Shown in pieces: positions 1 through 64,000 of a stretch of 64,000 nt of DNA (within the stretch, counting starts at the first letter, position 1; every line of letters begins with the position of its first letter). Where the stretch lies: contig CP070695.1 in NCBI GenBank assembly GCA_020353515.1, positions 4,300,503 to 4,364,502 of the forward strand. The letters run 5' to 3'. Position numbers and translations under genes: made by a program. The stretch comes from Candidatus Heimdallarchaeota archaeon (GTDB lineage: Archaea; Asgardarchaeota; Heimdallarchaeia; Hodarchaeales; Hodarchaeaceae). Under the pieces are notes generated by a model. The model did no database searches and was not told where the DNA came from. It saw only the letters and a program-made list of their open reading frames with translations.

Positions 1-388
1 TGGGATGGAATAATCTTTCACAGATAGTAAGATGGTTGATTATCTCTCTCTTGGTCTTTAGTTACTTTCCTAGAGAATCTATGATGAAATTGAGCAAACT
101 ATCCCTGGATCTCATAATATCCAATCTATACTCTCTCAAATTTAAAAAAAGAATTAGTAAAAATTTAGTTGTGACATTGAAGATGTATTTCTCAGTACTT
201 CTATCTCCAAAAAAAGTTGATATAGGAATCTAGTCACTATGGTGTAATAATTTAGATCGAGCATAAAATATAAGAGGTGTCCCCCCTTATCAAATAACAA
301 ATTAAAAGCATTAATAATTGCTATTATTCTAATATTATCAACTTTATCTATTACAATTCTCATCAATTACAGTAATTTAAAGAGAGAA

Positions 389-1891
389 GTGGTTTATGCA
401 GAGGGTACTTTGACAGAAGATACTACTTGGTCAGGTCTTATTCATGTATATGATACTGTGACTGTACCTAAAAATGTTACCTTGAAAATCCTCCCTGGAA
501 CATGGGTGGAATTTAAACATTATAGAGGGTATACAGAAGATACCTCAGTGAGTCTGTTTATCGCAGGTGGAACGGTAATTGCCATTGGAACTCCTTCTCA
601 ACAGATATGGTTTACTTCGGACGCAGAAGTACCAATAAACGGTGACTGGGGGGGGATCAGTTGTGCAGGAACAAATGCTACCGTTTTCAAGTATGTTATA
701 GTTGAGTTTAGCACAATAGGCATAGAACAGTGGAATTCTCGAGTCAATATTTCCCATTCAATTGTGAGATGGGTGAACACAGAGGGAATTGCGGTCTTTT
801 CATCTTCCCCACTTATTGAATATAACCTTCTCTACGGAAATGCTTATCATGAACTTATCCTGGAACTCCAGAATCCAAATGTCACAGTTCGATACAATAT
901 TTTCAAGGGTGGGCATAACGGAATCCATGTTGAAACCTCAAATGTAACTATCGAAGGTAATTACTTTGTGAACTACAGTGGTAGGGCTATCTCTGGGGTA
1001 GAATTCTCCAACATGTCAATCATAGGAAACAAGTTCGAAAATATTTCAGATGCACCAGTATGGTTAGGCCCTACGACATCAAATACCACTTTCGATAATG
1101 ATTTCGGAAGTGGCACTGTTTCAATTCCAAATCTCGATTTTCCAGATAGTAAACGGATAGAACTTGGATATATTCCTGGTGATTCCAAGGATCAATATCT
1201 TTACATCTACCCAGAAGTTGATGAAACACGTAGAGTTATTAAACGGCTTAAAAATGAATCTACTATTGGAGCTGCACTTACATACATGAATGGAAGTCTT
1301 TGGCGGTTTAATCTTGCATCTTACTCAAAAGGCCCCTACCAAGATTTTGTCAAAATTGATCCCAATACTGGAAAAAACACTTTCTATGGAAATGACTTTG
1401 TTTTCAATCCACGGGGGCTAGCGACCGATGGGCATAACTTTTGGGTCAATGATTTAACTTTGAGAAAGATCTTCAAATTCACCATCAATTCTTCTGGATA
1501 CCTAGAACTTCTCTACTCTTTTAATGTTTCTTATGTAGGAGGTTATGCTAGTCTTGCATGTGATGGAACCTTCTTATACACGCTTACGGGGTCGACCGTT
1601 CATAAAATTGATATGACGGGAAATCTGGTTTCAGAAATAACCTTTCAAGGAGCACCTCTTTGGGGTTCCATTGTATGGGCGGATAATTTCTTCTGGGGGG
1701 ATTCTGGAATTCATTTAACTAAGTGGTATTCGAATTGGACTCTTGCTGGTAAAATCTACCCCGTGGCATGGGGTACAGACGCACTAGCTTGGGATGGCAC
1801 CTATTTGTGGGCTTTACAGAGAACATGTGAACTGTGGACAGATGGAAAGATATTCCAAATAGAAATTATAAATGATCAGATAATTATTTGA
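389..1891 (+). CDS. Secreted or membrane-anchored protein with right-handed parallel beta-helix repeats and a C-terminal beta-propeller (glutaminyl cyclase/NHL-like)
   Basis: Repeating N-x-x-I-x-x-N-x-F beta-helix pattern, then LAxDGxxxW blades (LATDGHNFW, LACDGTFLY, LAWDGTYLW). The frame is open upstream to 251 and encodes a signal-like segment KLKALIIAIILILSTLSITILI, so the true start is probably near 277-290. Confidence 0.7.
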   Translation: MVYAEGTLTEDTTWSGLIHVYDTVTVPKNVTLKILPGTWVEFKHYRGYTEDTSVSLFIAGGTVIAIGTPSQQIWFTSDAEVPINGDWGGISCAGTNATVFKYVIVEFSTIGIEQWNSRVNISHSIVRWVNTEGIAVFSSSPLIEYNLLYGNAYHELILELQNPNVTVRYNIFKGGHNGIHVETSNVTIEGNYFVNYSGRAISGVEFSNMSIIGNKFENISDAPVWLGPTTSNTTFDNDFGSGTVSIPNLDFPDSKRIELGYIPGDSKDQYLYIYPEVDETRRVIKRLKNESTIGAALTYMNGSLWRFNLASYSKGPYQDFVKIDPNTGKNTFYGNDFVFNPRGLATDGHNFWVNDLTLRKIFKFTINSSGYLELLYSFNVSYVGGYASLACDGTFLYTLTGSTVHKIDMTGNLVSEITFQGAPLWGSIVWADNFFWGDSGIHLTKWYSNWTLAGKIYPVAWGTDALAWDGTYLWALQRTCELWTDGKIFQIEIINDQIII

Positions 1892-1937
1892 CAAAAGAAT
1901 ATCGTGAAAATTCTTGTTACTAAGTACTGGCTGACTA

Positions 1938-1962
1938 GGTGACATTTTAGTCAAATGTCACC
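1938..1962. terminator. Inverted repeat downstream of the beta-helix gene (terminator-like hairpin or operator)
   Basis: GGTGACATTT-tagtc-AAATGTCACC, perfect 10-bp arms. Confidence 0.4.
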
Positions 1963-2049
1963 AAACGCAGATTGTACTCAAAAAATGTTAAACAAGAATT
2001 CTAGATTAAATTATCTAATATTACTTTTCCTTGTTAATCTTTAGATTAC

Positions 2050-2280
2050 TAAACTATTATTCTCTATAGATATCTTTTCAGCTAGTACAGGTAGGTTATC
2101 TTCCTCTGCAATCGTGCTTGAAGAATTGAAATTTCGATCAAAAGAGGAATGAAATGAATTTGTTTTGCTTTAGATTTGGATTTTATGCAACAAATTTTTG
2201 AGCTTTTGAAGTACCTCGTCTTCTCCTAAGGCTTTTGATTTCAATAATAATTCACGTAATGTGAGCGCCTTTACATAAGG
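2050..2280 (-). pseudogene. Degraded relic of a TPR-protein C-terminus, paralogous to 4331..6148
   Basis: Minus-strand translation ELLLKSKALGEDEVLQKLKNLL then, after a frameshift, KAKQIHFIPLLIEISILQARL. This aligns by eye with ELLIDELRAYGEEEVFYKVKELI...ANKQKSQSLIIDTLILQAKL. Confidence 0.5.
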
Positions 2281-2396
2281 TTGAATTAAGTAAAATTAAA
2301 CAACTTTCCTTAGTTTTTAGATGAAAATCCTTATAAGGTTAAGAAATCTAAAATTTTTATTTTTGTTTAATTACAAGATTGCTTGACTGAAGAGGA

Positions 2397-4154
2397 TTGA
2401 TAATGAAGTTTGGTAACAAAAACAGTTTATTTTTAGGATTTTTAATAACATTCTCCTTACTACTGTTACAGATAATTTTATTCCCAATATGTTTTGCAAG
2501 TTCCTTAATTACAGAGCCTGTTAGTTCTTTCATGGCTGAAGGCTCTGGGTATAGCTTTGTTGGCGAAGAAATATTCAACCTTGCAGGTTTTCATGCCTAT
2601 AGTATTGGTGATTTCAATAATGACGGTTTTGATGATTTTGTTATTGGGGCAAGTCATTATAATGGATCTTGGATGCATGGATATGGTAAAATCTATCTTT
2701 TTTGGGGTCGACCTACTGAAGAATGGGCTTCTCACCCTCTTTCTGAAACATCAGTGTCGTTCATAGGAGAGAGTGATAGTGAAAACCTTGGACGATGGTG
2801 TGCAAGTCTTGGTGATGTAAATGGTGATGGATTTGATGATTTCGCTGCTAGCGCCGTTCGTCATGGGAATTGGTCAGGAAAAACGTACATCTTTTTCGGG
2901 AAGTCTGAAATTTCATGGGATCCTGAAACTCTTGTTTCTGAAGCAGCTAATGCGTCATTTATAGGTGAAAATATTGATGATTGGAGTGGTCATGGTGTTT
3001 ATGGTTTAGGTGATGTAAATAATGATGATTACAATGATCTCTTGATCAGCGGAGAATGGAATGATGAAGGAGGTTTGGATACAGGACAAGTGTATCTAAT
3101 ACTTGGTCGTCCAACTGATCAATGGACCAAAAACACTCATCTTCCTCAAGGTGCAAATGCGTCTTTTATTGGAAATTCAACCTTTCTCGGTTTGGGGGGT
3201 GATGCTGCTGGAATAGGGGATGTGAACGATGACGGTTACAATGATTTTGCAGTTTTTGCACAAAAAAATAATGATCTAGCTATTAATTTAACAGATTACC
3301 GCATAAGAGATGAACTTCCTCCTACTCTTCCTTCAAGACAGGTTTTCCTAATATTTGGTAGACCAACTAATCACTGGCAGATGAGTCAATCTATTTCAGA
3401 TGCAAATGCTTCCATGCTGTATGAACGATGGTGGGGGCCAAGTAATGATTTTATTTCTGGGGCAAATGATGTCAATGGTGACGGGATTGATGATTTCTTA
3501 GTTGGATCTTACATGGATGATACTGGTGCTACTGATGCAGGACGAACCTATTTGTACTTTGGTCGACCAACTGAACAATGGACTCTCTATCCTCAAGCAG
3601 ATGTTTCCTTTGTGAGTTCGAACCCTAACCAATGGTCTGGATTTTCTGTAGCAGGGGTAAATGATGTAAATAACGATGGGTACGCAGATATTCTTATTGG
3701 TGCACCAGAAAATTTTCTTGTTTATGATAATGATGGTTCAGCGTATCTTTTTTATGGAAGACCGACAGAAAAATGGCAATTGACACTTCAACTCTCCCAA
3801 GCTAATATTTCTTTTACAAGAGAATCTCATGGTGATGCTTTTGGCACTCATGTGGCTGGTGTTGGTGATGTAAATAATGATGGATTTCATGATTTTGTTA
3901 TGAATGCTGCTGCTTATGAAGATTGGAAAGGAAAAACGTATTTAATACTAGGTAGGTCTGATTTTACAATTACATCAACAGATACTATTACAACAACGCC
4001 TACTACATCAATATCTGATAGCATTCCAGATACTAATACAACCTCTACTACAACAATACTTGCAACTAATGGTACAGCTGCTGATTTTATTTTGATGATT
4101 CCAGTTGTTTTAGTTCTTGCCACTATTCACAAGAGACGAAGGAAAAATACCTAG
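2397..4154 (+). CDS. FG-GAP repeat (integrin-alpha-like beta-propeller) cell-surface protein
   Basis: N-terminal signal peptide. About seven GD(V/F)NxDG(Y/F)xD Ca-binding repeats with GxxYLxxGR. Thr/Ser-rich linker, C-terminal TM helix and basic tail KRRRKNT. Confidence 0.88.
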   Translation: MIMKFGNKNSLFLGFLITFSLLLLQIILFPICFASSLITEPVSSFMAEGSGYSFVGEEIFNLAGFHAYSIGDFNNDGFDDFVIGASHYNGSWMHGYGKIYLFWGRPTEEWASHPLSETSVSFIGESDSENLGRWCASLGDVNGDGFDDFAASAVRHGNWSGKTYIFFGKSEISWDPETLVSEAANASFIGENIDDWSGHGVYGLGDVNNDDYNDLLISGEWNDEGGLDTGQVYLILGRPTDQWTKNTHLPQGANASFIGNSTFLGLGGDAAGIGDVNDDGYNDFAVFAQKNNDLAINLTDYRIRDELPPTLPSRQVFLIFGRPTNHWQMSQSISDANASMLYERWWGPSNDFISGANDVNGDGIDDFLVGSYMDDTGATDAGRTYLYFGRPTEQWTLYPQADVSFVSSNPNQWSGFSVAGVNDVNNDGYADILIGAPENFLVYDNDGSAYLFYGRPTEKWQLTLQLSQANISFTRESHGDAFGTHVAGVGDVNNDGFHDFVMNAAAYEDWKGKTYLILGRSDFTITSTDTITTTPTTSISDSIPDTNTTSTTTILATNGTAADFILMIPVVLVLATIHKRRRKNT

Positions 4155-4288
4155 GTTACTACTGTAACCTCACTAACCTTTTTTCTTATTATTACTGATT
4201 AATTTTCCTTAGTTCTTCCATAAAAATGAGTTGTGATATTTCGTTTATAAAGTAAAAAAATATTTGATCAAATTCTTACAATGATAAC

Positions 4289-4312
4289 GTCGTCAATGAA
4301 GGATTTGACGAC
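4289..4312. terminator. Hairpin between convergent genes
   Basis: GTCGTCAA-tgaaggat-TTGACGAC, between stops at 4154 (+) and 4331 (-). Confidence 0.4.
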
Positions 4313-4330
4313 ATTTTATCACACGAGTCT

Positions 4331-6148
4331 TCACATTCCCCATTCTCTTTTCGTTTTTTTTGCTGAATTGATGTATTCAGCTAGTTGTGCTTGTTCCAAA
4401 CGTGATCCGAAAGGAGCATTACTTTGAATAAGTGCCTCCCATTTCTCATATTGATTTTTCAACGATATTTTCTCCTGTTGGACTTTGTTATCTAAGTACT
4501 GAATCTCTTTTTCACTTGCAATCAGTTCTACACGATCTAAAAGCTGCTGTGATGCATTCAGATCACCTTCTACCATTGAAAGCTTAGCCTGTAGAATCAA
4601 TGTATCAATAATCAATGATTGCGATTTTTGTTTGTTAGCTATTTCGTCTAAACGCTGGATCAACTCTTTGACTTTATAAAAGACTTCTTCCTCTCCATAT
4701 GCCCTTAATTCATCAATTAATAACTCAGAAAGCTCAAACATTGCCCTTACAGTGAGCGCGTGATCAAAAATTTTCTCAGATATTAGTTCTTCAAGGATCT
4801 CGGAAGATTTAACCTTCCTCTTTGCCCTTTTACTAGCTTTTAATACCAAAGCTTTGGCTAAACGATACCTTTGACTAATTGCGTTGTGTTCCTCTGTCGC
4901 AGTGATCTCTTGGAGTTGCTGCAAATATGATTGGGCTTTTTGAGGAAATCCAGAATATATTGAAAGCTCTACAAGATTAAATAAGGGCAAAGTTATATCC
5001 GGAAAGGCCCCGATCTCCTGAAATAGAGATAAACTCTTCTTAATTTGATCTGAAGCCTCATTATGTCTTCCCATTGAGCTATAAATTTCCCCAATATTGT
5101 TATAGCAAATTGCTAAGTCATGTTTATTCCCTAATTCTTCTATTAAGACTAGAGAATCTTGATAGTAACGTAAAGCCTGCTTTAAATCCCCTCTCGCTTG
5201 AAAAATCATTCCCATATTATTTAAACACAATGATAGAGGACGTTTTTGACCTGACTCTTTACTTATGACAAAACATTTCTCAAGACTCTTTAATGCTAAA
5301 TTCAATTCCCCTTGATTCACATAAATAAGACCGATGTTTAAATGTGATACAGCAATCTGGGAAAGGTTTTCCAATTCTTCAGCTATTGATAAGCACTTTT
5401 GAAAAAAGTCTAAAGCGTTCAGTAAACTACCCATTCTCCAAGAAATCATCCCAAGATTATTTAATATCTTTGCAGTTGCCTTCTTATTATCAAATTTGCC
5501 AAAAAGCTTCAACGATTCTTGAAAATACTCGTTTGATCTTTGATACTCGCCTTTTGCATTGTAGATTATCCCTAGTAAATTAAGACATTCCGCGATTTCA
5601 TACTGATTAGCGTTTTCTTTTCTGATGATTATTACTTTTTGCACAAAATCAAGAGCATTGTTATATTCTGCTGTTCTTACGAAAATTCGAGCTTTCAAGT
5701 AGTTCAAATCAGATTCTTTACTTCTGACTTGTTTTCCCAATTTATCCTCAAATATGTGGAGAAGTTCTTCTGCGTTTTTTATTAAGTTTAAACACGTTTT
5801 TAACTCACCAAGCTCTAATAGGGCTCTTATTTTTAAGAGTATAACATCGAATTCCGAAAATTGATCTTCAGTTTGTTTAACTACGTTGATAACCTTTTCA
5901 GTGAGGTCTAATCCTGATTGAAATTCACCTAGTTCATATAGGATTAGGATTTCAAGAATTTGTGTCTCAATCGATGCTACTTGTGTTATTTCACCGATTT
6001 TTTTTAGCTGTTCAAAAGTATCCAAGAGCTCATGGCTTTTTCCCTGATATAGTAGATTTTCTAGTTGATTAAGTTTAGCAAGAGAAGAGCTTAGATAATT
6101 ATGCTGTAATTTCAATTTGATACCTGAGAATAAATCTGAAATGGCCAA
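4331..6148 (-). CDS. Tetratricopeptide repeat (TPR) protein
   Basis: Tandem ~40-aa repeats LNNLGxIYxxxGxxxxALxxFxxSL. Confidence 0.88.
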   Translation of the reverse strand: MAISDLFSGIKLKLQHNYLSSSLAKLNQLENLLYQGKSHELLDTFEQLKKIGEITQVASIETQILEILILYELGEFQSGLDLTEKVINVVKQTEDQFSEFDVILLKIRALLELGELKTCLNLIKNAEELLHIFEDKLGKQVRSKESDLNYLKARIFVRTAEYNNALDFVQKVIIIRKENANQYEIAECLNLLGIIYNAKGEYQRSNEYFQESLKLFGKFDNKKATAKILNNLGMISWRMGSLLNALDFFQKCLSIAEELENLSQIAVSHLNIGLIYVNQGELNLALKSLEKCFVISKESGQKRPLSLCLNNMGMIFQARGDLKQALRYYQDSLVLIEELGNKHDLAICYNNIGEIYSSMGRHNEASDQIKKSLSLFQEIGAFPDITLPLFNLVELSIYSGFPQKAQSYLQQLQEITATEEHNAISQRYRLAKALVLKASKRAKRKVKSSEILEELISEKIFDHALTVRAMFELSELLIDELRAYGEEEVFYKVKELIQRLDEIANKQKSQSLIIDTLILQAKLSMVEGDLNASQQLLDRVELIASEKEIQYLDNKVQQEKISLKNQYEKWEALIQSNAPFGSRLEQAQLAEYINSAKKTKREWGM

Positions 6149-6307
6149 TAAATACCCTCAATAACAATTGATGTTATACATGATTTTTATGCACTTCCTC
6201 ATTTCCCTTTTTTAGGTTTTATTGCAGGTTTTCCGATAGTAGTGCATGATTTCTGGATGACGGAATAGATCGTCCTGCCCAATACCCTATGAGTAAAATT
6301 CTTTCTA

Positions 6308-7477
6308 TTAAGATCTATAAGAAATTGTAAGATAGAAATTGTAACGTATTGCTTCTTGTTTAAGGTATTGGATATCTTTATTTGAATAACTCCCCTTCCC
6401 TCTGATCCTTACTTTCATAATGGCTATCAATCCGTTTAATTTTTGACTTTGTGAGGAATATATGTCTTTATGGATCCTATAAAGAATATCTAGGGTTTGT
6501 TCTGTATAATCTGTCATGGAGTGTTTATTTAAATCCCAATCAATGAATATCATTCTAATAGCTGGTACCTTATGAAATTTGTACTCAATAGACTGAATTC
6601 CGTCTCGTGACGCATCTATTTGACCAATTATATACCCTTTAGGTTCATTTCTCTCCGCGATGGAGACTCGTTCGAGAGTTCCAGCATAAGAGATCACAGG
6701 ACCTCTAATGGTGTGTGAATTTGGGTTTTTTCCATTATTAAAATGCCACGAATTGTTAGGGTAATTCTGTTTTACAGAACAGTATTCATTAGTTGATTGG
6801 AAAGAATTCATTCTAACATTTTGAAGAAATTGAAAACGATGGACATGACCACAAGCGATGTAGTTAAACTTTTGGGGGATTTCTCGGAACGAAATGACAT
6901 TATGACCTCTTCGAAAGGTGTAATTTTCAATACATGATCCTTCTATTAGCTGATGAATAACTAAGATAGAATAATCCACTTTACTTGTCAGTTTTCCATT
7001 ACTTCGATTCCAACCTCTCTTGACTAGTGAGCTGAATTTCTTCTTGACATATTCTCTAATGTAAGGAAAACCAGTTAACTTGATTGTAACACCATTTCTC
7101 TTAAAAATAAATGAAGTTGGTTTTGTAAACAAGTTGATATTTTCGTTTGAAAAAGGAAGAAGACCTAGAGGAAGTTTACTTCTTTCATGGTTCCCTGGAA
7201 GAATGTAAAGCGGAATCTCTTTGTGGATTGCAGGTTGAAAAGCCTTTACTGCCCGATCAACAACATCAGGTGGAGGTTTACTCCTATTGAAAAAATCTCC
7301 TGAATGAATGATGAAATCAACCTTATGATCTGAAACTGCTTTTTGAATAACGCCAGCTATTTTCTGAAAAAATAAATCCCCATAAGCACGACGGTATAAA
7401 TTCTTGGGATTTAAAGCGTAATGAACACCAAAGTGACTATCACTGATATGTAAAAATCTGATATATTCTTCACTCAC
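6308..7477 (-). CDS. Mre11/SbcD-like metallophosphoesterase (DNA repair exonuclease)
   Basis: HISDSHFG, HSGDFF, PGNHE, IHQ, GHVH, then YAGTLERVSIAERNEPKGY typical of SbcD/Mre11. Confidence 0.85.
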   Translation of the reverse strand: MSEEYIRFLHISDSHFGVHYALNPKNLYRRAYGDLFFQKIAGVIQKAVSDHKVDFIIHSGDFFNRSKPPPDVVDRAVKAFQPAIHKEIPLYILPGNHERSKLPLGLLPFSNENINLFTKPTSFIFKRNGVTIKLTGFPYIREYVKKKFSSLVKRGWNRSNGKLTSKVDYSILVIHQLIEGSCIENYTFRRGHNVISFREIPQKFNYIACGHVHRFQFLQNVRMNSFQSTNEYCSVKQNYPNNSWHFNNGKNPNSHTIRGPVISYAGTLERVSIAERNEPKGYIIGQIDASRDGIQSIEYKFHKVPAIRMIFIDWDLNKHSMTDYTEQTLDILYRIHKDIYSSQSQKLNGLIAIMKVRIRGKGSYSNKDIQYLKQEAIRYNFYLTISYRS

Positions 7478-7710
7478 TTGAGTGAACCTCTGTAGTTAAA
7501 CTCATTAACTTCCTCCCTTTATCCTTAAAACCGTTCTCACCACCGAGATCAAAATAAAACTAGATCTAAATCCATTTATTTCATGAGTATCGTTACTGGG
7601 AGTCATAACAATGATAATTATCTTAAGAGAAAGCACTTATCGCAAAAAAAGGGTGTAGATCTAATAGAATAGAAACATTTGTTCGTATAAACCATAGTTA
7701 GGTGTAAGGA

Positions 7711-8073
7711 ATGGCTGGAATCGTCTTTATGAAAACTACAAACTTAAAGAAGACCAAAGAATTCTATATGGATAAAATTGGAGCAAAAATCTGGGTAGAC
7801 CAAAAAGACTGCATTATATTCAAACATGATAATTTTTTGTTTGGATTCTGTGAAAGAGATAAAACTGATCGTGGTTGGTTATTAACATTCTTTTTTAGAT
7901 CAAGAACCGAAGTAGATGAAATATATGAAAAAGTTAAGGATTTAGCTACAACGAAACCAGTAAAAAATGATAAATACCAGATTTACCAGTTTTTTGCGAA
8001 AGATCCAGATGGCAGGGATCTTGAGTTTCAAGCTTTCCTCCATGAAATTGATTTCAATTGGGATCTCTATTAA
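7711..8073 (+). CDS. VOC/glyoxalase family protein
   Basis: Motifs TKEFYxxxIG and FFAKDPDGRDLEF; 120 aa. Confidence 0.85.
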   Translation: MAGIVFMKTTNLKKTKEFYMDKIGAKIWVDQKDCIIFKHDNFLFGFCERDKTDRGWLLTFFFRSRTEVDEIYEKVKDLATTKPVKNDKYQIYQFFAKDPDGRDLEFQAFLHEIDFNWDLY

Positions 8074-8074
8074 G

Positions 8075-9307
8075 TTATGGCATCCAATCGAGCAATCGGG
8101 GATAGCCTATATCAACAAAATCTTTTTTGATTTCACGGATTTTTTCAAAAATTGGGACCTTAAGTCCTTGAAGCTGGAGATCAGAAATAATTTTTTCGAG
8201 TTTAGGCTGAATATTTTTAATGCCAGCAATCAGTCTAGAATACCCACTTATGTATATTTCAGTTAATATTTCATTAGTATAAAGTGGTAATTCTCTATTT
8301 AATCCGCCTGATAATACCTTTAATCCATCTTCAATCCCCAAACTGTTTGGATCACGGCAGATTTCTAATAATTTCTCAAAACATTCTTTATAAGGATGAT
8401 AAATATTTCGTGCTATTACGCCACGAAGATACATCTGTTTTGTCTGCTCTATATTAAATAATGAGAAAGGAATAGTTGTCATGTATTCCGTCATTAAAAG
8501 GTCTTGAGAATCGACAATAGACCCCGAGAGATCTTGACTTCTTTCATAAATATCTAACGGTAAAACAATGCCAGTAATTTCACGAAATGCATCAATTATC
8601 TCGCCAGGTGTTAGCCGGAATTGAGTATAATAAACACCTACTCCTGTTAACATAATAAAAGCCTCTCCAAGCGTTTCTTCGATTCCTGTCACTGCAAAAT
8701 CAGGTAAAAAAATGACATTATCGTGAATAATAGCATGCACTGGCTGTTTAAGGTAGAATCCTTTGAAATCTTCCCTTTCTATCATTTTACGCCATGATGG
8801 AATGAATAAGATCTGTTTCAAACTACCAAGATCAGTTTCAATAGGTTCTTGAGCTTTTTCAGCTTCTTGGCGTACTTTCATTCTTTCTTCTCTATACTTC
8901 TTTGTCTCTAATTCCTCACGACGTTTAATTTTTTCTGATTTAGTTTTTACAGCTCTATCAAGCTCTGATAACCGTGTTTGGATCTTTGATTCAACCTCTT
9001 TTAAAAAATCCTCCCGTAATTGAGAATATCCATGGTCAGTAAGATATGTTTTAAATTCAAGCAGGGATACGCCTGTCTTTGGGTCATATGGTCCTAATTT
9101 TTCGAAATACTTTTGTATCACTTTCAGAATTTTCTTCTCTCGAGATATTTCCTGTAATTCCTTTCTCAAAGTTAATTTATCTTCTGAATCATTTGATTCA
9201 TACATGGTCAAATTCCCACTATTTTCTTCCAAACTTGACTTCTTTCTGTAATTAAGAGCTTTTCGAGTATGAAAAAATATTCTTTGTATTAATGCTTTGT
9301 CACTCAC
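8075..9307 (-). CDS. Hypothetical protein with a central coiled coil and a globular C-terminal domain
   Basis: 410-aa ORF with a charged helical segment (about aa 100-155). No recognised catalytic motif. Divergent from GTPase 9398. Confidence 0.7.
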   Translation of the reverse strand: MSDKALIQRIFFHTRKALNYRKKSSLEENSGNLTMYESNDSEDKLTLRKELQEISREKKILKVIQKYFEKLGPYDPKTGVSLLEFKTYLTDHGYSQLREDFLKEVESKIQTRLSELDRAVKTKSEKIKRREELETKKYREERMKVRQEAEKAQEPIETDLGSLKQILFIPSWRKMIEREDFKGFYLKQPVHAIIHDNVIFLPDFAVTGIEETLGEAFIMLTGVGVYYTQFRLTPGEIIDAFREITGIVLPLDIYERSQDLSGSIVDSQDLLMTEYMTTIPFSLFNIEQTKQMYLRGVIARNIYHPYKECFEKLLEICRDPNSLGIEDGLKVLSGGLNRELPLYTNEILTEIYISGYSRLIAGIKNIQPKLEKIISDLQLQGLKVPIFEKIREIKKDFVDIGYPRLLDWMP

Positions 9308-9397
9308 AAATCAGATTTGATAGATAAACTTGCTGCTGAATGAAAATATTTTTTATTATTTCAAGGTTAGTTAAAAATAGCTAAGGAGCTTAGTAGA

Positions 9398-10690
9398 GTG
9401 GCAAATAAATTTAATGGTTTGGTCAGATTCAACCCCGATGGTATCAATTTGACAGCCATGGAAAACGCTGTGGTCAAATTAATATTAATTGGGGATGGAA
9501 TGTCTGGTAAAACCCAGATACTAATAACACTTGCTCAATTATTAATAGAATACCTTCAACAGATCTACTCATTATCCATCAATGAATCGGATTTCGATGA
9601 TCCAGCATTTCGTAGTTGGGCAGAAAGACGGGGTTTTTTTCTACGTTATGGCAACATCAAGTGGGATATTAGAACAATCAGTCTTGATACAGAAACGATA
9701 GGACTCGAGGATTTTGAATATGTCTTTCCCTACGTATGGAATGATACTACATACAAGATCAGACTTATAGGAAATGATGTGGGAGGTCAGAACATCTTCC
9801 ATCATTTTAGGGATGTCTTGGCGAAGATGGCTGGTCCTGATGATAATTTGATTGTTGTTTTCGATAAATCAAGGGAATTATCCTGCTATAACAGCATTGA
9901 ACATATAAAAAGAGTTCTTGGGATAATGACAGCAGAGAATGAATCCACCTTATCCAGGATAGCTTATTGTGGAAATAAGATTGATTTAGAGAAACACATT
10001 CGAGAAGAAGAATGGCGTGAAGGAGCACTCAAATCAATTATGGATAAAATTACTGATATTATGAACCATGGGAGAGGAGAGTATTCCTTTCCATCTTTAA
10101 TGGATATTCAAAAAGAAGAACAATGCGTGAAAGCTGATATCACGAACAATCAGATTACGTTCCCAGATTTAGAAGCGCTAATCTACAATGCTATCAGGGA
10201 GTTTGATAGCAAATATAAAACAGATTTAATGAGCGAGGTCAATACAAAAGCCCTTTGTAGAGAGATTTCAGCTCAGCTTGTCTATAACCAGAATGTCACT
10301 ATCCTTGAAGAAGGAAGCACCCAAGCAGAACAAGTGTGGGAAGATCTTCGTACAGTACTCTACCAAACTAGACCCCTAGCCGTTCAATACTCTGCTAGAG
10401 GTAGAATAAAAAAGGATGATGATTCAGCTCACCTTAGTCAAGTACGAGACAAATGGCGCAAATTTGGCTTGAATTTACCGATTACACCAGAAGATATCAA
10501 ATTTGCCCTTCATAGGACCGCCAACGCAGAGGAACTACTTAAGGAGATGGGAGATCGTTTTGACACCAATGCTTTATCTGGTGATGGTATCCTAAAAATG
10601 TTGGAATCTATAACCCAAGAAACCTTAATCAAACTCACACAACCGATTCAAAAGGAAAAACGAGTGAAACGAGAACTAAAAAGATTTTAA
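9398..10690 (+). CDS. Ras/Arf-superfamily GTPase with large insertions (paralog 1)
   Basis: G1 GDGMSGKT (aa 32-39), G2 TIG (T100), G3 DVGGQ (127-131), G4 GNKIDL (192-197), G5-like TNALSGDGI (390-398), polybasic tail. True start may be about 9449-9458. Confidence 0.8.
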   Translation: MANKFNGLVRFNPDGINLTAMENAVVKLILIGDGMSGKTQILITLAQLLIEYLQQIYSLSINESDFDDPAFRSWAERRGFFLRYGNIKWDIRTISLDTETIGLEDFEYVFPYVWNDTTYKIRLIGNDVGGQNIFHHFRDVLAKMAGPDDNLIVVFDKSRELSCYNSIEHIKRVLGIMTAENESTLSRIAYCGNKIDLEKHIREEEWREGALKSIMDKITDIMNHGRGEYSFPSLMDIQKEEQCVKADITNNQITFPDLEALIYNAIREFDSKYKTDLMSEVNTKALCREISAQLVYNQNVTILEEGSTQAEQVWEDLRTVLYQTRPLAVQYSARGRIKKDDDSAHLSQVRDKWRKFGLNLPITPEDIKFALHRTANAEELLKEMGDRFDTNALSGDGILKMLESITQETLIKLTQPIQKEKRVKRELKRF

Positions 10691-12984
10691 ATATCCTGCA
10701 TCGCACGTAATGGCCAAAACGATTCTAGTGTTGGGTTTTCCTTCCTGAATTCAGGGGGGATTAAATTTTCATAAGCCCTAGTCACCAATTTTTGATATTC
10801 TTCAGCATCGTATTGTTCGTTTCCTTTTAAAAGCTGTTCTGCCTTCACACGCTTCTTGTAGTCCTTTGCATGAACATCTAGGATGAGATAACGGATTTTC
10901 ATCCCAGGTTCAACATTTACCCCTAAAGCAGCTAGCTGTTTAGCTGCTATCGCTTGTCGAGAATTGTTGACATATTCATCAGGAGAACGTGAGGGACGAA
11001 TTGCTATCAATAAGTCTTCTAGAGGAACATTTCCTATTTCCAGTTCCGTGCTACATTCCTTCATGAATTTCTCAGCCCGTTGGCTAGCTACTTGAAATTG
11101 TTCTCTTGATCTAGCTTTGGCTAAGATGTTTAACATATTCATTTGGAGTTTCTTGATAAAAGGAGGACTACTTGATTGGCGGATTTCGATACCACGAATC
11201 CGGAACGTTCCATCTGTTTTCAGGCCATAATACCTGTTTAATACCCCTATCCCAGGTTCATGACGACGGGGCAAGAAGATGATCCAGTGGTAATCGCAGG
11301 CATGTTCAACTGGTAGTTTGACAATATCCGCTACTTCTTGACGTAGCTTACGTACCTTGTCGAGCGGGACTGGTTCCTCCTCGGGATCTTTCACCCAAAC
11401 TGAATCTACTATGCCAGCTACAACCTCCAGCCCGTAACGCGAGGCGATTTGCTGAGTGAGAGTTAATCCATGCCTACTGTACGCTGAAATCGCTTCATGT
11501 GATTCAATACGTCCAAAGCGTGCGTTTCGATAACCTGTATATCCAAAACAAGTCACTAAAAGCCATTTAAGCACTTTCTGTCGTCGATCATAATCTGGAT
11601 GAACGTTTCGCTTTGCTTTATAATATTGACGTCGTCGTAGGATGTTTTTAAGTGAAAGACTGATGATACCAAGTCTTTTCGTGCAAACATGGTAATTGGT
11701 AAGAGGTACAAGCTGCCTTTTGTCGTTCGTACAACACGTACAGTTAACAGTTTCAGGAGAAACATTCCTATGAACCATAATATTCGGGTACATTGACAGA
11801 AAATCGAGTTCAACCACATTTGTGTGGAATCCAACCCAGGGGGAAAACACAAGCCCTCCCACATCGGTTTCCATGGTCCAAGCAGGACGGAATGACTCTG
11901 GATCCGCCTTCCTCGCGGGAATTAGTATGTCTCGGTAATAAGCGGTTCGCATCTGTACGGCGGACAAAGTAGTCCCTATGGTACCACGAGCGATTCTTTG
12001 CGGGTCACTACATCCTAATCGCACTAATTCATGAATACCTGCTATATTTCCGTCTTTCCACATAAAACTATTTCCCACGTCATAGTGGTGACGACCCCCA
12101 TCAAAGTAAACGCCGTGCTGTGAGTAAAATATTCTTCCATAAGACATGTAGCTGTGACCCCGACTCCTTTCATCCTTCTGTCGCACATAGCTTCTCAAGG
12201 GACGGAAGCCGCGACCAATACGCAGATGCCCCTCCCCAACCCGTGTAGAACGCTCTGCGATAATCGGAACGAAAGTATCCCCTCCTCGTGTAAATAGGAG
12301 ATCAGGATTAACTTGTTGGACATATCGAATGCTGTTACGTATGATTTCTGCTTCTGTCTGTTCTTCGAAGACAATTGGTTCTTCTTGGTCAATTACTGAT
12401 CTCCGTATCAAGATCTTTGTTATTTTTCCCCGAGAGAGGCTTGAGTCTTCGAAGAAGGGTTGGAACCAGAGCACACGAAATGGTACAGGTTGATAATCCA
12501 TTTGAGTATAGGACTCGAGCAGCTGCCAGTTCTTCAACTGACCGTTGCTGATATCGATCTTTGCATAAGCGTAAGGGAAAAGTTCAGTCTGAAAGCAAAA
12601 CTGTTGCCACAAGCTCAGATCTGCATTGTGGAGATACTCGCCCCAGTACTTTCGTAAGTCTTCATAGGTAGCTCGGATTCGACGAGGGTTGACTCGAATA
12701 CAAAACACAGATGACGGTTTTTGGTTGTGGATAGAAAGGTACTTCGACCTTTTTTCTATTCTTTCAATGTGGGGATGACTCAACAATTGTTTTTCGATGT
12801 AAGGATCAGTCTTCGCGAGGAAAAATTCGGCTGTGAGGGGATAAAAGGCTTGAATTGCCTTCTTCTTAGTGATCCAATGCGTAGTGACCCCCCAATCGGC
12901 AGCTTCGACTTCATGGAGCCATGCGCGGATCCGAGACATGTTAACAGTTCCAATAAGTTGTTTAAGTCTCCCCCTTGTGATCAC
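10687..12984 (-). CDS. polB2: Family B DNA polymerase, PolB2 group, exonuclease domain degenerate
   Basis: Motif A DFLSMYPNIM, motif B KWLLVTCFGYTGY with NARFGRIE, motif C variant GIVDS in place of YGDTDS, NRYYG, RGIEIR. No DxE Exo I motif. Context matches the known PolB2 operon. Confidence 0.85.
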   Translation of the reverse strand: MITRGRLKQLIGTVNMSRIRAWLHEVEAADWGVTTHWITKKKAIQAFYPLTAEFFLAKTDPYIEKQLLSHPHIERIEKRSKYLSIHNQKPSSVFCIRVNPRRIRATYEDLRKYWGEYLHNADLSLWQQFCFQTELFPYAYAKIDISNGQLKNWQLLESYTQMDYQPVPFRVLWFQPFFEDSSLSRGKITKILIRRSVIDQEEPIVFEEQTEAEIIRNSIRYVQQVNPDLLFTRGGDTFVPIIAERSTRVGEGHLRIGRGFRPLRSYVRQKDERSRGHSYMSYGRIFYSQHGVYFDGGRHHYDVGNSFMWKDGNIAGIHELVRLGCSDPQRIARGTIGTTLSAVQMRTAYYRDILIPARKADPESFRPAWTMETDVGGLVFSPWVGFHTNVVELDFLSMYPNIMVHRNVSPETVNCTCCTNDKRQLVPLTNYHVCTKRLGIISLSLKNILRRRQYYKAKRNVHPDYDRRQKVLKWLLVTCFGYTGYRNARFGRIESHEAISAYSRHGLTLTQQIASRYGLEVVAGIVDSVWVKDPEEEPVPLDKVRKLRQEVADIVKLPVEHACDYHWIIFLPRRHEPGIGVLNRYYGLKTDGTFRIRGIEIRQSSSPPFIKKLQMNMLNILAKARSREQFQVASQRAEKFMKECSTELEIGNVPLEDLLIAIRPSRSPDEYVNNSRQAIAAKQLAALGVNVEPGMKIRYLILDVHAKDYKKRVKAEQLLKGNEQYDAEEYQKLVTRAYENLIPPEFRKENPTLESFWPLRAMQDI

Positions 12985-13258
12985 TGCCTGTATTCTGCAG
13001 TCTCTTCTTTAACCTGGCTAGTTCGGCTTTCAATTTTTGAATTTCGGAGTGTTGTCCTATTAACATTGACATCACGACATTATCAAAGATTATGGGGCGT
13101 GTATTTGCAGACGCAGCATCTGCTAGTTGGAAGGCATATAGCCAAAGATCTGTGAAACTGGTTCGATATGGTTCACGTAAACGGTTTGCGTAATGTACCA
13201 GCCAGAGAGCACGCTCTTTTTCAAGCATTCTACGGTAAGATGGTAAAGTTCTGCCCAT
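12962..13258 (-). CDS. Small PolB2-associated protein (arCOG07300-like)
   Basis: Starts MGRTLPSYR, helical with a C-terminal coiled coil. Lies between the RadA-like gene and PolB2, overlapping the PolB2 start. Confidence 0.75.
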   Translation of the reverse strand: MGRTLPSYRRMLEKERALWLVHYANRLREPYRTSFTDLWLYAFQLADAASANTRPIIFDNVVMSMLIGQHSEIQKLKAELARLKKRLQNTGSDHKGET

Positions 13259-13263
13259 AAGAA

Positions 13264-14073
13264 TCACCAGAATTGAGTTAAGGGTACTTGATGCTGTTCT
13301 TCCCTTTCTGCTGTGTGCGAGAGTTTTATCTGAACTACTGGCCCACCTTTTTGGACAGTAAAGAGAAGTGTGTAGTTCTGTCGATTACTGTCAGGCGTTA
13401 CTGCCACTCGAATGACATCAGTAGCCGAATGCGAAAGAAACGTACCTCCAAGCGCTTTGTGCTTTGAGTGAGGCGCATTTTCTGCAGTTGTTATTCCTAC
13501 CAAGTCATATTGCAAACTAAGGCTCTTCAACTTCCCCACTGCCTGTGTCAGCTCGAGAATGGAGGATGTTGACGTTAACTTGTCGTATTCTAGATACTGG
13601 AGCGCTTCTTTTGATAGATAAAGGGACGAAATCTGAGGTACTAAAACAATACGAATACGGGGGTTCGTATCAATCAGTCGAGGAAGTTTCGTGTAAAGAA
13701 TTTCGGTCATTTGATGATAATTAAACGCACGTGATAGTTGAATCCTATCGAGTATTCCCAGTGGATCCAAGCCATGCTTTCTTGCTTCAAGTGAGATCTC
13801 GAAGTATGGAAATAGATTCGCTCCATCAACAAAGGCAAGATCAACACTAGGGTTGCTTATCAGCAGCGATACCGTGAGCTGAGTAATGAAAGCACGTAGG
13901 ATTGAGTTTGGCAAATCTCCCTGAATCAAAGCCAAACTGCCTGGATATAGCACGAATGCGTCATCTAGGTGCGCCATACCAAGTCGAAGGCATCGTTGCA
14001 GCTGCTGATGTCGTACATCAGCTGAAACAAAATTGTCGGGAAGGTCTTCATGATTCCGATAATCTTGGATCAT
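13264..14073 (-). CDS. Inactivated RadA/Rad51-like protein of the PolB2 cassette (ImuA-analogous)
   Basis: RecA-fold signatures FVDGANLF, LDRIQLSRAFNYHQM and GGTFLSHSATDVIRV. Walker A (IQGDLPNSILRAF) and Walker B (IVLVPQISSLY) are degenerate. C-terminal QVPLTQFW PIP box. Confidence 0.8.
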   Translation of the reverse strand: MIQDYRNHEDLPDNFVSADVRHQQLQRCLRLGMAHLDDAFVLYPGSLALIQGDLPNSILRAFITQLTVSLLISNPSVDLAFVDGANLFPYFEISLEARKHGLDPLGILDRIQLSRAFNYHQMTEILYTKLPRLIDTNPRIRIVLVPQISSLYLSKEALQYLEYDKLTSTSSILELTQAVGKLKSLSLQYDLVGITTAENAPHSKHKALGGTFLSHSATDVIRVAVTPDSNRQNYTLLFTVQKGGPVVQIKLSHTAEREEQHQVPLTQFW

Positions 14074-14519
14074 CCTTAGTCACATAAAGGTATACATTCC
14101 CCTTCCTCAAATCCACGACACAGTCTGAGAGATATCTGAAAAAGACAAAAATGAATTGAAGTGCCCGATTGAGGAATCAAACCTATTTGTTCGCTTGACT
14201 AGAATGTAATTACGACCCTCCAGTAACAGAAATACCATCTAAGACTGAGAGAATTCTTGAAATAGGGAGAGATTACTTTTTTATTCTTATGTTCAGCGCC
14301 CTATATCAAATTTTTTATGAATTAATTGTGAAAATTTGATTTTGTCGGTAATAGAATACAATGTTTTTTTAAGGAAGTATGAGCTCTTTAGATAAATAGG
14401 TTTAACTAACAAAGTCATCATTTCTTCAGACAATGAAAATTTTCGTAATCAGCCTCTTTTAATATTGAAGTTTCAAGAACAACAATCAGGACTTGTAATA
14501 CTGCAGGAGAACACCTCAA

Positions 14520-17500
14520 TTGAATAATGACAAAGCTAGACTGTTAAAGGCAATTTGTGATCACCTCAAGCTTGATGACATACCACAGAGCATGGTTTCC
14601 CGTAGATTAACAGTTTTCAAAGCATTTGAAGAAAATGAAGATAAGTTTCATGGGGAAGAATTTCGGCAATGGTTTTGGAATATTTATGAGGAAGGGCATC
14701 CAGAACTCACTGAAGGGAAAATTACCCCCTCATTGATATTTTCATTCATTAACAGTAATTATGATCTAGTAGAAGAAGCATTAAAGCTTGATTCACTAGA
14801 TGAAGCTCTGCAAACTCACGAAGAGATGGCATCAGAGATCTCCGAGGAGTTTAAAGCTATAATTTTGAGAAATAAAACTCAACGAATTCTTGCGGAAGAT
14901 TCCCTGTTTATGAAAAAGCTCCTTGGGAAAGCTAAATCCGAAATATTCCCCTATCCAGAATTTGAAAAAAGGATCCTCAATCATTTTGAAAAAATGCTAG
15001 ATATCTCAGGAAGAGAACTGCTCGAAGAGGCCTCAAAAGCTTATATATGGAATGTTTACAAGGAAGATGAGACAAAGTGTTATAGGCTAATTTTTGAGGA
15101 ATTCATCAAGCATAAGGAGACATATGAGAAGTTAGGGGTGAATTTCAGTTACCCTGAGATGTCTCTTGGAGGGGGACGAAATGTTTCTCAGATTATGGAG
15201 GCGATTCATCGATCTTTTACGCAAAATGTTGGTGGAATTCTAGGATTAAGAAGGATCATTAGCATTGCAAACAGAATAGCGGAGGTGGGCTTTACCGAAG
15301 AAGAAATTATCAACTTCTTTACTGCTTATCTCAGTGGTGGACTAGACTCAACCTTATCTAATCCTCCTGATGGTCATTCATACTTCATTGAAGTAATAAA
15401 AACCTATGATTATGATTTTACAACAAATCTTGACAATTTAGCACCAAAGACGGAATTCAATCCAAAAGAATTGGAAACAACTTTGGATAATTTCTTGCGG
15501 ATTTTAATTCGTATAAAGATAGCTGAATGGTCAAAAAACGTACCTATGGGTGAAGAAATAACGATTATTGACTTAATCACAGAAATTCAGAAAGATGTCT
15601 TAAATCAAATTGAGGATGAAGAAAAACTTCTTCCATTTTTTGAGATGTTTCAAAAAACAGACAAAAATATCCTTGAAACAACTATCACTCATTTTTCAAA
15701 AGAATTAGCTTATTCATATATTCTCAGATTGAGAAGAGGAGGAGTAGAATCCACATTACTTAATTCCTTCAAGATAATGAACCTCAGTGGGGCATCAAAG
15801 ACTATTGGTAATCAAATCTTTGATATAAAAAAGTTTTATGAAACTTTGTATCCTGATTCGTGGCAAATAAAGTTTTATGATGAGTTTATACTTGATATCG
15901 CGAGTAAAGGACTTTCAACATCCTCCAAGCAAACAGTACGAGAACGTTTGAATCTCCTTGTCCAAGAAAGTCCAGGATATTCTGGATCTTCTGCTTATAA
16001 ATTAAAGAAGATAGAACTAGATGTTATTTTTGAAAACTTGAAAATTAATGTTCCTTTAGTACTTCCAGATTTTGGAACAGCAGAGGAAGCTCAAAAATAC
16101 ATTAGTCGAACTTTTTCCATTATTCGATCTGTATTAAGTAAAGTCTGGATAAAAAAAATACTTAGAACAGGATTTGAATTATATATTGAGTCACCTGTAA
16201 AACGTGTTTGGCAAAATGAAATGGAAGATCTGTCTCGGGAACTGGTTAGCTATTATCAGAATGTTGTAACTGTTTTAGGGAGAAAGTCTTCAGAAATTAA
16301 TGAACTTGTTGTTGAAGGACTTAGGGATTCATTAAGTGGGTTATATTTCGTTGATGAAAATGTTAGAGATTCAGAAGTCTTTAATATCTTTGTGAAATTA
16401 CCAGAGAATCCAATTCTTACCGATCGGGATGATGTGGAAAATTATCTGGATTTTGTTTTTGATGAAGGCAAACTCATAATCAACAAAGTATTAAGTAGGG
16501 AAGTTAAGGAGGAAATAGAAAGAAAAACATTTGACCAAGAGATTGAGGAACGAATTTCTCTTGAAAATACTGTAATAGATTGGTTTGTTCGAGCAAGTCA
16601 ATATTATAATTCAATAATTACTGAACTAATTAGTTTAGAAAAGACCACAGATCCCAACGATACGTTATTGAAAACCATTTATGGTGGAACTATATTTCTT
16701 GTAGAAGAATCAATGAAATCTCTCCTTCTAAATCAGAATGAGAAAATTAATAAAGCAAGTTTCCTTAAAATCTTCTTTTTAAAACAAGTTGAAGCACTTA
16801 GAAGCTCTTTTTCTCAATTAAAATTTGATTATAACACTCAAGCAATTATAAATTACGTATTAGCCCAAATTAGATTATGGGATAGGGTGTTTAGACTCCG
16901 AGGAATCCTTTCAGATCTCGAAGCTGATAATAGAATGCGACGAGCGTTAGGGCCAAGTGTTTCAGATAGTCATGAAGATTCTAGAATTGCTAGTTCTCTT
17001 GTTGAGAACCCTGGTTTAAGAGGCCTTATTGCTAGAGAATTTATGGCAGACTGGATAAAAAACTGGGCGAATTCAGTTATAGAGCTTACTGAATCTTATC
17101 TTGAAGAAGTTCTTCCAAATGTTGAGGAAACAGAGAAGGAAAGTTTTGAACAAGAAGTTCTTGGACTGTTATTTAATGGTACAGGGAGAGATGATATTAG
17201 AAATTTTATGGTACCACTAATTGTAGGAAATCTTAAGAAACCCCTAGGTTATGAGACAAGTCCCCTACCACCAGAATTCTCGAAATATAGATACGAGGTA
17301 TTTGCTGAAGCTGTTAAATGCGATTCTCAACTAAGTATATATTTTCTATTTTCAAATTGGGTAGAGAAAGAGAGGAAATACTTTAAGAAACAAGTAGTCA
17401 GTGATTTGGATTTCGTTATATATCAAGAAAGTCAAATTGTCAGTTGTCGACGGTTATTAGGAGCAACACAGGAATTTACTCTGAGTGACGTTGTAAAAAA

Positions 17501-18428
17501 GGCTACTGGCTTAAGCTTATCAGGACTTACCCTCCAAACTGTTGTATTTCAATTAGGTGAGAAGGAAATCTATTCAGCAGCTTCTTATGTTGAGAATCCT
17601 TTTGAAGGTTCAATCGTCACTGGTTTGACTTTGGAACTGATTTCAAAAGAAAATATTCCAATGGGACTGATTCATCCGTTAGCAAAAAATGCTTCAGAAG
17701 CAATTGCAGGCTTAATAGAAAGAAATCAACTGAATGCTTCCGAACCAGACATTCTCTTCAATGCTGTGCTTCAACAGTTGCTGAATGAGGCAAGATTAGT
17801 TTTACTAAAGGATGCTGGGACATTAAGTGAAAGAATAGCAACAGATGAAATGGCACCACAAATAGAGCGTGATGTCTCCCGATGCAATCTAAAGGTTACA
17901 ACTGCATATAAGATGTACTTTAAAGACGATTTACAAGATCAAAGTTACCGCTTGGAGGAAGTTGAATTTTATGGTGAGAAGCTTGACAATTTTGGCTTAT
18001 TTGTACAGCTCATAATACCATTTCTTGAACCAAGTCAAATCATAAGAAAGCGTCTGAAAAAAGATCACCAGCTCTTAGATTATTTAGAAGTCCCCAAGGG
18101 GGAAGAAATCCGAGTTTTTCCTTCTCTTATCATATTTGATGACAACGATAGATATAAAGTTGCTTTTGGAACATACTCATCTCAGGAAAATGCATTATAT
18201 GTTCTTGTTGCAGAAGAAAATGATGAATCGAAGATGGGGTTAAGAACAATCCAATATCTTCTAAAAACAAGAGACTTTGAAGAGCTATCAGAAGATTTAG
18301 GATTATTGCCTCTCCCCAGACTTAATCAGAGTCTACCCCTAAACAGGATTAATGTAATGAAAGAGAAGAGGGGGGAGTATGTAATTGATTTCGAGCTGAT
18401 TAAAAATATTTCATTAGGAGCGATCTAG
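14520..18428 (+). CDS. Large (1302 aa) mostly helical hypothetical protein with predicted longin-like C-terminal domains
   Basis: Long acidic helical ORF whose stop abuts the ATG of GTPase paralog 2. The C-terminal ~340 aa show two beta-beta-alpha-beta-beta-beta-alpha patterns (fold is an inference). Confidence 0.7.
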   Translation: MNNDKARLLKAICDHLKLDDIPQSMVSRRLTVFKAFEENEDKFHGEEFRQWFWNIYEEGHPELTEGKITPSLIFSFINSNYDLVEEALKLDSLDEALQTHEEMASEISEEFKAIILRNKTQRILAEDSLFMKKLLGKAKSEIFPYPEFEKRILNHFEKMLDISGRELLEEASKAYIWNVYKEDETKCYRLIFEEFIKHKETYEKLGVNFSYPEMSLGGGRNVSQIMEAIHRSFTQNVGGILGLRRIISIANRIAEVGFTEEEIINFFTAYLSGGLDSTLSNPPDGHSYFIEVIKTYDYDFTTNLDNLAPKTEFNPKELETTLDNFLRILIRIKIAEWSKNVPMGEEITIIDLITEIQKDVLNQIEDEEKLLPFFEMFQKTDKNILETTITHFSKELAYSYILRLRRGGVESTLLNSFKIMNLSGASKTIGNQIFDIKKFYETLYPDSWQIKFYDEFILDIASKGLSTSSKQTVRERLNLLVQESPGYSGSSAYKLKKIELDVIFENLKINVPLVLPDFGTAEEAQKYISRTFSIIRSVLSKVWIKKILRTGFELYIESPVKRVWQNEMEDLSRELVSYYQNVVTVLGRKSSEINELVVEGLRDSLSGLYFVDENVRDSEVFNIFVKLPENPILTDRDDVENYLDFVFDEGKLIINKVLSREVKEEIERKTFDQEIEERISLENTVIDWFVRASQYYNSIITELISLEKTTDPNDTLLKTIYGGTIFLVEESMKSLLLNQNEKINKASFLKIFFLKQVEALRSSFSQLKFDYNTQAIINYVLAQIRLWDRVFRLRGILSDLEADNRMRRALGPSVSDSHEDSRIASSLVENPGLRGLIAREFMADWIKNWANSVIELTESYLEEVLPNVEETEKESFEQEVLGLLFNGTGRDDIRNFMVPLIVGNLKKPLGYETSPLPPEFSKYRYEVFAEAVKCDSQLSIYFLFSNWVEKERKYFKKQVVSDLDFVIYQESQIVSCRRLLGATQEFTLSDVVKKATGLSLSGLTLQTVVFQLGEKEIYSAASYVENPFEGSIVTGLTLELISKENIPMGLIHPLAKNASEAIAGLIERNQLNASEPDILFNAVLQQLLNEARLVLLKDAGTLSERIATDEMAPQIERDVSRCNLKVTTAYKMYFKDDLQDQSYRLEEVEFYGEKLDNFGLFVQLIIPFLEPSQIIRKRLKKDHQLLDYLEVPKGEEIRVFPSLIIFDDNDRYKVAFGTYSSQENALYVLVAEENDESKMGLRTIQYLLKTRDFEELSEDLGLLPLPRLNQSLPLNRINVMKEKRGEYVIDFELIKNISLGAI

Positions 18429-19814
18429 ATGAATAACCTTTCTTTAACAGGATTTCAACCAAAGAATATTGACTTGACTGAAATGGTTGATGTTGATGTA
18501 AAGAAGGTTGTGATAATCGGCGATGGAATGTCAGGAAAGACTCAAACACTAATAACGTTTGGTAAAAAGATTCTAGTTTATCTTCAGAGAATATATTCTG
18601 CTCGTTCAATTTTAGAAAGGAAATCTTCCAAAGATACTGGATTAGAAGTCGCTCTGGAAACTTTCGGAGATCAATACACTGTGGATCCAGCATTTCAATC
18701 TTGGGCTGAACGTCATGGCTTTCTTATACGATATGGTAACAATAAATGGAATATAGTGTCAGTATCATTAGATACTGAAACAATAGGTTTTGAAGATTTT
18801 CAATTCATTTTCCCCTACTTTTGGGAGAATAAAACATACAGAATCAACTTATTTGGAAGTGATGTAGGCGGACAGAATATCTTTGATCACTTCAGGACTG
18901 TTTTAGGAAAAATCGCAGGAGCTAAGGATATTTTACTTGTTGTTTTTGATAAATCTAGGGCTTTGTCTTGTTGGAATAGCATCGAGCAAGTCCAAAGGGT
19001 TGTGGGGGATAAAATTTCGGAACGAAAATTAGGTCAATCAAATATTCCACGAATCATATACGTGGGTAATAAAATTGACCTAGAAGAACACATCAACAAA
19101 CAAGAATGGCAAAATGGCGTCTCAAGTTCAATAATGAGGAAGATCACTCAAATTTCAGATTATAGGAAAGGAACATATCAATTACCTTCATTAGTTGGGA
19201 GGAAAGGATTGGAGAGAACCTTTCATTTCAAAATAGACAATGGATTTCTTCATTTCCCTGATTTTGAGGCATTAGTTTACAATGCAATTAGAGAGGCTGA
19301 TCCAAACTATAGAACTCATAAAATCATGACAGATGTTAATGCAAAGGCAATTGCTAGGGAAATTTCTGCTCAATTTGTGTTTCAGCGAAAAATTGAGGAG
19401 AAAGAAACAGATAAAGGAACAGAAGATGCAAAATCTGTTATAACTATTTTAGAAGACTTCGGAAAGTTATTATTTCAACGTAGACCTTTAGCAATGCAGT
19501 ATTCAGGAGGAATCGAACAAATTTACGAGACTACAAGTGAAAGTAGTTCATTTGGACGAGTTCGCGTAAAATGGATCGATTATGATGTAAACTTCTATCA
19601 TCTTAAGAGAGAAAATATAAAATTTGCTCTTGAAAGCGCAGCCAATGCAAAAAATCTTTTGACTACTGATATGGGGGAAATTTTTAATACAAATGCATTA
19701 ATAGGAACTGGAATCATGGCCTTATGGGATTCGATTATTCAAGAGAAGCTGAAAGCAGCAACAGCTTTAAAAATAGATAAAAAATCTAAAAAAAGAAAGA
19801 TTAGAAAGTTCTAA
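18429..19814 (+). CDS. Ras/Arf-superfamily GTPase with large insertions (paralog 2)
   Basis: GDGMSGKT, SLDTETIGFEDF, DVGGQ, GNKIDL, TNALIGTGI, tail KKSKKRKIRKF. Collinear with 9398..10690. Confidence 0.8.
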   Translation: MNNLSLTGFQPKNIDLTEMVDVDVKKVVIIGDGMSGKTQTLITFGKKILVYLQRIYSARSILERKSSKDTGLEVALETFGDQYTVDPAFQSWAERHGFLIRYGNNKWNIVSVSLDTETIGFEDFQFIFPYFWENKTYRINLFGSDVGGQNIFDHFRTVLGKIAGAKDILLVVFDKSRALSCWNSIEQVQRVVGDKISERKLGQSNIPRIIYVGNKIDLEEHINKQEWQNGVSSSIMRKITQISDYRKGTYQLPSLVGRKGLERTFHFKIDNGFLHFPDFEALVYNAIREADPNYRTHKIMTDVNAKAIAREISAQFVFQRKIEEKETDKGTEDAKSVITILEDFGKLLFQRRPLAMQYSGGIEQIYETTSESSSFGRVRVKWIDYDVNFYHLKRENIKFALESAANAKNLLTTDMGEIFNTNALIGTGIMALWDSIIQEKLKAATALKIDKKSKKRKIRKF

Positions 19815-19860
19815 ACACATTCTAATAGACTTACTCCTTTAGATCAATCTCTACAAAAAC

Positions 19861-20823
19861 TTGGGAACAATCATGGTTGGAATAATTCTCACTGAAGACG
19901 AATTACAAACCATCTTTGAGATACTTGGCTTAAATGAAAACCAAAGCTTAGTTTATATGACTTTATTATCATTAGGGACATTGACTCTGGGACAAATTAG
20001 TCAGCTCACAGGAATAAATTACATCCAAGTACGAGAATGTATGGACGTTCTGATTGGAGGGGAATATGTCGACTGGACTGGAGGAAAAATCAATAGATAT
20101 TTTGCACGAGAACCCTTTTTAAGAGCATTCTTACTGGCTTATGACCCTCTTACTTTGGTTTCAATCCGTGATACAGCTAAAAAGAAGATTGAGACAATAG
20201 AAAAAGAACTTCAAAAAATTTATGACAATAAGACTCTTCAAAAGATTCAAGATTTAATTAAAAGCCAACAAAAGCATATCGAAGATGAAATATCAGCACT
20301 GACTTTTTCAATCCGTGAAATGAAACGTCGCTTAGATATTCTCTTTCAACTCTCATGTAAAGTGTCTGCAGCAACAACAAAAAGTGAAGGCGGTTTAACA
20401 ACTGATGTAATATATGGAGAAACTACATTTATACTTGTACTAAGAGATATGGTTTCTCGTGCAAAAGCATCACTAACTATCTTAATGCCTCAGGATTATC
20501 CTGAAATCCAAACTTTAATTGCATCAAGTAAATTATCACTTCCTGTCTGTTCTCGTACATTGATTGTTGGTGACTTTGCCAAAGTACCAAAAAATATTCT
20601 TAAAAAAGTCTTTGCTTCAAAAATTAGAATGAAACAGACGACCATTAACTTCTGGGGGTGTGTACGAGACAATGAAGAGGTATTGATAGGGCCTTCACCA
20701 GAGGTTAACGAAGAAATGAATGAATTGATTGGTATTATAAGTACCAATCCCATTATGGTTAAATTTTTTGGGCAACAAATTGGTAGTCTCGCATCAAAAG
20801 GACAAAATTTAACCCTTGAATAA
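19861..20823 (+). CDS. TrmB-family transcriptional regulator
   Basis: N-terminal LGLNENQSLVYMTLLSLGTLTLGQISQLTGI winged HTH, a coiled coil, then a TrmB C-terminal-type domain (IYGE...RAKASLTILMP...VRDNEEVLIG). Confidence 0.75.
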   Translation: MGTIMVGIILTEDELQTIFEILGLNENQSLVYMTLLSLGTLTLGQISQLTGINYIQVRECMDVLIGGEYVDWTGGKINRYFAREPFLRAFLLAYDPLTLVSIRDTAKKKIETIEKELQKIYDNKTLQKIQDLIKSQQKHIEDEISALTFSIREMKRRLDILFQLSCKVSAATTKSEGGLTTDVIYGETTFILVLRDMVSRAKASLTILMPQDYPEIQTLIASSKLSLPVCSRTLIVGDFAKVPKNILKKVFASKIRMKQTTINFWGCVRDNEEVLIGPSPEVNEEMNELIGIISTNPIMVKFFGQQIGSLASKGQNLTLE

Positions 20824-20826
20824 TGA

Positions 20827-23709
20827 CTACACAAACGTACACACTTTTATTTCAAACGGATTGAAGGATAAATTCACCTCATTCCCTGATAATCTGATTA
20901 TATTTTTTTCTGATCCATCTATCTTTATTTCCCTTAATTCAGCAATTGTTTTAGGGAATTGAATTAATGAAATTGTTGTTTCATCTGACAAGTTGAAAAT
21001 TGTAGCGTAAATCTTACCATTTCGAACTCTTAATGAGGATAAACGAATATTGGGATTAAGAATACGGATAATTGGAATTAAGGAGTGGTCTATCGGCTTT
21101 AAGTTATTCAGATAAGAGGTGGTTGGTATTAGTGAAAATACCTCCGAATGGTCATCACTTCTAGAAAACGGTTCGTGTTTAGAGTGTACGATAAAACTAT
21201 AATTAAATTCATAAGATTTATTGAGTTCTTGAGCGCCAGGTGTTGCATAATATGGACCTGCATGTTCAGGTCGTTCAGGGATCCCTGAACGTGAAAGCCA
21301 ACCAATTGATCGAACTAATGTTATAGCAAGACGAGTTCCTTTCACTAATTCTACCTCTGGTAACCCCTGATTCATTACAGTAATAGCACCTTGACCTTTT
21401 TCATCTTCAACCCTAATGAACCTTTTTTGGGGTTGGATTCCTGAAGGCTTTTCGATATAAGATTCGTTTCCTATGGGGTCTCCAAATCGCTTAATATACC
21501 CAAAATGGGTAGTTGTATACGTATGCTGCGAATAATAAGGAAGATCAAAACATATTCGGAGTCTATGATCCTTAGCTGAATTAATTATACTTGTTTTAAT
21601 GTCGATTCGTGACAATTCACGATAAAATCGGAAAGTTGTATTGACTGGGATATCTACTTTTCCAATCCTTTTTTCTCTTGATGAATCAACTTCTTGGAAT
21701 ACTGATAGTTTCATTTTTTGGTTAATTTCACAAAATAGAGGGCCAGAAGCTTTAACTTCTCTTTTTACTTCATTCACTTTAACTGATTCTGGTCCAAGTC
21801 GTCCAAAAGTGTACTCATCTCCACGATCTCCCCAATCTTCAAACTGGTGCAATTTATTATAAGTAACATTATTCACCTTATCTTGTAAATCAAATGTCCC
21901 ATCTTTATGAAAAGTAATATCATAAAACTCATTACTTATACTATCTTTTGAACATAACAATGTTTTAGTTGATTCTAATCCTATTGGTTTGGAACTTATA
22001 GTTACACTAGAGAATCCCCAGGGGGTTAGAGGCATAAGTGACGCATACACCTGTTCAGGCTCTCTAGTGACTAAAATATGGAATTTTTTGTAATTTTTAC
22101 TATTTATCTTTTCAAGAAGATTTTTCTTCAGCATTCCAGCATCTAGATCCCCTATTGGTTTATCAGCAACTAATAAATGAACTTCACAAATATCAGCAGG
22201 TTTTCCGTCAAAGAACCTCACATCATTAATATATAGACCCATTATTTGACGGCCTGGTAACATTTTCATTAATGCCTTAAGTTTGGTTGATCCTATCATC
22301 ATTTCCCAAACTTTATCCGAAGAAGAAATAATAGATTGAACTTCGTATTCTACTCCATCAGGAGTTATAAGTTTCCGTATAGGATCTTTCACAGGTGCTT
22401 TTAGCTCGAAATAGATAGGTAAATCAGCACAATTAGTTGGATTAAAGATTAAAATGGAACTTTCTGAAGCAGGTGTTACAGCAGCTTCTAAAACTTCCAA
22501 TGCTTCCTCAATCATGCCCTCAGTAATTGATTCTGCATATGAATAGCGAAATTTCATCTCCTCATGAGTCTGATCAACTGAACAACCACATATAGAATCA
22601 TGAGGCTGATTTCGAAGGTGCCATTTCCACGCTTGAGTTAAGAATGAGGTTGGATATTCCTCTTTCAAATAATACCATGTGTAGGCATTTAATGGTTCAG
22701 CATAGCGAGTTAAGAGATCTTCTACTTTCTGGTTCCATTGTTTAATCCACATCCGAGCCGAATAGGTATCCTGCAATAAATGAGCCCGAGCGGCTGATCT
22801 CAATTCACCTGTAAATTCAGGAGGAGCATAATTATGTAGTTCTATAAGTTGAAGAAATTTATCAACAAAATCGTCTAGAACGCCTAAAGTTATTTCCTTC
22901 CCTTCAATTTGAACGTGCTGAAGAGTTGAAACTATTTTACCTTTAGGTACCTGATGATCCGTTCCATGGTTGAGTAGATATGCAGGAATAGGAGAGAATG
23001 GGGATAATTGGTTAACAAGATTACTTATTTCATCAGATAACTGATTTACTTCTTCAGGAAGATTGGCTGCATTTCCATATCCGAAAGGAAGGTAGATAGT
23101 TATCATTGAAGTCTTTGCACTCATATTACTCTTCCAAAGGAATGGGACTGTGGTAATCTCTGGGGGTACTCCTCGCCAAACAACTAAGGCCTTGAAATCT
23201 GTTAAATCTCCTATTAATTGGGGAATAGCTCTTGAATGACCAAACATATCAGGGAGATAACCAATATTCATAAGGGGGATATTAAACTCTTGTGCTAGGT
23301 CAAAGCTATATTCCAAATTTCGTAGAAGACTTTCCTGGCCTACTAACCAAATATCAGGAAGTAAATACCAAGGTCCAATACTAATCTTTCCTTCTCGAAT
23401 ATATTGTAACAATTTTTCTTTATTCTCTGGCCGAATTTCTAAGTAATCCTCCAAGATAATGGTTTGACCATCAGCTGTGAAATAGAATTCATGCTCTTCA
23501 AAAATGGCTAACAACTTGTCTACTAACTTGACAAGCTTATACCGGAACTTCTGAAAGGGTAAATACCATTCCCTATCCCAGTGGGTGTGGGGGACGATAT
23601 AAACGTATTTGATTTGGTCTGAATGTTCATTGTTTGTTGTATCCAAGAGACTGTATCTCCAATGAAATTTTAAGAGTGAACTTCTCCTATAATGATGTGA
23701 GTGAATCAC
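20827..23709 (-). CDS. Glycoside hydrolase family 38 alpha-mannosidase
   Basis: VPHTHWDREWY, DGQT, GPWYLLPD, GYLPDMFGH, NQPHDSICGCSVD, DHRLR. True start is probably somewhat downstream of 23709. Confidence 0.92.
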   Translation of the reverse strand: MIHSHHYRRSSLLKFHWRYSLLDTTNNEHSDQIKYVYIVPHTHWDREWYLPFQKFRYKLVKLVDKLLAIFEEHEFYFTADGQTIILEDYLEIRPENKEKLLQYIREGKISIGPWYLLPDIWLVGQESLLRNLEYSFDLAQEFNIPLMNIGYLPDMFGHSRAIPQLIGDLTDFKALVVWRGVPPEITTVPFLWKSNMSAKTSMITIYLPFGYGNAANLPEEVNQLSDEISNLVNQLSPFSPIPAYLLNHGTDHQVPKGKIVSTLQHVQIEGKEITLGVLDDFVDKFLQLIELHNYAPPEFTGELRSAARAHLLQDTYSARMWIKQWNQKVEDLLTRYAEPLNAYTWYYLKEEYPTSFLTQAWKWHLRNQPHDSICGCSVDQTHEEMKFRYSYAESITEGMIEEALEVLEAAVTPASESSILIFNPTNCADLPIYFELKAPVKDPIRKLITPDGVEYEVQSIISSSDKVWEMMIGSTKLKALMKMLPGRQIMGLYINDVRFFDGKPADICEVHLLVADKPIGDLDAGMLKKNLLEKINSKNYKKFHILVTREPEQVYASLMPLTPWGFSSVTISSKPIGLESTKTLLCSKDSISNEFYDITFHKDGTFDLQDKVNNVTYNKLHQFEDWGDRGDEYTFGRLGPESVKVNEVKREVKASGPLFCEINQKMKLSVFQEVDSSREKRIGKVDIPVNTTFRFYRELSRIDIKTSIINSAKDHRLRICFDLPYYSQHTYTTTHFGYIKRFGDPIGNESYIEKPSGIQPQKRFIRVEDEKGQGAITVMNQGLPEVELVKGTRLAITLVRSIGWLSRSGIPERPEHAGPYYATPGAQELNKSYEFNYSFIVHSKHEPFSRSDDHSEVFSLIPTTSYLNNLKPIDHSLIPIIRILNPNIRLSSLRVRNGKIYATIFNLSDETTISLIQFPKTIAELREIKIDGSEKNIIRLSGNEVNLSFNPFEIKVCTFV

Positions 23710-23782
23710 CGTTACTAAAAAAGATTTAAATCATTTTTTCTACATGTTTCACTAAAGGACTCAATCGGAGAATACTCAAAAT

Positions 23783-24772
23783 ATGGCTACAAATATCTTA
23801 ATTGGGACGAGTGGATTCGGATACTCAGATTGGCAAGCACGGCTTGAAAAAACTCGACTTCCATTTTATCCACCGAATCTGGGCCCTCAATTTCGCTTAT
23901 CCTTTTATGCAGAAGTTTTTCCAACGGTGGAAATTAATACTACATTTTACCATTTTCCTCGAGCTGCTGTTGTAAATAAATGGGGAAAAAACGTTCCTAA
24001 TGATTTTATTTTTTCCTATAAGATTCCTCGTCATATTACACATCAAAAAAAGCTCGATTTTAACCAAGGTTATTGGGAAGAACTCCGACCATTTATAGAT
24101 ACCATGGAGGGGGGATTAGGAAAAAAAGCAGGCCCAGCATTACTCCAACTACCTCCTAAGTTTTCTGCTGATAATTTTAAGAGACTAGAGATTTTTCTAA
24201 AATATTGGCCGAGTAACATCAATCTAGCTGTAGAATTCCGTCATATCTCTTGGGTAGAACATAAACGACTTGAACAGACACTTGAACTCTTATCACAATA
24301 CAATGCTGCTTACTGTATTGTAGATGAACCATTATTACCTCCAATTATTCCAGTGACTGCAGATTTTACTTATATTAGGTTTCATGGTCATGGCCTTAAG
24401 CCTTGGTACAATTATCAGTATTCTCTTGAAGAATTAACTCCATGGGCATCACGAATACAATCTTTAGCCAATAATAAAGGATTAAAAGAAGTTTTTACAT
24501 ATTTCAATAATCACCCGCATGGTCATGCTCCTGCTAATGCCCGACAATTAGCTATTCTCCTAAAAATTCCATTAAAAAGACCAGAAGAAGTAAAAATGGT
24601 CGAGGTCAGGAAACGGGCTGGAGCTGCTCCTCAACATTCATTAGAAAGCTTTTTAGACATTTCTCCTGTAGAATTAAGTGATTATATTCGTTTCTGCTCC
24701 AATTGTGGTGAAATGATTCTCAAAGATGACAATTTCTGTGAGAACTGTGGCCATCATCAGGTAAGAGAGTGA
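23783..24772 (+). CDS. DUF72 family protein with PIP-box-like motif and C-terminal double zinc ribbon
   Basis: IGTSGFGY, VEINTTFY, LQLPP, AVEFRHxSW, YIRFHG, YFNNH; also QHSLESFL and CSNCG...CENCG. Confidence 0.9.
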   Translation: MATNILIGTSGFGYSDWQARLEKTRLPFYPPNLGPQFRLSFYAEVFPTVEINTTFYHFPRAAVVNKWGKNVPNDFIFSYKIPRHITHQKKLDFNQGYWEELRPFIDTMEGGLGKKAGPALLQLPPKFSADNFKRLEIFLKYWPSNINLAVEFRHISWVEHKRLEQTLELLSQYNAAYCIVDEPLLPPIIPVTADFTYIRFHGHGLKPWYNYQYSLEELTPWASRIQSLANNKGLKEVFTYFNNHPHGHAPANARQLAILLKIPLKRPEEVKMVEVRKRAGAAPQHSLESFLDISPVELSDYIRFCSNCGEMILKDDNFCENCGHHQVRE

Positions 24773-25020
24773 TACCATTTTCGGAGCTCTGGAATGAGAA
24801 CTTGAGTGATAATAAAAGAATCATAACAAAAGTTTTTAGTAAAAAAGGATTGAGTCTTCATTGAGGGAAAATTCTCATCTATAGTTGAAAATAAATCAGA
24901 TTTGATAATTTTTTTGCCTGAAAAAAGGCTTTTTTAAATTAACTCCTCTCTAACTGGTTTTCTTCAAAAGAAGAGAGAATATTTGCCTATATGAACTCAT
25001 AATAAGGATGGGTATAACCC

Positions 25021-27216
25021 CTGTCTTTAGAAATTTGCAGAGAATGTACAGAAAACGGTGAGAGAATATATCGCTGTAGTAAATGTTCTGCACCACTTTG
25101 CAGGCATAATATTCGCAATCATGTATGCTCATCCCCGACACTTGGATTACGTGGAAAGCAAAGTCCTCGTAGAGAAGGCGCAGACATTTCTAAAGCTGCG
25201 TGGGAGAAATTTCTAAAGAAAAAGAAAAAATATCAAGTGAAAATCCAAGACGATTTAACATTTCTCGTGGAGTTCCCTTGGTATCCTTTCACAAAGCTAA
25301 ATGCATGGATCCCTACCCGAAGACCTCATTATAAATCAGAGCGCGAAAGATCAATCAATGTAGAAGAGCTTTTCTTGTATTTGGAACATGAAACTAATGC
25401 TGTGGATTATGATAGAAAATTTTTCTATTCTCCTTGGGTACAAGAGCAATTCAACATTTGGCAGAGAAAATGGAAGACACATAATGGGTATTGGGAACAA
25501 AATAGAACACATAGAGCTACAAAGTTTGAATTACAATTTCCTCAACTAGCTCAGGAAGACCTCGAAATTCTACGAAAAGCAGGATGTAAGGTTACCTTTG
25601 CTGCAGGTGCATTGGAAAAGCTCAAGAAGCTTGAGAAGGAAGCTAGTAAGGATTTCAATATTACAATAGAAACCCATGATGACCGTCTACGAATCCATTG
25701 GAACAAAGAATTTAATAAGTGGTTTCACTCTCTTCTAAATGTTTTTGCTAGATTCATGGCCATTAGATCAGAGGACGATCCTCAAGCAGATTTTATTCCT
25801 TGTATTCATCAAATTGGTCCTCATGAAATACAGGTTGATTATTGGGCAGCATTTAGAGCCAACCATTTCTGGCATGAAGTCCATCAAGCTATTAAGAAAA
25901 CAGACCATCCTCCCTTATTTGATCTACAATATCAACCATATCAACCCTCAACGAAAGAATATAATTTCTCAATGGAGCCAAAATATACTCTTCGAACATA
26001 TCAACAAGAGGCTATGGAAGAATGGAAGGATAATCGTTACTATGGTTCTATTCAGCTGCCTACTGGTGCTGGAAAAAGCTTAATTGGAATTGATGCTATA
26101 AGACATGTTCACGAAAGGACTTTAATCTTGGTACCAAATTTAGCTTTAGTAGATCAGTGGGTTGACTTCACTTCGAAATTTCTTTCAATTCCTGTTAGTC
26201 AGATAGGGATTTTCAACGGTCAGAAAAAAGCTTTTCGAGAGTATCCTGTTGTTATTTCCACATATCAACTTTTAAGTCAATATTTACAAGATTTACATGC
26301 TTATAAGTCCAGTGATAGTTCTACTAAACCTCTCCGTGAAAAAATCTTAGTTGAAGATACAATTGGGTTCTTTACACACAAATTCGGGTTATTAATCGCA
26401 GATGAATCTCATCATATTCAAGCAGAGACCTTTAGACAGATCGCCTTAGATTTAGAGATTCCACGCCGCCTGGCATTGTCAGCTACAATTGAAAAAAGTG
26501 TTCACTCATCTTTAGTAATTGCTACACTTGGCCCTATCATTTACAAAGTAGGTTATGGTCTTCTTGCACGAGAGGGTTTTATTGCCCCTATTTACTTTAA
26601 ACGAATTCATATACCCCTGACTTCCGATGAAAAAGAATATTTAAACCGTAAAGGAAAAAGAGCGTATGGAAAAGTTTCCAGACAAGCAAGTAACAAGCTT
26701 TTAGCTATTCGAAAATTACTAGAAGCACCTGTAACGTCTCAAACCCTGATTTTTACCAGTCGCATCAAACACGCTATGAAAATTCATTCTTTCCTCAAAG
26801 AACATGGAATAGAATCCACGGTTTTGACTGGGCATACAGTGATGAACGATCGTGAACTGAATCAGATCTTGGATCAATTTCGGCAAAGCAAAATCCAAAC
26901 ACTCGTGTTAGTGAAAATGCTTAATGAGGGATTTGATGCCCCAGCCGATACAATAATTATTGCATCTGGAACTCGAAACAGAAGAGAACAAATCCAACGA
27001 GTCGGGAGAGCTACTCGACCTGGAAAAGTAGCTAAGTTATTTGAATTAATAATCGATCCTCTAGAATTGAATTACGAATTCGAAGTAGCTCAAGCACGAG
27101 ATATCTCAGATGTAATTGAACCCCAGGTACAAGACCTTCTTTTACCAATAGAGATCAAAGAAGAGATCGAAAAAGTAGTTGATGATATTAAACTTAGTTT
27201 TTATGAGGGCTATTGA
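25021..27216 (+). CDS. Superfamily 2 DExH helicase (XPB/Rad25-like) with an N-terminal AN1/B-box-like zinc finger; probable CTG start
   Basis: LRTYQQEA, PTGAGKS, DESHH, SAT, LNEGFD, QRVGRATR. The frame stays open upstream of 25237 to a TAA at 25015 and encodes CRECx9CSKCx4CRHx4HVC. Confidence 0.82.
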   Translation: MSLEICRECTENGERIYRCSKCSAPLCRHNIRNHVCSSPTLGLRGKQSPRREGADISKAAWEKFLKKKKKYQVKIQDDLTFLVEFPWYPFTKLNAWIPTRRPHYKSERERSINVEELFLYLEHETNAVDYDRKFFYSPWVQEQFNIWQRKWKTHNGYWEQNRTHRATKFELQFPQLAQEDLEILRKAGCKVTFAAGALEKLKKLEKEASKDFNITIETHDDRLRIHWNKEFNKWFHSLLNVFARFMAIRSEDDPQADFIPCIHQIGPHEIQVDYWAAFRANHFWHEVHQAIKKTDHPPLFDLQYQPYQPSTKEYNFSMEPKYTLRTYQQEAMEEWKDNRYYGSIQLPTGAGKSLIGIDAIRHVHERTLILVPNLALVDQWVDFTSKFLSIPVSQIGIFNGQKKAFREYPVVISTYQLLSQYLQDLHAYKSSDSSTKPLREKILVEDTIGFFTHKFGLLIADESHHIQAETFRQIALDLEIPRRLALSATIEKSVHSSLVIATLGPIIYKVGYGLLAREGFIAPIYFKRIHIPLTSDEKEYLNRKGKRAYGKVSRQASNKLLAIRKLLEAPVTSQTLIFTSRIKHAMKIHSFLKEHGIESTVLTGHTVMNDRELNQILDQFRQSKIQTLVLVKMLNEGFDAPADTIIIASGTRNRREQIQRVGRATRPGKVAKLFELIIDPLELNYEFEVAQARDISDVIEPQVQDLLLPIEIKEEIEKVVDDIKLSFYEGY

Positions 27217-28432
27217 TACCACGTTCAAAATCCTGTTCTTTAATCTTGTACAAGAGAAATAAAATCATTGTAATAACAAGAATACTAAATGTAAGAATAT
27301 AAAATACAGCATTTAGATCTAGTATTTCCCATATGGGCCCTGATACAATAGTTGAAGTAGTTCGTCCTAAAGAGACATAAAAACCTAAGGCTCCCAGAGC
27401 TGTACCACGGAATTCTATAGGTGCACTTCTTGAAACCTCATTATTTTCTGCCATATAAGAGGTCATCATGGACACATTCAAGCAAATGTACAGTAATATC
27501 AATATTAGAAAATCCTGTACTACTGTAAACACTAGTAAAGCAAGAGAGTATATGATTAGGGTAATAGTAATAACATATATGAAACGAAACTTATCAGTCA
27601 ATCTTCCCAAGAATGGCTTAAACCATATACTTAATATAATTGCCCAAAAGCCAATTTCTGCGACATCACCACGAGTATATCCTTTTTGCAAGATTAGTAA
27701 GGGCAAGAATGTCGACGTAGTAAATTCAGTAATTGCTACTATGAACTGATAAATATAGGCTCTTGTTAAACCTCTTATCAAGGTCATATGTTTTAACGAG
27801 GAGAGCATTGAGAAAAAAGAGTCAATAATTGCTCTTGGAATACAAGAAACTTGTTTTCTATCGGCTTTATCCAATCCTTCTGGCAATAATTTGACATTTA
27901 CTAATCCAAAGAGGAATGCCATTCCTGCAGCAAGACCAAAAAGATCCCTCAAGCTCCATAACAATTCATCCAAAGTTAAGTTAGATATCAATAATCCAAT
28001 AATTGACCCTAAGTCAGCCATTTGAAATATTCGACCAATAGATCCCCCTGAACTGTTTTCTGGTGAGAAATCTGACACATAAGCTAATAAACACGGCCAA
28101 AAAGCACTCATACCAAGTGCAACGAATAGGATGGAGAATAAGATCCAAAACCAGTGGTCTGCAATGGACATCAGGATCAACGCAACAGTCAAACTAAAAT
28201 GACCAAACAGAATCAATGGCTTTCTGCCAATTATCTGTGAGAGATCTCCGAAGGGGACACGAAAAAGGAGTTGTAAAAGATTCCTCAGTGAAACAATGAT
28301 CGTAATAATAATGATAGCAGCTAGTAAGTCTTCCTTCAAAAAAATCACAATATAATTTCCAATTATAACTAATTGAAATGTTGCTAAAACGGTTCCTAAC
28401 CCTGCTATCCAAATTGCCTTCGTTGAGGTCAT
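27194..28432 (-). CDS. MFS transporter
   Basis: About 12 TM segments; motif A variants GDLSQIIGRK and GRLTDKFR. Confidence 0.88.
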   Translation of the reverse strand: MTSTKAIWIAGLGTVLATFQLVIIGNYIVIFLKEDLLAAIIIITIIVSLRNLLQLLFRVPFGDLSQIIGRKPLILFGHFSLTVALILMSIADHWFWILFSILFVALGMSAFWPCLLAYVSDFSPENSSGGSIGRIFQMADLGSIIGLLISNLTLDELLWSLRDLFGLAAGMAFLFGLVNVKLLPEGLDKADRKQVSCIPRAIIDSFFSMLSSLKHMTLIRGLTRAYIYQFIVAITEFTTSTFLPLLILQKGYTRGDVAEIGFWAIILSIWFKPFLGRLTDKFRFIYVITITLIIYSLALLVFTVVQDFLILILLYICLNVSMMTSYMAENNEVSRSAPIEFRGTALGALGFYVSLGRTTSTIVSGPIWEILDLNAVFYILTFSILVITMILFLLYKIKEQDFERGINSPHKN

Positions 28433-28616
28433 TAGCTTAAAATCAGCCTTCTTTTACGCATTTTATTCGTACTCTTGGCTAGATATATCTTCCTTCCTCA
28501 GTTTACCATCAAACTGAAGATAAAGATTCTCACCCAAAACTTTTAATTTTCTAGAAAGGAAAAATTAGAAAACTTTTACAAAGGTATTCAGATTAAAGAA
28601 GTAAAGAGGAACTATT

Positions 28617-29513
28617 ATGGCTGAAATTGTTCAAAGTGAAGAAGCTACAGTGAAGATAAACGGTATTGAGATAACGTATGATACTTTTGGAGACCCTCAA
28701 GCTGCCCCAATGTTGCTTATTATGGGATTAAGTACTCAGATGATTATGTGGGACGAAGCTTTTTGCAAAGCGATAGCTTCAAATGGATATTGGGTTATCC
28801 GTTTTGATAATCGTGATGTTGGACTTTCAACAAAGTTTGACAATGCAGGTATCCCCGATTTAATGGAAATGATGATGAAAGTCCAACAGGGAGAAGAAGT
28901 AAAAGCCCCTTATACATTATTAGACATGGCAAAAGATGCGATTGGATTACTCGATGTATTGAAAATTGATACTGCTCACATTGTAGGTGCATCTATGGGA
29001 GGAATGATAGCTCAAACTATTGCTATTCATTATCCTGAACGAGTACGTACTTTGACATCAATTATGTCGACAACTAGTAATCCAGAACTACCACAACCAG
29101 GACCAGAGGCAATATCTATTCTGATCACACCTCCTCCCTCTGAAAGAGCTGAATATATTGAAGATTCAGTAAAAACATGGAGGTTTTTGAATGGGGAGTT
29201 ATCATTTGATGAGGATTTTGTACGAGAACGCTCAACCCAAGCTTTTGATAGGTGTTACTATCCTGTTGGCGCTGGAAGACAACTCGCGGCCATTTTAGCC
29301 TCTGGTAGTCGTAAAGAGGAACTTAAAAATGTTAAGGTGCCAACTCTAGTGATTCATGGAGATACTGACCCCCTAGTTCCTGTTGAAGGAGGAAAAGAGA
29401 CAGCAGAAGTCATTCCAGAAGCAAAATTATTGATTTTAGAAGGAATGGGTCATAGTATTCCGGCAGAAGTGGCGCCAAAAATAATAGAAGCCATAGTAAA
29501 ACATGCTATTTAG
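28617..29513 (+). CDS. Alpha/beta hydrolase
   Basis: FDNRDVGLS, nucleophile elbow GASMGG, HGDTDPLVP, GMGH. Confidence 0.92.
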   Translation: MAEIVQSEEATVKINGIEITYDTFGDPQAAPMLLIMGLSTQMIMWDEAFCKAIASNGYWVIRFDNRDVGLSTKFDNAGIPDLMEMMMKVQQGEEVKAPYTLLDMAKDAIGLLDVLKIDTAHIVGASMGGMIAQTIAIHYPERVRTLTSIMSTTSNPELPQPGPEAISILITPPPSERAEYIEDSVKTWRFLNGELSFDEDFVRERSTQAFDRCYYPVGAGRQLAAILASGSRKEELKNVKVPTLVIHGDTDPLVPVEGGKETAEVIPEAKLLILEGMGHSIPAEVAPKIIEAIVKHAI

Positions 29514-29590
29514 CAGGGAAAAGATAATCCCAGGGGGAAAATTCTGTATTAAGTGTGGAGCAGTTATAAGTAGAAAATCCAGCTAGTTAA

Positions 29591-30148
29591 TTAGGTGAGC
29601 CGTTTCTCTAATTCCAAGAAACGCTCCTGCAATTTGATAATAAAAGAATCAAGCTCTTTCTCAACAGTGCTGATCCATTCAATCAAAATATCAAGGGCTA
29701 AAAGAGCTTGTTTCCCTTTTGTTGTTCCTTTGGATTCCTCTGAGAGCGATGTTCCCCAATGTTCTCGAATCCTAATTAGATCATCAGCTTTTTCTTGTAA
29801 AGAATTAGCACTTTGATCGTAGATGTGAATCAACAATTCACGAAAAGAAGTAGGCTCAACCTGGTATTTCCATTCGCGACTACCTGGTTCACGCCTTCGA
29901 GTAATTAAGTTCCAATTCTCAAGTTCTTTTAAATTTCTGCTAATTGTCGAGGGATTGACTTTGAATTTCTCAACAAGATCTTTTTGGAGTAAGGGTTTAT
30001 CAGGGGACGATAAGACACATAAAGCATAAATTCGCCCTAATAGTGGTGATCCACCCCGATCATACATGAAATCTTCAAAAAAATTGGAAATCTCTTCCTC
30101 TAACTTTGATATATCTTGTGAATCTTCCTCACTACTAATATCTGACAT
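29591..30148 (-). CDS. GbsR/MarR-family winged-HTH regulator
   Basis: GRIYAL...LLQKDLVEKFKVNPSTISRNLKELENWNLI...PGSREWKY. Confidence 0.85.
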   Translation of the reverse strand: MSDISSEEDSQDISKLEEEISNFFEDFMYDRGGSPLLGRIYALCVLSSPDKPLLQKDLVEKFKVNPSTISRNLKELENWNLITRRREPGSREWKYQVEPTSFRELLIHIYDQSANSLQEKADDLIRIREHWGTSLSEESKGTTKGKQALLALDILIEWISTVEKELDSFIIKLQERFLELEKRLT

Positions 30149-30375
30149 AAGATTTCAACCTATATTGATGAAAGAGCACTACAAACACGAAAAATAAAGA
30201 CCTTTATAAAAATATTATTAATTTCTTATGAGCTTAATTATAATCTCATGAAGCTCTACTCAAGTGACATAAGAACCTTCTCTAGGTTGGTTTTGTAAGA
30301 AATTTCTTTAAAATAAACAAAGATATTCTATTCCAACACTCGAATGGGTCTGAATGTCTAAAAAAATGGCTGTGA

Positions 30376-32091
30376 TTGACGTTGATCACTAATTTATCCC
30401 TACAGAATTTTAAAGGATTCGGGTATCCTGGTCAGAACATCCCAATGAATCGAATCACGTTACTTTTTGGTGCTAATAGCGCAGGAAAAACCTCAATAAT
30501 TCAATCTCTCCTTTTGCTTCACCAAACGATTACTGAAGCCACAGATCCTACTACAGTATTACTACCAAATGGTACTCTCATCTCATTGGGAAGTTTCAGA
30601 GAATTTGTCCACAAACATGATCTAGATCGGGAAATAAAAATCGGGATCGAATCTGAATATATTGATAGTATGTGTTTCTCTTTTCGTTTACAAAACAATC
30701 TAATGGAAATGGCTAGTTTTGAAGGGTTAGCAAAAGAATGGATGACTACTAATTCAAAAATACAGAATTGGGAAAGGATTCGTTTTCGTGGAGAAAATGC
30801 TGATAGAAATCGTTACAATATGAATTTCATCAATTATGTTGAAACCTTTGATCAATTATTGCAACAACCAAACATTATCGAAGATTTGATTAAAGAAGTT
30901 CAAAGACGAAAAGAATTCACTGAACGAACCCTAAAGTTATTAGAAGGAGAAATGACCCAAATAGATAAGAAACAGTTGATTGAAGAAGAAGATAAAGACA
31001 TTTATTCTCATAAAATGATGAATTTTTTAGTAACTAATATTTTTAGATCAATAAAGGAGGGAGGGGAAACAAGGCCTCAGGATGAACTCAAGAATTTGTT
31101 GTTATACTTATCACCACAAGATTTTGAATTCACAACAGATTTATTGAAATTTACAACAAGTAAAGAGCTAATACAGCTCTTTAATGAGGTAATAACTTCA
31201 ATTAAAGAGAAAAGGATCAGTAGTATGTTAGATTTCCAAGAAAAGGTAACTATAAGTAACCTCTTAATGTTAAAATCGAATTTTACTCTTGAAAAAAACG
31301 AAAAAGGAAAAACACCTGATTTACAAAAAGAACAGATTAAAAAATTGATATTTACTACAATTTTCCGTGAGTATTTCAATATCCCATCAATGAAAAAGAA
31401 TATTGAGTATACTAGGAAGAAAATAAATCATCAGTTGGCTCGAATACTTTTCTTAGGGCCCTTAAGACGCGAACCTGAAAGATATTACTTTTTTTCTGGT
31501 AATGTCCCAACTGATGTTGGTAAGAAGGGCGATAAAACAGCTGAATCTCTATTTTATTCCAAAGACATTCAAGAAGCTGTTAATAAGAAACTAAATGAAC
31601 TAGGTATTGATTATCACATCAATGTGACTCCAATCTCTGGAGAAACAAAGGATATTTTCAGTGTACGGTTATTGGATCAAACACTGAAGACTGATGTTAG
31701 CATTTCGGAAGTAGGATTCGGCTTCAGTCAAATTCTGCCAATTATTGTGCAATCGTATTTATCTACTGATAACATTATATGTATTGAGCAACCTGAAATA
31801 CATATTCATCCACGATTACAAACAGAACTTGCTCAGTTATTCTATGAAAGAGTTAAGGAAAATAAAAAGCTTCAGTATATCATTGAAACACACAGTGAAC
31901 ATATTATTCTCCGTTTTCAAAAATTAATACGGAAACAACAACTAAAGCCATCAGATATTTCTGTTATTTACGTTATGAAAGAAAAGGAAGGGATAATCTG
32001 TAAACAACTTAAACTGGATCAGAAGGGAGATTTTATTGACCCCTGGCCTGAAGGATTTTTTGATGAAGCATTTAAAGAAAGGTTTGGTTAA
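30376..32091 (+). CDS. ABC/AAA_21-type ATPase with C-terminal DUF3696-like segment
   Basis: NFKGF, Walker A GANSAGKTS, FLGPLR, signature VGFGFSQILP, IEQPEIHIHP, IETHSEH, terminal WPEGFFD. Confidence 0.88.
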   Translation: MTLITNLSLQNFKGFGYPGQNIPMNRITLLFGANSAGKTSIIQSLLLLHQTITEATDPTTVLLPNGTLISLGSFREFVHKHDLDREIKIGIESEYIDSMCFSFRLQNNLMEMASFEGLAKEWMTTNSKIQNWERIRFRGENADRNRYNMNFINYVETFDQLLQQPNIIEDLIKEVQRRKEFTERTLKLLEGEMTQIDKKQLIEEEDKDIYSHKMMNFLVTNIFRSIKEGGETRPQDELKNLLLYLSPQDFEFTTDLLKFTTSKELIQLFNEVITSIKEKRISSMLDFQEKVTISNLLMLKSNFTLEKNEKGKTPDLQKEQIKKLIFTTIFREYFNIPSMKKNIEYTRKKINHQLARILFLGPLRREPERYYFFSGNVPTDVGKKGDKTAESLFYSKDIQEAVNKKLNELGIDYHINVTPISGETKDIFSVRLLDQTLKTDVSISEVGFGFSQILPIIVQSYLSTDNIICIEQPEIHIHPRLQTELAQLFYERVKENKKLQYIIETHSEHIILRFQKLIRKQQLKPSDISVIYVMKEKEGIICKQLKLDQKGDFIDPWPEGFFDEAFKERFG

Positions 32092-32097
32092 GAAGAA

Positions 32098-33129
32098 ATG
32101 AAATTTCACGTCTTTTCTCTTTCCCCCAGTTGTTTTCAAAATAATAACCCAATTGAGGTAACAATCAAAATATTAAGTCTATTATTCCGTCACGCTCTAC
32201 TCTTTAATCATCAAGATCTATACGGAAAAATAATTCGGAAACTTAGCTTAAACTTGGATCATAATCGAGTTAAGGATCTTGAATTATTGTTACTAATGTA
32301 CCATAAAGAAAAACGAATAGTGGAAGTGATTAAGAACGAATCTCATGATTTTAATTCTTTATGTCAATTAAACAAATATCTCTTTGAACAAGGTATCACT
32401 ATTCTTTTCTCAAAGGAGGAAATGACACCTTCCGCGTCAACAACTTGTGGAAATTCGTGTTTTATGGCAGAGAAATCACATATTGATGTCTATACATACG
32501 TGGATGATTTCCCAATACCTCCTTCACAAGAAATTCGGTTAGAGAAGCAATATGATAATGAATGGATGAAAGAGAACATTTATAATCCTCTGTTAGTCGG
32601 TTCCACAATTATACGTATTGTAGATCCGTTTGTTGGAAGAGAATTGTACAATATTGCTGATGTAAAAGTTGATAGATGGGAGACAGAAAGTCATTGGGTG
32701 TACTCATTAACAGAAATTTTCAACCTCTTCCAAGATCAATCTATCTTTAAAGATCGGAAGTATTTCATCTACACGGCAGTTAGAGTCGATGAAGAACATA
32801 AAGCAATAGAAACTGCAGAGCGATTCCGAAAACAATTTCTGAATGATACCAGTATTATTGTCAAATTTTTCTTCTATGTCTATGAAAAGTCTTTCAATCC
32901 TCCAGATGAGTTCCCCCATGATAGGTATATACTTACAGATAATGTAGGGGTGAATATTGGCATAGGTTTGGATACTATTAACCCAGATAACCAACAAATC
33001 AGGCGAGAAACCCAATTAACCTTTGTTGGAAATGAAACAGTGGCTTCAGTTATGTCTCAGCTAAAGAACATCCCAATAGGTACGGTAAAGGGAAAAAAAA
33101 GTCGAATCTTAAGAAGAAAAACCATTTAG
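32098..33129 (+). CDS. Protein with a C-terminal PLD-like (HDR-type, MIT_C-like) domain; putative effector
   Basis: IRIVDPFV...PHDRYILTDNVGVNIGIGLD resembles the DPY...HDRxI...IGxGLD pattern. Starts 6 nt after the ATPase stop. Confidence 0.65.
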   Translation: MKFHVFSLSPSCFQNNNPIEVTIKILSLLFRHALLFNHQDLYGKIIRKLSLNLDHNRVKDLELLLLMYHKEKRIVEVIKNESHDFNSLCQLNKYLFEQGITILFSKEEMTPSASTTCGNSCFMAEKSHIDVYTYVDDFPIPPSQEIRLEKQYDNEWMKENIYNPLLVGSTIIRIVDPFVGRELYNIADVKVDRWETESHWVYSLTEIFNLFQDQSIFKDRKYFIYTAVRVDEEHKAIETAERFRKQFLNDTSIIVKFFFYVYEKSFNPPDEFPHDRYILTDNVGVNIGIGLDTINPDNQQIRRETQLTFVGNETVASVMSQLKNIPIGTVKGKKSRILRRKTI

Positions 33130-33141
33130 GTAACATAGATA

Positions 33142-34017
33142 TTAAATAATCTTTACTCCACAATTAGAGCAAAATATCTCGTTAGGTGAAATTCTCCTCC
33201 CGCAATTAAAACAAAAACTAATTTCATTTCGTCTATTAAGTGGTTTTGCCATCTGGTTCGGATAACGTGGTTCATATTGTTCCATAAACCGTCTTCTTTG
33301 GGATCTTAAACTAATGGTAAGGAAAATACCTACAATGGCAATGATTCCAAAGAAGAATAATATTCCAATCATTCCAAGACCAAGAAATATGAAATTATCT
33401 GAACTATCTGAATATATATATTGTGGATCCGCTAATGTTTCAGAAGTTATTTCTAACCTCGAGGAGGAATAGTAGCCATTCTCTCTCGAGGCTAATTGAA
33501 TTTCCCCATCATTGTTAAAGGAATCAAGTCTAAAATAGAATTTCCCATTATCTCTAACATTGTGGGCTGCACTCAAAGAACATTCATAACGCCCAGGTTC
33601 AGTGATTGTTCCCTCACTCACCAAAGTCTCTTCATTTATATTTGGTTTATTTTCCCAATTTATTAATTTCTCTTCAAAAGAAAAGGTTTGCCAGACTCTA
33701 AAATTGAATGAATGATTATCAGTGATTATTGAGGTAATATTAAGGTTTAAAATCACTCTTAAGACCTCCCCAGGAAAAGGCAGGTCCCTAACGCGAAAAG
33801 CCAGATAGGAATAATGCAATGTTGATGTAGAACTATTAGAACTTACTTTCAAATCTAAAGTATCGCCATAATTAATATTTGGATTAGAAGAAAAGATATA
33901 GGCATCAAAATTACAAATAAAGATAGTAGTACGTTCTATTAACGGATTACAAGTTGTTGGAAGAAAACTTAGGAAAGGAATGGAAAATAGAATAAAAATT
34001 AAAGCCCTTTTTTTCAT
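33142..34017 (-). CDS. Membrane-anchored protein: extracellular DNRLRE/CBM96-like domain, TM helix, cytoplasmic zinc ribbon
   Basis: Signal peptide; DAYIFSSNPNINYG, SYLAF, LASREN...RLEIT; TM helix; CFNCG...CSNCG. Confidence 0.75.
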   Translation of the reverse strand: MKKRALIFILFSIPFLSFLPTTCNPLIERTTIFICNFDAYIFSSNPNINYGDTLDLKVSSNSSTSTLHYSYLAFRVRDLPFPGEVLRVILNLNITSIITDNHSFNFRVWQTFSFEEKLINWENKPNINEETLVSEGTITEPGRYECSLSAAHNVRDNGKFYFRLDSFNNDGEIQLASRENGYYSSSRLEITSETLADPQYIYSDSSDNFIFLGLGMIGILFFFGIIAIVGIFLTISLRSQRRRFMEQYEPRYPNQMAKPLNRRNEISFCFNCGRRISPNEIFCSNCGVKII

Positions 34018-34182
34018 CTTTTCACCTAAATTATGTGTTGTTACTCCAGAGATTATTAGTCTGATTTCCTCCCTTCCTCATTTTCTTCTTAAATTTATTC
34101 TTTGGAGAACAATCCTAAAACAGCAAAGGAAGGGCACTTTAATCTTCTAAAAACCATTTCATTAAAAAAAAATTAATTTTGC

Positions 34183-35096
34183 TTATTCTATTTCAAATCC
34201 TGTAATTATTTCTGGTGGTAACTTTCTCAGATATTCAACTAACGATAAAAAACCAAAATTATTCACTTGTTTTTGGGTTTGAAAAGATTGGATAACCTTG
34301 TACAATTTAATAGCTCGGATGAATTGTATTTTAGAAAGGAGGATCGCTTCTGGATAACGTAAAGTTGTATAAGCTATTAAAGCGAGTCCTAGAAAATCAA
34401 ACAAACTGGGAAGAATTGGATTTGTTATCCACAAAGATAAATTATGACCAAGGTTCAAAATAGGCCGCATACACCCTAATGCTGTAGCAATAACCCATAA
34501 ATTTCTCGCTGTGTGGACTCTATTATCAGTTATCACATGTTTTGTTGTTAGATAAACATAAATGAACAGCGATAATACAAAAAATCGATAACCCTCTAAT
34601 AGTAGTTGAAAACCACTTGCCAGTAAAATAATTCCATTTTAGGTAATTAATCCTACCCCTACATCAGGGGAATGAAAATCGACATACTTCCTCATCTTAA
34701 CAAACAATACTAGTCCCGTCTCGGGAAGATTCACAACTTCATACAATAAAATGAATGTCTGAATAATAGAAAACCAAATCACTCCTATAAGCAATATAAT
34801 TAGAGGGGGACGATCCCACTTCATTCGTATTGTATAAACGAAGATAAACAAGAAAAATATCATAAATGTACTATCTACGATTTGCCATACTAACACCACC
34901 GGTGAGGAAAGGTTGATCCGAATGACGTCAGAAAACTGTTGAATTGTAAGTGTTATCCACATCTCAGTATATAACAGATAATCAAAAATCTTCGTCCGAA
35001 AATAGTATCTCAAAAAATAGTAGCAGGAATTAGACTTAATAATGCTACTCCAATACGAATCCAGTCGAAAACAGTAAGAGATTCTAGTAAAAGCAT
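34183..35096 (-). pseudogene. Disrupted polytopic (about 7 TM) membrane protein gene
   Basis: ATG at 35096 after an AGGAGAAGG-type RBS gives MLLLESLTVFDWIRIGVALLSLIPATIF. A frameshift at a 6-base homopolymer (35012-35017) leads into ORF 34639..35142. A single in-frame TAA (34639-34641) is followed by NGIILLASGFQLLL..., in frame with ORF 34183..34536. Confidence 0.72.
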
Positions 35097-35421
35097 AGTA
35101 ACCAAAATTCCTTCTCCTTAGACTAATCACATGCTTGGTCACTCTTTACAGCTGAAAGTTGACACGATTTACAGTAGATCTCACCACTACTCGTCTCAAT
35201 GATACACTTTTCACAAAAATTTCCTGCACAAAAAGCACAATTATAATTTGATTTCCGTTTTTTGCACCATTCACACCATTCAAAGAGCTTGTCTTGGATC
35301 ATCTTCTCTTATGACATTGTGAAAAGGTGTTTTTAACATTTCACCTAAAGCAGTTATTAATCTTTAATAATTGAAGAAAAATTTTTATCATGATTATTAT
35401 TCACTGAATAAAGGATTTAGT

Positions 35422-36119
35422 ATGTCACAAGAATTTTCTCTTCCACGACTTATTGTCCAAGTAATAGTTGGGTTTATTTTTTATGGTATTTTTTTTTTGT
35501 ACCCGCAGGTTCTATAGAATGGATAGAAGCTTGGATATTTCTTATCATTACCTTTCTCTATGTGATGGTAATCGTCCTTTATTTCTGGAAAAAAGATCCT
35601 ACAATTCTGTTATCTCGGTCCAAAATCAAGCCTGAAAAAGGATTCGATACAGTATTTTTTTTGATTACAGGTTTAACTTTTTTCTCAATGTTTCTCATTA
35701 CTGCTTTTAGCGTGAATCCTGCATTAACTGATCTATTTCCGTGGTCAAATTTCAGAGTTCCATTAGCAATCGAATTCATTGGATTTGGTGGGATGATACT
35801 TGCCTTTACAATATTATTCATTGTAATGCGGGAAAATGCTTACGCATCAAAACGAATTGGAGTAGATGAAGGGCAAAAAGTGATCACAACAGGCCCCTAT
35901 TCGTATGTTCGCCACCCGATGTACATCGGATTCATTATCATGACTATTTGCTTCCCAGTAGCACTTGGGTCATTTCTTGCTCTACCATCAGCGGTACTTG
36001 TCGTTATTCTTATCGCTGTTCGAGCAACTTATGAAGAAAAGACATTAATAAAAGAATTGGAAGGATATAAGGAATATACTGAAAAAGTACGTTACCGATT
36101 AATACCTAAGATATGGTAA
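35422..36119 (+). CDS. Isoprenylcysteine carboxyl methyltransferase (ICMT/PEMT) family membrane protein, frameshifted at a poly-T run
   Basis: TGPYSYVRHPMY, EEKTL, YxEYxxKVRYRLIP. The N-terminus from ATG 35422 joins FVPAGSIEWIEAWIFL only with a shift at T10 (35489-35498). Confidence 0.8.
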
Positions 36120-36166
36120 AAATAATATTGGATATTTAATCCCAGAACAATAGCTAAGAAAATTAA

Positions 36167-36919
36167 ATGAAGAATCAAGGAGATAGAAAAATGGATAATT
36201 GGATGGAAATAGGAAAATCATTAGAGGAAATACTTAGGCCTCAAACATATCCGCTTGCGATAAAATTTGTAAAGGATGAATCAGAATTCCCTGAAAGAAC
36301 CAGACGGCCTGAAGAAAAGATTGCTATTTGTCAGGCATTGTCTATCTGTCGTAAATATGGGTGGACAATGGGAATAACAGGAGAAGATAGTGGGTGCCCT
36401 GGAGCTAGCGTAACTTATGGATGGCCATCACCCATTGATGAATCCCAATTGGCGCAATTCTTTCAAATTGCTGGTTACGCTTCAGATGAGATTGGGACAC
36501 AAAGAATCGTGGAAAATTTAGATCGATTAGAAGCAGGGAAATATGGAGGAGTAGTAGTTTCACCCTTAACACGAACAAAGATCGTCCCAGATGTTATATT
36601 AGTGTATGGAAACCCAGCTCAGATTATGCGATTATTACAGGGAAATATGTATAAGGAAGGGAAGAAATTAAAAAGTGAATTGGCTGGAATAATGGCTTCC
36701 TGTACCGCGGGAATCATACGAACGTTTAATACTCATGAATGTCAAGTTGTTGTGCCTGGAAATGGGGATCGGGTTTTTGCGGGCACTCAAGATAATGAAA
36801 TGCTCTTCACAATACCTCCAGAAAAAGCAGAAGATATCATTGATGGGATGAGGCAACAACGTTTTGCGAAATACCCAATTCCTGCTACACTACAGATGCC
36901 ACCACCATTCCCCCTTTGA
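36167..36919 (+). CDS. DUF169 family protein
   Basis: PLAIKF, ICQA, CPGA, PDVILVYGNPAQIMRL, ASC, PGNGDR. Probable start 36191. Confidence 0.85.
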   Translation: MKNQGDRKMDNWMEIGKSLEEILRPQTYPLAIKFVKDESEFPERTRRPEEKIAICQALSICRKYGWTMGITGEDSGCPGASVTYGWPSPIDESQLAQFFQIAGYASDEIGTQRIVENLDRLEAGKYGGVVVSPLTRTKIVPDVILVYGNPAQIMRLLQGNMYKEGKKLKSELAGIMASCTAGIIRTFNTHECQVVVPGNGDRVFAGTQDNEMLFTIPPEKAEDIIDGMRQQRFAKYPIPATLQMPPPFPL

Positions 36920-36955
36920 TCTAATAATCACATCCACTAAAGGTTGTAGAAAATT

Positions 36956-37219
36956 ATGTCTGAAGACACAATTAAAGCAAAATTTGAAGACGCAGTACAA
37001 CGAGCAAGTAATTTACCCAATCAACCACCTGAAATATTGCTCGAAATGTATGGACTCTATAAACAAGCTCTCGTTGGAGATGTAACAGGGAAGAGACCTG
37101 GGCGTGTGAAAATTAAAGCACGATACAAATATGACGCTTGGGCCTCAAGAAAAGGAATGTCACAAGAGGATGCAATGAAAACATACATTAAACTAATTCA
37201 AAAGCTTGAAAGCACCTAA
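36956..37219 (+). CDS. Acyl-CoA-binding protein (ACBP)
   Basis: LLEMYGLYKQALVGD, RPG, KYDAW, KGMSQEDAMKTYI. Confidence 0.92.
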   Translation: MSEDTIKAKFEDAVQRASNLPNQPPEILLEMYGLYKQALVGDVTGKRPGRVKIKARYKYDAWASRKGMSQEDAMKTYIKLIQKLEST

Positions 37220-37261
37220 CTCAGGATTATAAAGGGAGCGTAACACGATTGAGGTTTACGT

Positions 37262-38086
37262 ATGCCAAGTATAGAACTAGAAGATATTAATGTACATTAT
37301 GAAATCAATGGAAAAGGAGCCCCTTTCGTTTTTATTCAAGGAGCATTCGTTAGTTCTACAATGTGGGAGAATCAGGTAAATTTTTTTTCAAAATCTTTTC
37401 AAACTCTAGTGTATGATTTACGTGGACACGGAATAACAGGCCCCTCTTCTAGAAAAAAATATTCAGTTGACCTTTATGCTGATGATTTGGTTAATTTACT
37501 TGATGCACTGAATATAGATAAACCGATAATTTGCGGTATAAGTCTTGGTGGAATGATCGCACAAGTTTTCGCGACCAAATATCCTGAAAGGCTCTCTGCT
37601 TTGATATTAGCCGACACAGCGGCCACTATTACCCTCACGCACTGGGATTATATAATGAGGTATCTCATTGGCCCAAAATGGCTGATGTTACTTTCTTTAC
37701 GGATGATGGGGGTTCACAGATTTATAAAATTCTCATTTTGGTTGGGAAAATTCACCAGAAGTAAAGAGTGGCTTGGAAACGAAGAAATTATTGAATATGA
37801 AAAGAATGAAATGCTAAATTTAAATAAAAAAGAATACCTGAAAATTTTTGGCTCATTATATGACTTTAAGTTACAGAAATTAGCTTTTATAACAGTCCCT
37901 ACACTTGTAGTCAATGGTGAACACGAAGCGAAAAGTATTTTCAAGCATGCAGAGAAGATACAAAGCTTAATACCCAATTGTGATGTTGACATCATAAAAA
38001 ACGCAGGCCATACGTCAAATATGGAAAATCCTAATGAATTCAATCAGAAAATCAATGATTTCCTACAGAAGAATAACATTGAATAA
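37262..38086 (+). CDS. Alpha/beta hydrolase
   Basis: YDLRGHG, GISLGG, AGHTSNMENP. Confidence 0.9.
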   Translation: MPSIELEDINVHYEINGKGAPFVFIQGAFVSSTMWENQVNFFSKSFQTLVYDLRGHGITGPSSRKKYSVDLYADDLVNLLDALNIDKPIICGISLGGMIAQVFATKYPERLSALILADTAATITLTHWDYIMRYLIGPKWLMLLSLRMMGVHRFIKFSFWLGKFTRSKEWLGNEEIIEYEKNEMLNLNKKEYLKIFGSLYDFKLQKLAFITVPTLVVNGEHEAKSIFKHAEKIQSLIPNCDVDIIKNAGHTSNMENPNEFNQKINDFLQKNNIE

Positions 38087-38099
38087 AACATGGTAAGGA

Positions 38100-38657
38100 T
38101 TGGAGAAAATAATACAACAAATGGAACAACATATAGTGATTATTGATACCATTAATCCAACAATAACAAATGTGTACCATTCTCCGTCTGACCCCATTGA
38201 AGGAGATACTATTAATGCGTATGCTGATATTGAAGATGAGGCAGGGATTGCTATAGCTGAAATATATTTCCAAGTAAATGATGAAATGGGATGGACTTCA
38301 ATACCAATGGCTGTTTATGGAGGAACAACCTATCATGTAAGCATAGGATCATTTTCAGAAGATACGGAAATAAGGTATTATATCAAGGCTAGTGACGCAT
38401 CAGACTCCAATAATGAAGCTATAAATGATAACGAAGGAAATTACTATGTAATCTATATTCTATTCTTACCAGAATCCTCTACACAACCCACAACCTCTAT
38501 GGTTGAGGAAACATCAGAAGAGGAAAGTAGTACAGAGCTAAGTGAACCAGGTCAAATCTCGATAAGGGCACCAATTAATTTAACTGGTCTTGAAATTGTC
38601 TTGTTAATAGCTAGTGCTGTACTCTATCGAAAACACAAAAAAATGCAAGGAAAGTAG
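38100..38657 (+). CDS. Ig-like domain with S/T/E linker and C-terminal membrane anchor; probable truncated surface-protein remnant
   Basis: DTINPTITNV, IRYYIKASD, YYVI; C-terminal TM and basic tail, but no signal peptide. Confidence 0.55.
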   Translation: MEKIIQQMEQHIVIIDTINPTITNVYHSPSDPIEGDTINAYADIEDEAGIAIAEIYFQVNDEMGWTSIPMAVYGGTTYHVSIGSFSEDTEIRYYIKASDASDSNNEAINDNEGNYYVIYILFLPESSTQPTTSMVEETSEEESSTELSEPGQISIRAPINLTGLEIVLLIASAVLYRKHKKMQGK

Positions 38658-38715
38658 TAATACTACTTTTTCCTCTTAAAGTATAAAAAAGGGGAAATTT
38701 GCGGTATAGATAGAC

Positions 38716-39567
38716 CTATATCGCGAATTCTCGCTTATGGAAGATGGTGAGCGCGCTAATTAAAGCAACTATTCCTACTCCAGCAACGATGATTACATCA
38801 CTTAATGGAAGCATTCCAGTCTTGATAATAGTACCAAGGCTGAAATAGTGGAATAAGGAAAAGTTTTGAATTCCAAGTTCTCCTGTAGGATCTAGCAATC
38901 CACCAAAACCATCTAGCATATATTGGCCTCCAATTAATACCCCAGCAGCAGTCAATGACCTATTTGAGTCGAGAAAAATGGTTGCACATAATAAGGATAT
39001 TGCCCCTAAGGCAAAGAGGAGTAAGAATATTCCGAGTGCATAATTGACTACAAGATCATTGTTAATCACATAGTGATAAACTACATCATTATAGGTAAAT
39101 CCTTCTGGGTACAACATATCCATAACCCAGGTCAAACCAATCATAAAAACAACGATAGCCATTGGAAATATGAGGCTGTACGTGATATAAACACCATATT
39201 TTTCTAAAAGATACCGCCATCTTGGAATCGGATAGCTCAACATTACATCTAGGGTGTTTTTATCAATCTCAGTGGATAATATTCGAGCTGGAATAAAGAG
39301 AGCAACGAAAAGGACAAGGATATTCATAGTACCTCCGCCATACATGAACAGGACAGCTTGCCAAGTCAAACCAAGACCTTCAAGACCTAAATCACCTAAT
39401 ATAACTTTATAAATGGGATTACTCATTGCTTCCAGTCTTTCAAGAATAGTTTTGATCATAGTTGGAAAACTCAAAGCAACTGTACCCACAAAAGCTGCTG
39501 CAACCAAAGGAGGTACTAAACCAGTTAACCAAGACTTTCGTAGATTCTTCAAATAAACATGTACCAT
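38716..39567 (-). CDS. ABC-2 type transporter permease
   Basis: EIDKNTLDVMLSYPIPRWRYLLEKY, six TM segments, ends FHKREF. Confidence 0.88.
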   Translation of the reverse strand: MVHVYLKNLRKSWLTGLVPPLVAAAFVGTVALSFPTMIKTILERLEAMSNPIYKVILGDLGLEGLGLTWQAVLFMYGGGTMNILVLFVALFIPARILSTEIDKNTLDVMLSYPIPRWRYLLEKYGVYITYSLIFPMAIVVFMIGLTWVMDMLYPEGFTYNDVVYHYVINNDLVVNYALGIFLLLFALGAISLLCATIFLDSNRSLTAAGVLIGGQYMLDGFGGLLDPTGELGIQNFSLFHYFSLGTIIKTGMLPLSDVIIVAGVGIVALISALTIFHKREFAI

Positions 39568-39578
39568 TGTTACATCAC

Positions 39579-40508
39579 CTACTCATAAAATTGGAGGAAA
39601 ATTTCTTCAAGAGTTGCATCCTCACAAGTAAAACGTTTGATATCATAATTGGAGATCCATTTCAACAATTCATTGACATCTTCTTTAATCTTTAACACGA
39701 AGGTGTTCGTCTTCGTCTGTTCAACGGAAATGACTGTGTTTAATTTCCTGATTTCTTCTTCGGAAGGAACTGAAGATCCATTGAAAGTTATCCGCACCTT
39801 CTGCATGAATTTTGTTTTCAGATCTTCAACGGCTTCAACAAGAATCATTTTCCCTTCTTTAATGATTCCCACGCGATCACAGACCGCCTGAACTTCAGCA
39901 AGATCGTGAGAACTCAAAAAGATCGTGTATCCTTCTTTACTGAGTTTCCTGATAATTTTGTGGAAATGTGCAGTCATAAGAGGATCGAGTCCACTTGTAG
40001 GTTCATCGAGGATCAGAAAATCAGGTTTCGCAGCTAACGCTGCAATTAGGCCAGCCTGTTGACGGTTTCCTGTAGAAAGAGATTTGATCTTCTTGTGAAG
40101 CTTCACCCTAAAGTTTTGTCGAAGCTCAGCAAGAAATTCCTCATTTATGGGCCGAAATTTGCTAAAATACATTAGAAGTTCTTCGCCAGTAAAGTTCTCA
40201 AATAACGCCATGTCACCAGGCACATACCCAATCCTTTTACGAATTTCAAACCGTTCTCGGTGATGATCAAGTCCGAAAATAGTGACAGTGCCAGTCTGGA
40301 TTTTGAGGTAATCCAAAATAGCCCTCATAGTGGTGGTCTTTCCTGCACCGTTAGGCCCTAAAAAACCGAAGATTTCTCCTTTTTTAACGTCAAAACTGAC
40401 TTCTTGAGCTCCGATGACACGTGACCCAAATTTTTTACCTCCAAGGCCAAATTCTCGACCATAAACCTTAGTCAAGTTTGATACTTGAAGGATTGCTTCA
40501 GTACTCAA
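39579..40508 (-). CDS. ABC transporter ATP-binding protein
   Basis: GPNGAGKTT, LSTGNRQ, ILDEPTSGLDP, SSH. Confidence 0.93.
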   Translation of the reverse strand: MSTEAILQVSNLTKVYGREFGLGGKKFGSRVIGAQEVSFDVKKGEIFGFLGPNGAGKTTTMRAILDYLKIQTGTVTIFGLDHHRERFEIRKRIGYVPGDMALFENFTGEELLMYFSKFRPINEEFLAELRQNFRVKLHKKIKSLSTGNRQQAGLIAALAAKPDFLILDEPTSGLDPLMTAHFHKIIRKLSKEGYTIFLSSHDLAEVQAVCDRVGIIKEGKMILVEAVEDLKTKFMQKVRITFNGSSVPSEEEIRKLNTVISVEQTKTNTFVLKIKEDVNELLKWISNYDIKRFTCEDATLEEIFLQFYE

Positions 40509-40730
40509 TTTTTTTTACTCCGTTTGAATATTGCTATACATTATTGATTTTTGCACAATTGACGCAATTCTGGGAAACATGTTAGAAAACAGGTATATAT
40601 ACTTTTCCTTATAGGCGTAAATTTTGGAAATTTGGTAAATTAAAGTACATTAACGAAATATTTAAAATATGCCTTATAATTGAATTAAATGACTTGAATT
40701 GCTGAAATCAACTTAAAACGAGGATAAAAA

Positions 40731-41846
40731 GTGAAAAATAATATCAATACAGCGCTTTATCAACTAAAGATTGATTATTTGCAATTTATGATTCAAGTAC
40801 AGGATTGGCATGATCCTAACATCATATTAATTGTATATGCTCTCTTAATGGAAAAAGAAAAAATAACCCAAGATAATTTAATAGATTTAACAGGATTAAG
40901 TCGGACTACAATCTCTGAAACCCTCTCACTTCTGATCAATGATCCTCGTGGAATTCCTGTTCTTCAGACACGCAAACCACGTGACAAGAAAAAATATTAC
41001 TATTGTCCCCTTTCTTTTCAAGAATATGTGAAACGAATGTTCGGAGGAGCTCTAAAAACAATCAATCTTAACTTAGAATTTGTACCAGCTATGATAAAGA
41101 GATTAAATAGACTAAAACCACAAGATGAAGCAACTAATCATGTTAAAGAGTTCTTAGTATTTTTCTATACCTACAATCATTTTGTTCGTGTTGTTATGGA
41201 AAAGTATGACGAGGTTTTAACTGAATATTTTGAGAATCCAGAAAAAACACCAGATATCCGTAATTTTTTAACGCAAGAGGAGTTACACTTAGAACTTGAT
41301 ACACTAGATGAAACTCCTAACGAATACAAAGAAACGGACTCACTAACCAAAATTCAACGCGACTTTATTGGTGAAATGGTAAGTATGGGTCAAACAAGTA
41401 GTAGCGGAGTCAACAAAGAACTTGCTTATGCATTTTTTTTGCTTTATCTTAGCAAAAGTCCAATTACTCAAGAAGATTTGATAAAAATTACTAAATCACG
41501 TCGAGCTGCTGTGTCTGAAGCCTTTACATTGTTGTTACGACAAAAATTTGCCAATTTGGTTAAAAAACCTAATGATAGAAGAAAGTACTATGAACCTATT
41601 ATGAATTTAGACGTTTTTATATCCCAAAGATTACAGTTATCACGTCATAAAATCAATCAAATCAACTTAGTTATGAATAATAGATTTATCCCCGAAGTTG
41701 AGAAAATTGAAGGAGACAAAGAGGAGAAAGATAAGCTTAAGGCCTTTTTTCAAGAAACAGGGAGATATTTCCACATTTTGGGCCGCTATATGACGGATAT
41801 GTTTGAATTTATTATGATCCAGTTAAAACAAACAAAAGTTGTGTAA
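40731..41846 (+). CDS. Tandem (duplicated) GbsR/MarR-like HTH regulator
   Basis: Two copies of ITQxxLIxxTxxxRxxxSExxxLL...KPxDxxKYY. Divergent from the ABC exporter. Confidence 0.78.
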   Translation: MKNNINTALYQLKIDYLQFMIQVQDWHDPNIILIVYALLMEKEKITQDNLIDLTGLSRTTISETLSLLINDPRGIPVLQTRKPRDKKKYYYCPLSFQEYVKRMFGGALKTINLNLEFVPAMIKRLNRLKPQDEATNHVKEFLVFFYTYNHFVRVVMEKYDEVLTEYFENPEKTPDIRNFLTQEELHLELDTLDETPNEYKETDSLTKIQRDFIGEMVSMGQTSSSGVNKELAYAFFLLYLSKSPITQEDLIKITKSRRAAVSEAFTLLLRQKFANLVKKPNDRRKYYEPIMNLDVFISQRLQLSRHKINQINLVMNNRFIPEVEKIEGDKEEKDKLKAFFQETGRYFHILGRYMTDMFEFIMIQLKQTKVV

Positions 41847-42041
41847 TTATTAATCATTCCCGAAATTCTAGGATTAATTCTGAAGAAAGTCATGATACGG
41901 TTGATGGAAAATAATAGTATGACTAAATAACACTTGTCGAACAGTATTATTTATCAAGTATACTCTTTTATAATTTGATTTCATCAGTGTCTGGTGATCA
42001 ATATCTACTTGAGAGGTATTTTATAATTCAATAACTAACTG

Positions 42042-42830
42042 TTGGTTGTTATCATGCCTAAAAACTCAACAGAAAAGATCGATCTAGCTATAATAGAAAG
42101 AAAATTAAGTAAAGCAAGTACTTCATCAATATACGACACCTTAAGCAAAATTCAACTTGGAAATGTACTGGAAAAAGAAAAAACAGAAGATAGATTGGAT
42201 ATCGACCTCGATGGTTTCGCTAAACATACATCCCTCTCTAAGGCAACTCAAAAGGAAGATAAGAAAGATCAAACAACTGAGACAATCATTGAACCATCAT
42301 TATCTCCTCCATCTACAGTTCAAGAATTATCAATCCATCACAAAGTATCAATAATAAGTGCCTTTGAAAATCTCTTCGAGATTGAAAGATATCTCTTGAC
42401 AGTGGCAGGTAAAGAAATTGAATTTTCCCTGAAGACTGTATCGACAAACCGACATTCTGAAATGATAAAATCCGATATTAACGGTTCCGATGCAGGAATT
42501 ATACTGCTTCCTTCCTTCACTGACAGAAATGACATTCAAACGATAATAAATAAACATGTCTCTGAATTATGGAGTTATAATGGACTAGGCCCTGTTCCTT
42601 TTGTGATTTTAGGCTTGGAAGATAACATCACTACTGGTTCATTAGCTTTAGCCGAATTAGAGCAATCTATCAGGACTTTTATTGAGAATTTAACCCCTGT
42701 CACTAGAGGAAATTATGGTTTTGGCGTAAAATACTTTCTTACCAAGAATTTAGATTCAGAAACAGAATTAAGGAAAGTATTGCGGGCATTATCCATTTTA
42801 TTAATATCTTATGAACGTTTCAAGATCTGA
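42042..42830 (+). CDS. Hypothetical protein with a degenerate small-GTPase-like C-terminal domain
   Basis: Low-complexity N-terminus, then HKVSII, GKEIEFSLK, GSDAGIILL, LWSYNGLGPVPFVILG, as in GTPase strands b1/b3/b4/b5. No P-loop. Confidence 0.55.
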   Translation: MVVIMPKNSTEKIDLAIIERKLSKASTSSIYDTLSKIQLGNVLEKEKTEDRLDIDLDGFAKHTSLSKATQKEDKKDQTTETIIEPSLSPPSTVQELSIHHKVSIISAFENLFEIERYLLTVAGKEIEFSLKTVSTNRHSEMIKSDINGSDAGIILLPSFTDRNDIQTIINKHVSELWSYNGLGPVPFVILGLEDNITTGSLALAELEQSIRTFIENLTPVTRGNYGFGVKYFLTKNLDSETELRKVLRALSILLISYERFKI

Positions 42831-42867
42831 AAAGCCAAGAAGGGAAGTAACTAAGAACACTTAGTTT

Positions 42868-43191
42868 TTAGAAACCATATTTGTGTAAGTAGTCACACTG
42901 CTGACAGTTTGGTTCTGACATAAAGTATTGCTTACAATAGGGTAAAGCTTTCTTTCTTAAAACTAATCTTCTAGTAAACTTTCGACAAGACATGATGAAC
43001 TTCTGAGTTTCGAGTTCTTCCAGACTTCCTGGTGATCCTGCTTTATAATACGGACAACGGGGTGGACATGGTTCATTCCAAATTTTCAATGTGAGACAAT
43101 AGGTCGATTTTACATCATAAGATGTGATCAGAAACAAACACTCATGGAAAACCTGTTTTGGTACTTCAGTTGACAGCCAATTTTCTGTCAT
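42868..43191 (-). CDS. Small Cys-rich putative metal-binding protein
   Basis: Eight Cys in two similar halves (C...C...CPPRCPYY and C...C...CQQCDY); 107 aa. Confidence 0.65.
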   Translation of the reverse strand: MTENWLSTEVPKQVFHECLFLITSYDVKSTYCLTLKIWNEPCPPRCPYYKAGSPGSLEELETQKFIMSCRKFTRRLVLRKKALPYCKQYFMSEPNCQQCDYLHKYGF

Positions 43192-43482
43192 CTACTTGTC
43201 CACCCATCAAATTATTCTATTAGTGAACTCGGTAAGTTATTTTTAATTACCTAATTTTCGGATCGTAATAATATCTGATGGATGATATGACGTAAAAAAG
43301 GATATTTATACCCATAAATCTATATTATAAAAGACAAGACTTAATATTTACTCCTATATTGTTAGTTTTAGCGAGTTTTCTTAATTATAATGAAAACTTC
43401 TTGAATAAGATAGAATATAACAGATTAATGTTTTTTTCCATATTAATACAGACCGTTTATCCCTATTCCCCTCACTACTATA

Positions 43483-43581
43483 TTGAAGACAGAAAGTGTC
43501 GCTTGGAAAGCCTCAAGACCACTACCACATCCAACGCGACTTCTGATGACCGACTAGCTTCTCCACATTTCTGTCTTTCAA
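43483..43581. ncRNA. Candidate structured RNA element (nested hairpin), family unknown
   Basis: AAGACAGAAA (43486-95) pairs with TTTCTGTCTT (43568-77). The inner GTCGC/TTGGA pairs with TCCAA/GCGAC. GC-richer than the surrounding intergenic DNA. Confidence 0.35.
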
Positions 43582-43643
43582 GTAATACAGTGCAGATGAA
43601 GTATTTAAACATATGTTTATAGGCCAGTGAAAACTACTGATAA

Positions 43644-44189
43644 CTACTTTCTTCTGACCATTTCTTTGTATGATTTAAAGGCAAGAAACTCCAAGACCCT
43701 ACTAAAAGAATAAACATCATCTTTTTTTATCGAATAAAACACTTCATTTGGTAGTTCTTCTAGCATTTCAGGTTCATTTAGCATGATTCGATTTGAGTCA
43801 TCTATTATTTCAACAAAAGCTACAGGATTTGTTAAACCAGCCGTTCTTCGATAATTTTGATAAAAGACTTTAGCAGCAACTTCAGAGTCATGATCCGAAA
43901 AGAGAATCATTGCACCAGATGATTTATAGAAACGATTGTGTAACTTATCTGTAAAATATTGACTGATTGGTTGAACCAGGATTATTTTCACTTCTTTATT
44001 TAGAATGGGCCACCTAAATGAGGATATATTTGCAGAAATAACAGAAATATTCTCATGTGTCGAATTCTGTGGGTATCTTTTAGTTAAATTTTGAATATAT
44101 CGAGTGGTTTGGCCATCAGGGTGACTTAGAACAGATATCCGTAAAGATATTTCGTCCATTAGCCCAAATTCACTCATATAGTTTTCCAC
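43644..44189 (-). CDS. Degenerate Rab-like pseudo-GTPase
   Basis: LRISVL...VISANISSFRWPILNKEVKIILVQPISQYFTDKLHNRFYKSSGAMILF...PVAFVE parallels Rab b1-b5. GKT, DxxG and NKxD are lost. Confidence 0.6.
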   Translation of the reverse strand: MENYMSEFGLMDEISLRISVLSHPDGQTTRYIQNLTKRYPQNSTHENISVISANISSFRWPILNKEVKIILVQPISQYFTDKLHNRFYKSSGAMILFSDHDSEVAAKVFYQNYRRTAGLTNPVAFVEIIDDSNRIMLNEPEMLEELPNEVFYSIKKDDVYSFSRVLEFLAFKSYKEMVRRK

Positions 44190-44352
44190 TCGATTTTTAA
44201 TCTGAAAATGAGCTGAATTGATTATTCGAAATACATGATTCTCTTTTAAATAATTCCTTTTTCAATCGGGATTTAGATTGAAAAAGGAAATTAGGATATT
44301 TCATTAGCTAAATGGAGCTAACTCCCCTATTTGTTCTAGATTTAAATGTTAG

Positions 44353-44760
44353 TTAAACAGCTGTTATTAATGAAAAAACACAGGCAATTATAGAGATAGC
44401 AATCCAAACAATGAACATATCCCTTTTTCTAAACTTAGAATAATCTATCAATCCGCTAAGAAATATTGCTGCTCCACCAATGATGAATAATTGAGGGGCA
44501 ATTGCTGATGATAATATACTGATAATGAGAAGAAAAATACCTAAACAAAGCATTTGAAGACTCTTATGGAAAACTTGATCATCTGTCACATTTACAGGTA
44601 GTTCTTTACCATGCTGTTTTCTTGGAAGATCGTAATTCTTAGTAACCAAGTAAAGAAGATTCGTCAAGGTCTCAAAAATTCCAAAAATAAATCCAAATAA
44701 AGTTATTCCAACCAATTGAAAGATAGACAATTCTACGATAGCCATCTTAGATTTCACCAC
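44353..44760 (-). CDS. Small membrane protein (about 4 TM)
   Basis: Hydrophobic segments around a RKQHGKELP loop. Confidence 0.7.
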   Translation of the reverse strand: MVKSKMAIVELSIFQLVGITLFGFIFGIFETLTNLLYLVTKNYDLPRKQHGKELPVNVTDDQVFHKSLQMLCLGIFLLIISILSSAIAPQLFIIGGAAIFLSGLIDYSKFRKRDMFIVWIAISIIACVFSLITAV

Positions 44761-44866
44761 TTTAAATTAAAACAAAAACAGTCAAAAATTTAGTTTCATA
44801 CTGATTTATAACCTCCCAAAAGTCAATACAAAATTCAAGAAGTCTAAAAATTCATGGAATCCTGAA

Positions 44867-45817
44867 TCATAACTTCTCAAGAAGAACCTGACGATTAACT
44901 TCAATAAAAGATTCGGAAATTTTTAACTGATTGTTTTCTACCTCAATGACACCATTAAGTCTGAGGGTTTTAATATAATAGGAAATGAGAGACTTACTAT
45001 TCCCGGTAAAGAAAGAAAGGTCCTTTTGAGAACAATCTCCATCTGATAATATCAATATTTCTAGAATATTCTTGATATTCTTATTCCTACTAAGAGAAAA
45101 CCATAATTTCTGTTCCATAGAGAACCTTGCGCTACTTAAAAAGAAATGTTTACAACGACCTAATCTTAATGATTCAACTTCGTATTCCCCTGATTCAAGA
45201 GAGCGAATATGATATTGAATTACACCCATCGCAAGATTTGTGGATCTCTGTATTTCACGAAGATTAATTCCAGGATTTTGAGTAATTTTGGCTTTTATAA
45301 TTAGTCTATTTTTATTTCTCGATAATGACTTCTTCTCATCTTGATATTTCAGTTTCTCCAAGTATATTGTTCCGACTAACAGTAGTACTGAGTACTTAGT
45401 TACTCCTAATCCAAATATCTCTCCATATGTTAAGAAAGGTGACGTTCCGTATTTAATTTGAATCGTAGATAATAATTGCCAATCAAGTAGTGTTAATGAA
45501 TAGGAGGTAGTTTTGGAAATTTGGTTGAAAATGATTTCCAGTGAAATAACTGTACTTGTAGTTGTCCCAGAGTTAGTTTGTCCAACAAAATCTATGAAAA
45601 AGGTATCTAACGCTGAATAAGGAATACAATACACTTTATTTTCATTTTTCTCATGATTCCAACTTTGAGAACCTTGAAATGAATGTAAAAACAGCATTGT
45701 AGCTAAAAAAAAGTAAATGAGCTTTAACTGAGATTTTTTTGAGAATATCATGCTCACCTCTTCATCGTGGGCTTTAGAAATCCTTGAGTTATAATTTTTT
45801 TCCATTTCTGCAGTCAA
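44867..45817 (-). CDS. Membrane-anchored winged-HTH transcription factor (ArsR-like tandem HTH)
   Basis: Signal/TM segment and a second TM, then NPGINLREIQRSTNLAMGVIQYHI and SQKDLS...KSLISYYIKTL. Confidence 0.78.
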   Translation of the reverse strand: MTAEMEKNYNSRISKAHDEEVSMIFSKKSQLKLIYFFLATMLFLHSFQGSQSWNHEKNENKVYCIPYSALDTFFIDFVGQTNSGTTTSTVISLEIIFNQISKTTSYSLTLLDWQLLSTIQIKYGTSPFLTYGEIFGLGVTKYSVLLLVGTIYLEKLKYQDEKKSLSRNKNRLIIKAKITQNPGINLREIQRSTNLAMGVIQYHIRSLESGEYEVESLRLGRCKHFFLSSARFSMEQKLWFSLSRNKNIKNILEILILSDGDCSQKDLSFFTGNSKSLISYYIKTLRLNGVIEVENNQLKISESFIEVNRQVLLEKL

Positions 45818-45916
45818 AAAACTGTACTACTATTATGCTAAGGAAAATAAGGTAGAATAAATGTACCACAATTAATAAAATATCCTTAAAAAGACACTAT
45901 TTAGTGAATCATTGGT

Positions 45917-46627
45917 ATGAGCTCCAATTCAAATAGTGAAATCCCAGTCGCTGTTGAAGCCCGAAATATAACAAAGGAGTTTTCTATAGGGAGTACCAAA
46001 ATTACTATTTTGAATGAATTAGACTTTTCTTGTTATGAAAACGAGTTCATAATAATTTCAGGCCCCTCTGGATCTGGGAAATCAACTTTTTTATCAATCA
46101 TTGGCGGACTCACTAGCGTAGATCAGGGAAGTGTACGAGTTTTAAATCATCAATTGAATACAATGACCGAGGAAGCACTAGCGATTTTCAGATCAGTTTA
46201 TGTGGGTTTTGTATTTCAAACTGGGCATTTAATTGACTCATTAACAGTACTGGAAAATATACTGCTACCTGTTGAACTTTCACAACGAGAAGATTCAGAA
46301 AATAAGTATCAGGAAAGAGCTTGGGAATTAATGGAAGAGTTCAAGCTCAGTGAAAGAGCAGATTCGCTTCCAGCAATGATATCAGGAGGAGAGTATCAAA
46401 GAACAGCATTTATCCGAGCATTAATTTTGGATCCAGATATACTTCTTATTGATGAACCAACATCCAATCAAGATACACAAACAACTAAGATTATTAGTGA
46501 TAAGCTCCACAGGTTGAAAGGTAAGAAGAATCTTATTGTAATAACTCACGAGAAAAAGCTATTTCCTTTAGCAGACAAAATCTATGTTCCTCGTGACGGA
46601 AAATTAAGTCCTTATGAAATGGATTGA
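45917..46627 (+). CDS. ABC transporter ATP-binding protein (LolD/MacB-like)
   Basis: GPSGSGKST, GFVFQ, ISGGEYQR, IDEPT, ITH. Confidence 0.92.
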   Translation: MSSNSNSEIPVAVEARNITKEFSIGSTKITILNELDFSCYENEFIIISGPSGSGKSTFLSIIGGLTSVDQGSVRVLNHQLNTMTEEALAIFRSVYVGFVFQTGHLIDSLTVLENILLPVELSQREDSENKYQERAWELMEEFKLSERADSLPAMISGGEYQRTAFIRALILDPDILLIDEPTSNQDTQTTKIISDKLHRLKGKKNLIVITHEKKLFPLADKIYVPRDGKLSPYEMD

Positions 46628-46633
46628 GGTCAG

Positions 46634-48439
46634 TTGGGTAGTCTCAATCTTGCATTAAAGGACATATGGAGACAAAAACCCAGATCTTTACTATTTATTA
46701 CAGTCCAATCTTGTATCACCGCTTCAGGAATCATCATGTATGGTTTAGCTGTAATTATTCAATCACAACTAGGACAAGATCGGGCTTATTTTAATAATTC
46801 AATCATTCAAATCTTCAATGGTTATCTCAATTTTCTCTTATCATTTGCGATAGTAACTGGAATCCTGGTTGCTACAATTCTAAGCTGTCTCCTGACTGTC
46901 GCTCGGATGGACGATTTAGCTGTAATTCTCGCATTGGGAGGCACATTCAAACGAATTCAGCGTATACCTCTAGCACAAATATTCTTAATTACTCTCATTG
47001 CTGGTTTAATCGGTTTGATTGGAGGGATACTAAGTCTTTTTAGCTTTAATCTATTCCTAGGATTTGATACGATAGTATTAGAAGAAATTCTTCCCCTTGG
47101 TCTTGTCTACATCATCTTCCAGATTATAGGAACATATTTTGCAGCAGGATTTGTTGTCAACCTACTTATTCGAAAAAAAATGAGAGAAATCATCGATGGT
47201 CAGTATGAAGTTGTCACAGTTAATCAAAAGAAAATTTGGGGAATTCCTACAAAAGGAAGAATTGGTTTTCGCCTAGCATATCTCTTTAACAAACGATCTA
47301 GAATCCTTTCATGGGTGATGATTGGAGGAACTTTTATGTTAATCTTCTTGACCGCATTTGGTATCCTAGGAGGGAGTATAATCATCAATACAACTAGTGC
47401 TTATATAGAACGTGGTTATGGAACAGAGGTTTATGTGGTTACAAATCCTGAAATTGAATCACTGCTGAAAGAACTATATGATCCAATGGAAGAACTTCGC
47501 TTTGATTCTTCGTTATTATCCTCTAGATACTCAATTCCAGCTGAATTTCTAAACCAATTACCAGTAAACTGTACTTTTGAAGCTCGACTCTTAATCCCTG
47601 GAATAGCAAGAATGATTACTGAAATAAAAACTGAAAATGGAACACCCATCGGGAGTGGTGATACTACCATTGAAACTTATTATTGGGGAATTGATGAATC
47701 TAATTTCTCAATTTTTGATTATTATGGGATAACATTCGCTCCCCCAGGAGGACTTGATATTTATATCGGTGATGGAATGATTCGATCATACCTTAATGAA
47801 GAAAGAGTAGGTTCAATAATTCCAAAGGGAGACAATATTGGCATTGTAGAACGATTTGAGATTGCAGGAGTGATTATGGATCCGTTTGCTCGTGGACATT
47901 GTGTTTATATGGATTCTGGAGAATTAGCTAGAGTGAATAATATTCAGAATCAAAATAATGTAGTCTTTATTAAGAAACCTAATTCTGAGATATTCAATCT
48001 CGTAGAGGCTTTCAACCTGAAATGCTTCTCATTAGACAATTACAAATCAAACTATCTCGTTAGAAGCAATAATTTCTGGTTAATTTCATCAATAGCTTTC
48101 ATTCCAGCAATGATTTCCGCTGGTTTGTCTTTAGTTGCATATTCAGGATTAATCGCTAGAGTTATTCTTATTAAAGACCTAAGAATCCTTCGACTAATAG
48201 GAGGAAATCCAAAAACTTTGAGAAGAGTTATTCTTTGGGTAAATATCCTCCTTGTATTATATGCAGCCCCCTTAGCAGTGCTCTTTGGATTTATTTCAGC
48301 TCATTCATTTCTAATTGTTGAAGCACGTCTACCTTCTATTCAAGCGTGGATACTTCTGGCTTTAGAATTCCTTGTAATGGTTTTGATCATCTATAGGTAC
48401 ATCAAATCGTTTTTTAAAGATTTTTACCGAATTTTATAG
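46634..48439 (+). CDS. FtsX-like ABC permease
   Basis: Two FtsX-type units (RMDDLAVILALGG; KDLRILRLIGG) around an extracytoplasmic domain. Confidence 0.82.
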   Translation: MGSLNLALKDIWRQKPRSLLFITVQSCITASGIIMYGLAVIIQSQLGQDRAYFNNSIIQIFNGYLNFLLSFAIVTGILVATILSCLLTVARMDDLAVILALGGTFKRIQRIPLAQIFLITLIAGLIGLIGGILSLFSFNLFLGFDTIVLEEILPLGLVYIIFQIIGTYFAAGFVVNLLIRKKMREIIDGQYEVVTVNQKKIWGIPTKGRIGFRLAYLFNKRSRILSWVMIGGTFMLIFLTAFGILGGSIIINTTSAYIERGYGTEVYVVTNPEIESLLKELYDPMEELRFDSSLLSSRYSIPAEFLNQLPVNCTFEARLLIPGIARMITEIKTENGTPIGSGDTTIETYYWGIDESNFSIFDYYGITFAPPGGLDIYIGDGMIRSYLNEERVGSIIPKGDNIGIVERFEIAGVIMDPFARGHCVYMDSGELARVNNIQNQNNVVFIKKPNSEIFNLVEAFNLKCFSLDNYKSNYLVRSNNFWLISSIAFIPAMISAGLSLVAYSGLIARVILIKDLRILRLIGGNPKTLRRVILWVNILLVLYAAPLAVLFGFISAHSFLIVEARLPSIQAWILLALEFLVMVLIIYRYIKSFFKDFYRIL

Positions 48440-48524
48440 CGCTTAAGATCATCCAAGCTTTATCTAGATCTTTGATCTTATTTCGTCTACGCAAAGATAT
48501 TTAAATAGAGCTTGCGCAAAATAT

Positions 48525-49679
48525 ATGGAGATTGGGATGCAAATCCAAACAAAGACATTAGATGAAAAAGATCTAAGAATTATAAATGCTCTATATAAAT
48601 ATGGATTTGGGTCATCTAGCCGTTTCTTAAGTAAGAAAATAAATATTCCAGATAGAACAATAAGTTACCGTCTGAAAACTCTGAAAGACACCGGATTATT
48701 ACGGATATATCCTTTTATGAATGAGAGACGTCTAGGATTGGGAGATTGTTGTATTGTAATCCAAGAATCTGAGACATGTAAGTCAAGTCAGATATCTAAA
48801 TTATTAGAAAAAATCCCTTTCTTCTATCTTATATCCTCAACATATGGAAGATATAATGGAATATTATGTTTTAGCGTCTATTCTCTTGATTCAACTCATC
48901 CAAAAGAGTTTCTTGAGAAATTGAGGACAGAAGAATTGATTTCTGATTTTGAAATTTATGAAATATGCGATCATATAACAAGTGATCCAAAATTAGATTA
49001 CTATGATCCTCATACAGGGAAATGGAGATGGGATTGGAAACAATGGGAGAAGGAAATCGAAACTACATTAGTTCAAGAACATTCAACTGACTTATTCGCA
49101 AATCTACACCTTGAACAGAAACAAACGGTGATCAATTTTGATGAAATTGATATCAAACTCCTTAAAATCAAAAAAGATGCCTTTCATAATAAAAAAGTTA
49201 TACTGACTAATAGTGAACTTGGAAAAAAGCTTAACTTATCTGCGTTTAAAGTTAGAAACCGAGTCCAACTTTTATATGACCAAGGAGTTATTAAAGGGCC
49301 TCTAATCAACTTCTTCTGTCCTGAAGAGCGTGATATCCACTTCATCTACCTTTTTGTCAAAATGAAAGATTTCCAACAGAGTTCATTGGTTATATCTTCG
49401 ATTTGTAAATTACCCTTTCAAGTCGGAATCTTTGTTGAATCTAAAACTAAATTCATTCTCTACTATAGAATGAGAACAGAAGAATTTTCGGAATTCTTAC
49501 AAAGTTTTGATTTATTAAAGGATTATTTACAATCTTATTTCTTCCAAATAGTCCCATTCTATTATAATAATCGTCATCATCTTTACAATGCCTATAATGA
49601 AAACACTAAGTCCTGGGATACTCCAATAGAGGAGTATTATAATTTAATAGAGAATTTCAAAAACACAAAGAAAAGTTAG
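48525..49679 (+). CDS. Tandem Lrp/AsnC-type HTH regulator
   Basis: LDEKDLRIINAL...TISYRLKTL and FDEIDIKLL...ELGKKLNLS..VRNRVQLL. Confidence 0.82.
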   Translation: MEIGMQIQTKTLDEKDLRIINALYKYGFGSSSRFLSKKINIPDRTISYRLKTLKDTGLLRIYPFMNERRLGLGDCCIVIQESETCKSSQISKLLEKIPFFYLISSTYGRYNGILCFSVYSLDSTHPKEFLEKLRTEELISDFEIYEICDHITSDPKLDYYDPHTGKWRWDWKQWEKEIETTLVQEHSTDLFANLHLEQKQTVINFDEIDIKLLKIKKDAFHNKKVILTNSELGKKLNLSAFKVRNRVQLLYDQGVIKGPLINFFCPEERDIHFIYLFVKMKDFQQSSLVISSICKLPFQVGIFVESKTKFILYYRMRTEEFSEFLQSFDLLKDYLQSYFFQIVPFYYNNRHHLYNAYNENTKSWDTPIEEYYNLIENFKNTKKS

Positions 49680-49690
49680 AGTGGAAAAAC

Positions 49691-51949
49691 ATGACACAAA
49701 GACTAGTTGGGATATTCACTATCCTTATGTTATCGTTTTTAGTTATTATATTTTCAAATCAAAGCTTAAATTTAGAGATAAGTAATACTGCTGATTCTTC
49801 ATCTCAACATTGCCAAATCTCACAGTCACAAGAAATAACTAATTTTACTAATGAGCACACTACACTTCTAGGTCATTCTCAACCAGTTGGGGACGTAAAG
49901 TTCTCTCCTGATGACTCCTTAATAGCATCTGCAAGTCTTGATGGCACTGTTATCATCTGGAATGCATCGAACGGGGAGAAAGTACACCTATTAAGACATC
50001 AACCAGTTGAGGTAGTCAGAGAAATATCTTTTTCACCAAATGGGTCGATACTGGCTTCAAGCGGTCATTATTGGTTTAGAAATCCTCCTGGATCGGAGAG
50101 TTGGGAAGTAGAAGCACGTCTCTATCTCTGGGATACCTCTACAGGATCGCTACTAAAAACTGTATCAAAATTCGGTGCCAGACTTCTAGGAGCTTGTTTT
50201 TCTCCTGATGGTAAATTACTCGCATTTGTTGAAAATGCGTACAATGGAACCTATTCTGTCAACTTGTGGGATTTTACAAGTAATAACTTTTTATATTTGG
50301 GGGAACATAATCAATTTATTTTTACATTAGATTTTTCACCTGATGGTAGCCTTTTAGCATCTGGGAGTGATGGTGGGACAATAAAACTCTGGGATATAGC
50401 CTCTAGAACATTGGTAAGGACGTTAACTGAACATACAGATGATGTTAGATCAATCAAATTTTCTCCGAATGGACAAATATTGGCTTCAGCTTGTGATGAC
50501 ACCTCAATTATCCTCTGGAACGTGTCCTCTGGTTCTGTGATAAGAACATTAACTGGGCATAACAGGAAGGTTTTTTCAGTAGATTTTTCTAATGATGATA
50601 GACTTGTGTCAGGAGAAGGAGAGTATGACGAAGAGCATTTCCCTTCACGGATACACAATGCTGCTATTAAGATTTGGGATATTATAACGGGAAATGAAAT
50701 AGCTTCTCTAACTGGCCACGAAAATGTCGTTTGCTCTGTTGATTTCTCTTCAGATGGAACAAAAATAGTATCAGGGAGTTGGGACTGGAGAGTAAAACTT
50801 TGGGGTGACCATGGTTTGATAACTTCTGGATATGTTGACGATTGGCCAACCTCAACTCCAGAAGAACAGGGGATGAATTCTACGACCTTGAATGAATTAT
50901 TTGAATACATTGATTCATGGTCTGATGTTATTCATGGATTGTGTGTGATGCGTCATGGAGTCATCGTTGCGGAAGGATATTTCAGTAGTGACTATCATCA
51001 GTATATCCAAGAAGACAAACATCAAACCCATTCAGTTACAAAGAGTTTCACATCTGCTTTGATAGGGATAGCAATCGATCAGGGCTATATTACTGATGTC
51101 AACCAGAGGGTGCTTGACTTCTTTCCCGAAATGACCTTTTTAAATGTGGATTCACGAAAAGAGGCAATGACTATTGAACATCTCTTAACAATGCGAACAG
51201 GTCTTGATTGGCCAGAGATGGATTCTGGTTATTCTGGTGCGGGAGACCTTGCAGACCAGATGTTGCATAGTAATAACAGTGTACAATATATATTAGATAA
51301 ACCAATGGTTGCGGCTCCAGGAGAGGTTTGGCAATATTGTTCTGGAGCTACACATCTCCTCTCAGCAATTATTCAAAGAACAACAGGACAAACAACACTT
51401 GAATTTGCTCAAGAAAATCTCTTTTCTCCTCTAGGGATTGATTCAAGTGAAGTGATCTGGGACACTGATCGTAATGGGATAAATAGAGGACACTCCAACC
51501 TTTTCTTAACTCCACGAAGTTTAGCTAAATTTGGGTATTTATACCTCAACGAGGGAAAGCTAGATGGAAAAGAGATCATCTCGAAAGAATGGGTAGAAAA
51601 GTCAGTAACAACGGAATTCAGTGGGTATGGCTACTGTTGGTGGAATGATCCTTTTGGTCATTTTGCGATGGGTCTTAATGGTCATTATATTTATGTATTA
51701 CCAGAAGAGAACATCGTAGCTTCTTTTACTGAGTCTTCTATCACTCTAAGACTATTATCACGATACATCATCCCTGCTGTCATTCAATCTAAAAGTTCAG
51801 CGATTACACAGTCTGATACTGCATCAAAAACTCAACAGTCCAATGATATAAGTAGTACTCAATCTAAAACTTCAGGATTGTCCTTATTATATCCTACTTT
51901 GGCATTACTAGTAATTATAATGACTCTTAAAAGGAAAAAAGTGTATTAA
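49691..51949 (+). CDS. Cell-surface WD40 repeat plus class C beta-lactamase-like serine hydrolase fusion
   Basis: Signal peptide; seven GH...FSPDG...IWD repeats; SVTK (SxxK), YCS, HLLTMRTG; S/T linker, TM, KRKK. Confidence 0.88.
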   Translation: MTQRLVGIFTILMLSFLVIIFSNQSLNLEISNTADSSSQHCQISQSQEITNFTNEHTTLLGHSQPVGDVKFSPDDSLIASASLDGTVIIWNASNGEKVHLLRHQPVEVVREISFSPNGSILASSGHYWFRNPPGSESWEVEARLYLWDTSTGSLLKTVSKFGARLLGACFSPDGKLLAFVENAYNGTYSVNLWDFTSNNFLYLGEHNQFIFTLDFSPDGSLLASGSDGGTIKLWDIASRTLVRTLTEHTDDVRSIKFSPNGQILASACDDTSIILWNVSSGSVIRTLTGHNRKVFSVDFSNDDRLVSGEGEYDEEHFPSRIHNAAIKIWDIITGNEIASLTGHENVVCSVDFSSDGTKIVSGSWDWRVKLWGDHGLITSGYVDDWPTSTPEEQGMNSTTLNELFEYIDSWSDVIHGLCVMRHGVIVAEGYFSSDYHQYIQEDKHQTHSVTKSFTSALIGIAIDQGYITDVNQRVLDFFPEMTFLNVDSRKEAMTIEHLLTMRTGLDWPEMDSGYSGAGDLADQMLHSNNSVQYILDKPMVAAPGEVWQYCSGATHLLSAIIQRTTGQTTLEFAQENLFSPLGIDSSEVIWDTDRNGINRGHSNLFLTPRSLAKFGYLYLNEGKLDGKEIISKEWVEKSVTTEFSGYGYCWWNDPFGHFAMGLNGHYIYVLPEENIVASFTESSITLRLLSRYIIPAVIQSKSSAITQSDTASKTQQSNDISSTQSKTSGLSLLYPTLALLVIIMTLKRKKVY

Positions 51950-52043
51950 GCCATTTTTTGAACTGAAATGCCTTTAACTAAAATTTTAAGATGAGCTCTA
52001 CCTCTATCGAAGTGTTTAGAATCCTTTCTTCAAATGTTTTGAT

Positions 52044-52838
52044 TTGGATTATTTTCAAGGAATGTGCCCTTTATTGGAACTTTTATCTTGGAATGTCAAT
52101 GGTATCAGAGCCTGTATTAAAAAAGGCTTTATTGAATGGGTGAAACAACGAGACCCAGAGATCTTATGTCTCCAAGAAACAAAAGCTCAAGCAGATCAGA
52201 TATCCTTCTCATTTGATCTTCCTGATTATCGCATCTATTGGAGTTCAGCAAAAAAGAAGGGGTATAGCGGAGTCGCCACTTTAACCAAAATCAAACCAGT
52301 ATCGGTTCTACAAGGGCTAGGAGTGAAAGAGTTCGATATTGAGGGAAGATTTCTTCAATTAGAGTTCGAGGATTTCTTTCTAATTAATTTGTATTTTCCC
52401 AATGCCCAACGTGAATTAAAACGACTTGACTATAAATTACGATTTAATCAGACACTCCTTGCTTATCTAAATAAAATAAAAGAGAAAAATAAAGGGATAA
52501 TCCTATGTGGAGATTTTAATGTGGCTCATAAGGAGATCGATCTCAAGAATCCTAAAACAAATCAGAATAATGCAGGATTCTCACCTCAAGAAAGAGCTTT
52601 TTTTACTGAATTATTGGAACATGGGTATATCGATACATTCAGAGAATTTGATCAGTCTCCAGAGCAGTATACTTGGTGGACTTATCGCTATAATGCTAGA
52701 ACAAGAAACATCGGATGGCGAATTGATTACTTTCTTATTGATCTAGAATTTAGAGAAAGGTTGGAATCCGCATTTATTTTGAATGAAGTCATGGGATCAG
52801 ATCACGTTCCAGTAGGAATAATAATTAGTGTCGAATAA
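52044..52838 (+). CDS. xth: Exodeoxyribonuclease III / AP endonuclease
   Basis: SWNVNGIRA, LQETK, GYSGV, GDFNVAH, YTWW, GWRIDYF, SDHVP. Start probably about 52073. Confidence 0.95.
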   Translation: MDYFQGMCPLLELLSWNVNGIRACIKKGFIEWVKQRDPEILCLQETKAQADQISFSFDLPDYRIYWSSAKKKGYSGVATLTKIKPVSVLQGLGVKEFDIEGRFLQLEFEDFFLINLYFPNAQRELKRLDYKLRFNQTLLAYLNKIKEKNKGIILCGDFNVAHKEIDLKNPKTNQNNAGFSPQERAFFTELLEHGYIDTFREFDQSPEQYTWWTYRYNARTRNIGWRIDYFLIDLEFRERLESAFILNEVMGSDHVPVGIIISVE

Positions 52839-52941
52839 GGATTAATCCAGTAAATTATTATTATTGTCACCCCCTATAGTAAATCCTTAAAAGCATTAAA
52901 ACCCATATCCCTCTATACTCAGAGATATCTGTCTATAGGGT

Positions 52942-55900
52942 ATGGTAGCATTGATTTATAAAGAAGGAGGAAGTTGTGAATCTTGCAACCACCCTTTACA
53001 GAGTCAAAGAGACGCTGTTGGTAAAAAATTTTTCATATGCGTTAATAGTAAATGTCCAGTAAAACGACTAACGAATATTGAAACTCGTCTTGCAGCTATT
53101 GAGAAATTACTAGAAATTACGCCAATAATTCCAAAAGCACAAGAGTCAGTTATTGAAATTATTCGGACTCTTCCAAATCTTTCCTTGGAAGAAGGTAGAG
53201 TTCAGTTTTATTCATTATTTGATCAATTAGAAGAATCAAGAGACATACTCAATTTTTTCCTAGAACAAACAGCGAATAATGAATATTTATCTCCTCAGTT
53301 TTTACAAGAATGGGCAATTCTTATGGCTTATTCAGGGAAAACATTCATGGCAGCTCAAAGAATTTTAACGGAGAAAGGATATGCAGAAACTCCACTTTCA
53401 CAAACATTTATCAGCAAGAACATTGGAATAATTATTGATCGTTCTAATTCTGTTCAAGCAGAAGAAAAGCAAAAAATAGTTTCCACTCAATTTTATTCCC
53501 ATTTATTGAATTGGGCAGTAAATGAAGGATTTAGTAGGAGAACTCTTGAAACCCTTCAGGGAAATGCAGGGATATTTCCTCCTCCGATTGAGCAAACGAT
53601 ATCTGAAGAAATTGCTACAATACCTTCCGTTCCAGCTCGAGAAATACCTAGTCCGATTAATCAACCAATTGAATCTCTATATCAACAGCCATTTAAAAAG
53701 TGGATTGATAGATTTCGGCCAGACGAAGGGTGGGAATTTACTATTGGTGCTAATTGGTTACGATGGGTTGGTATCGGTATTATTCTATTTGCGCTCTTAC
53801 TGCTAGTAGTTTGGTCTGCATCTCAAATGAAACTGACAGAAGATGAGATTGCACTTCTCACATTTATAGGACTTGTATTTTCAGGAGTATCTCTCCATAT
53901 ATTCTCATTCATTTTATTAAGATTCAAAGAACGGAGCCACCACATTCCACCAATTGCTTATTCCATTGCTTTTCTTTCATTAGGAATTTATTACATCGCA
54001 TTATTTACCCTTCGGTTTCATCCTTCAAGTCCTGTTTATGGCGTTGAATATGAGATTTTATATCTAATACTGTGTGTGTTTTTGATTCTTATCTCATGTG
54101 GTACTGCTTGGGGCCACAATTCGAGCATACTCTTTATAGAGGGATTTACTTTTACCTTATGGCTTTTCTGGCACATACTATCTCAGATTTTCGTCAATGA
54201 TTTGGTTTTTTCAATCGAGATCTTGTTACTTGGTTATATTGCGTTTATACTAGCTTTCCTGGGAATTGGATATTTGAGAAAAGATATTATATTAATTATA
54301 AGTGTTCAATTGATGGCTCAGTTGCTTATATTCCTTCCAAACTCCTCTAAAGTGTTATCAACTCATTCAGTTATAAGAGAATATCCTGATATAAATGCGA
54401 CAATCTTTTTGGTAGTTATCATCAGTATAACTTATCTGGTTATTACGCTAAGGTTTCCTTTTGACATATCCCCTCAATTTTACGAAATCATTACTCGTTA
54501 TCATCTTTCGATCGCCTCGGTTACTCCAATCTTTTCCAGTTTCTTTTTATTGACATTTAAGAGTATTAGTGGGCTTATATTCATTCCATATCTTGTTGTT
54601 TTCACAACTGCATTTCTAGGGTTGGCTTATTATCAAAAAGATCTAGCCGTGGCATTTTCACTTATTCTTCTTACCCAGTTATTATGGTTGATATCAGTTG
54701 GATTTGTAGACAATATTACTTTTACTGAAACTATTCCAGAAATAAATGGTATTCTTACCGTTTTATTGTACCTGACATTTTTTTTCTGGATCATTGCTCA
54801 AAAATTTCCTTCTGATGAAATCGAAACTTGCTTTTGGGACTATATTAATCGAAAACATCTATCAGTAGCTGCAATCGGACCGATTTTTATTAGTTTCATA
54901 ATATCCAGATTTAATTATGTCACAAGTGATATTTTTATAATGTACTTGGTACTCTTTTGTATTCTTTGGAGCACCAATAGAAGTATTACATTAGAAATGC
55001 CTGATTTCCTTATAAAGAAAGTTTCCTTATTTGATATTGTGACCTATTCCTCTGCTATTCTTTTTTTAATAACAATAATATTAGAACAGAGTGAGAATCT
55101 GTTTGGCGTAGTTTTGGGGTTCATTGCTTTTCCATTGTTTATTCTGTTTAATCAAAGCATATCCAATATGTCTTTGCAGCAGCAAGAAATTCGGGAAATT
55201 TATGCAATCATTAACTGTTTATTTGTAGCCATCATATTCTCATTCATGGTAATGAAAGAAACTTTCTCAAATATTGGGATCTGGATTTCAACATTTCTCT
55301 TAGACTGGGGAATAGATTTTCTTGAGTTTCTAGGATTGCAAAATAGCTATAATTGGACTTTTATAGGTTTCCTATGGATAGTTGCTGTTGTTACTATCAA
55401 CGTCAAGATTTTTCAGCCTAACATTAGACATAGCTTGTCGAAAATTATTATGACCTTATCCTCTCCAACGATAATATATATTTACTTAGGATTAATAGAT
55501 GAAATAAACCCTATTCATCTGGCCTTTGTGATAATTGGATATGTCCAACTGATAATCCTTTGGTTCTTTCTTACTTCAGAAAAAACAGATCACGCCATTG
55601 ATAGACATCTTATTTTCATTCCTGGTGTTGCATTACTCCAGCTTTCTGGAAATTTTTTGTTAACAACATCAATAGGTTCATGGAATATTCTATCAGCTAT
55701 TCTTGTGAATATATTCTTTCCCTTCTCACTAGGGTTTTTTATGGTTGCTCGAAGATTGTTTCATCACTTAATTGACAGTTATCTTATTATTTCAGCATCA
55801 ATTCTCACTCTATTTCAATTCTTGTATTTGAAAAGTAATCAACAGGGTTTATACGCATGGTTTCTTGAATTGGTATTTTTGATCTTAGGTCTAGTTTATA

Positions 55901-56913
55901 TTTCTGCCAGACTCTACTTTGGTAAAAAACCATTAGGATCTATTTCTACTTCCCTCTCCATCTTGAAATTCTTTTATCCTTCAATTAGATATTCAAATAA
56001 AGAACAAATTGGATTAAATCTTCTTGTACTCTGTTTTCTAGGATTAATCAATAATACTTTGTGCTTTATATTCTTTCCTACTGCTTGGAGCCCAACTTTG
56101 GTATTTCTATTATTTGATTCAATGGTTGTACTCCCCTTGGTGTTTGCTTTAACCCTATTTGGATTAGATTCACATGTTGCTATAGTTAATACTCTTACAC
56201 TTTATGCAAGTGGGTTAATCATTCGATTACCATTACTTGTTAGTTATCCTTTTGATTACAATATTCACCTCCTCATTGGTTTAGTATTCCAATTAATTCT
56301 GCATGGTTTGCTGGTCAGATTAAGCAAATCAACGAGGGTGACGTCCTCTCTCACACTTTGGAAAATCAAGTTTGAAGGCCGTAAGACATGGCCTGAAGAT
56401 TCTCTTATAATTATGGCAATAATCAATCCTCTTGCCTTCTTTTTTTACGCCTCTCAACTGACCTTAAGAATAGGAGAAGTTTTCAAGATAACAAATGTAC
56501 TACCTATGATGATTTTATCAATATTAATTGCTATTTACTTTGTTATTGAAACAAGATTACTATTCTCTTCAATAATAAGTGATAGCGGCTTATTGATTTC
56601 TATTATTATCGCTTGGCTATTTACTGTTTCATTACTTGAGTTTATTTATTTCACTACAGCAGCGACGGCTTTCTTGAGTATTCTGTATGGATTTTGGATT
56701 AATAAAAGAGAATGGCGAATATTGGGGATCTTGATTATTAGCATCAGTTTAGTATATAGTGCAATTTATCTTGCCCAGATTCCTGACGACCTAGTTAAAA
56801 TCCTAGGATTCGGAATTTTAGGGATTATTTCTGTTGTGATAGCCTTTGTATATTCAAAGTTTGCAAGACGATTCATAGCGGAAGAATTTCAAGAAAAAAC
56901 CTCAATAAGCTGA
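52942..56913 (+). CDS. Very large polytopic membrane protein (DUF2339-like) with an N-terminal zinc finger
   Basis: CESC...CVNSKCP; WEFTIGANWLRWVGIGIIL start motif; more than 25 hydrophobic helices; C-terminal GFWINKREWRILG...KILGFGILG. Confidence 0.72.
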   Translation: MVALIYKEGGSCESCNHPLQSQRDAVGKKFFICVNSKCPVKRLTNIETRLAAIEKLLEITPIIPKAQESVIEIIRTLPNLSLEEGRVQFYSLFDQLEESRDILNFFLEQTANNEYLSPQFLQEWAILMAYSGKTFMAAQRILTEKGYAETPLSQTFISKNIGIIIDRSNSVQAEEKQKIVSTQFYSHLLNWAVNEGFSRRTLETLQGNAGIFPPPIEQTISEEIATIPSVPAREIPSPINQPIESLYQQPFKKWIDRFRPDEGWEFTIGANWLRWVGIGIILFALLLLVVWSASQMKLTEDEIALLTFIGLVFSGVSLHIFSFILLRFKERSHHIPPIAYSIAFLSLGIYYIALFTLRFHPSSPVYGVEYEILYLILCVFLILISCGTAWGHNSSILFIEGFTFTLWLFWHILSQIFVNDLVFSIEILLLGYIAFILAFLGIGYLRKDIILIISVQLMAQLLIFLPNSSKVLSTHSVIREYPDINATIFLVVIISITYLVITLRFPFDISPQFYEIITRYHLSIASVTPIFSSFFLLTFKSISGLIFIPYLVVFTTAFLGLAYYQKDLAVAFSLILLTQLLWLISVGFVDNITFTETIPEINGILTVLLYLTFFFWIIAQKFPSDEIETCFWDYINRKHLSVAAIGPIFISFIISRFNYVTSDIFIMYLVLFCILWSTNRSITLEMPDFLIKKVSLFDIVTYSSAILFLITIILEQSENLFGVVLGFIAFPLFILFNQSISNMSLQQQEIREIYAIINCLFVAIIFSFMVMKETFSNIGIWISTFLLDWGIDFLEFLGLQNSYNWTFIGFLWIVAVVTINVKIFQPNIRHSLSKIIMTLSSPTIIYIYLGLIDEINPIHLAFVIIGYVQLIILWFFLTSEKTDHAIDRHLIFIPGVALLQLSGNFLLTTSIGSWNILSAILVNIFFPFSLGFFMVARRLFHHLIDSYLIISASILTLFQFLYLKSNQQGLYAWFLELVFLILGLVYISARLYFGKKPLGSISTSLSILKFFYPSIRYSNKEQIGLNLLVLCFLGLINNTLCFIFFPTAWSPTLVFLLFDSMVVLPLVFALTLFGLDSHVAIVNTLTLYASGLIIRLPLLVSYPFDYNIHLLIGLVFQLILHGLLVRLSKSTRVTSSLTLWKIKFEGRKTWPEDSLIIMAIINPLAFFFYASQLTLRIGEVFKITNVLPMMILSILIAIYFVIETRLLFSSIISDSGLLISIIIAWLFTVSLLEFIYFTTAATAFLSILYGFWINKREWRILGILIISISLVYSAIYLAQIPDDLVKILGFGILGIISVVIAFVYSKFARRFIAEEFQEKTSIS

Positions 56914-57034
56914 TCAAAACGTACCACATTATTTTTAAGCATGTCTCTCTACTTTAAGAGCGATTCGTTGTGAATCAACCTAATAAAAAGAATTTTGAGT
57001 AAATGTATAACCAGATTTTCCAGATGATTAAACA

Positions 57035-57880
57035 ATGGTAAATCAAGACAAATCAAGCTATGATCTCTTCAAGGTCATTAATAATCGAAGATCGATCCGG
57101 AAATTTACTGAAAAACCCATTACAGACGATATTCTGAATCAAATATTGGAAGCTGGAATTAAAGCTCCTTTTGCGGCTCAATTGTACAGTATTGTCTATA
57201 CACGTGATAAAGAGAAGATGAAGAAGCTAAGAATTGGAGTCTATTCAACTACCCAGCTCTTAATGATTTTCTTAGTTGATTTCCGAAAAATTGAGAAAAT
57301 AATTAAACAGAGAAACTATCAATACGACTACGATGACGGGATGCTCTTATGGCTAGGTATTCAAGACGCAACCTTGGTTGCAGAGAATGTCATATTAGCT
57401 GCAGATGCAGTCGGCCTCGGATCTGTTCTACTAGGGGGCGCACCTTTACAAACAGACATTATAACTGAAGTCTTCAGTATTCCCTCCAGAGTTTTCCCTG
57501 TTGTCGGTCTGTGTCTAGGATATCCCGATTATACTGCAGAAACGGATGTTAGACCACGTTATCCTTTGAAGTATACAGCTTTTGAGGATTCGTATCATGA
57601 TCTTTCTGAAAATGAAATTCGTGAATGTATGAAAAACATGGATGAGGGATATATCACCCAGGGATATTACATTAAATTACAAGCGAAAATTCCCTTAAAG
57701 AAAGGAAAAGATACGATAGATTATGATAAATATTCATGGTCAGAACACCAGAGTCGAAAATACTCCCAAGGATGGTGGAAAAAGGAATCAATTTTGTCTC
57801 TCCTTCAACGCCAAGGTTTTAATCTTGAAAAATCTCATAATCAAGAAGAAACGAAAATGAAGCGAGTTCCTACTAACTAA
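57035..57880 (+). CDS. Nitroreductase family protein
   Basis: RRSIRKF, AGIKAP, DATLVAENVILAADAVGLGSVLLG, LGYP, RPRYP. Confidence 0.92.
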   Translation: MVNQDKSSYDLFKVINNRRSIRKFTEKPITDDILNQILEAGIKAPFAAQLYSIVYTRDKEKMKKLRIGVYSTTQLLMIFLVDFRKIEKIIKQRNYQYDYDDGMLLWLGIQDATLVAENVILAADAVGLGSVLLGGAPLQTDIITEVFSIPSRVFPVVGLCLGYPDYTAETDVRPRYPLKYTAFEDSYHDLSENEIRECMKNMDEGYITQGYYIKLQAKIPLKKGKDTIDYDKYSWSEHQSRKYSQGWWKKESILSLLQRQGFNLEKSHNQEETKMKRVPTN

Positions 57881-57985
57881 ACATCAGGGTACAATCTATA
57901 TCAACATTGGATTAGTTCCGTAAAGATAATATAAATGAACTTTTCTTAAATTGCTTTATTAAAAAGAAGGAAGGTTATTTGTAAG

Positions 57986-59137
57986 ATGACTCAATGCCCA
58001 AATTGCGGAGAAACAGTAGAAATAGGAGATATTTTTTGTTATAAATGTGGATTTAATCTAAGAACGAATTCAATTGTTAAACAAGCCAAGGAAGAAATTG
58101 GAAGACAACTGGAATTAGATACAAATAACTTAACAAGATTTACACAATTAGAAGAACGAATAGAAAATTTAAGGAACATTCCTGACGAATTGGAACAACA
58201 AAAAGCTTATCTTGCCAATTTAAACCAATCCTTAACAGAAGCACGCCAAAGGTTGGAGTCTCTTGCAGAACAACGTGTAAAAGAGTATCGTGATGTAGAA
58301 AAGCTCGAAAAATTGAGTGTCACCTCTTTCATGGCACGGATGAAAGGAACTAAGGATCAGCAATTAGAAAAAGAAAGGGTTGAATATCTCACAGTACTAA
58401 ATAAAGAGGAAGCTGCGCAGAGAGAATGTCAACAACTGCAAGATGTCATAACACAAACTCAGTCCCAGGTGTATGAGCTAGGAGATTTACTTGATACAAA
58501 AAAGAATTTAGAAAAAGAACTTGAAACGTTAATAAATCAAGTATGTGAAGGAGTTCCTGATCCTGTTGAAGACGCAATTGAACAACGATTAGCCACTCTT
58601 GAAGCTCAAATAGGACCAATTACCAATAATCGTTCACGCATATTCCGGGCGAATAATCACTTAGATCATGCAATTTCTGACTTGAATCGTGCATTAGACT
58701 CCCTACGAAGCGCCTCAGGTTTCTCAACATGGGATCTTCTTGGAGGGGGATTAATCGCTGATTCAATGAAACATTCAAGGATGTCTGACGCACGAAATAA
58801 TGTTCATAATGCCCACAACAACATCCAAAGAGCTATTCAAGAATATCCAGAAATTAGAAATTCCTTGAGTAGTGCTAGTGTCGAAGAAGTATCCTTTTTT
58901 TGGGACGGATTCATGGATAATATCTTCTCGGACATCGCAGCACGAGATAAAATTCATAGATCAAGAGAATCTGTTCGTCAAGCTTTACATGATGCTTCCA
59001 ATGCCAACCGCTGGCTAGATGACAAAATGCGAACTATCAATCAACAATTCAATGATCTAAACAGGAAAATTGAAGAATTAAGGAAGGATCTTTTAAAAGA
59101 ACGAAAAAGAATGATTAAGGAAACGCTTGAGAATTAG
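57986..59137 (+). CDS. Zinc-ribbon plus coiled-coil protein
   Basis: CPNCG...CYKCG; long heptads; conserved-looking STWDLLGGG and DGFMDNIFSD segments. Confidence 0.75.
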   Translation: MTQCPNCGETVEIGDIFCYKCGFNLRTNSIVKQAKEEIGRQLELDTNNLTRFTQLEERIENLRNIPDELEQQKAYLANLNQSLTEARQRLESLAEQRVKEYRDVEKLEKLSVTSFMARMKGTKDQQLEKERVEYLTVLNKEEAAQRECQQLQDVITQTQSQVYELGDLLDTKKNLEKELETLINQVCEGVPDPVEDAIEQRLATLEAQIGPITNNRSRIFRANNHLDHAISDLNRALDSLRSASGFSTWDLLGGGLIADSMKHSRMSDARNNVHNAHNNIQRAIQEYPEIRNSLSSASVEEVSFFWDGFMDNIFSDIAARDKIHRSRESVRQALHDASNANRWLDDKMRTINQQFNDLNRKIEELRKDLLKERKRMIKETLEN

Positions 59138-59154
59138 AGAAGTAATCAAACATT

Positions 59155-59730
59155 CTAGACTTCTAGTGTTTTCCTGATCCTCCATTCTTCCACTAACAAG
59201 TCCATCATTAGATCATCCAGAAATTCACCATTGATATAATCCGCTTTCCGTCGAACTCCTATTTCACGAAACCCTAGCTTCTTATAAACAGCAATTGCGC
59301 GGAAATTGTTTGAAAAAACTCTAAGCTCCAAACTAAGTAAATTTAGGGTTTCAAAACCAAACTCGATAGCTAATTCAAGCGCTTCTGTTCCCAATCCTTT
59401 GTCTCTAAATTCAGGGTTAAAAATTCCAAGACTGATATCTCCTCGTTTGCTAACTGTATTAAGAATCTTTAAACGAATATTTCCGATATATTTTTGGCTT
59501 TTATTTGTAGAAATCGCAAATGTGTAAATTTCTCCCTGTCTTCTCTCATCCCATGTTCTACGAATCCATTCTAACCCTTCTTCTCGTGACATTGGAGTTA
59601 TTCGTCCACTATAATTCATGAATTGAATGTCATTCCAGTAGACTAAAAGTTCATCAACATCAGTAAGCTCCAACCCTCTCAATGTCACGGTTTTTCCAAC
59701 AATCATGATTATACCATTTTTCCGATTCAA
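59155..59730 (-). CDS. RimJ/RimL-type GNAT acetyltransferase
   Basis: YIGNI, FRDKGLGTEA, NFRAIAVYKKLGF. Confidence 0.9.
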   Translation of the reverse strand: MNRKNGIIMIVGKTVTLRGLELTDVDELLVYWNDIQFMNYSGRITPMSREEGLEWIRRTWDERRQGEIYTFAISTNKSQKYIGNIRLKILNTVSKRGDISLGIFNPEFRDKGLGTEALELAIEFGFETLNLLSLELRVFSNNFRAIAVYKKLGFREIGVRRKADYINGEFLDDLMMDLLVEEWRIRKTLEV

Positions 59731-59765
59731 TTCTTGTAGAAGATGTATATTCGACCTCTAAACTT

Positions 59766-60542
59766 CTAGAAAAGCAAAGAAAGGCATGTCAATGCCCCCT
59801 CACATTTTTGAAACTCTCTCATATCTAAAGGAATTACTTCAAAACCAGCATCACTTAACATTGATAGAACGTGGGGGAACCCCTTGGGTATCAAAATGGT
59901 TTTTCCTATTGCTAATGTATTGGCAGCATAACTTTCATTGTCATCAACGGTAAGAATCTGGAAATTTTTGAGAGTGGGATGATTCATGTGACTCTTAGTT
60001 GCAATAACATAGTCATCTCCGAGATAGGTGGCATAACTTTTTAAGTGTACAATATTCGGATCATGGTACACCCCTACTGTGACATTGAGCCATTCCTTCA
60101 ACTGATCTACACCCTCAATATTTGTACGCTGGGTGACCCCGCAGATCAAATGATTTGGAAGGTGAATGATATCACCTCCCTCTATTGTTCCTGGAGAGAT
60201 GGTCCTTCTGGTTTCCATGAAGTCATTTAATGTTTTTTCCACTGCTAATTCTTCCCCACGACGAGCTTCGGCTCCCATACGTGAGATTAATGCTTTATTA
60301 TTGTGAATAACAGCACAATCCTCCACAAAACATGAATCAGGGTGTTCATTGTCTGTAGGTAATTGAATAACATCAAATCCCAGTTCTAATAACGTGTTAC
60401 AATACACTGAATGTTGCTTCTTTGCATTAGAAACATTAATTTCACGTTGGAGTGGGTGGGAAGTGATACATTGTGAGAACTTCGCCCCAGGTTCACGAAC
60501 TATGGCATATTTTACGTTCATTTTTGATCCTACTGTAACCAT
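59766..60542 (-). CDS. Dimethylarginine dimethylaminohydrolase / amidinotransferase family protein
   Basis: PDSCFVED, RRGE, IEGGD, RTN, HLKS, GALTCLS. Probable start 60521. Confidence 0.9.
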   Translation of the reverse strand: MVTVGSKMNVKYAIVREPGAKFSQCITSHPLQREINVSNAKKQHSVYCNTLLELGFDVIQLPTDNEHPDSCFVEDCAVIHNNKALISRMGAEARRGEELAVEKTLNDFMETRRTISPGTIEGGDIIHLPNHLICGVTQRTNIEGVDQLKEWLNVTVGVYHDPNIVHLKSYATYLGDDYVIATKSHMNHPTLKNFQILTVDDNESYAANTLAIGKTILIPKGFPHVLSMLSDAGFEVIPLDMREFQKCEGALTCLSLLF

Positions 60543-61393
60543 TCAAGTAAACCTGCAACACCTGATGCTGCATATACTAATACTTGAAATATTTTATACG
60601 CTTCAATAATATTATTGGCTGGGTATTCTACAGTTAATCCATCAGTCCTTTCAACGATTGGTAATAATTCGGCCACATCAGCAAAATGACTCACAATGAA
60701 ACTAATACTAGCTTTCACTGGTTCTTCAGTCTTTAGAGGTTGAACTTTGTTTTCTTTAAAGTTAACGACTGCTTTGGTAATAGCCTCACGCAAATCTGCT
60801 TCAATTTTAATCATACTTGGGCTTTTTGCTGACACTCTACTCAAAGACTGCTTAAAAACAACGGTTTCTACCCACGGAGTGTGCTGCTCTACGTCATCTT
60901 TTAGGAGTTGAGCATCTCCAGCAACTAGAATAACTGGGACGTTGTAAAATCCAGCAGCATAGGAGTTGAGGAGAAATTCGCTTACAGGAACTCCATTGAT
61001 AACAAACTTGTGGATACTCCGACTTGAATAAGTATGATCGAATGTTGATTTCGCAGTCCCAAATTTCGAATGATATCCCAGAAATATAGCCACGTCACAA
61101 TCTTCTTCGACTCCTGCAACCATACTGACAGGACGAGGATTCCCCCTGACAATTTCCACGTATTCTGGTAATTTATCAACCTTGAGGTTCACCATGGGAC
61201 CGTGACTATCAGCAATGAGAATTTCATCAAATCCATTCTTGTTTAACTCATCAGCTACAATCAAAGCAATTTTGGTAGCGATTTCTCTGGCTTCTGAATA
61301 TAACGATCCTTTTAGACTCAAATGTCCTGGAATGACAATGAAAGGTAACCCCTCAAGATCAATCGAAATAAAAGCTTTCATAAAATACACCAA
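60530..61393 (-). CDS. dppA: D-aminopeptidase, peptidase M55 family
   Basis: ISIDLEG, DSHG, GYHS, HTYS, SE, GD. Confidence 0.9.
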   Translation of the reverse strand: MVYFMKAFISIDLEGLPFIVIPGHLSLKGSLYSEAREIATKIALIVADELNKNGFDEILIADSHGPMVNLKVDKLPEYVEIVRGNPRPVSMVAGVEEDCDVAIFLGYHSKFGTAKSTFDHTYSSRSIHKFVINGVPVSEFLLNSYAAGFYNVPVILVAGDAQLLKDDVEQHTPWVETVVFKQSLSRVSAKSPSMIKIEADLREAITKAVVNFKENKVQPLKTEEPVKASISFIVSHFADVAELLPIVERTDGLTVEYPANNIIEAYKIFQVLVYAASGVAGLLEWLQ

Positions 61394-61482
61394 AAAGAGT
61401 TGTGTGAAAGTACTTTATCAGTGTGATGAATGATTAAACCGATTCCTACGGAATAGATCCAGAAGCTCAATACAGCTAATTC

Positions 61483-61746
61483 TCATGATGATAACCAGGG
61501 AGCTTTCCAGGTACTACTCCTACCAGATTCAGGTTTTCTAGGCTCAACAGGTTCTTCTTTAGGTATGAATTCAGTTGATCTAAAATCTCTATTTCCTACA
61601 TGCTCCCAATAATATACGATAGCCTCTCTAACAAATCGGGATTTATCTTTTGTTTGTAGTAGGATATTCTTAACCTCCTCATCCATTCTAAAATTAAAAC
61701 GAGGAGAATTTTCTTTATCGGATATCATTAACCTTTTTCGAGGCAT
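61483..61746 (-). CDS. Ribbon-helix-helix DNA-binding protein
   Basis: MPRKR...PRFNFRMDEEVKNILLQTKDKSRFVREAI. The ATG at 61746 follows AAGGATG. Confidence 0.7.
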   Translation of the reverse strand: MPRKRLMISDKENSPRFNFRMDEEVKNILLQTKDKSRFVREAIVYYWEHVGNRDFRSTEFIPKEEPVEPRKPESGRSSTWKAPWLSS

Positions 61747-61801
61747 TGATGAAACATCATCCTTTCCTATCGATTGATCTTTATTTCTGCAAAAATATAA
61801 G

Positions 61802-61884
61802 TGTACGTAACTTTGGAATAACACAAAAGCTATTTTGTACGTACATTATTTAGTTATGAAGGTTTTGTACGTACAATATAAATA
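61802..61884 (-). promoter_or_regulatory. Repeated palindromic operator TGTACGTACA plus TATA box of the RHH gene
   Basis: TGTACGTACA at 61836-61845 and 61866-61875 (30-bp spacing), variant TGTACGTAAC at 61802. TATTTATAT on the minus strand at 61876-61884. Confidence 0.65.
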
Positions 61885-62086
61885 TTTTCATCAATCATTG
61901 GTATCACCCTTTTCCCACTTCCATTCTCCTGATGTTGTGAGGGATCCAATACTTAATTAATAATCCAAATAAATCCAGAATAATGGATACAGAGATATCG
62001 TCATGTCCTAATTTGATGTACTTGGTAAAATGCCTGAATTGGAGAAATCGATGAACTCCACTTCTTCTTCAATATATTAAAATAAT

Positions 62087-63100
62087 GTGAGAGAAAGACC
62101 TGTACTGAGGATGCACTGCATGAAGGAAAATGATCATCATAATCCAATGAACGTGAGTAAGAAAGTTTTAGAAGCTGAAAAGCGGATAAGAACCTATATC
62201 AGAGAGACACCTTTAGAATACTCCCCATATTTAAGTAAAATAGGAAACTCTAAAGTTTATCTTAAATTAGAAAATATTCAATTGACTGGATCGTTCAAGG
62301 CCAGAGGAGCGATGAATAAAATCCTTTCTCTTACGAGAGGTACCGAAATCACAACTGCCTCATCTGGCAACCATGGATTAGCAGTAGCTTACTCGCTCAG
62401 TAAACTTGGTGGAATAGGGACAATATATCTCCCTACAACCACGGCTCCTGTTAAAATTGAGAAATTACGTAATTATGACATTCAATTGGAATTTTATGGT
62501 ACAGATAGTGTTGAGGCAGAAATTTTCGCCAAAGAAATTGCACATCGGGATAAAAAGGTCTTCATTTCACCGTATAACGACCTAGAGATTATCGGGGGGC
62601 AGGGTACTATCGGATTAGAACTTACTAGACAACTAGCTAAGATTGATGTCGTCTTAGTTACCATTGGAGGGGGAGGGTTAATATCAGGTATTGCAGGGTA
62701 TTTAAAAAATTTAAATCCAGATGTTGAAATTGTAGGATGTCTTCCACAAAATTCTGCGGTGATGTACGAGTCCATTAAGGCGGGAAGGATACTTGATATG
62801 GAAAGTAAACCAACGTTGAGCGATGGATCAGCTGGAGGTATCGAACCTGATGCTATTACCTTTGAACTATGTCAACGGTATGTAGATCTCTATATTCTTG
62901 TTAATGAAGAGGAAATTGCGAATAGTATTTTACTTATGCTTGAGAAACACCACATGGTCGTTGAAGGAGCAGCAGGAGTCACAATAGCGGCATTTCTGAA
63001 AGAGAAAGATCGTTTTAAAGAAAAAAATGTCGTCTTGATTATGTGTGGAGGGAATATTAGTATTCAACAACTAAAGGAGATTATCTGTAGCCGTTCTTAG
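62087..63100 (+). CDS. PLP-dependent threonine/serine dehydratase (catalytic domain only)
   Basis: KLENIQLTGSFKARGA, ASSGNHG, IGGGGLISG, EGAAG, CGGNI. Confidence 0.92.
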   Translation: MRERPVLRMHCMKENDHHNPMNVSKKVLEAEKRIRTYIRETPLEYSPYLSKIGNSKVYLKLENIQLTGSFKARGAMNKILSLTRGTEITTASSGNHGLAVAYSLSKLGGIGTIYLPTTTAPVKIEKLRNYDIQLEFYGTDSVEAEIFAKEIAHRDKKVFISPYNDLEIIGGQGTIGLELTRQLAKIDVVLVTIGGGGLISGIAGYLKNLNPDVEIVGCLPQNSAVMYESIKAGRILDMESKPTLSDGSAGGIEPDAITFELCQRYVDLYILVNEEEIANSILLMLEKHHMVVEGAAGVTIAAFLKEKDRFKEKNVVLIMCGGNISIQQLKEIICSRS

Positions 63101-63139
63101 CAGCTTTTCTCAGAGTGGGACTTATTCAAGGTAAATGAA

Positions 63140-63168
63140 TTATGAATAATAATTCATAACCTTTATAT
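63140..63168 (+). promoter_or_regulatory. Palindromic operator and TATA box upstream of the DUF134 gene
   Basis: TTATGAAT-aata-ATTCATAA (63140-63159) followed closely by TTTATAT (63162). Confidence 0.5.
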
Positions 63169-63233
63169 TTACATCTAAATGAAGACCTTTTCAGACTGAA
63201 TGTCATATAGTTCAATCTTAGGAGTGAATAACC

Positions 63234-63659
63234 ATTCCCCGTGGTAGGAATCCCAGAAGTGTTCGGTGTGAACCCTCTCAATATTACTTTAAGCCTCGTG
63301 GTGTCCCTTTACTAGACATTCCTGGTGAAGTAGCGATAACTATTGAGGAGTTAGAAGCTATTCGACTCGCTGATTCAGAAGGAATCAAACAACAAGAAGC
63401 TGCGGAACAAATGAAAATCAGTCAGTCTACTATTTCAAGACATTTGGAATCAGCTCATCGTAAAATTGCTAAAGCTCTGATTCATGGCTTAGCTATTAAA
63501 ATAGCAAATCCAAAAGATTACTTTCATTGTGAGGATTGTGGACATATTCAATCAATTCCAGAAGAAGGAAAATTAGAAGTAAAGTGTGAACAATGTCACT
63601 CAACAAATATTCATCAGCATATTCACTCAAATAATGAACACAGGATTCAGTCTATATAA
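63234..63659 (+). CDS. DUF134 family HTH DNA-binding protein with C-terminal zinc ribbon; non-canonical ATT start
   Basis: Frame from ATT 63234 reads (M)PRGRNPRSV...YFKPRGVP...TIEELEAIRLADSEGIKQQEAAEQMKISQST; CEDC...CEQC. In-frame TGA at 63225; RBS AGGAGTGA. Confidence 0.85.
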   Translation: MPRGRNPRSVRCEPSQYYFKPRGVPLLDIPGEVAITIEELEAIRLADSEGIKQQEAAEQMKISQSTISRHLESAHRKIAKALIHGLAIKIANPKDYFHCEDCGHIQSIPEEGKLEVKCEQCHSTNIHQHIHSNNEHRIQSI

Positions 63660-64000
63660 TGATTTCAAGAGACTAGACTATCAAGAAGGATATAATATGA
63701 GTAAACCTGAAGAAATGATGGTATCAAGAAAACCTTTAATTTCTCCTTTTTTTGTCTATTTGCATTAAATTTTCCTTAATGTTTTGGTTCTTTCTTTCTA
63801 GAAAAAAAGCTCAGTCAAGTATTCCCGGTTGTTTTTGAAAGGCAAGGAGATGTTCTTCTCTCTTTTATCCCCTGAATGTGCTTATTCTCTCAAGAAAACA
63901 TATTTTTTTTTTATGTAGATTTTAAAAAAATTATTCTTGAACTTCCAATAGCTGAAAATCCAAGATCAAAAGCCCTTTCAGGAAGAATTTGAGCAGATGG

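Follow-up and report, generated by a model that had tools for sequence, protein, structure and literature searches.

A translationally coupled pair of a giant protein with predicted longin-type domains and an insertion-bearing Ras-like GTPase in Hodarchaeales-type Asgard archaea

Asgard genomes hold dozens of small GTPases alongside numerous longin and roadblock proteins. As these GTPases and regulators are generally not found in operons (PMC10933270), gene order leaves them unmatched. The window analyzed here, a 64,000-nucleotide stretch of contig CP070695.1 from a Candidatus Heimdallarchaeota archaeon, bears on this matching: an earlier note had read five of its genes, including two GTPase paralogs, as one signaling system. 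Which of these genes actually belong together?

All five open reading frames (ORFs) named in that note were found, with unchanged coordinates. They encode a 410-aa protein on the minus strand (8075-9307) and, on the plus strand, GTPase 1 (430 aa, 9398-10690), a giant orphan protein of 1,302 aa (14520-18428), GTPase 2 (461 aa, 18429-19814), and a TrmB-like protein with a Pfam helix-turn-helix (HTH) domain (19861-20823). As claimed, GTPase 2 starts at the base after the stop codon of the giant gene. The coupling junction (18416..18431, plus strand), read directly from the sequence, comprises AGGAG, the stop TAG, and the ATG of GTPase 2 (...AGGAGCGATC TAG ATG...), with the stop at 18426-18428 abutting the start at 18429. 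The description of the two GTPases as insertion-bearing paralogs also held, as they share 48% identity from end to end (E 9e-130), with intact G1 to G5 motifs and two insertions. Both clear the Pfam Ras threshold, weakly.

In 9/9 intact loci examined (the window, L004, L005, L006, L007, L012, L024, L025, and L026), the giant gene lies next to a gene for a family GTPase, and the two carry consecutive NCBI locus tags in ACFFAE_06530/06535, ACFFC6_05700/05705, and ACFFFH_03255/03260. In seven loci from two families, the stop-to-start distance is 0 to 5 nt, with GGAG or GGTG upstream. The pair is retained in the second family (L007 and L012) at 22% identity for the giant and about 30% for the GTPase, and all remaining neighbors differ there, being HisRS, a phosphoesterase, an SPFH protein, and PFOR. 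The real unit is therefore a two-gene module of Hodarchaeales-type Asgard archaea, consisting of the giant (14520-18428) and its translationally coupled GTPase (18429-19814), and the two very probably form one functional unit. Within the genus, the surroundings of the pair could instead hint at a role in DNA replication or repair, together with a neighboring cassette of PolB, DUF8156, and an inactive RadA-like protein, as well as DUF72 and a helicase resembling XPB. The RadA-like and giant genes point away from each other in the window, L004, L005, L024, and L026, DUF72 lies downstream in the genus loci, and a form of the giant reduced to its N-terminal half occurs near the same cassette in two genomes (G060 and G061). 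However, the association with the cassette is absent in the second family, the neighbors in L025 are histidine kinases, CheD, and CheR instead, and G065 has the cassette and the giant on different contigs. No DNA-binding or nuclease domain was detected, and the association looks like conserved gene order at the level of the genus, so that a role in DNA metabolism seems very unlikely. An interpretation of the higher-GC PolB/RadA-like block as an insertion between the two GTPases was also rejected, this block being a conserved genus-level neighbor.

The family GTPase was found in one order only, in 7/21 genomes of the genus (family f1) and 2/2 genomes of the sister family (f2); none was found in 59 genomes of other families. 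All named database matches are Hodarchaeales-type metagenome-assembled genomes (MAGs). G060 (90% complete) and G061 (94% complete) have no family GTPase, and the giant is represented there by its N-terminal 692 aa only. In two assemblies, the giant has undergone natural fission exactly at the start of longin-like domain 1, leaving the C-terminal 373 to 384 aa as a separate gene. A 968-aa gene and a 373-aa gene overlap in ATGA in L028, while in L029, the one split locus with a readable next gene, the upstream piece is followed by a 384-aa longin gene and then by the GTPase. Because it exists as a separate gene in some lineages, the longin part is an autonomous unit. The giant can also persist without its cognate GTPase, since in G065, and likewise in L027 from an independent sample, the giant gene is intact while the GTPase beside it is reduced to a 101-aa remnant; perhaps the giant uses the stand-alone GTPase paralog there instead. 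Such losses, truncations, and fissions, the patchy distribution, and the pairing of an orphan giant protein with an NTPase would also suit an accessory, possibly conflict-related (defense-like) NTPase module that is often gained and lost. We give this reading very little weight, as the pair has no PADLOC matches and no nuclease or other effector domain, mobile-element genes do not flank it, synteny within the genus is vertical, and the GTPase tree gives no indication of recent transfer.

In the same tree, wherever the context of a copy in the two linked groups (18 and 3 rows) is known, the giant is its neighbor (10/10), and linkage to the giant is also present in the outgroup family. GTPase 1 falls in a 15-row clade (13 rows from alignment A2) in which none of the six copies of known context has the giant as a neighbor. 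GTPase 1 is a later stand-alone duplicate.

We then return to the larger system of the earlier note, in which the two GTPases would form a pair, possibly a heterodimer, the giant would serve as a regulator or scaffold, and the 410-aa protein and a TrmB transcription factor as the output would complete the system. All five genes are intact in the window, and their order is kept in the closest relatives, throughout in G066 and, where its fragmented contigs show it, in G067. The gap between GTPase 2 and the TrmB gene is 46 nt if a TTG start is taken and 58 nt if the first ATG (19873) is taken; it contains no oligo-T run, so read-through is possible in the window. The TrmB HTH clears the Pfam cutoff (29.5 bits versus 25.6). 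Nevertheless, the synteny check speaks against conservation of the five genes, because distant loci have only the giant and the GTPase in common. TrmB orthologs occur in three genomes that have neither the GTPase nor the giant (G064, G056, and G063), the ortholog in G051 is on a different contig from the pair, and no TrmB gene is present at the loci of G048, G051, G069, G070, L024, L025, and L026. Orthologs of the 410-aa gene are present in 21/21 genus genomes, and in those without the GTPase, none of the window's neighbors lies alongside them. The 410-aa protein matched nothing in Pfam, NCBIfam, or PADLOC, and an ESM Atlas feature search gave no usable match. Linked and stand-alone GTPases also occur without each other, with one family member only in G048 (91% complete) and GTPase 1 kept in G065, where GTPase 2 is reduced to the 101-aa remnant. 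Finally, the suggestion of a Rag-like heterodimer is not borne out by the GTPase C-terminal end, which consists of helix alpha5 and a basic tail and includes no roadblock dimerization domain. What survives of the five-gene proposal is thus the conserved, coupled pair of the giant and the GTPase behind it; the TrmB gene, the 410-aa gene, and GTPase 1 drop out, and the complete system is contradicted by synteny and has next to no likelihood. Recent local gene order, and not membership in the module, accounts for the proximity of the TrmB gene, a GH38 mannosidase gene, the 410-aa gene, and the cassette with PolB and the RadA-like gene. Considering the TrmB and GH38 mannosidase genes as a unit of their own was also rejected, as they lie apart in G064, G051, and G056.

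What kind of GTPase, then, does the pair contain? Among 44 family sequences, G1 (GDGMSGKT), G2 (T118), G3 (DVGGQ), G4 (NKxD), and G5 (TNA) are invariant or near-invariant, and the six-stranded G-domain fold is complete. With its P-loop, switch I Thr, DxxGQ, NKxD, and (T)NA, the family GTPase is, on its motifs, catalytically complete. The spacing between motifs is unusual in two places, with 58 to 103 aa between G1 and G2 (about 18 in Ras) and 185 to 204 aa between G4 and G5 (about 25 in Ras), whereas the G2-G3 spacing is nearly normal (22 to 26 aa versus about 19 to 22 in Arf and Ras). Insertion 1, between G1 and G2, covers residues 49 to 112 of GTPase 2 (18573..18764, plus strand) and measures 45 to 85 aa across the family, with a mean of 80 aa in linked copies compared to 65.5 aa in stand-alone copies. 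Residues 64 to 82 of GTPase 2 are disordered in the model (pLDDT<50), and near-invariant residues of the insertion include W92, F98, Y102, G103, and W107. Insertion 2, between G4 and G5 (residues 221 to 415; 19089..19673, plus strand), is modeled in GTPase 2 as a mostly helical domain with one beta-hairpin and holds the invariant residues R352-P-L-A-x-Q357, R379, F276, E280, Y284, N304, R310, and E311. A search for shorter relatives without insertion 2 recovered only fragments and the 101-aa remnant. After beta6, G5, and alpha5, the modeled chain ends in a disordered basic tail, which in GTPase 2 is polybasic and terminates in Phe (...KKRKIRKF; 19764..19811, plus strand). The motif (I/V)(K/R)R(K/R)(I/L)(K/R)(K/R)F-COOH or a close variant ends 41/44 family members, in linked and stand-alone clades alike. 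Such a tail would anchor the GTPase on a membrane or some other anionic surface.

The giant has no match to any Pfam, NCBIfam, or PADLOC family. Its relatives amount to only 17 representative clusters among 1.84 billion proteins (all E<1e-30), and its profile had no match at E<=5 against all PDB sequences. In its predicted organization, a module of some 700 aa at the N-terminus is followed by a helical domain and a tandem of two longin-type domains. This N-terminal module (residues 1 to about 700; 14520..16619, plus strand) exists alone as the 692-aa protein of the GTPase-less G060 and G061, and an ESM Atlas feature search with the N-terminal half gave no usable match. The C-terminal half was examined in an AlphaFold2 model (md7914abc50b7). 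The helical domain (residues 712 to 947; 16653..17360, plus strand) forms helices at model residues 23 to 258 with pLDDT mostly 85 to 93, and its structural matches are generic helical bundles only. It is followed by longin-like domain 1 (residues 963 to 1096; 17406..17807, plus strand), the most conserved part of the C-terminal half, longin-like domain 2 (residues 1124 to 1259; 17889..18296, plus strand), and a small C-terminal beta/alpha element. In the predicted model, both domains follow the longin topology beta-beta-alpha-beta-beta-beta-alpha-alpha. DSSP assigns (in model residues) E274-280, E283-286, H300-312, E314-323, E329-336, E344-353, and H359-407 to domain 1 and E435-446, E455-463, H466-499, E510-519, E522-531, E536-544, and H552-570 to domain 2. 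Foldseek returned nothing at E<=0.001 for the 613-residue C-terminal half, and RND-pump rows in its output were dismissed as a mere overlap of helices. The best structural matches of domain 1, though weak, are the first longin domains of the Fuzzy-Inturned and Mon1-Ccz1 chains, and that of domain 2 is AP-3 sigma. The earlier label "longin-like" therefore fits the predicted topology of the C-terminal domains, while their structural matches are modest.

Taken together, we lean slightly towards a coupled module in which a longin platform controls the GTPase switch. The tandem longin domains would form a pseudo-dimeric platform on the switch face of the GTPase, comparable to the longin/roadblock pairs of Mon1-Ccz1, Fuzzy-Inturned, TRAPP, or MglB. 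This platform would set the nucleotide state of the GTPase, most likely as an exchange factor, and could thereby couple the switch to the activity of the N-terminal module of the giant. That the two proteins bind through the longin part appears somewhat probable, and a guanine nucleotide exchange factor (GEF) activity in particular is a tentative proposal, with the chances rather against it. A narrower version is improbable, in which the tandem longin module acts on a membrane-tethered GTPase as the archaeal, single-chain equivalent of those longin-platform exchange factors, of the Mon1-Ccz1 or Fuzzy-Inturned type, that serve Rab-type GTPases in eukaryotes. Alternatively, the giant could act downstream of the GTPase, as an effector or a passive scaffold that the GTP form recruits and that has neither exchange nor GTPase-activating protein (GAP) activity; the pair would then be co-expressed, but control would pass from the GTPase to the giant. 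Conserved adjacency and coupling suit an effector no less than a regulator, longin folds are known in non-regulatory roles too, e.g., in SNAREs and adaptor sigma subunits, among which AP-3 sigma is the best match of domain 2, and the large N-terminal module, able to exist alone, could be the actual working part. However, the best matches of domain 1 are chains of exchange-factor complexes, although weak ones, and stoichiometric translational coupling is commoner in stable complexes than among effectors that make only transient contacts. We consider such an effector or scaffold role unlikely and retain the regulatory platform as the preferred explanation.

Hodarchaeales are the archaeal lineage placed closest to eukaryotes, and the locus offers a rare matched pair of a GTPase and its likely regulator in this group. 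As the two genes are conserved together, coupled, lost together, and split at a domain border, the GTPase-regulator relation can be tested with two recombinant proteins. The module occurs in a narrow lineage only, with no relatives by sequence in eukaryotes; its fold support is modest, and its function is deduced. If the longin platform is an exchange factor, it would bear on the origin of eukaryotic longin-type GEFs, and a single-chain longin GEF would make this the first Asgard case of a GTPase and its GEF being matched through the genome.

The earlier note regarded the system as a candidate undescribed one. For the giant partner, no paper describing it was found in the literature, but the GTPase may already have a name. 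Rup3, a name introduced in 2024 with no function assigned, denotes a Ras-superfamily group found only in Heimdallarchaeia; it stands apart from the Rab/Ras/Rho, Arf, Rag, and MglA groups and has no eukaryotic relatives (Vargova et al., bioRxiv 10.1101/2024.02.28.582541). It occurs across the class with expansions in G1-G2 and G2-G3, in a published figure that spans G1 to G3 only, and the paper mentions no partner gene (bioRxiv 10.1101/2024.02.28.582541). Like Rup3, the present family is restricted to Heimdallarchaeia and expanded in G1-G2; unlike Rup3 as described, it has a G2-G3 spacing of 22 to 26 aa and a second large insertion in G4-G5, and it was found in one order only. Compared by description only, the present GTPases may be Rup3, in which case a group so far known by name would gain a partner, a map of its domains, and a candidate tail for membrane binding. 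The side-by-side arrangement of GTPase and partner differs from that of Asgard (MK-D1) GTPases, which as a rule share no operon with roadblock or longin genes (Tran et al., PMC10933270).

Among better-known GTPases, many G-alpha chains were listed by Foldseek (E about 1e-3), and the family shares with them an insertion between G1 and switch I and a DxGGQ G3 motif. However, the G1-G2 helical domain of G-alpha has ~120 aa, compared to a partly disordered insertion 1 of just 45 to 85 aa, and the catalytic Arg of G-alpha switch I is missing, as DTET precedes T118. The C-terminal roadblock domain of Rag/Gtr is also missing, the model having no C-terminal alpha/beta domain. On the side of the giant, tri-longin-domain RabGEFs are heterodimers of two three-longin subunits, whereas the giant carries two longin-like domains in one chain, behind about 950 aa of other domains. 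Profile searches revealed no sequence relation to these RabGEFs, structural scores were weak, and no second subunit is encoded near the giant gene. DENN Rab GEFs similarly hold a longin-type (uDENN) module inside a larger protein, and the top ESM Atlas cluster is DENND11/Avl9, with TM-scores of only 0.25 and 0.33; unlike them, the giant has no Pfam DENN match and a different domain order. MglB, a GAP, is a homodimer of small roadblock proteins, whereas the giant is a 1,300-aa multidomain protein whose GTPase has a core split by two insertions. As in MglA-MglB, a Ras-like GTPase and a candidate roadblock/longin-fold regulator are nonetheless encoded side by side.

The closed genome that contains the window measures 4.94 Mb. 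ORF and family searches of the region identified a 410-residue ORF without family assignment (8075-9307, minus strand), GTPase 1 (9398-10690, plus strand), a family-B DNA polymerase gene (PolB; 10687-12984, minus strand), a DUF8156-type ORF of 101 residues and a RadA-like ORF (13264-14073, minus strand). These are followed by the giant, a 1302-residue ORF that also matches no family (14520-18428, plus strand), GTPase 2 (18429-19814, plus strand) and a TrmB-HTH protein (19861-20823, plus strand). A convergent GH38 alpha-mannosidase gene comes next (20827-23709, minus strand), and then a DUF72 gene and an XPB-like helicase gene. The giant ORF ends in AGGAGCGATC and the stop codon TAG, with no base between this stop and the start codon ATG of GTPase 2. 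Re-reading of the ORFs and of this junction confirmed all coordinates and distances of the earlier note. The cassette of PolB, 101-residue and RadA-like ORFs (10687-14073) has a clearly higher GC content (0.42-0.445) than its surroundings (~0.34) and, despite this, is conserved next to the giant gene throughout the genus. The PolB gene of L009 (genome G065) and of L024 bears an intein (ORFs of 1275-1279 aa).

Among 83 class-level genomes searched, the insertion-bearing GTPase family was restricted to one order, where it occurred in 7/21 genomes of the window's genus and in both sister-family genomes; single-sequence, profile and N-terminal-part-only searches found it in 0/59 genomes of other families. 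The giant showed the same narrow range in a whole-genome search, and its HMM matched 17 clusters among 1.84 billion representative proteins, all at E<1e-30, with no weaker match. A family GTPase is the gene directly behind the giant in all nine intact loci examined: the window, L004, L005, L006, L007, L012, L024, L025 and L026. Three more adjacent cases were deduced from consecutive NCBI locus tags, some possibly from the same assemblies as the listed loci. Base-by-base reading of seven junctions placed the GTPase start 0-5 nt behind the giant stop. The sister family keeps the pair at 22% (giant) and ~30% (GTPase) identity among unrelated housekeeping genes, while the neighbors in L025 are sensor kinases, CheD and CheR. 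A link of the pair to DNA metabolism, which its genus-level neighbor genes could suggest, is thus improbable with such different surroundings elsewhere. We consider an accessory or defense-like module to have just as little chance. These results show that the giant and the GTPase form a conserved, coupled two-gene unit. Of the five-gene system proposed in the earlier note, the giant and the GTPase behind it have stayed together, but the TrmB and 410-residue genes do not travel with them.

Natural variants of the giant gene were also found. Of the giant, genomes G060 (90% complete) and G061 (94% complete) retain just the N-terminal 692 residues, encoded directly upstream of DUF72 (L023 in G060; L010:6692-8770 in G061), and genome searches at this completeness detected no family GTPase in either. 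The C-terminal half of the giant and the GTPase have been lost together in these genomes. Since the 692-residue protein stands alone in two GTPase-less genomes, the N-terminal module has a function of its own. In G065 and in the independent metagenome contig L027, the intact giant gene is directly followed by a 101-residue remnant of GTPase 2 (L008:6025-6330 and L027:8827-9132, respectively); this ORF, seen in two independent assemblies, corresponds to GTPase residues ~350-447 and has lost the basic tail. A more distant lineage (28-33% identity) shows, in two assemblies, a giant divided between two genes with an ATGA- or TTGA-type stop/start overlap (L028:3098-7122; L029:1-2485). The second gene (373-384 aa) starts three residues before the match to residue 962 of the window giant and aligns collinearly through its end (E 7e-40). 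In L029, the only split locus with a readable next gene, the GTPase follows directly. The two genes part at the beginning of the predicted longin region, where the AlphaFold model independently places a domain border; this domain-level fission turns the C-terminal module into a gene of its own.

Residues 690-1302 of the giant were modeled with AlphaFold from a 21-sequence alignment (pLDDT 84, pTM 0.86). The predicted model comprises a helical domain (residues 712-947), two longin-topology units (residues 963-1096 and 1124-1259), both arranged as beta-beta-alpha-beta-beta-beta-alpha(-alpha), and a small C-terminal element; the first unit is the best-conserved portion of this half. Foldseek returned no significant match for the whole C-half model, with a CPLANE subunit as one weak row, and the nearest ESM Atlas cluster was eukaryotic DENND11/Avl9 at low TM-scores (0.25 and 0.33). 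These matches score below the level of a secure fold, and they agree with one another and with a longin topology. We find it reasonably probable that the C-terminal half carries the predicted longin domains.

GTPases 1 and 2, the only family members in the window's genome, share 48% identity over their full length. In an alignment of 44 relatives, GDGMSGKT, T118, DxGGQ, NKxD and TNA are invariant, with spacings of 58-103 aa (G1-G2), 22-26 aa (G2-G3) and 185-204 aa (G4-G5). In the AlphaFold2 model (pLDDT 80), the G-domain core is normal except that two elements break it up: one follows helix alpha1 and is disordered in part, and the other, ~190 aa long and largely helical, forms a domain that separates beta5/G4 from beta6/G5. 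Motifs and fold show that the GTPase is complete. In 41/44 sequences, linked and stand-alone copies alike, the C-terminus is polybasic and closes with Phe (e.g., ...KKRKIRKF). Some eukaryotic small GTPases have polybasic tails that carry no lipid, and by analogy this one is read as a putative anchor to a surface or membrane. Four groups emerged from a maximum-likelihood tree of 48 GTPases. In the linked group, the giant adjoins every one of the 10 copies whose context is known; in the stand-alone clade, which includes GTPase 1, it adjoins none of 6 such copies. The third clade occupies gene islands together with histidine kinases, response regulators and other GTPases, and the sister family forms an outgroup with both linked and unlinked copies. 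This pattern of contexts suggests that linkage is the ancestral state and that GTPase 1 arose later by duplication. The third-clade islands (L014, L015-L018) hold 4-6 other Arf/Ras/Rag-like GTPase genes (221-475 aa) interleaved with PAS histidine kinases and response regulators, and ScpB/SMC genes adjoin them.

A heterodimer of GTPases 1 and 2, raised as a possibility in the earlier note, is not supported: G048 carries one copy and G065 carries GTPase 1 with the remnant of GTPase 2. The separate occurrence of the two types and the absence of a dimerization domain speak against an obligate Rag-like heterodimer. TrmB was removed from the module: G064, G056 and G063 carry orthologs (59-63% identity) without GTPase or giant, and in G051 the ortholog and the pair lie on different contigs. 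Only the four closest genomes have TrmB and GH38 genes at the place they take in the window. Both halves of the TrmB-like protein match opposite ends of a ~770-800-aa protein encoded outside the window (G000:C1:2581950-2584229) and kept in nearly all genus genomes, pointing to a larger relative in which a long insert separates the HTH from the C-terminal domain. The 410-residue gene has orthologs in 21/21 genus genomes, and GTPase-less genomes share no window neighbors there. Its C-terminal ~250 aa belong to a multicopy family without Pfam match (8075-9307 in the window; G000:C1:4538356-4539132 and 6557-7327), with 2-5 matches per genome in 21/21 genus genomes and matches in 1/2 sister-family genomes.

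We propose that the predicted tandem longin domains would engage the GTPase at its switch face as a pseudo-dimeric platform and control which nucleotide it carries, exchange-factor activity being the most likely mode. The GTPase would be placed on a membrane by its basic tail, and the N-terminal module of the giant would act as the part that regulates or is regulated. Longin or roadblock pairs act on GTPases this way in Mon1-Ccz1, Fuzzy-Inturned, TRAPP and MglB (PMC10933270, PMC12383261). A giant serving as effector or scaffold of the GTPase would fit the same gene coupling; we judge it rather unlikely, though a serious contender to the exchange factor.

The feature is real, a small GTPase with a predicted longin-type partner, narrow in distribution and with an inferred function. 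The family may belong to Rup3, a Heimdallarchaeia-specific GTPase group with G-domain expansions named in 2024, for which no function or partner was described (bioRxiv 10.1101/2024.02.28.582541); compared by description, the published account matches it in part only. New here are the structural model for the C-terminal half of the partner, the variants with fission or truncation, the tree of the paralogs and the conserved tail, as well as the exclusion of TrmB, the 410-residue gene and the heterodimer. Tran et al. (PMC10933270) report that, as a rule, Asgard GTPase genes do not share operons with longin or roadblock genes; the pair is therefore unusual and useful, and it is valuable as a directly testable case.

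Follow-up and report, generated by a model that had tools for sequence, protein, structure and literature searches.

The window analysed here is a stretch of 64,000 nucleotides (positions 4,300,503 to 4,364,502 of contig CP070695.1, Candidatus Heimdallarchaeota archaeon) from a single 4.94-Mb contig of genome G000. It holds a two-gene unit (14520-19814), made up of a very long orphan gene and a gene for an unusually large GTPase (paralog 2), together with a dispersed extra copy of the GTPase gene (paralog 1), and these two paralogs were the only copies of the family in the genome. The paralog 1 reading frame opens with a GTG start codon and has AAGGAG 9 nt upstream of it. The features of the locus are collected in Table 1; residue numbers refer to paralog 1 throughout.

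Table 1. Coordinates in the window of the GTPase genes, of the motifs and inserts of paralog 1, and of the adjoining genes.
Feature	Position	Strand	Basis or remark
410-aa gene, divergent from paralog 1	8075..9307	-	No family match
Insert-bearing Ras-superfamily GTPase, paralog 1, 430 aa	9398..10690	+	ORF, Pfam, AlphaFold2 model
G1 P-loop GDGMSGKT, residues 32-39, Lys38	9491..9514	+	M35-T39 invariant, G32-G34 at least 90% conserved (46 members)
Insert 1, ~residues 51-96, ~45 aa	9548..9685	+	Extension of α1, helix 68-77, strand 81-84 (AlphaFold2 model)
Switch I / G2 DTETIG, Thr100	9686..9703	+	E99, T100, G102 invariant (46 members)
G3 DVGGQ, residues 127-131, catalytic-type Gln131	9776..9790	+	D127, G129, G130, Q131 invariant (46 members)
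G4 NKID, residues 193-196	9974..9985	+	N193, K194, D196 invariant (46 members)
Insert 2, ~residues 225-384, ~160 aa	10070..10549	+	β-hairpin and 6-7 helices (AlphaFold2 models)
G5 TNAL, residues 390-393	10565..10576	+	T390 invariant; N391, A392 at least 90% conserved (46 members)
Polybasic C-terminal tail ending in Phe	10652..10687	+	Last 16 residues: 5-9 Lys/Arg in 46/46 members
1302-aa orphan partner	14520..18428	+	Ends in TAG immediately before the paralog 2 ATG (junction sequence)
Paralog 2, 461 aa, same architecture	18429..19814	+	48-50% identity to paralog 1 over the full length

GTPase motifs and spacing

Paralog 1 was matched by the Pfam Ras model (PF00071) over residues 100-205 with a marginal score of 23.4 bits against a gathering cut-off of 21.6, and the same model matched 45 of 46 family members. 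All five G motifs were present in canonical order, their key residues being either invariant in the 46-member alignment or shared by at least 90% of its sequences, and the ORF translation and a spacing parse of 37 members put Lys38, Thr100, DVGGQ, NKID (Asn193) and TNAL (Thr390) exactly where the initial annotation, made from the sequence alone, had read them. The P-loop aligned with the GDGxVGKT of Ras-like GTPases from the same genome and G2 with the T-x-G of Ras-like GTPases, and once the inserts were removed TNAL-SGDGI aligned with the TSAK-TGDGV of the same-genome Ras-like proteins, motif for motif.

In paralog 1, 62 residues lie between K38 and T100 and 197 between N193 and T390. Across the 37 parsed members the G1-G2 spacing ranged from 57 to 104 residues (median 78), G2-G3 from 23 to 29, G3-G4 from 61 to 70 and G4-G5 from 189 to 208; relative to Ras, the G1-G2 interval was longer by 38 to 85 residues and the G2-G3 interval by only 1 to 7. 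Both inserts were kept in paralog 2 and in ~65 relatives, and the five insert motifs quoted for paralog 1 in the initial annotation all recurred in paralog 2. Its view that two conserved insertions split a small-GTPase core was borne out by the order of the five motifs and by the conservation of both inserts across the family.

Core fold and placement in the Ras superfamily

An AlphaFold2 model of paralog 1, built on the family alignment, had a pLDDT of 80.8 and a pTM of 0.83. The N-terminal part of the model comprised β1 (22-32), a long α1 (38-61), a helix (68-77), a strand (81-84), β2 (102-114) and β3 (117-129), the middle part α2, β4, α3, β5 (187-193) and helices 195-202 and 204-224, and the C-terminal part a hairpin (226-249), several helices between residues 255 and 382, β6 (387-389) and α5 (398-414). 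Rab30 and Rab8 superposed on model residues 21-416 (VIA; Z 12.8, rmsd 2.7 Å, 163 of ~171 residues), so the whole Ras fold is present and the C-terminal β6, G5 and α5 are part of it. The six-strand, five-helix G-domain fold was recovered from β1 to α5 and again in a wide structural search, where Rho and Rab chains reached Z 12.1-12.3 and EF-G-2 matched at Z 9.8 through its G domain only. TNAL, whose position had been named beforehand as a point on which the annotation turned, follows β6 and precedes α5, and because Rab and Rho superpose over the whole core it sits at G5.

In sequence comparisons the core was nearest to Ras-like GTPases. The only matches of the family profile to PDB sequences were Rab28 and RhoA, and an HMM of the insert-stripped core retrieved Ras-like GTPases of the genome (best E 3e-9) and none of its eight Arf-type genes. 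In a purely archaeal tree that combined 17 stripped family cores with 75 G domains of the genome, the family was monophyletic (support 100); it belonged neither to the Arf clade nor to the large Ras-like clade, and its stem measured 1.76 substitutions per site. Kinship with Arf, at which DVGGQ hints, was rejected on the preference of the stripped core for Ras-like GTPases, on the position of the family outside the Arf clade and on the Pfam Arf score of paralog 1 (18 bits), which fell below both its cut-off of 22.3 and the Ras score. Approximately 85 to 100 ORFs of this genome match an iterated Ras-superfamily profile, and PF00071 by itself matches in 64 places.

The two inserts and the C-terminal tail

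Insert 1 lies between helix α1 and the G2 Thr100 and varies in length across the family; F80, Y84, G85 and W89 were invariant in the 46-member alignment. Asp97 (at least 90% conserved in the 46 members) occupies the position, three residues before the G2 threonine, at which G-alpha proteins carry their cis-arginine. The Pfam G-alpha model (PF00503) gave no match to paralog 1 at E <= 1 and matched one of the 46 members below its cut-off (E 0.008). G-alpha-i1 superposed on the model at Z 10.3 (rmsd 4.2) over 176 of 310 residues, corresponding to the Ras-like core alone, and ranked below Rho, Rab, Ras and Arf.

Insert 2, in the G4-G5 region, lies between helix α4 and strand β6. Its invariant residues in the 46-member alignment (D257, E259, Y263, N282, R288, E289, the R325-P-L-A-x-Q330 loop and R350) hold in distant members too. 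At least 90% conservation was found at 28 of its 160 positions and at 9 of the 46 positions of insert 1 in the same alignment, which indicates that the inserts are under constraint. Residues 218-386, folded alone on 17 orthologous segments, gave a hairpin and six to seven helices (pLDDT 75.6, pTM 0.75). With this medium-confidence model, Foldseek returned nothing from the PDB at E <= 0.001, and in an exhaustive VIA comparison with 48,161 chains the highest Z was 5.1, over 63 residues, so that no chain reached 8; the G-alpha helical domain, RGS, roadblock and longin folds were absent from the match lists. The initial annotation had turned in part on the inserts having no counterpart among known domains, and for insert 2 this stood, at the resolution of the model, in both structural searches. 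That insert 2 is a stand-alone or shuffled domain was also considered and dropped, since a profile of the insert by itself retrieved nothing but family members from the 83 genomes of the class.

The C-terminal residue was phenylalanine in 45 of the 46 members. The pattern [KR][KR]x[ILF][KR][KR]F was seen in the tails of both paralogs (10652-10687 and 19776-19811) and in 45 of 46 relatives.

Distribution and loss

A HMMER scan of 1.8 billion representative proteins matched the family in only 20 clusters, and no eukaryotic homologue carrying the inserts was found in that scan. Among GTDB species genomes the family was present in 10 of 400 Asgard archaea, equal to 10 of the 83 genomes and two of the seven families of the class Heimdallarchaeia, all within one order: eight of the 22 species of the window's genus and both species of a second family. 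The MAGs from which relatives came (contigs WAPZ01000453.1 and JAJRXH010000099.1 are among those carrying a member) are named Hodarchaeales, Hodarchaeota or 'Promethearchaeota', and two of them, Dive96_bin3.136 and S146_22, are placed in Hodarchaeales in the accessible part of a recent preprint (bioRxiv 10.1101/2024.02.28.582541). Copy number ranged from 1 to 4 per genome, with at least two paralogs in six of the ten genomes and a single copy in three, one of which is 91% complete.

The module was absent from 14 of the 22 species of the genus, some of them 93-96% complete, so whatever it does is dispensable. In G069 and G070, two species of the same genus, a ~700-aa protein that corresponds to residues 3-672 of the partner only lies in the same slot beside a DUF72-like gene (G069:C49:27802-29838 and G070:C5:62727-64763), and neither genome has an insert-bearing GTPase. 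In G074 a stretch directly after the partner gene (G074:C35:99994-100374) corresponds to no more than the C-terminal ~125 residues of the GTPase and contains three in-frame stops; judged from its sequence, it looks like a decayed copy of the partner-linked GTPase, and an intact copy is located on another contig. In other species lacking the module, the slot between the RadA-like and DUF72-like genes was empty or ~3 kb in size. Together with the linkage of partner and GTPase in distant relatives, these truncated and empty slots indicate that the two-gene module is ancestral to the order and was lost repeatedly.

The partner gene and its neighbourhood

The 1302-aa partner had no match in Pfam, NCBIfam, PADLOC, PDB-profile or ESM Atlas searches. 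A homologue was located directly upstream of a family member in seven genomes, among them relatives with a partner identity of only 22% and a GTPase identity of 27-29%, and the loci with this arrangement include L004, L007, L011, L015 and L016. A partner was found in eight of the ten genomes that carry the GTPase, the two without it being 74% and 80% complete, and among the class genomes scanned the whole partner occurred in none outside the GTPase carriers.

Paralog 1 is not adjacent to the partner; it is an extra copy on the far side of a PolB cassette. The 410-aa gene that diverges from it was found beside paralog-1 orthologues in L003, L004 and L006 only, a weak association among near relatives, and no relation to the 1302-aa partner was found when it was considered as a homologue. 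There was no conserved third gene in distant loci, where the neighbours encoded HisRS, a phosphoesterase, an SPFH protein and POR.

The cassette that separates the two GTPase genes (PolB, a small ORF and a RadA-like gene; window 10001-14000) has a G+C content of 42-44.5% compared to ~34% around it and is syntenic in relatives. PolB (10687-12984, minus strand), a family-B DNA polymerase, is uninterrupted here and in L004. In the relatives L003, L005, L006 and L011 a gap of ~1.4-1.6 kb divides the match at approximately residue 478-480, the pattern expected from an intein.

A class-wide family of ~250-aa GTPases

The genome also encodes, outside the window, a 256-aa GTPase (locus L059; G000:C1:492171-492938, minus strand) with expansions between G1 and G2 and between G2 and G3 only. 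Its ~250-aa family was present in 64 of the 83 class genomes and in six of the seven families, with named matches from Kariarchaeaceae and B3_Heim. Compared by hhalign, this family and the split GTPase family were related at 94% probability. A tree constrained to join the two was 4.9 lnL better than the free tree (p-AU 0.68), with both on long branches, and the two families may be sisters. Homology of their G1-G2 inserts was rejected: only the last 10 residues aligned (E 0.029), and all that the inserts had in common was [ST][VI]SL[DN]T before G2.

Discussion

We favour, as the reading most probably correct, that the split GTPase is a functional GTP switch of the Ras superfamily belonging to a small family restricted to Hodarchaeales, ancestrally in an operon with an orphan protein of ~1300 aa. 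Its canonical G domain is intact and carries three lineage-specific additions, namely insert 1, insert 2 and the polybasic, Phe-ending tail, and the ancestral unit would be a two-gene operon in which the orphan protein precedes the GTPase. Such a protein may cycle between GTP and GDP using Gln131 and pass the movements of switch I on to insert 1, and insert 2, the tail or both could dock the giant partner, a membrane or an anionic surface. The partner would be a regulator or an effector scaffold of the switch, regulating the GTPase or regulated by it, and the two most likely work in a complex.

The strongest competitor, although an unlikely one, is that the split GTPase is simply a member of Rup3 and hence already described. 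As far as the accessible text of the preprint goes, Rup3 was named by Vargova et al. for a group of GTPases found only in Heimdallarchaeia, set apart from other groups and without eukaryotic relatives, which has 'unusual expansions' in the G1-G2 and G2-G3 intervals and occurs 'across the class' (bioRxiv 10.1101/2024.02.28.582541). The split family has a large G1-G2 and a small G2-G3 expansion, one of its source genomes (S146_22) is in the dataset of that preprint, a sister or inclusive relation with the class-wide family was not rejected by the AU test, and hhalign gave its 94% probability. Against membership, a family found in 10 of 83 genomes and two of seven families is not 'across the class', whereas a different GTPase of ~250 aa has exactly the two expansions and nothing else; the accessible text of bioRxiv 10.1101/2024.02.28.582541 makes no mention of a G4-G5 insert of ~170 aa; the bodies of the G1-G2 inserts show no detectable homology; and B3_Heim, an older annotated MAG, is among the matches of the class-wide family and absent among those of the split family. 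Since it occurs throughout the class and is expanded at G1-G2 and G2-G3 alone, the ~250-aa family fits the published description of Rup3, as far as accessible, better than the split family does; the name probably belongs to it, and probably not to the split GTPase, for which we dropped this identity. If Rup3 is the ~250-aa family, the GTPase-partner module is without a name or a description in the literature searched.

A bolder form of the switch model, to which we give rather little weight, would make the module a two-component GTPase machine of Hodarchaeales in which the spliced domain of novel fold provides catalysis or regulation from within the protein (the arginine of RPLAxQ might, for instance, work in cis), an independent invention of the self-contained timer of G-alpha, and in which the ~1300-aa partner would be an exchange factor or effector.

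It is improbable that the pair is an accessory module, for example in conflict or defence, in which the GTPase senses or triggers the giant protein, and not part of core cell biology. The patchy occurrence within the genus, the variable copy number, the operon with a giant orphan protein and the decayed copies in G069, G070 and G074 all fit such a role; however, PADLOC gave no meaningful match (its sole hit, to GajA at E 0.0025, was a weak one through the P-loop), the adjoining genes have housekeeping roles and change from lineage to lineage, the locus is syntenic with empty or smaller slots that look like loss and not insertion, and the module is old, with versions only 22-29% identical in two families of the order. 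More doubtful still is a nucleotide-dependent dimer in the style of the Rag heterodimer or of dynamin and GBP, in which paralogs would pair through insert 2: the frequency of genomes with several paralogs and a large helical add-on that in outline recalls the large GTPases (Atlastin appeared weakly in Foldseek) are set against the three single-copy genomes, the catalytic Gln, which is Ras-like, and the lack of any match of insert 2 to a Rag roadblock, GBP or dynamin element. Least credible of all is kinship with heterotrimeric G-alpha, whose archaeal precursor or relative the protein would be, with insert 1 as a rudimentary helical domain. In favour are the insertion site, the DVGGQ motif and the single sub-threshold Pfam match; against it stand an insert 1 modelled as short and without a helical bundle, the Asp in place of the cis-Arg, the core-only superposition, profile matches confined to Rab28 and RhoA, a stripped core nearest to Ras-like and not Arf-like GTPases, and inserts seen in no eukaryotic homologue.

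Among the archaea known at present, the Hodarchaeales stand closest to eukaryotes, and inferences on the origin of eukaryotic cell organisation draw on the expanded GTPase repertoire of this order. The lineage-restricted switch favoured here, probably undescribed as such, is a case in which the Ras fold was elaborated in Hodarchaeales in a manner that eukaryotes did not inherit, gaining an inserted domain without a match among solved structures and a dedicated giant partner. Its significance is moderate, because the searches turned up no link to eukaryotes and species of the genus can do without the module.

Comparison with known systems

Elements inserted between G4 and G5 are known elsewhere, in the form of the Rho insert (~13 aa) and the G' subdomain of EF-G. 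The split GTPase resembles both in that an extra element after G4 leaves the G fold unbroken, and differs from them in that insert 2 on its own matched neither.

The initial annotation had seen in the split core an echo of G-alpha architecture. The two have in common only the DVGGQ motif and the site of an insertion, from α1 to switch I, and a real echo is not supported: where G-alpha has a six-helix domain of ~120 aa, insert 1 adds a single helix and a single strand to an extended α1; there is no cis-Arg; and the largest insert lies elsewhere, from α4 to β6. By insert anatomy, Pfam and structural ranking, the Hodarchaeales GTPase is not a relative or forerunner of G-alpha. Convergence, which the initial annotation had allowed for, may be claimed at most, and for the insertion site only.

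With Rup3, as it is described in the accessible text, the split family has in common a long separate branch of the Ras superfamily found only in Heimdallarchaeia and a G1-G2 expansion. Unlike the Rup3 candidate, it is confined to one order and combines a small G2-G3 expansion with the G4-G5 domain of ~160 aa, the polybasic Phe-ending tail and the ~1300-aa partner.

Compared to Rab, Rho and Ras, finally, the Hodarchaeales GTPase is more than twice as long, has two internal inserts, lacks a lipidation motif and scores only just over the cut-off of Pfam Ras. These proteins are nevertheless its best structural matches (Z 12.1-12.8 over 163-175 aligned residues), and it has in common with them the complete fold, all G motifs, a GDG-type P-loop, the TIG of G2 and NKxD.
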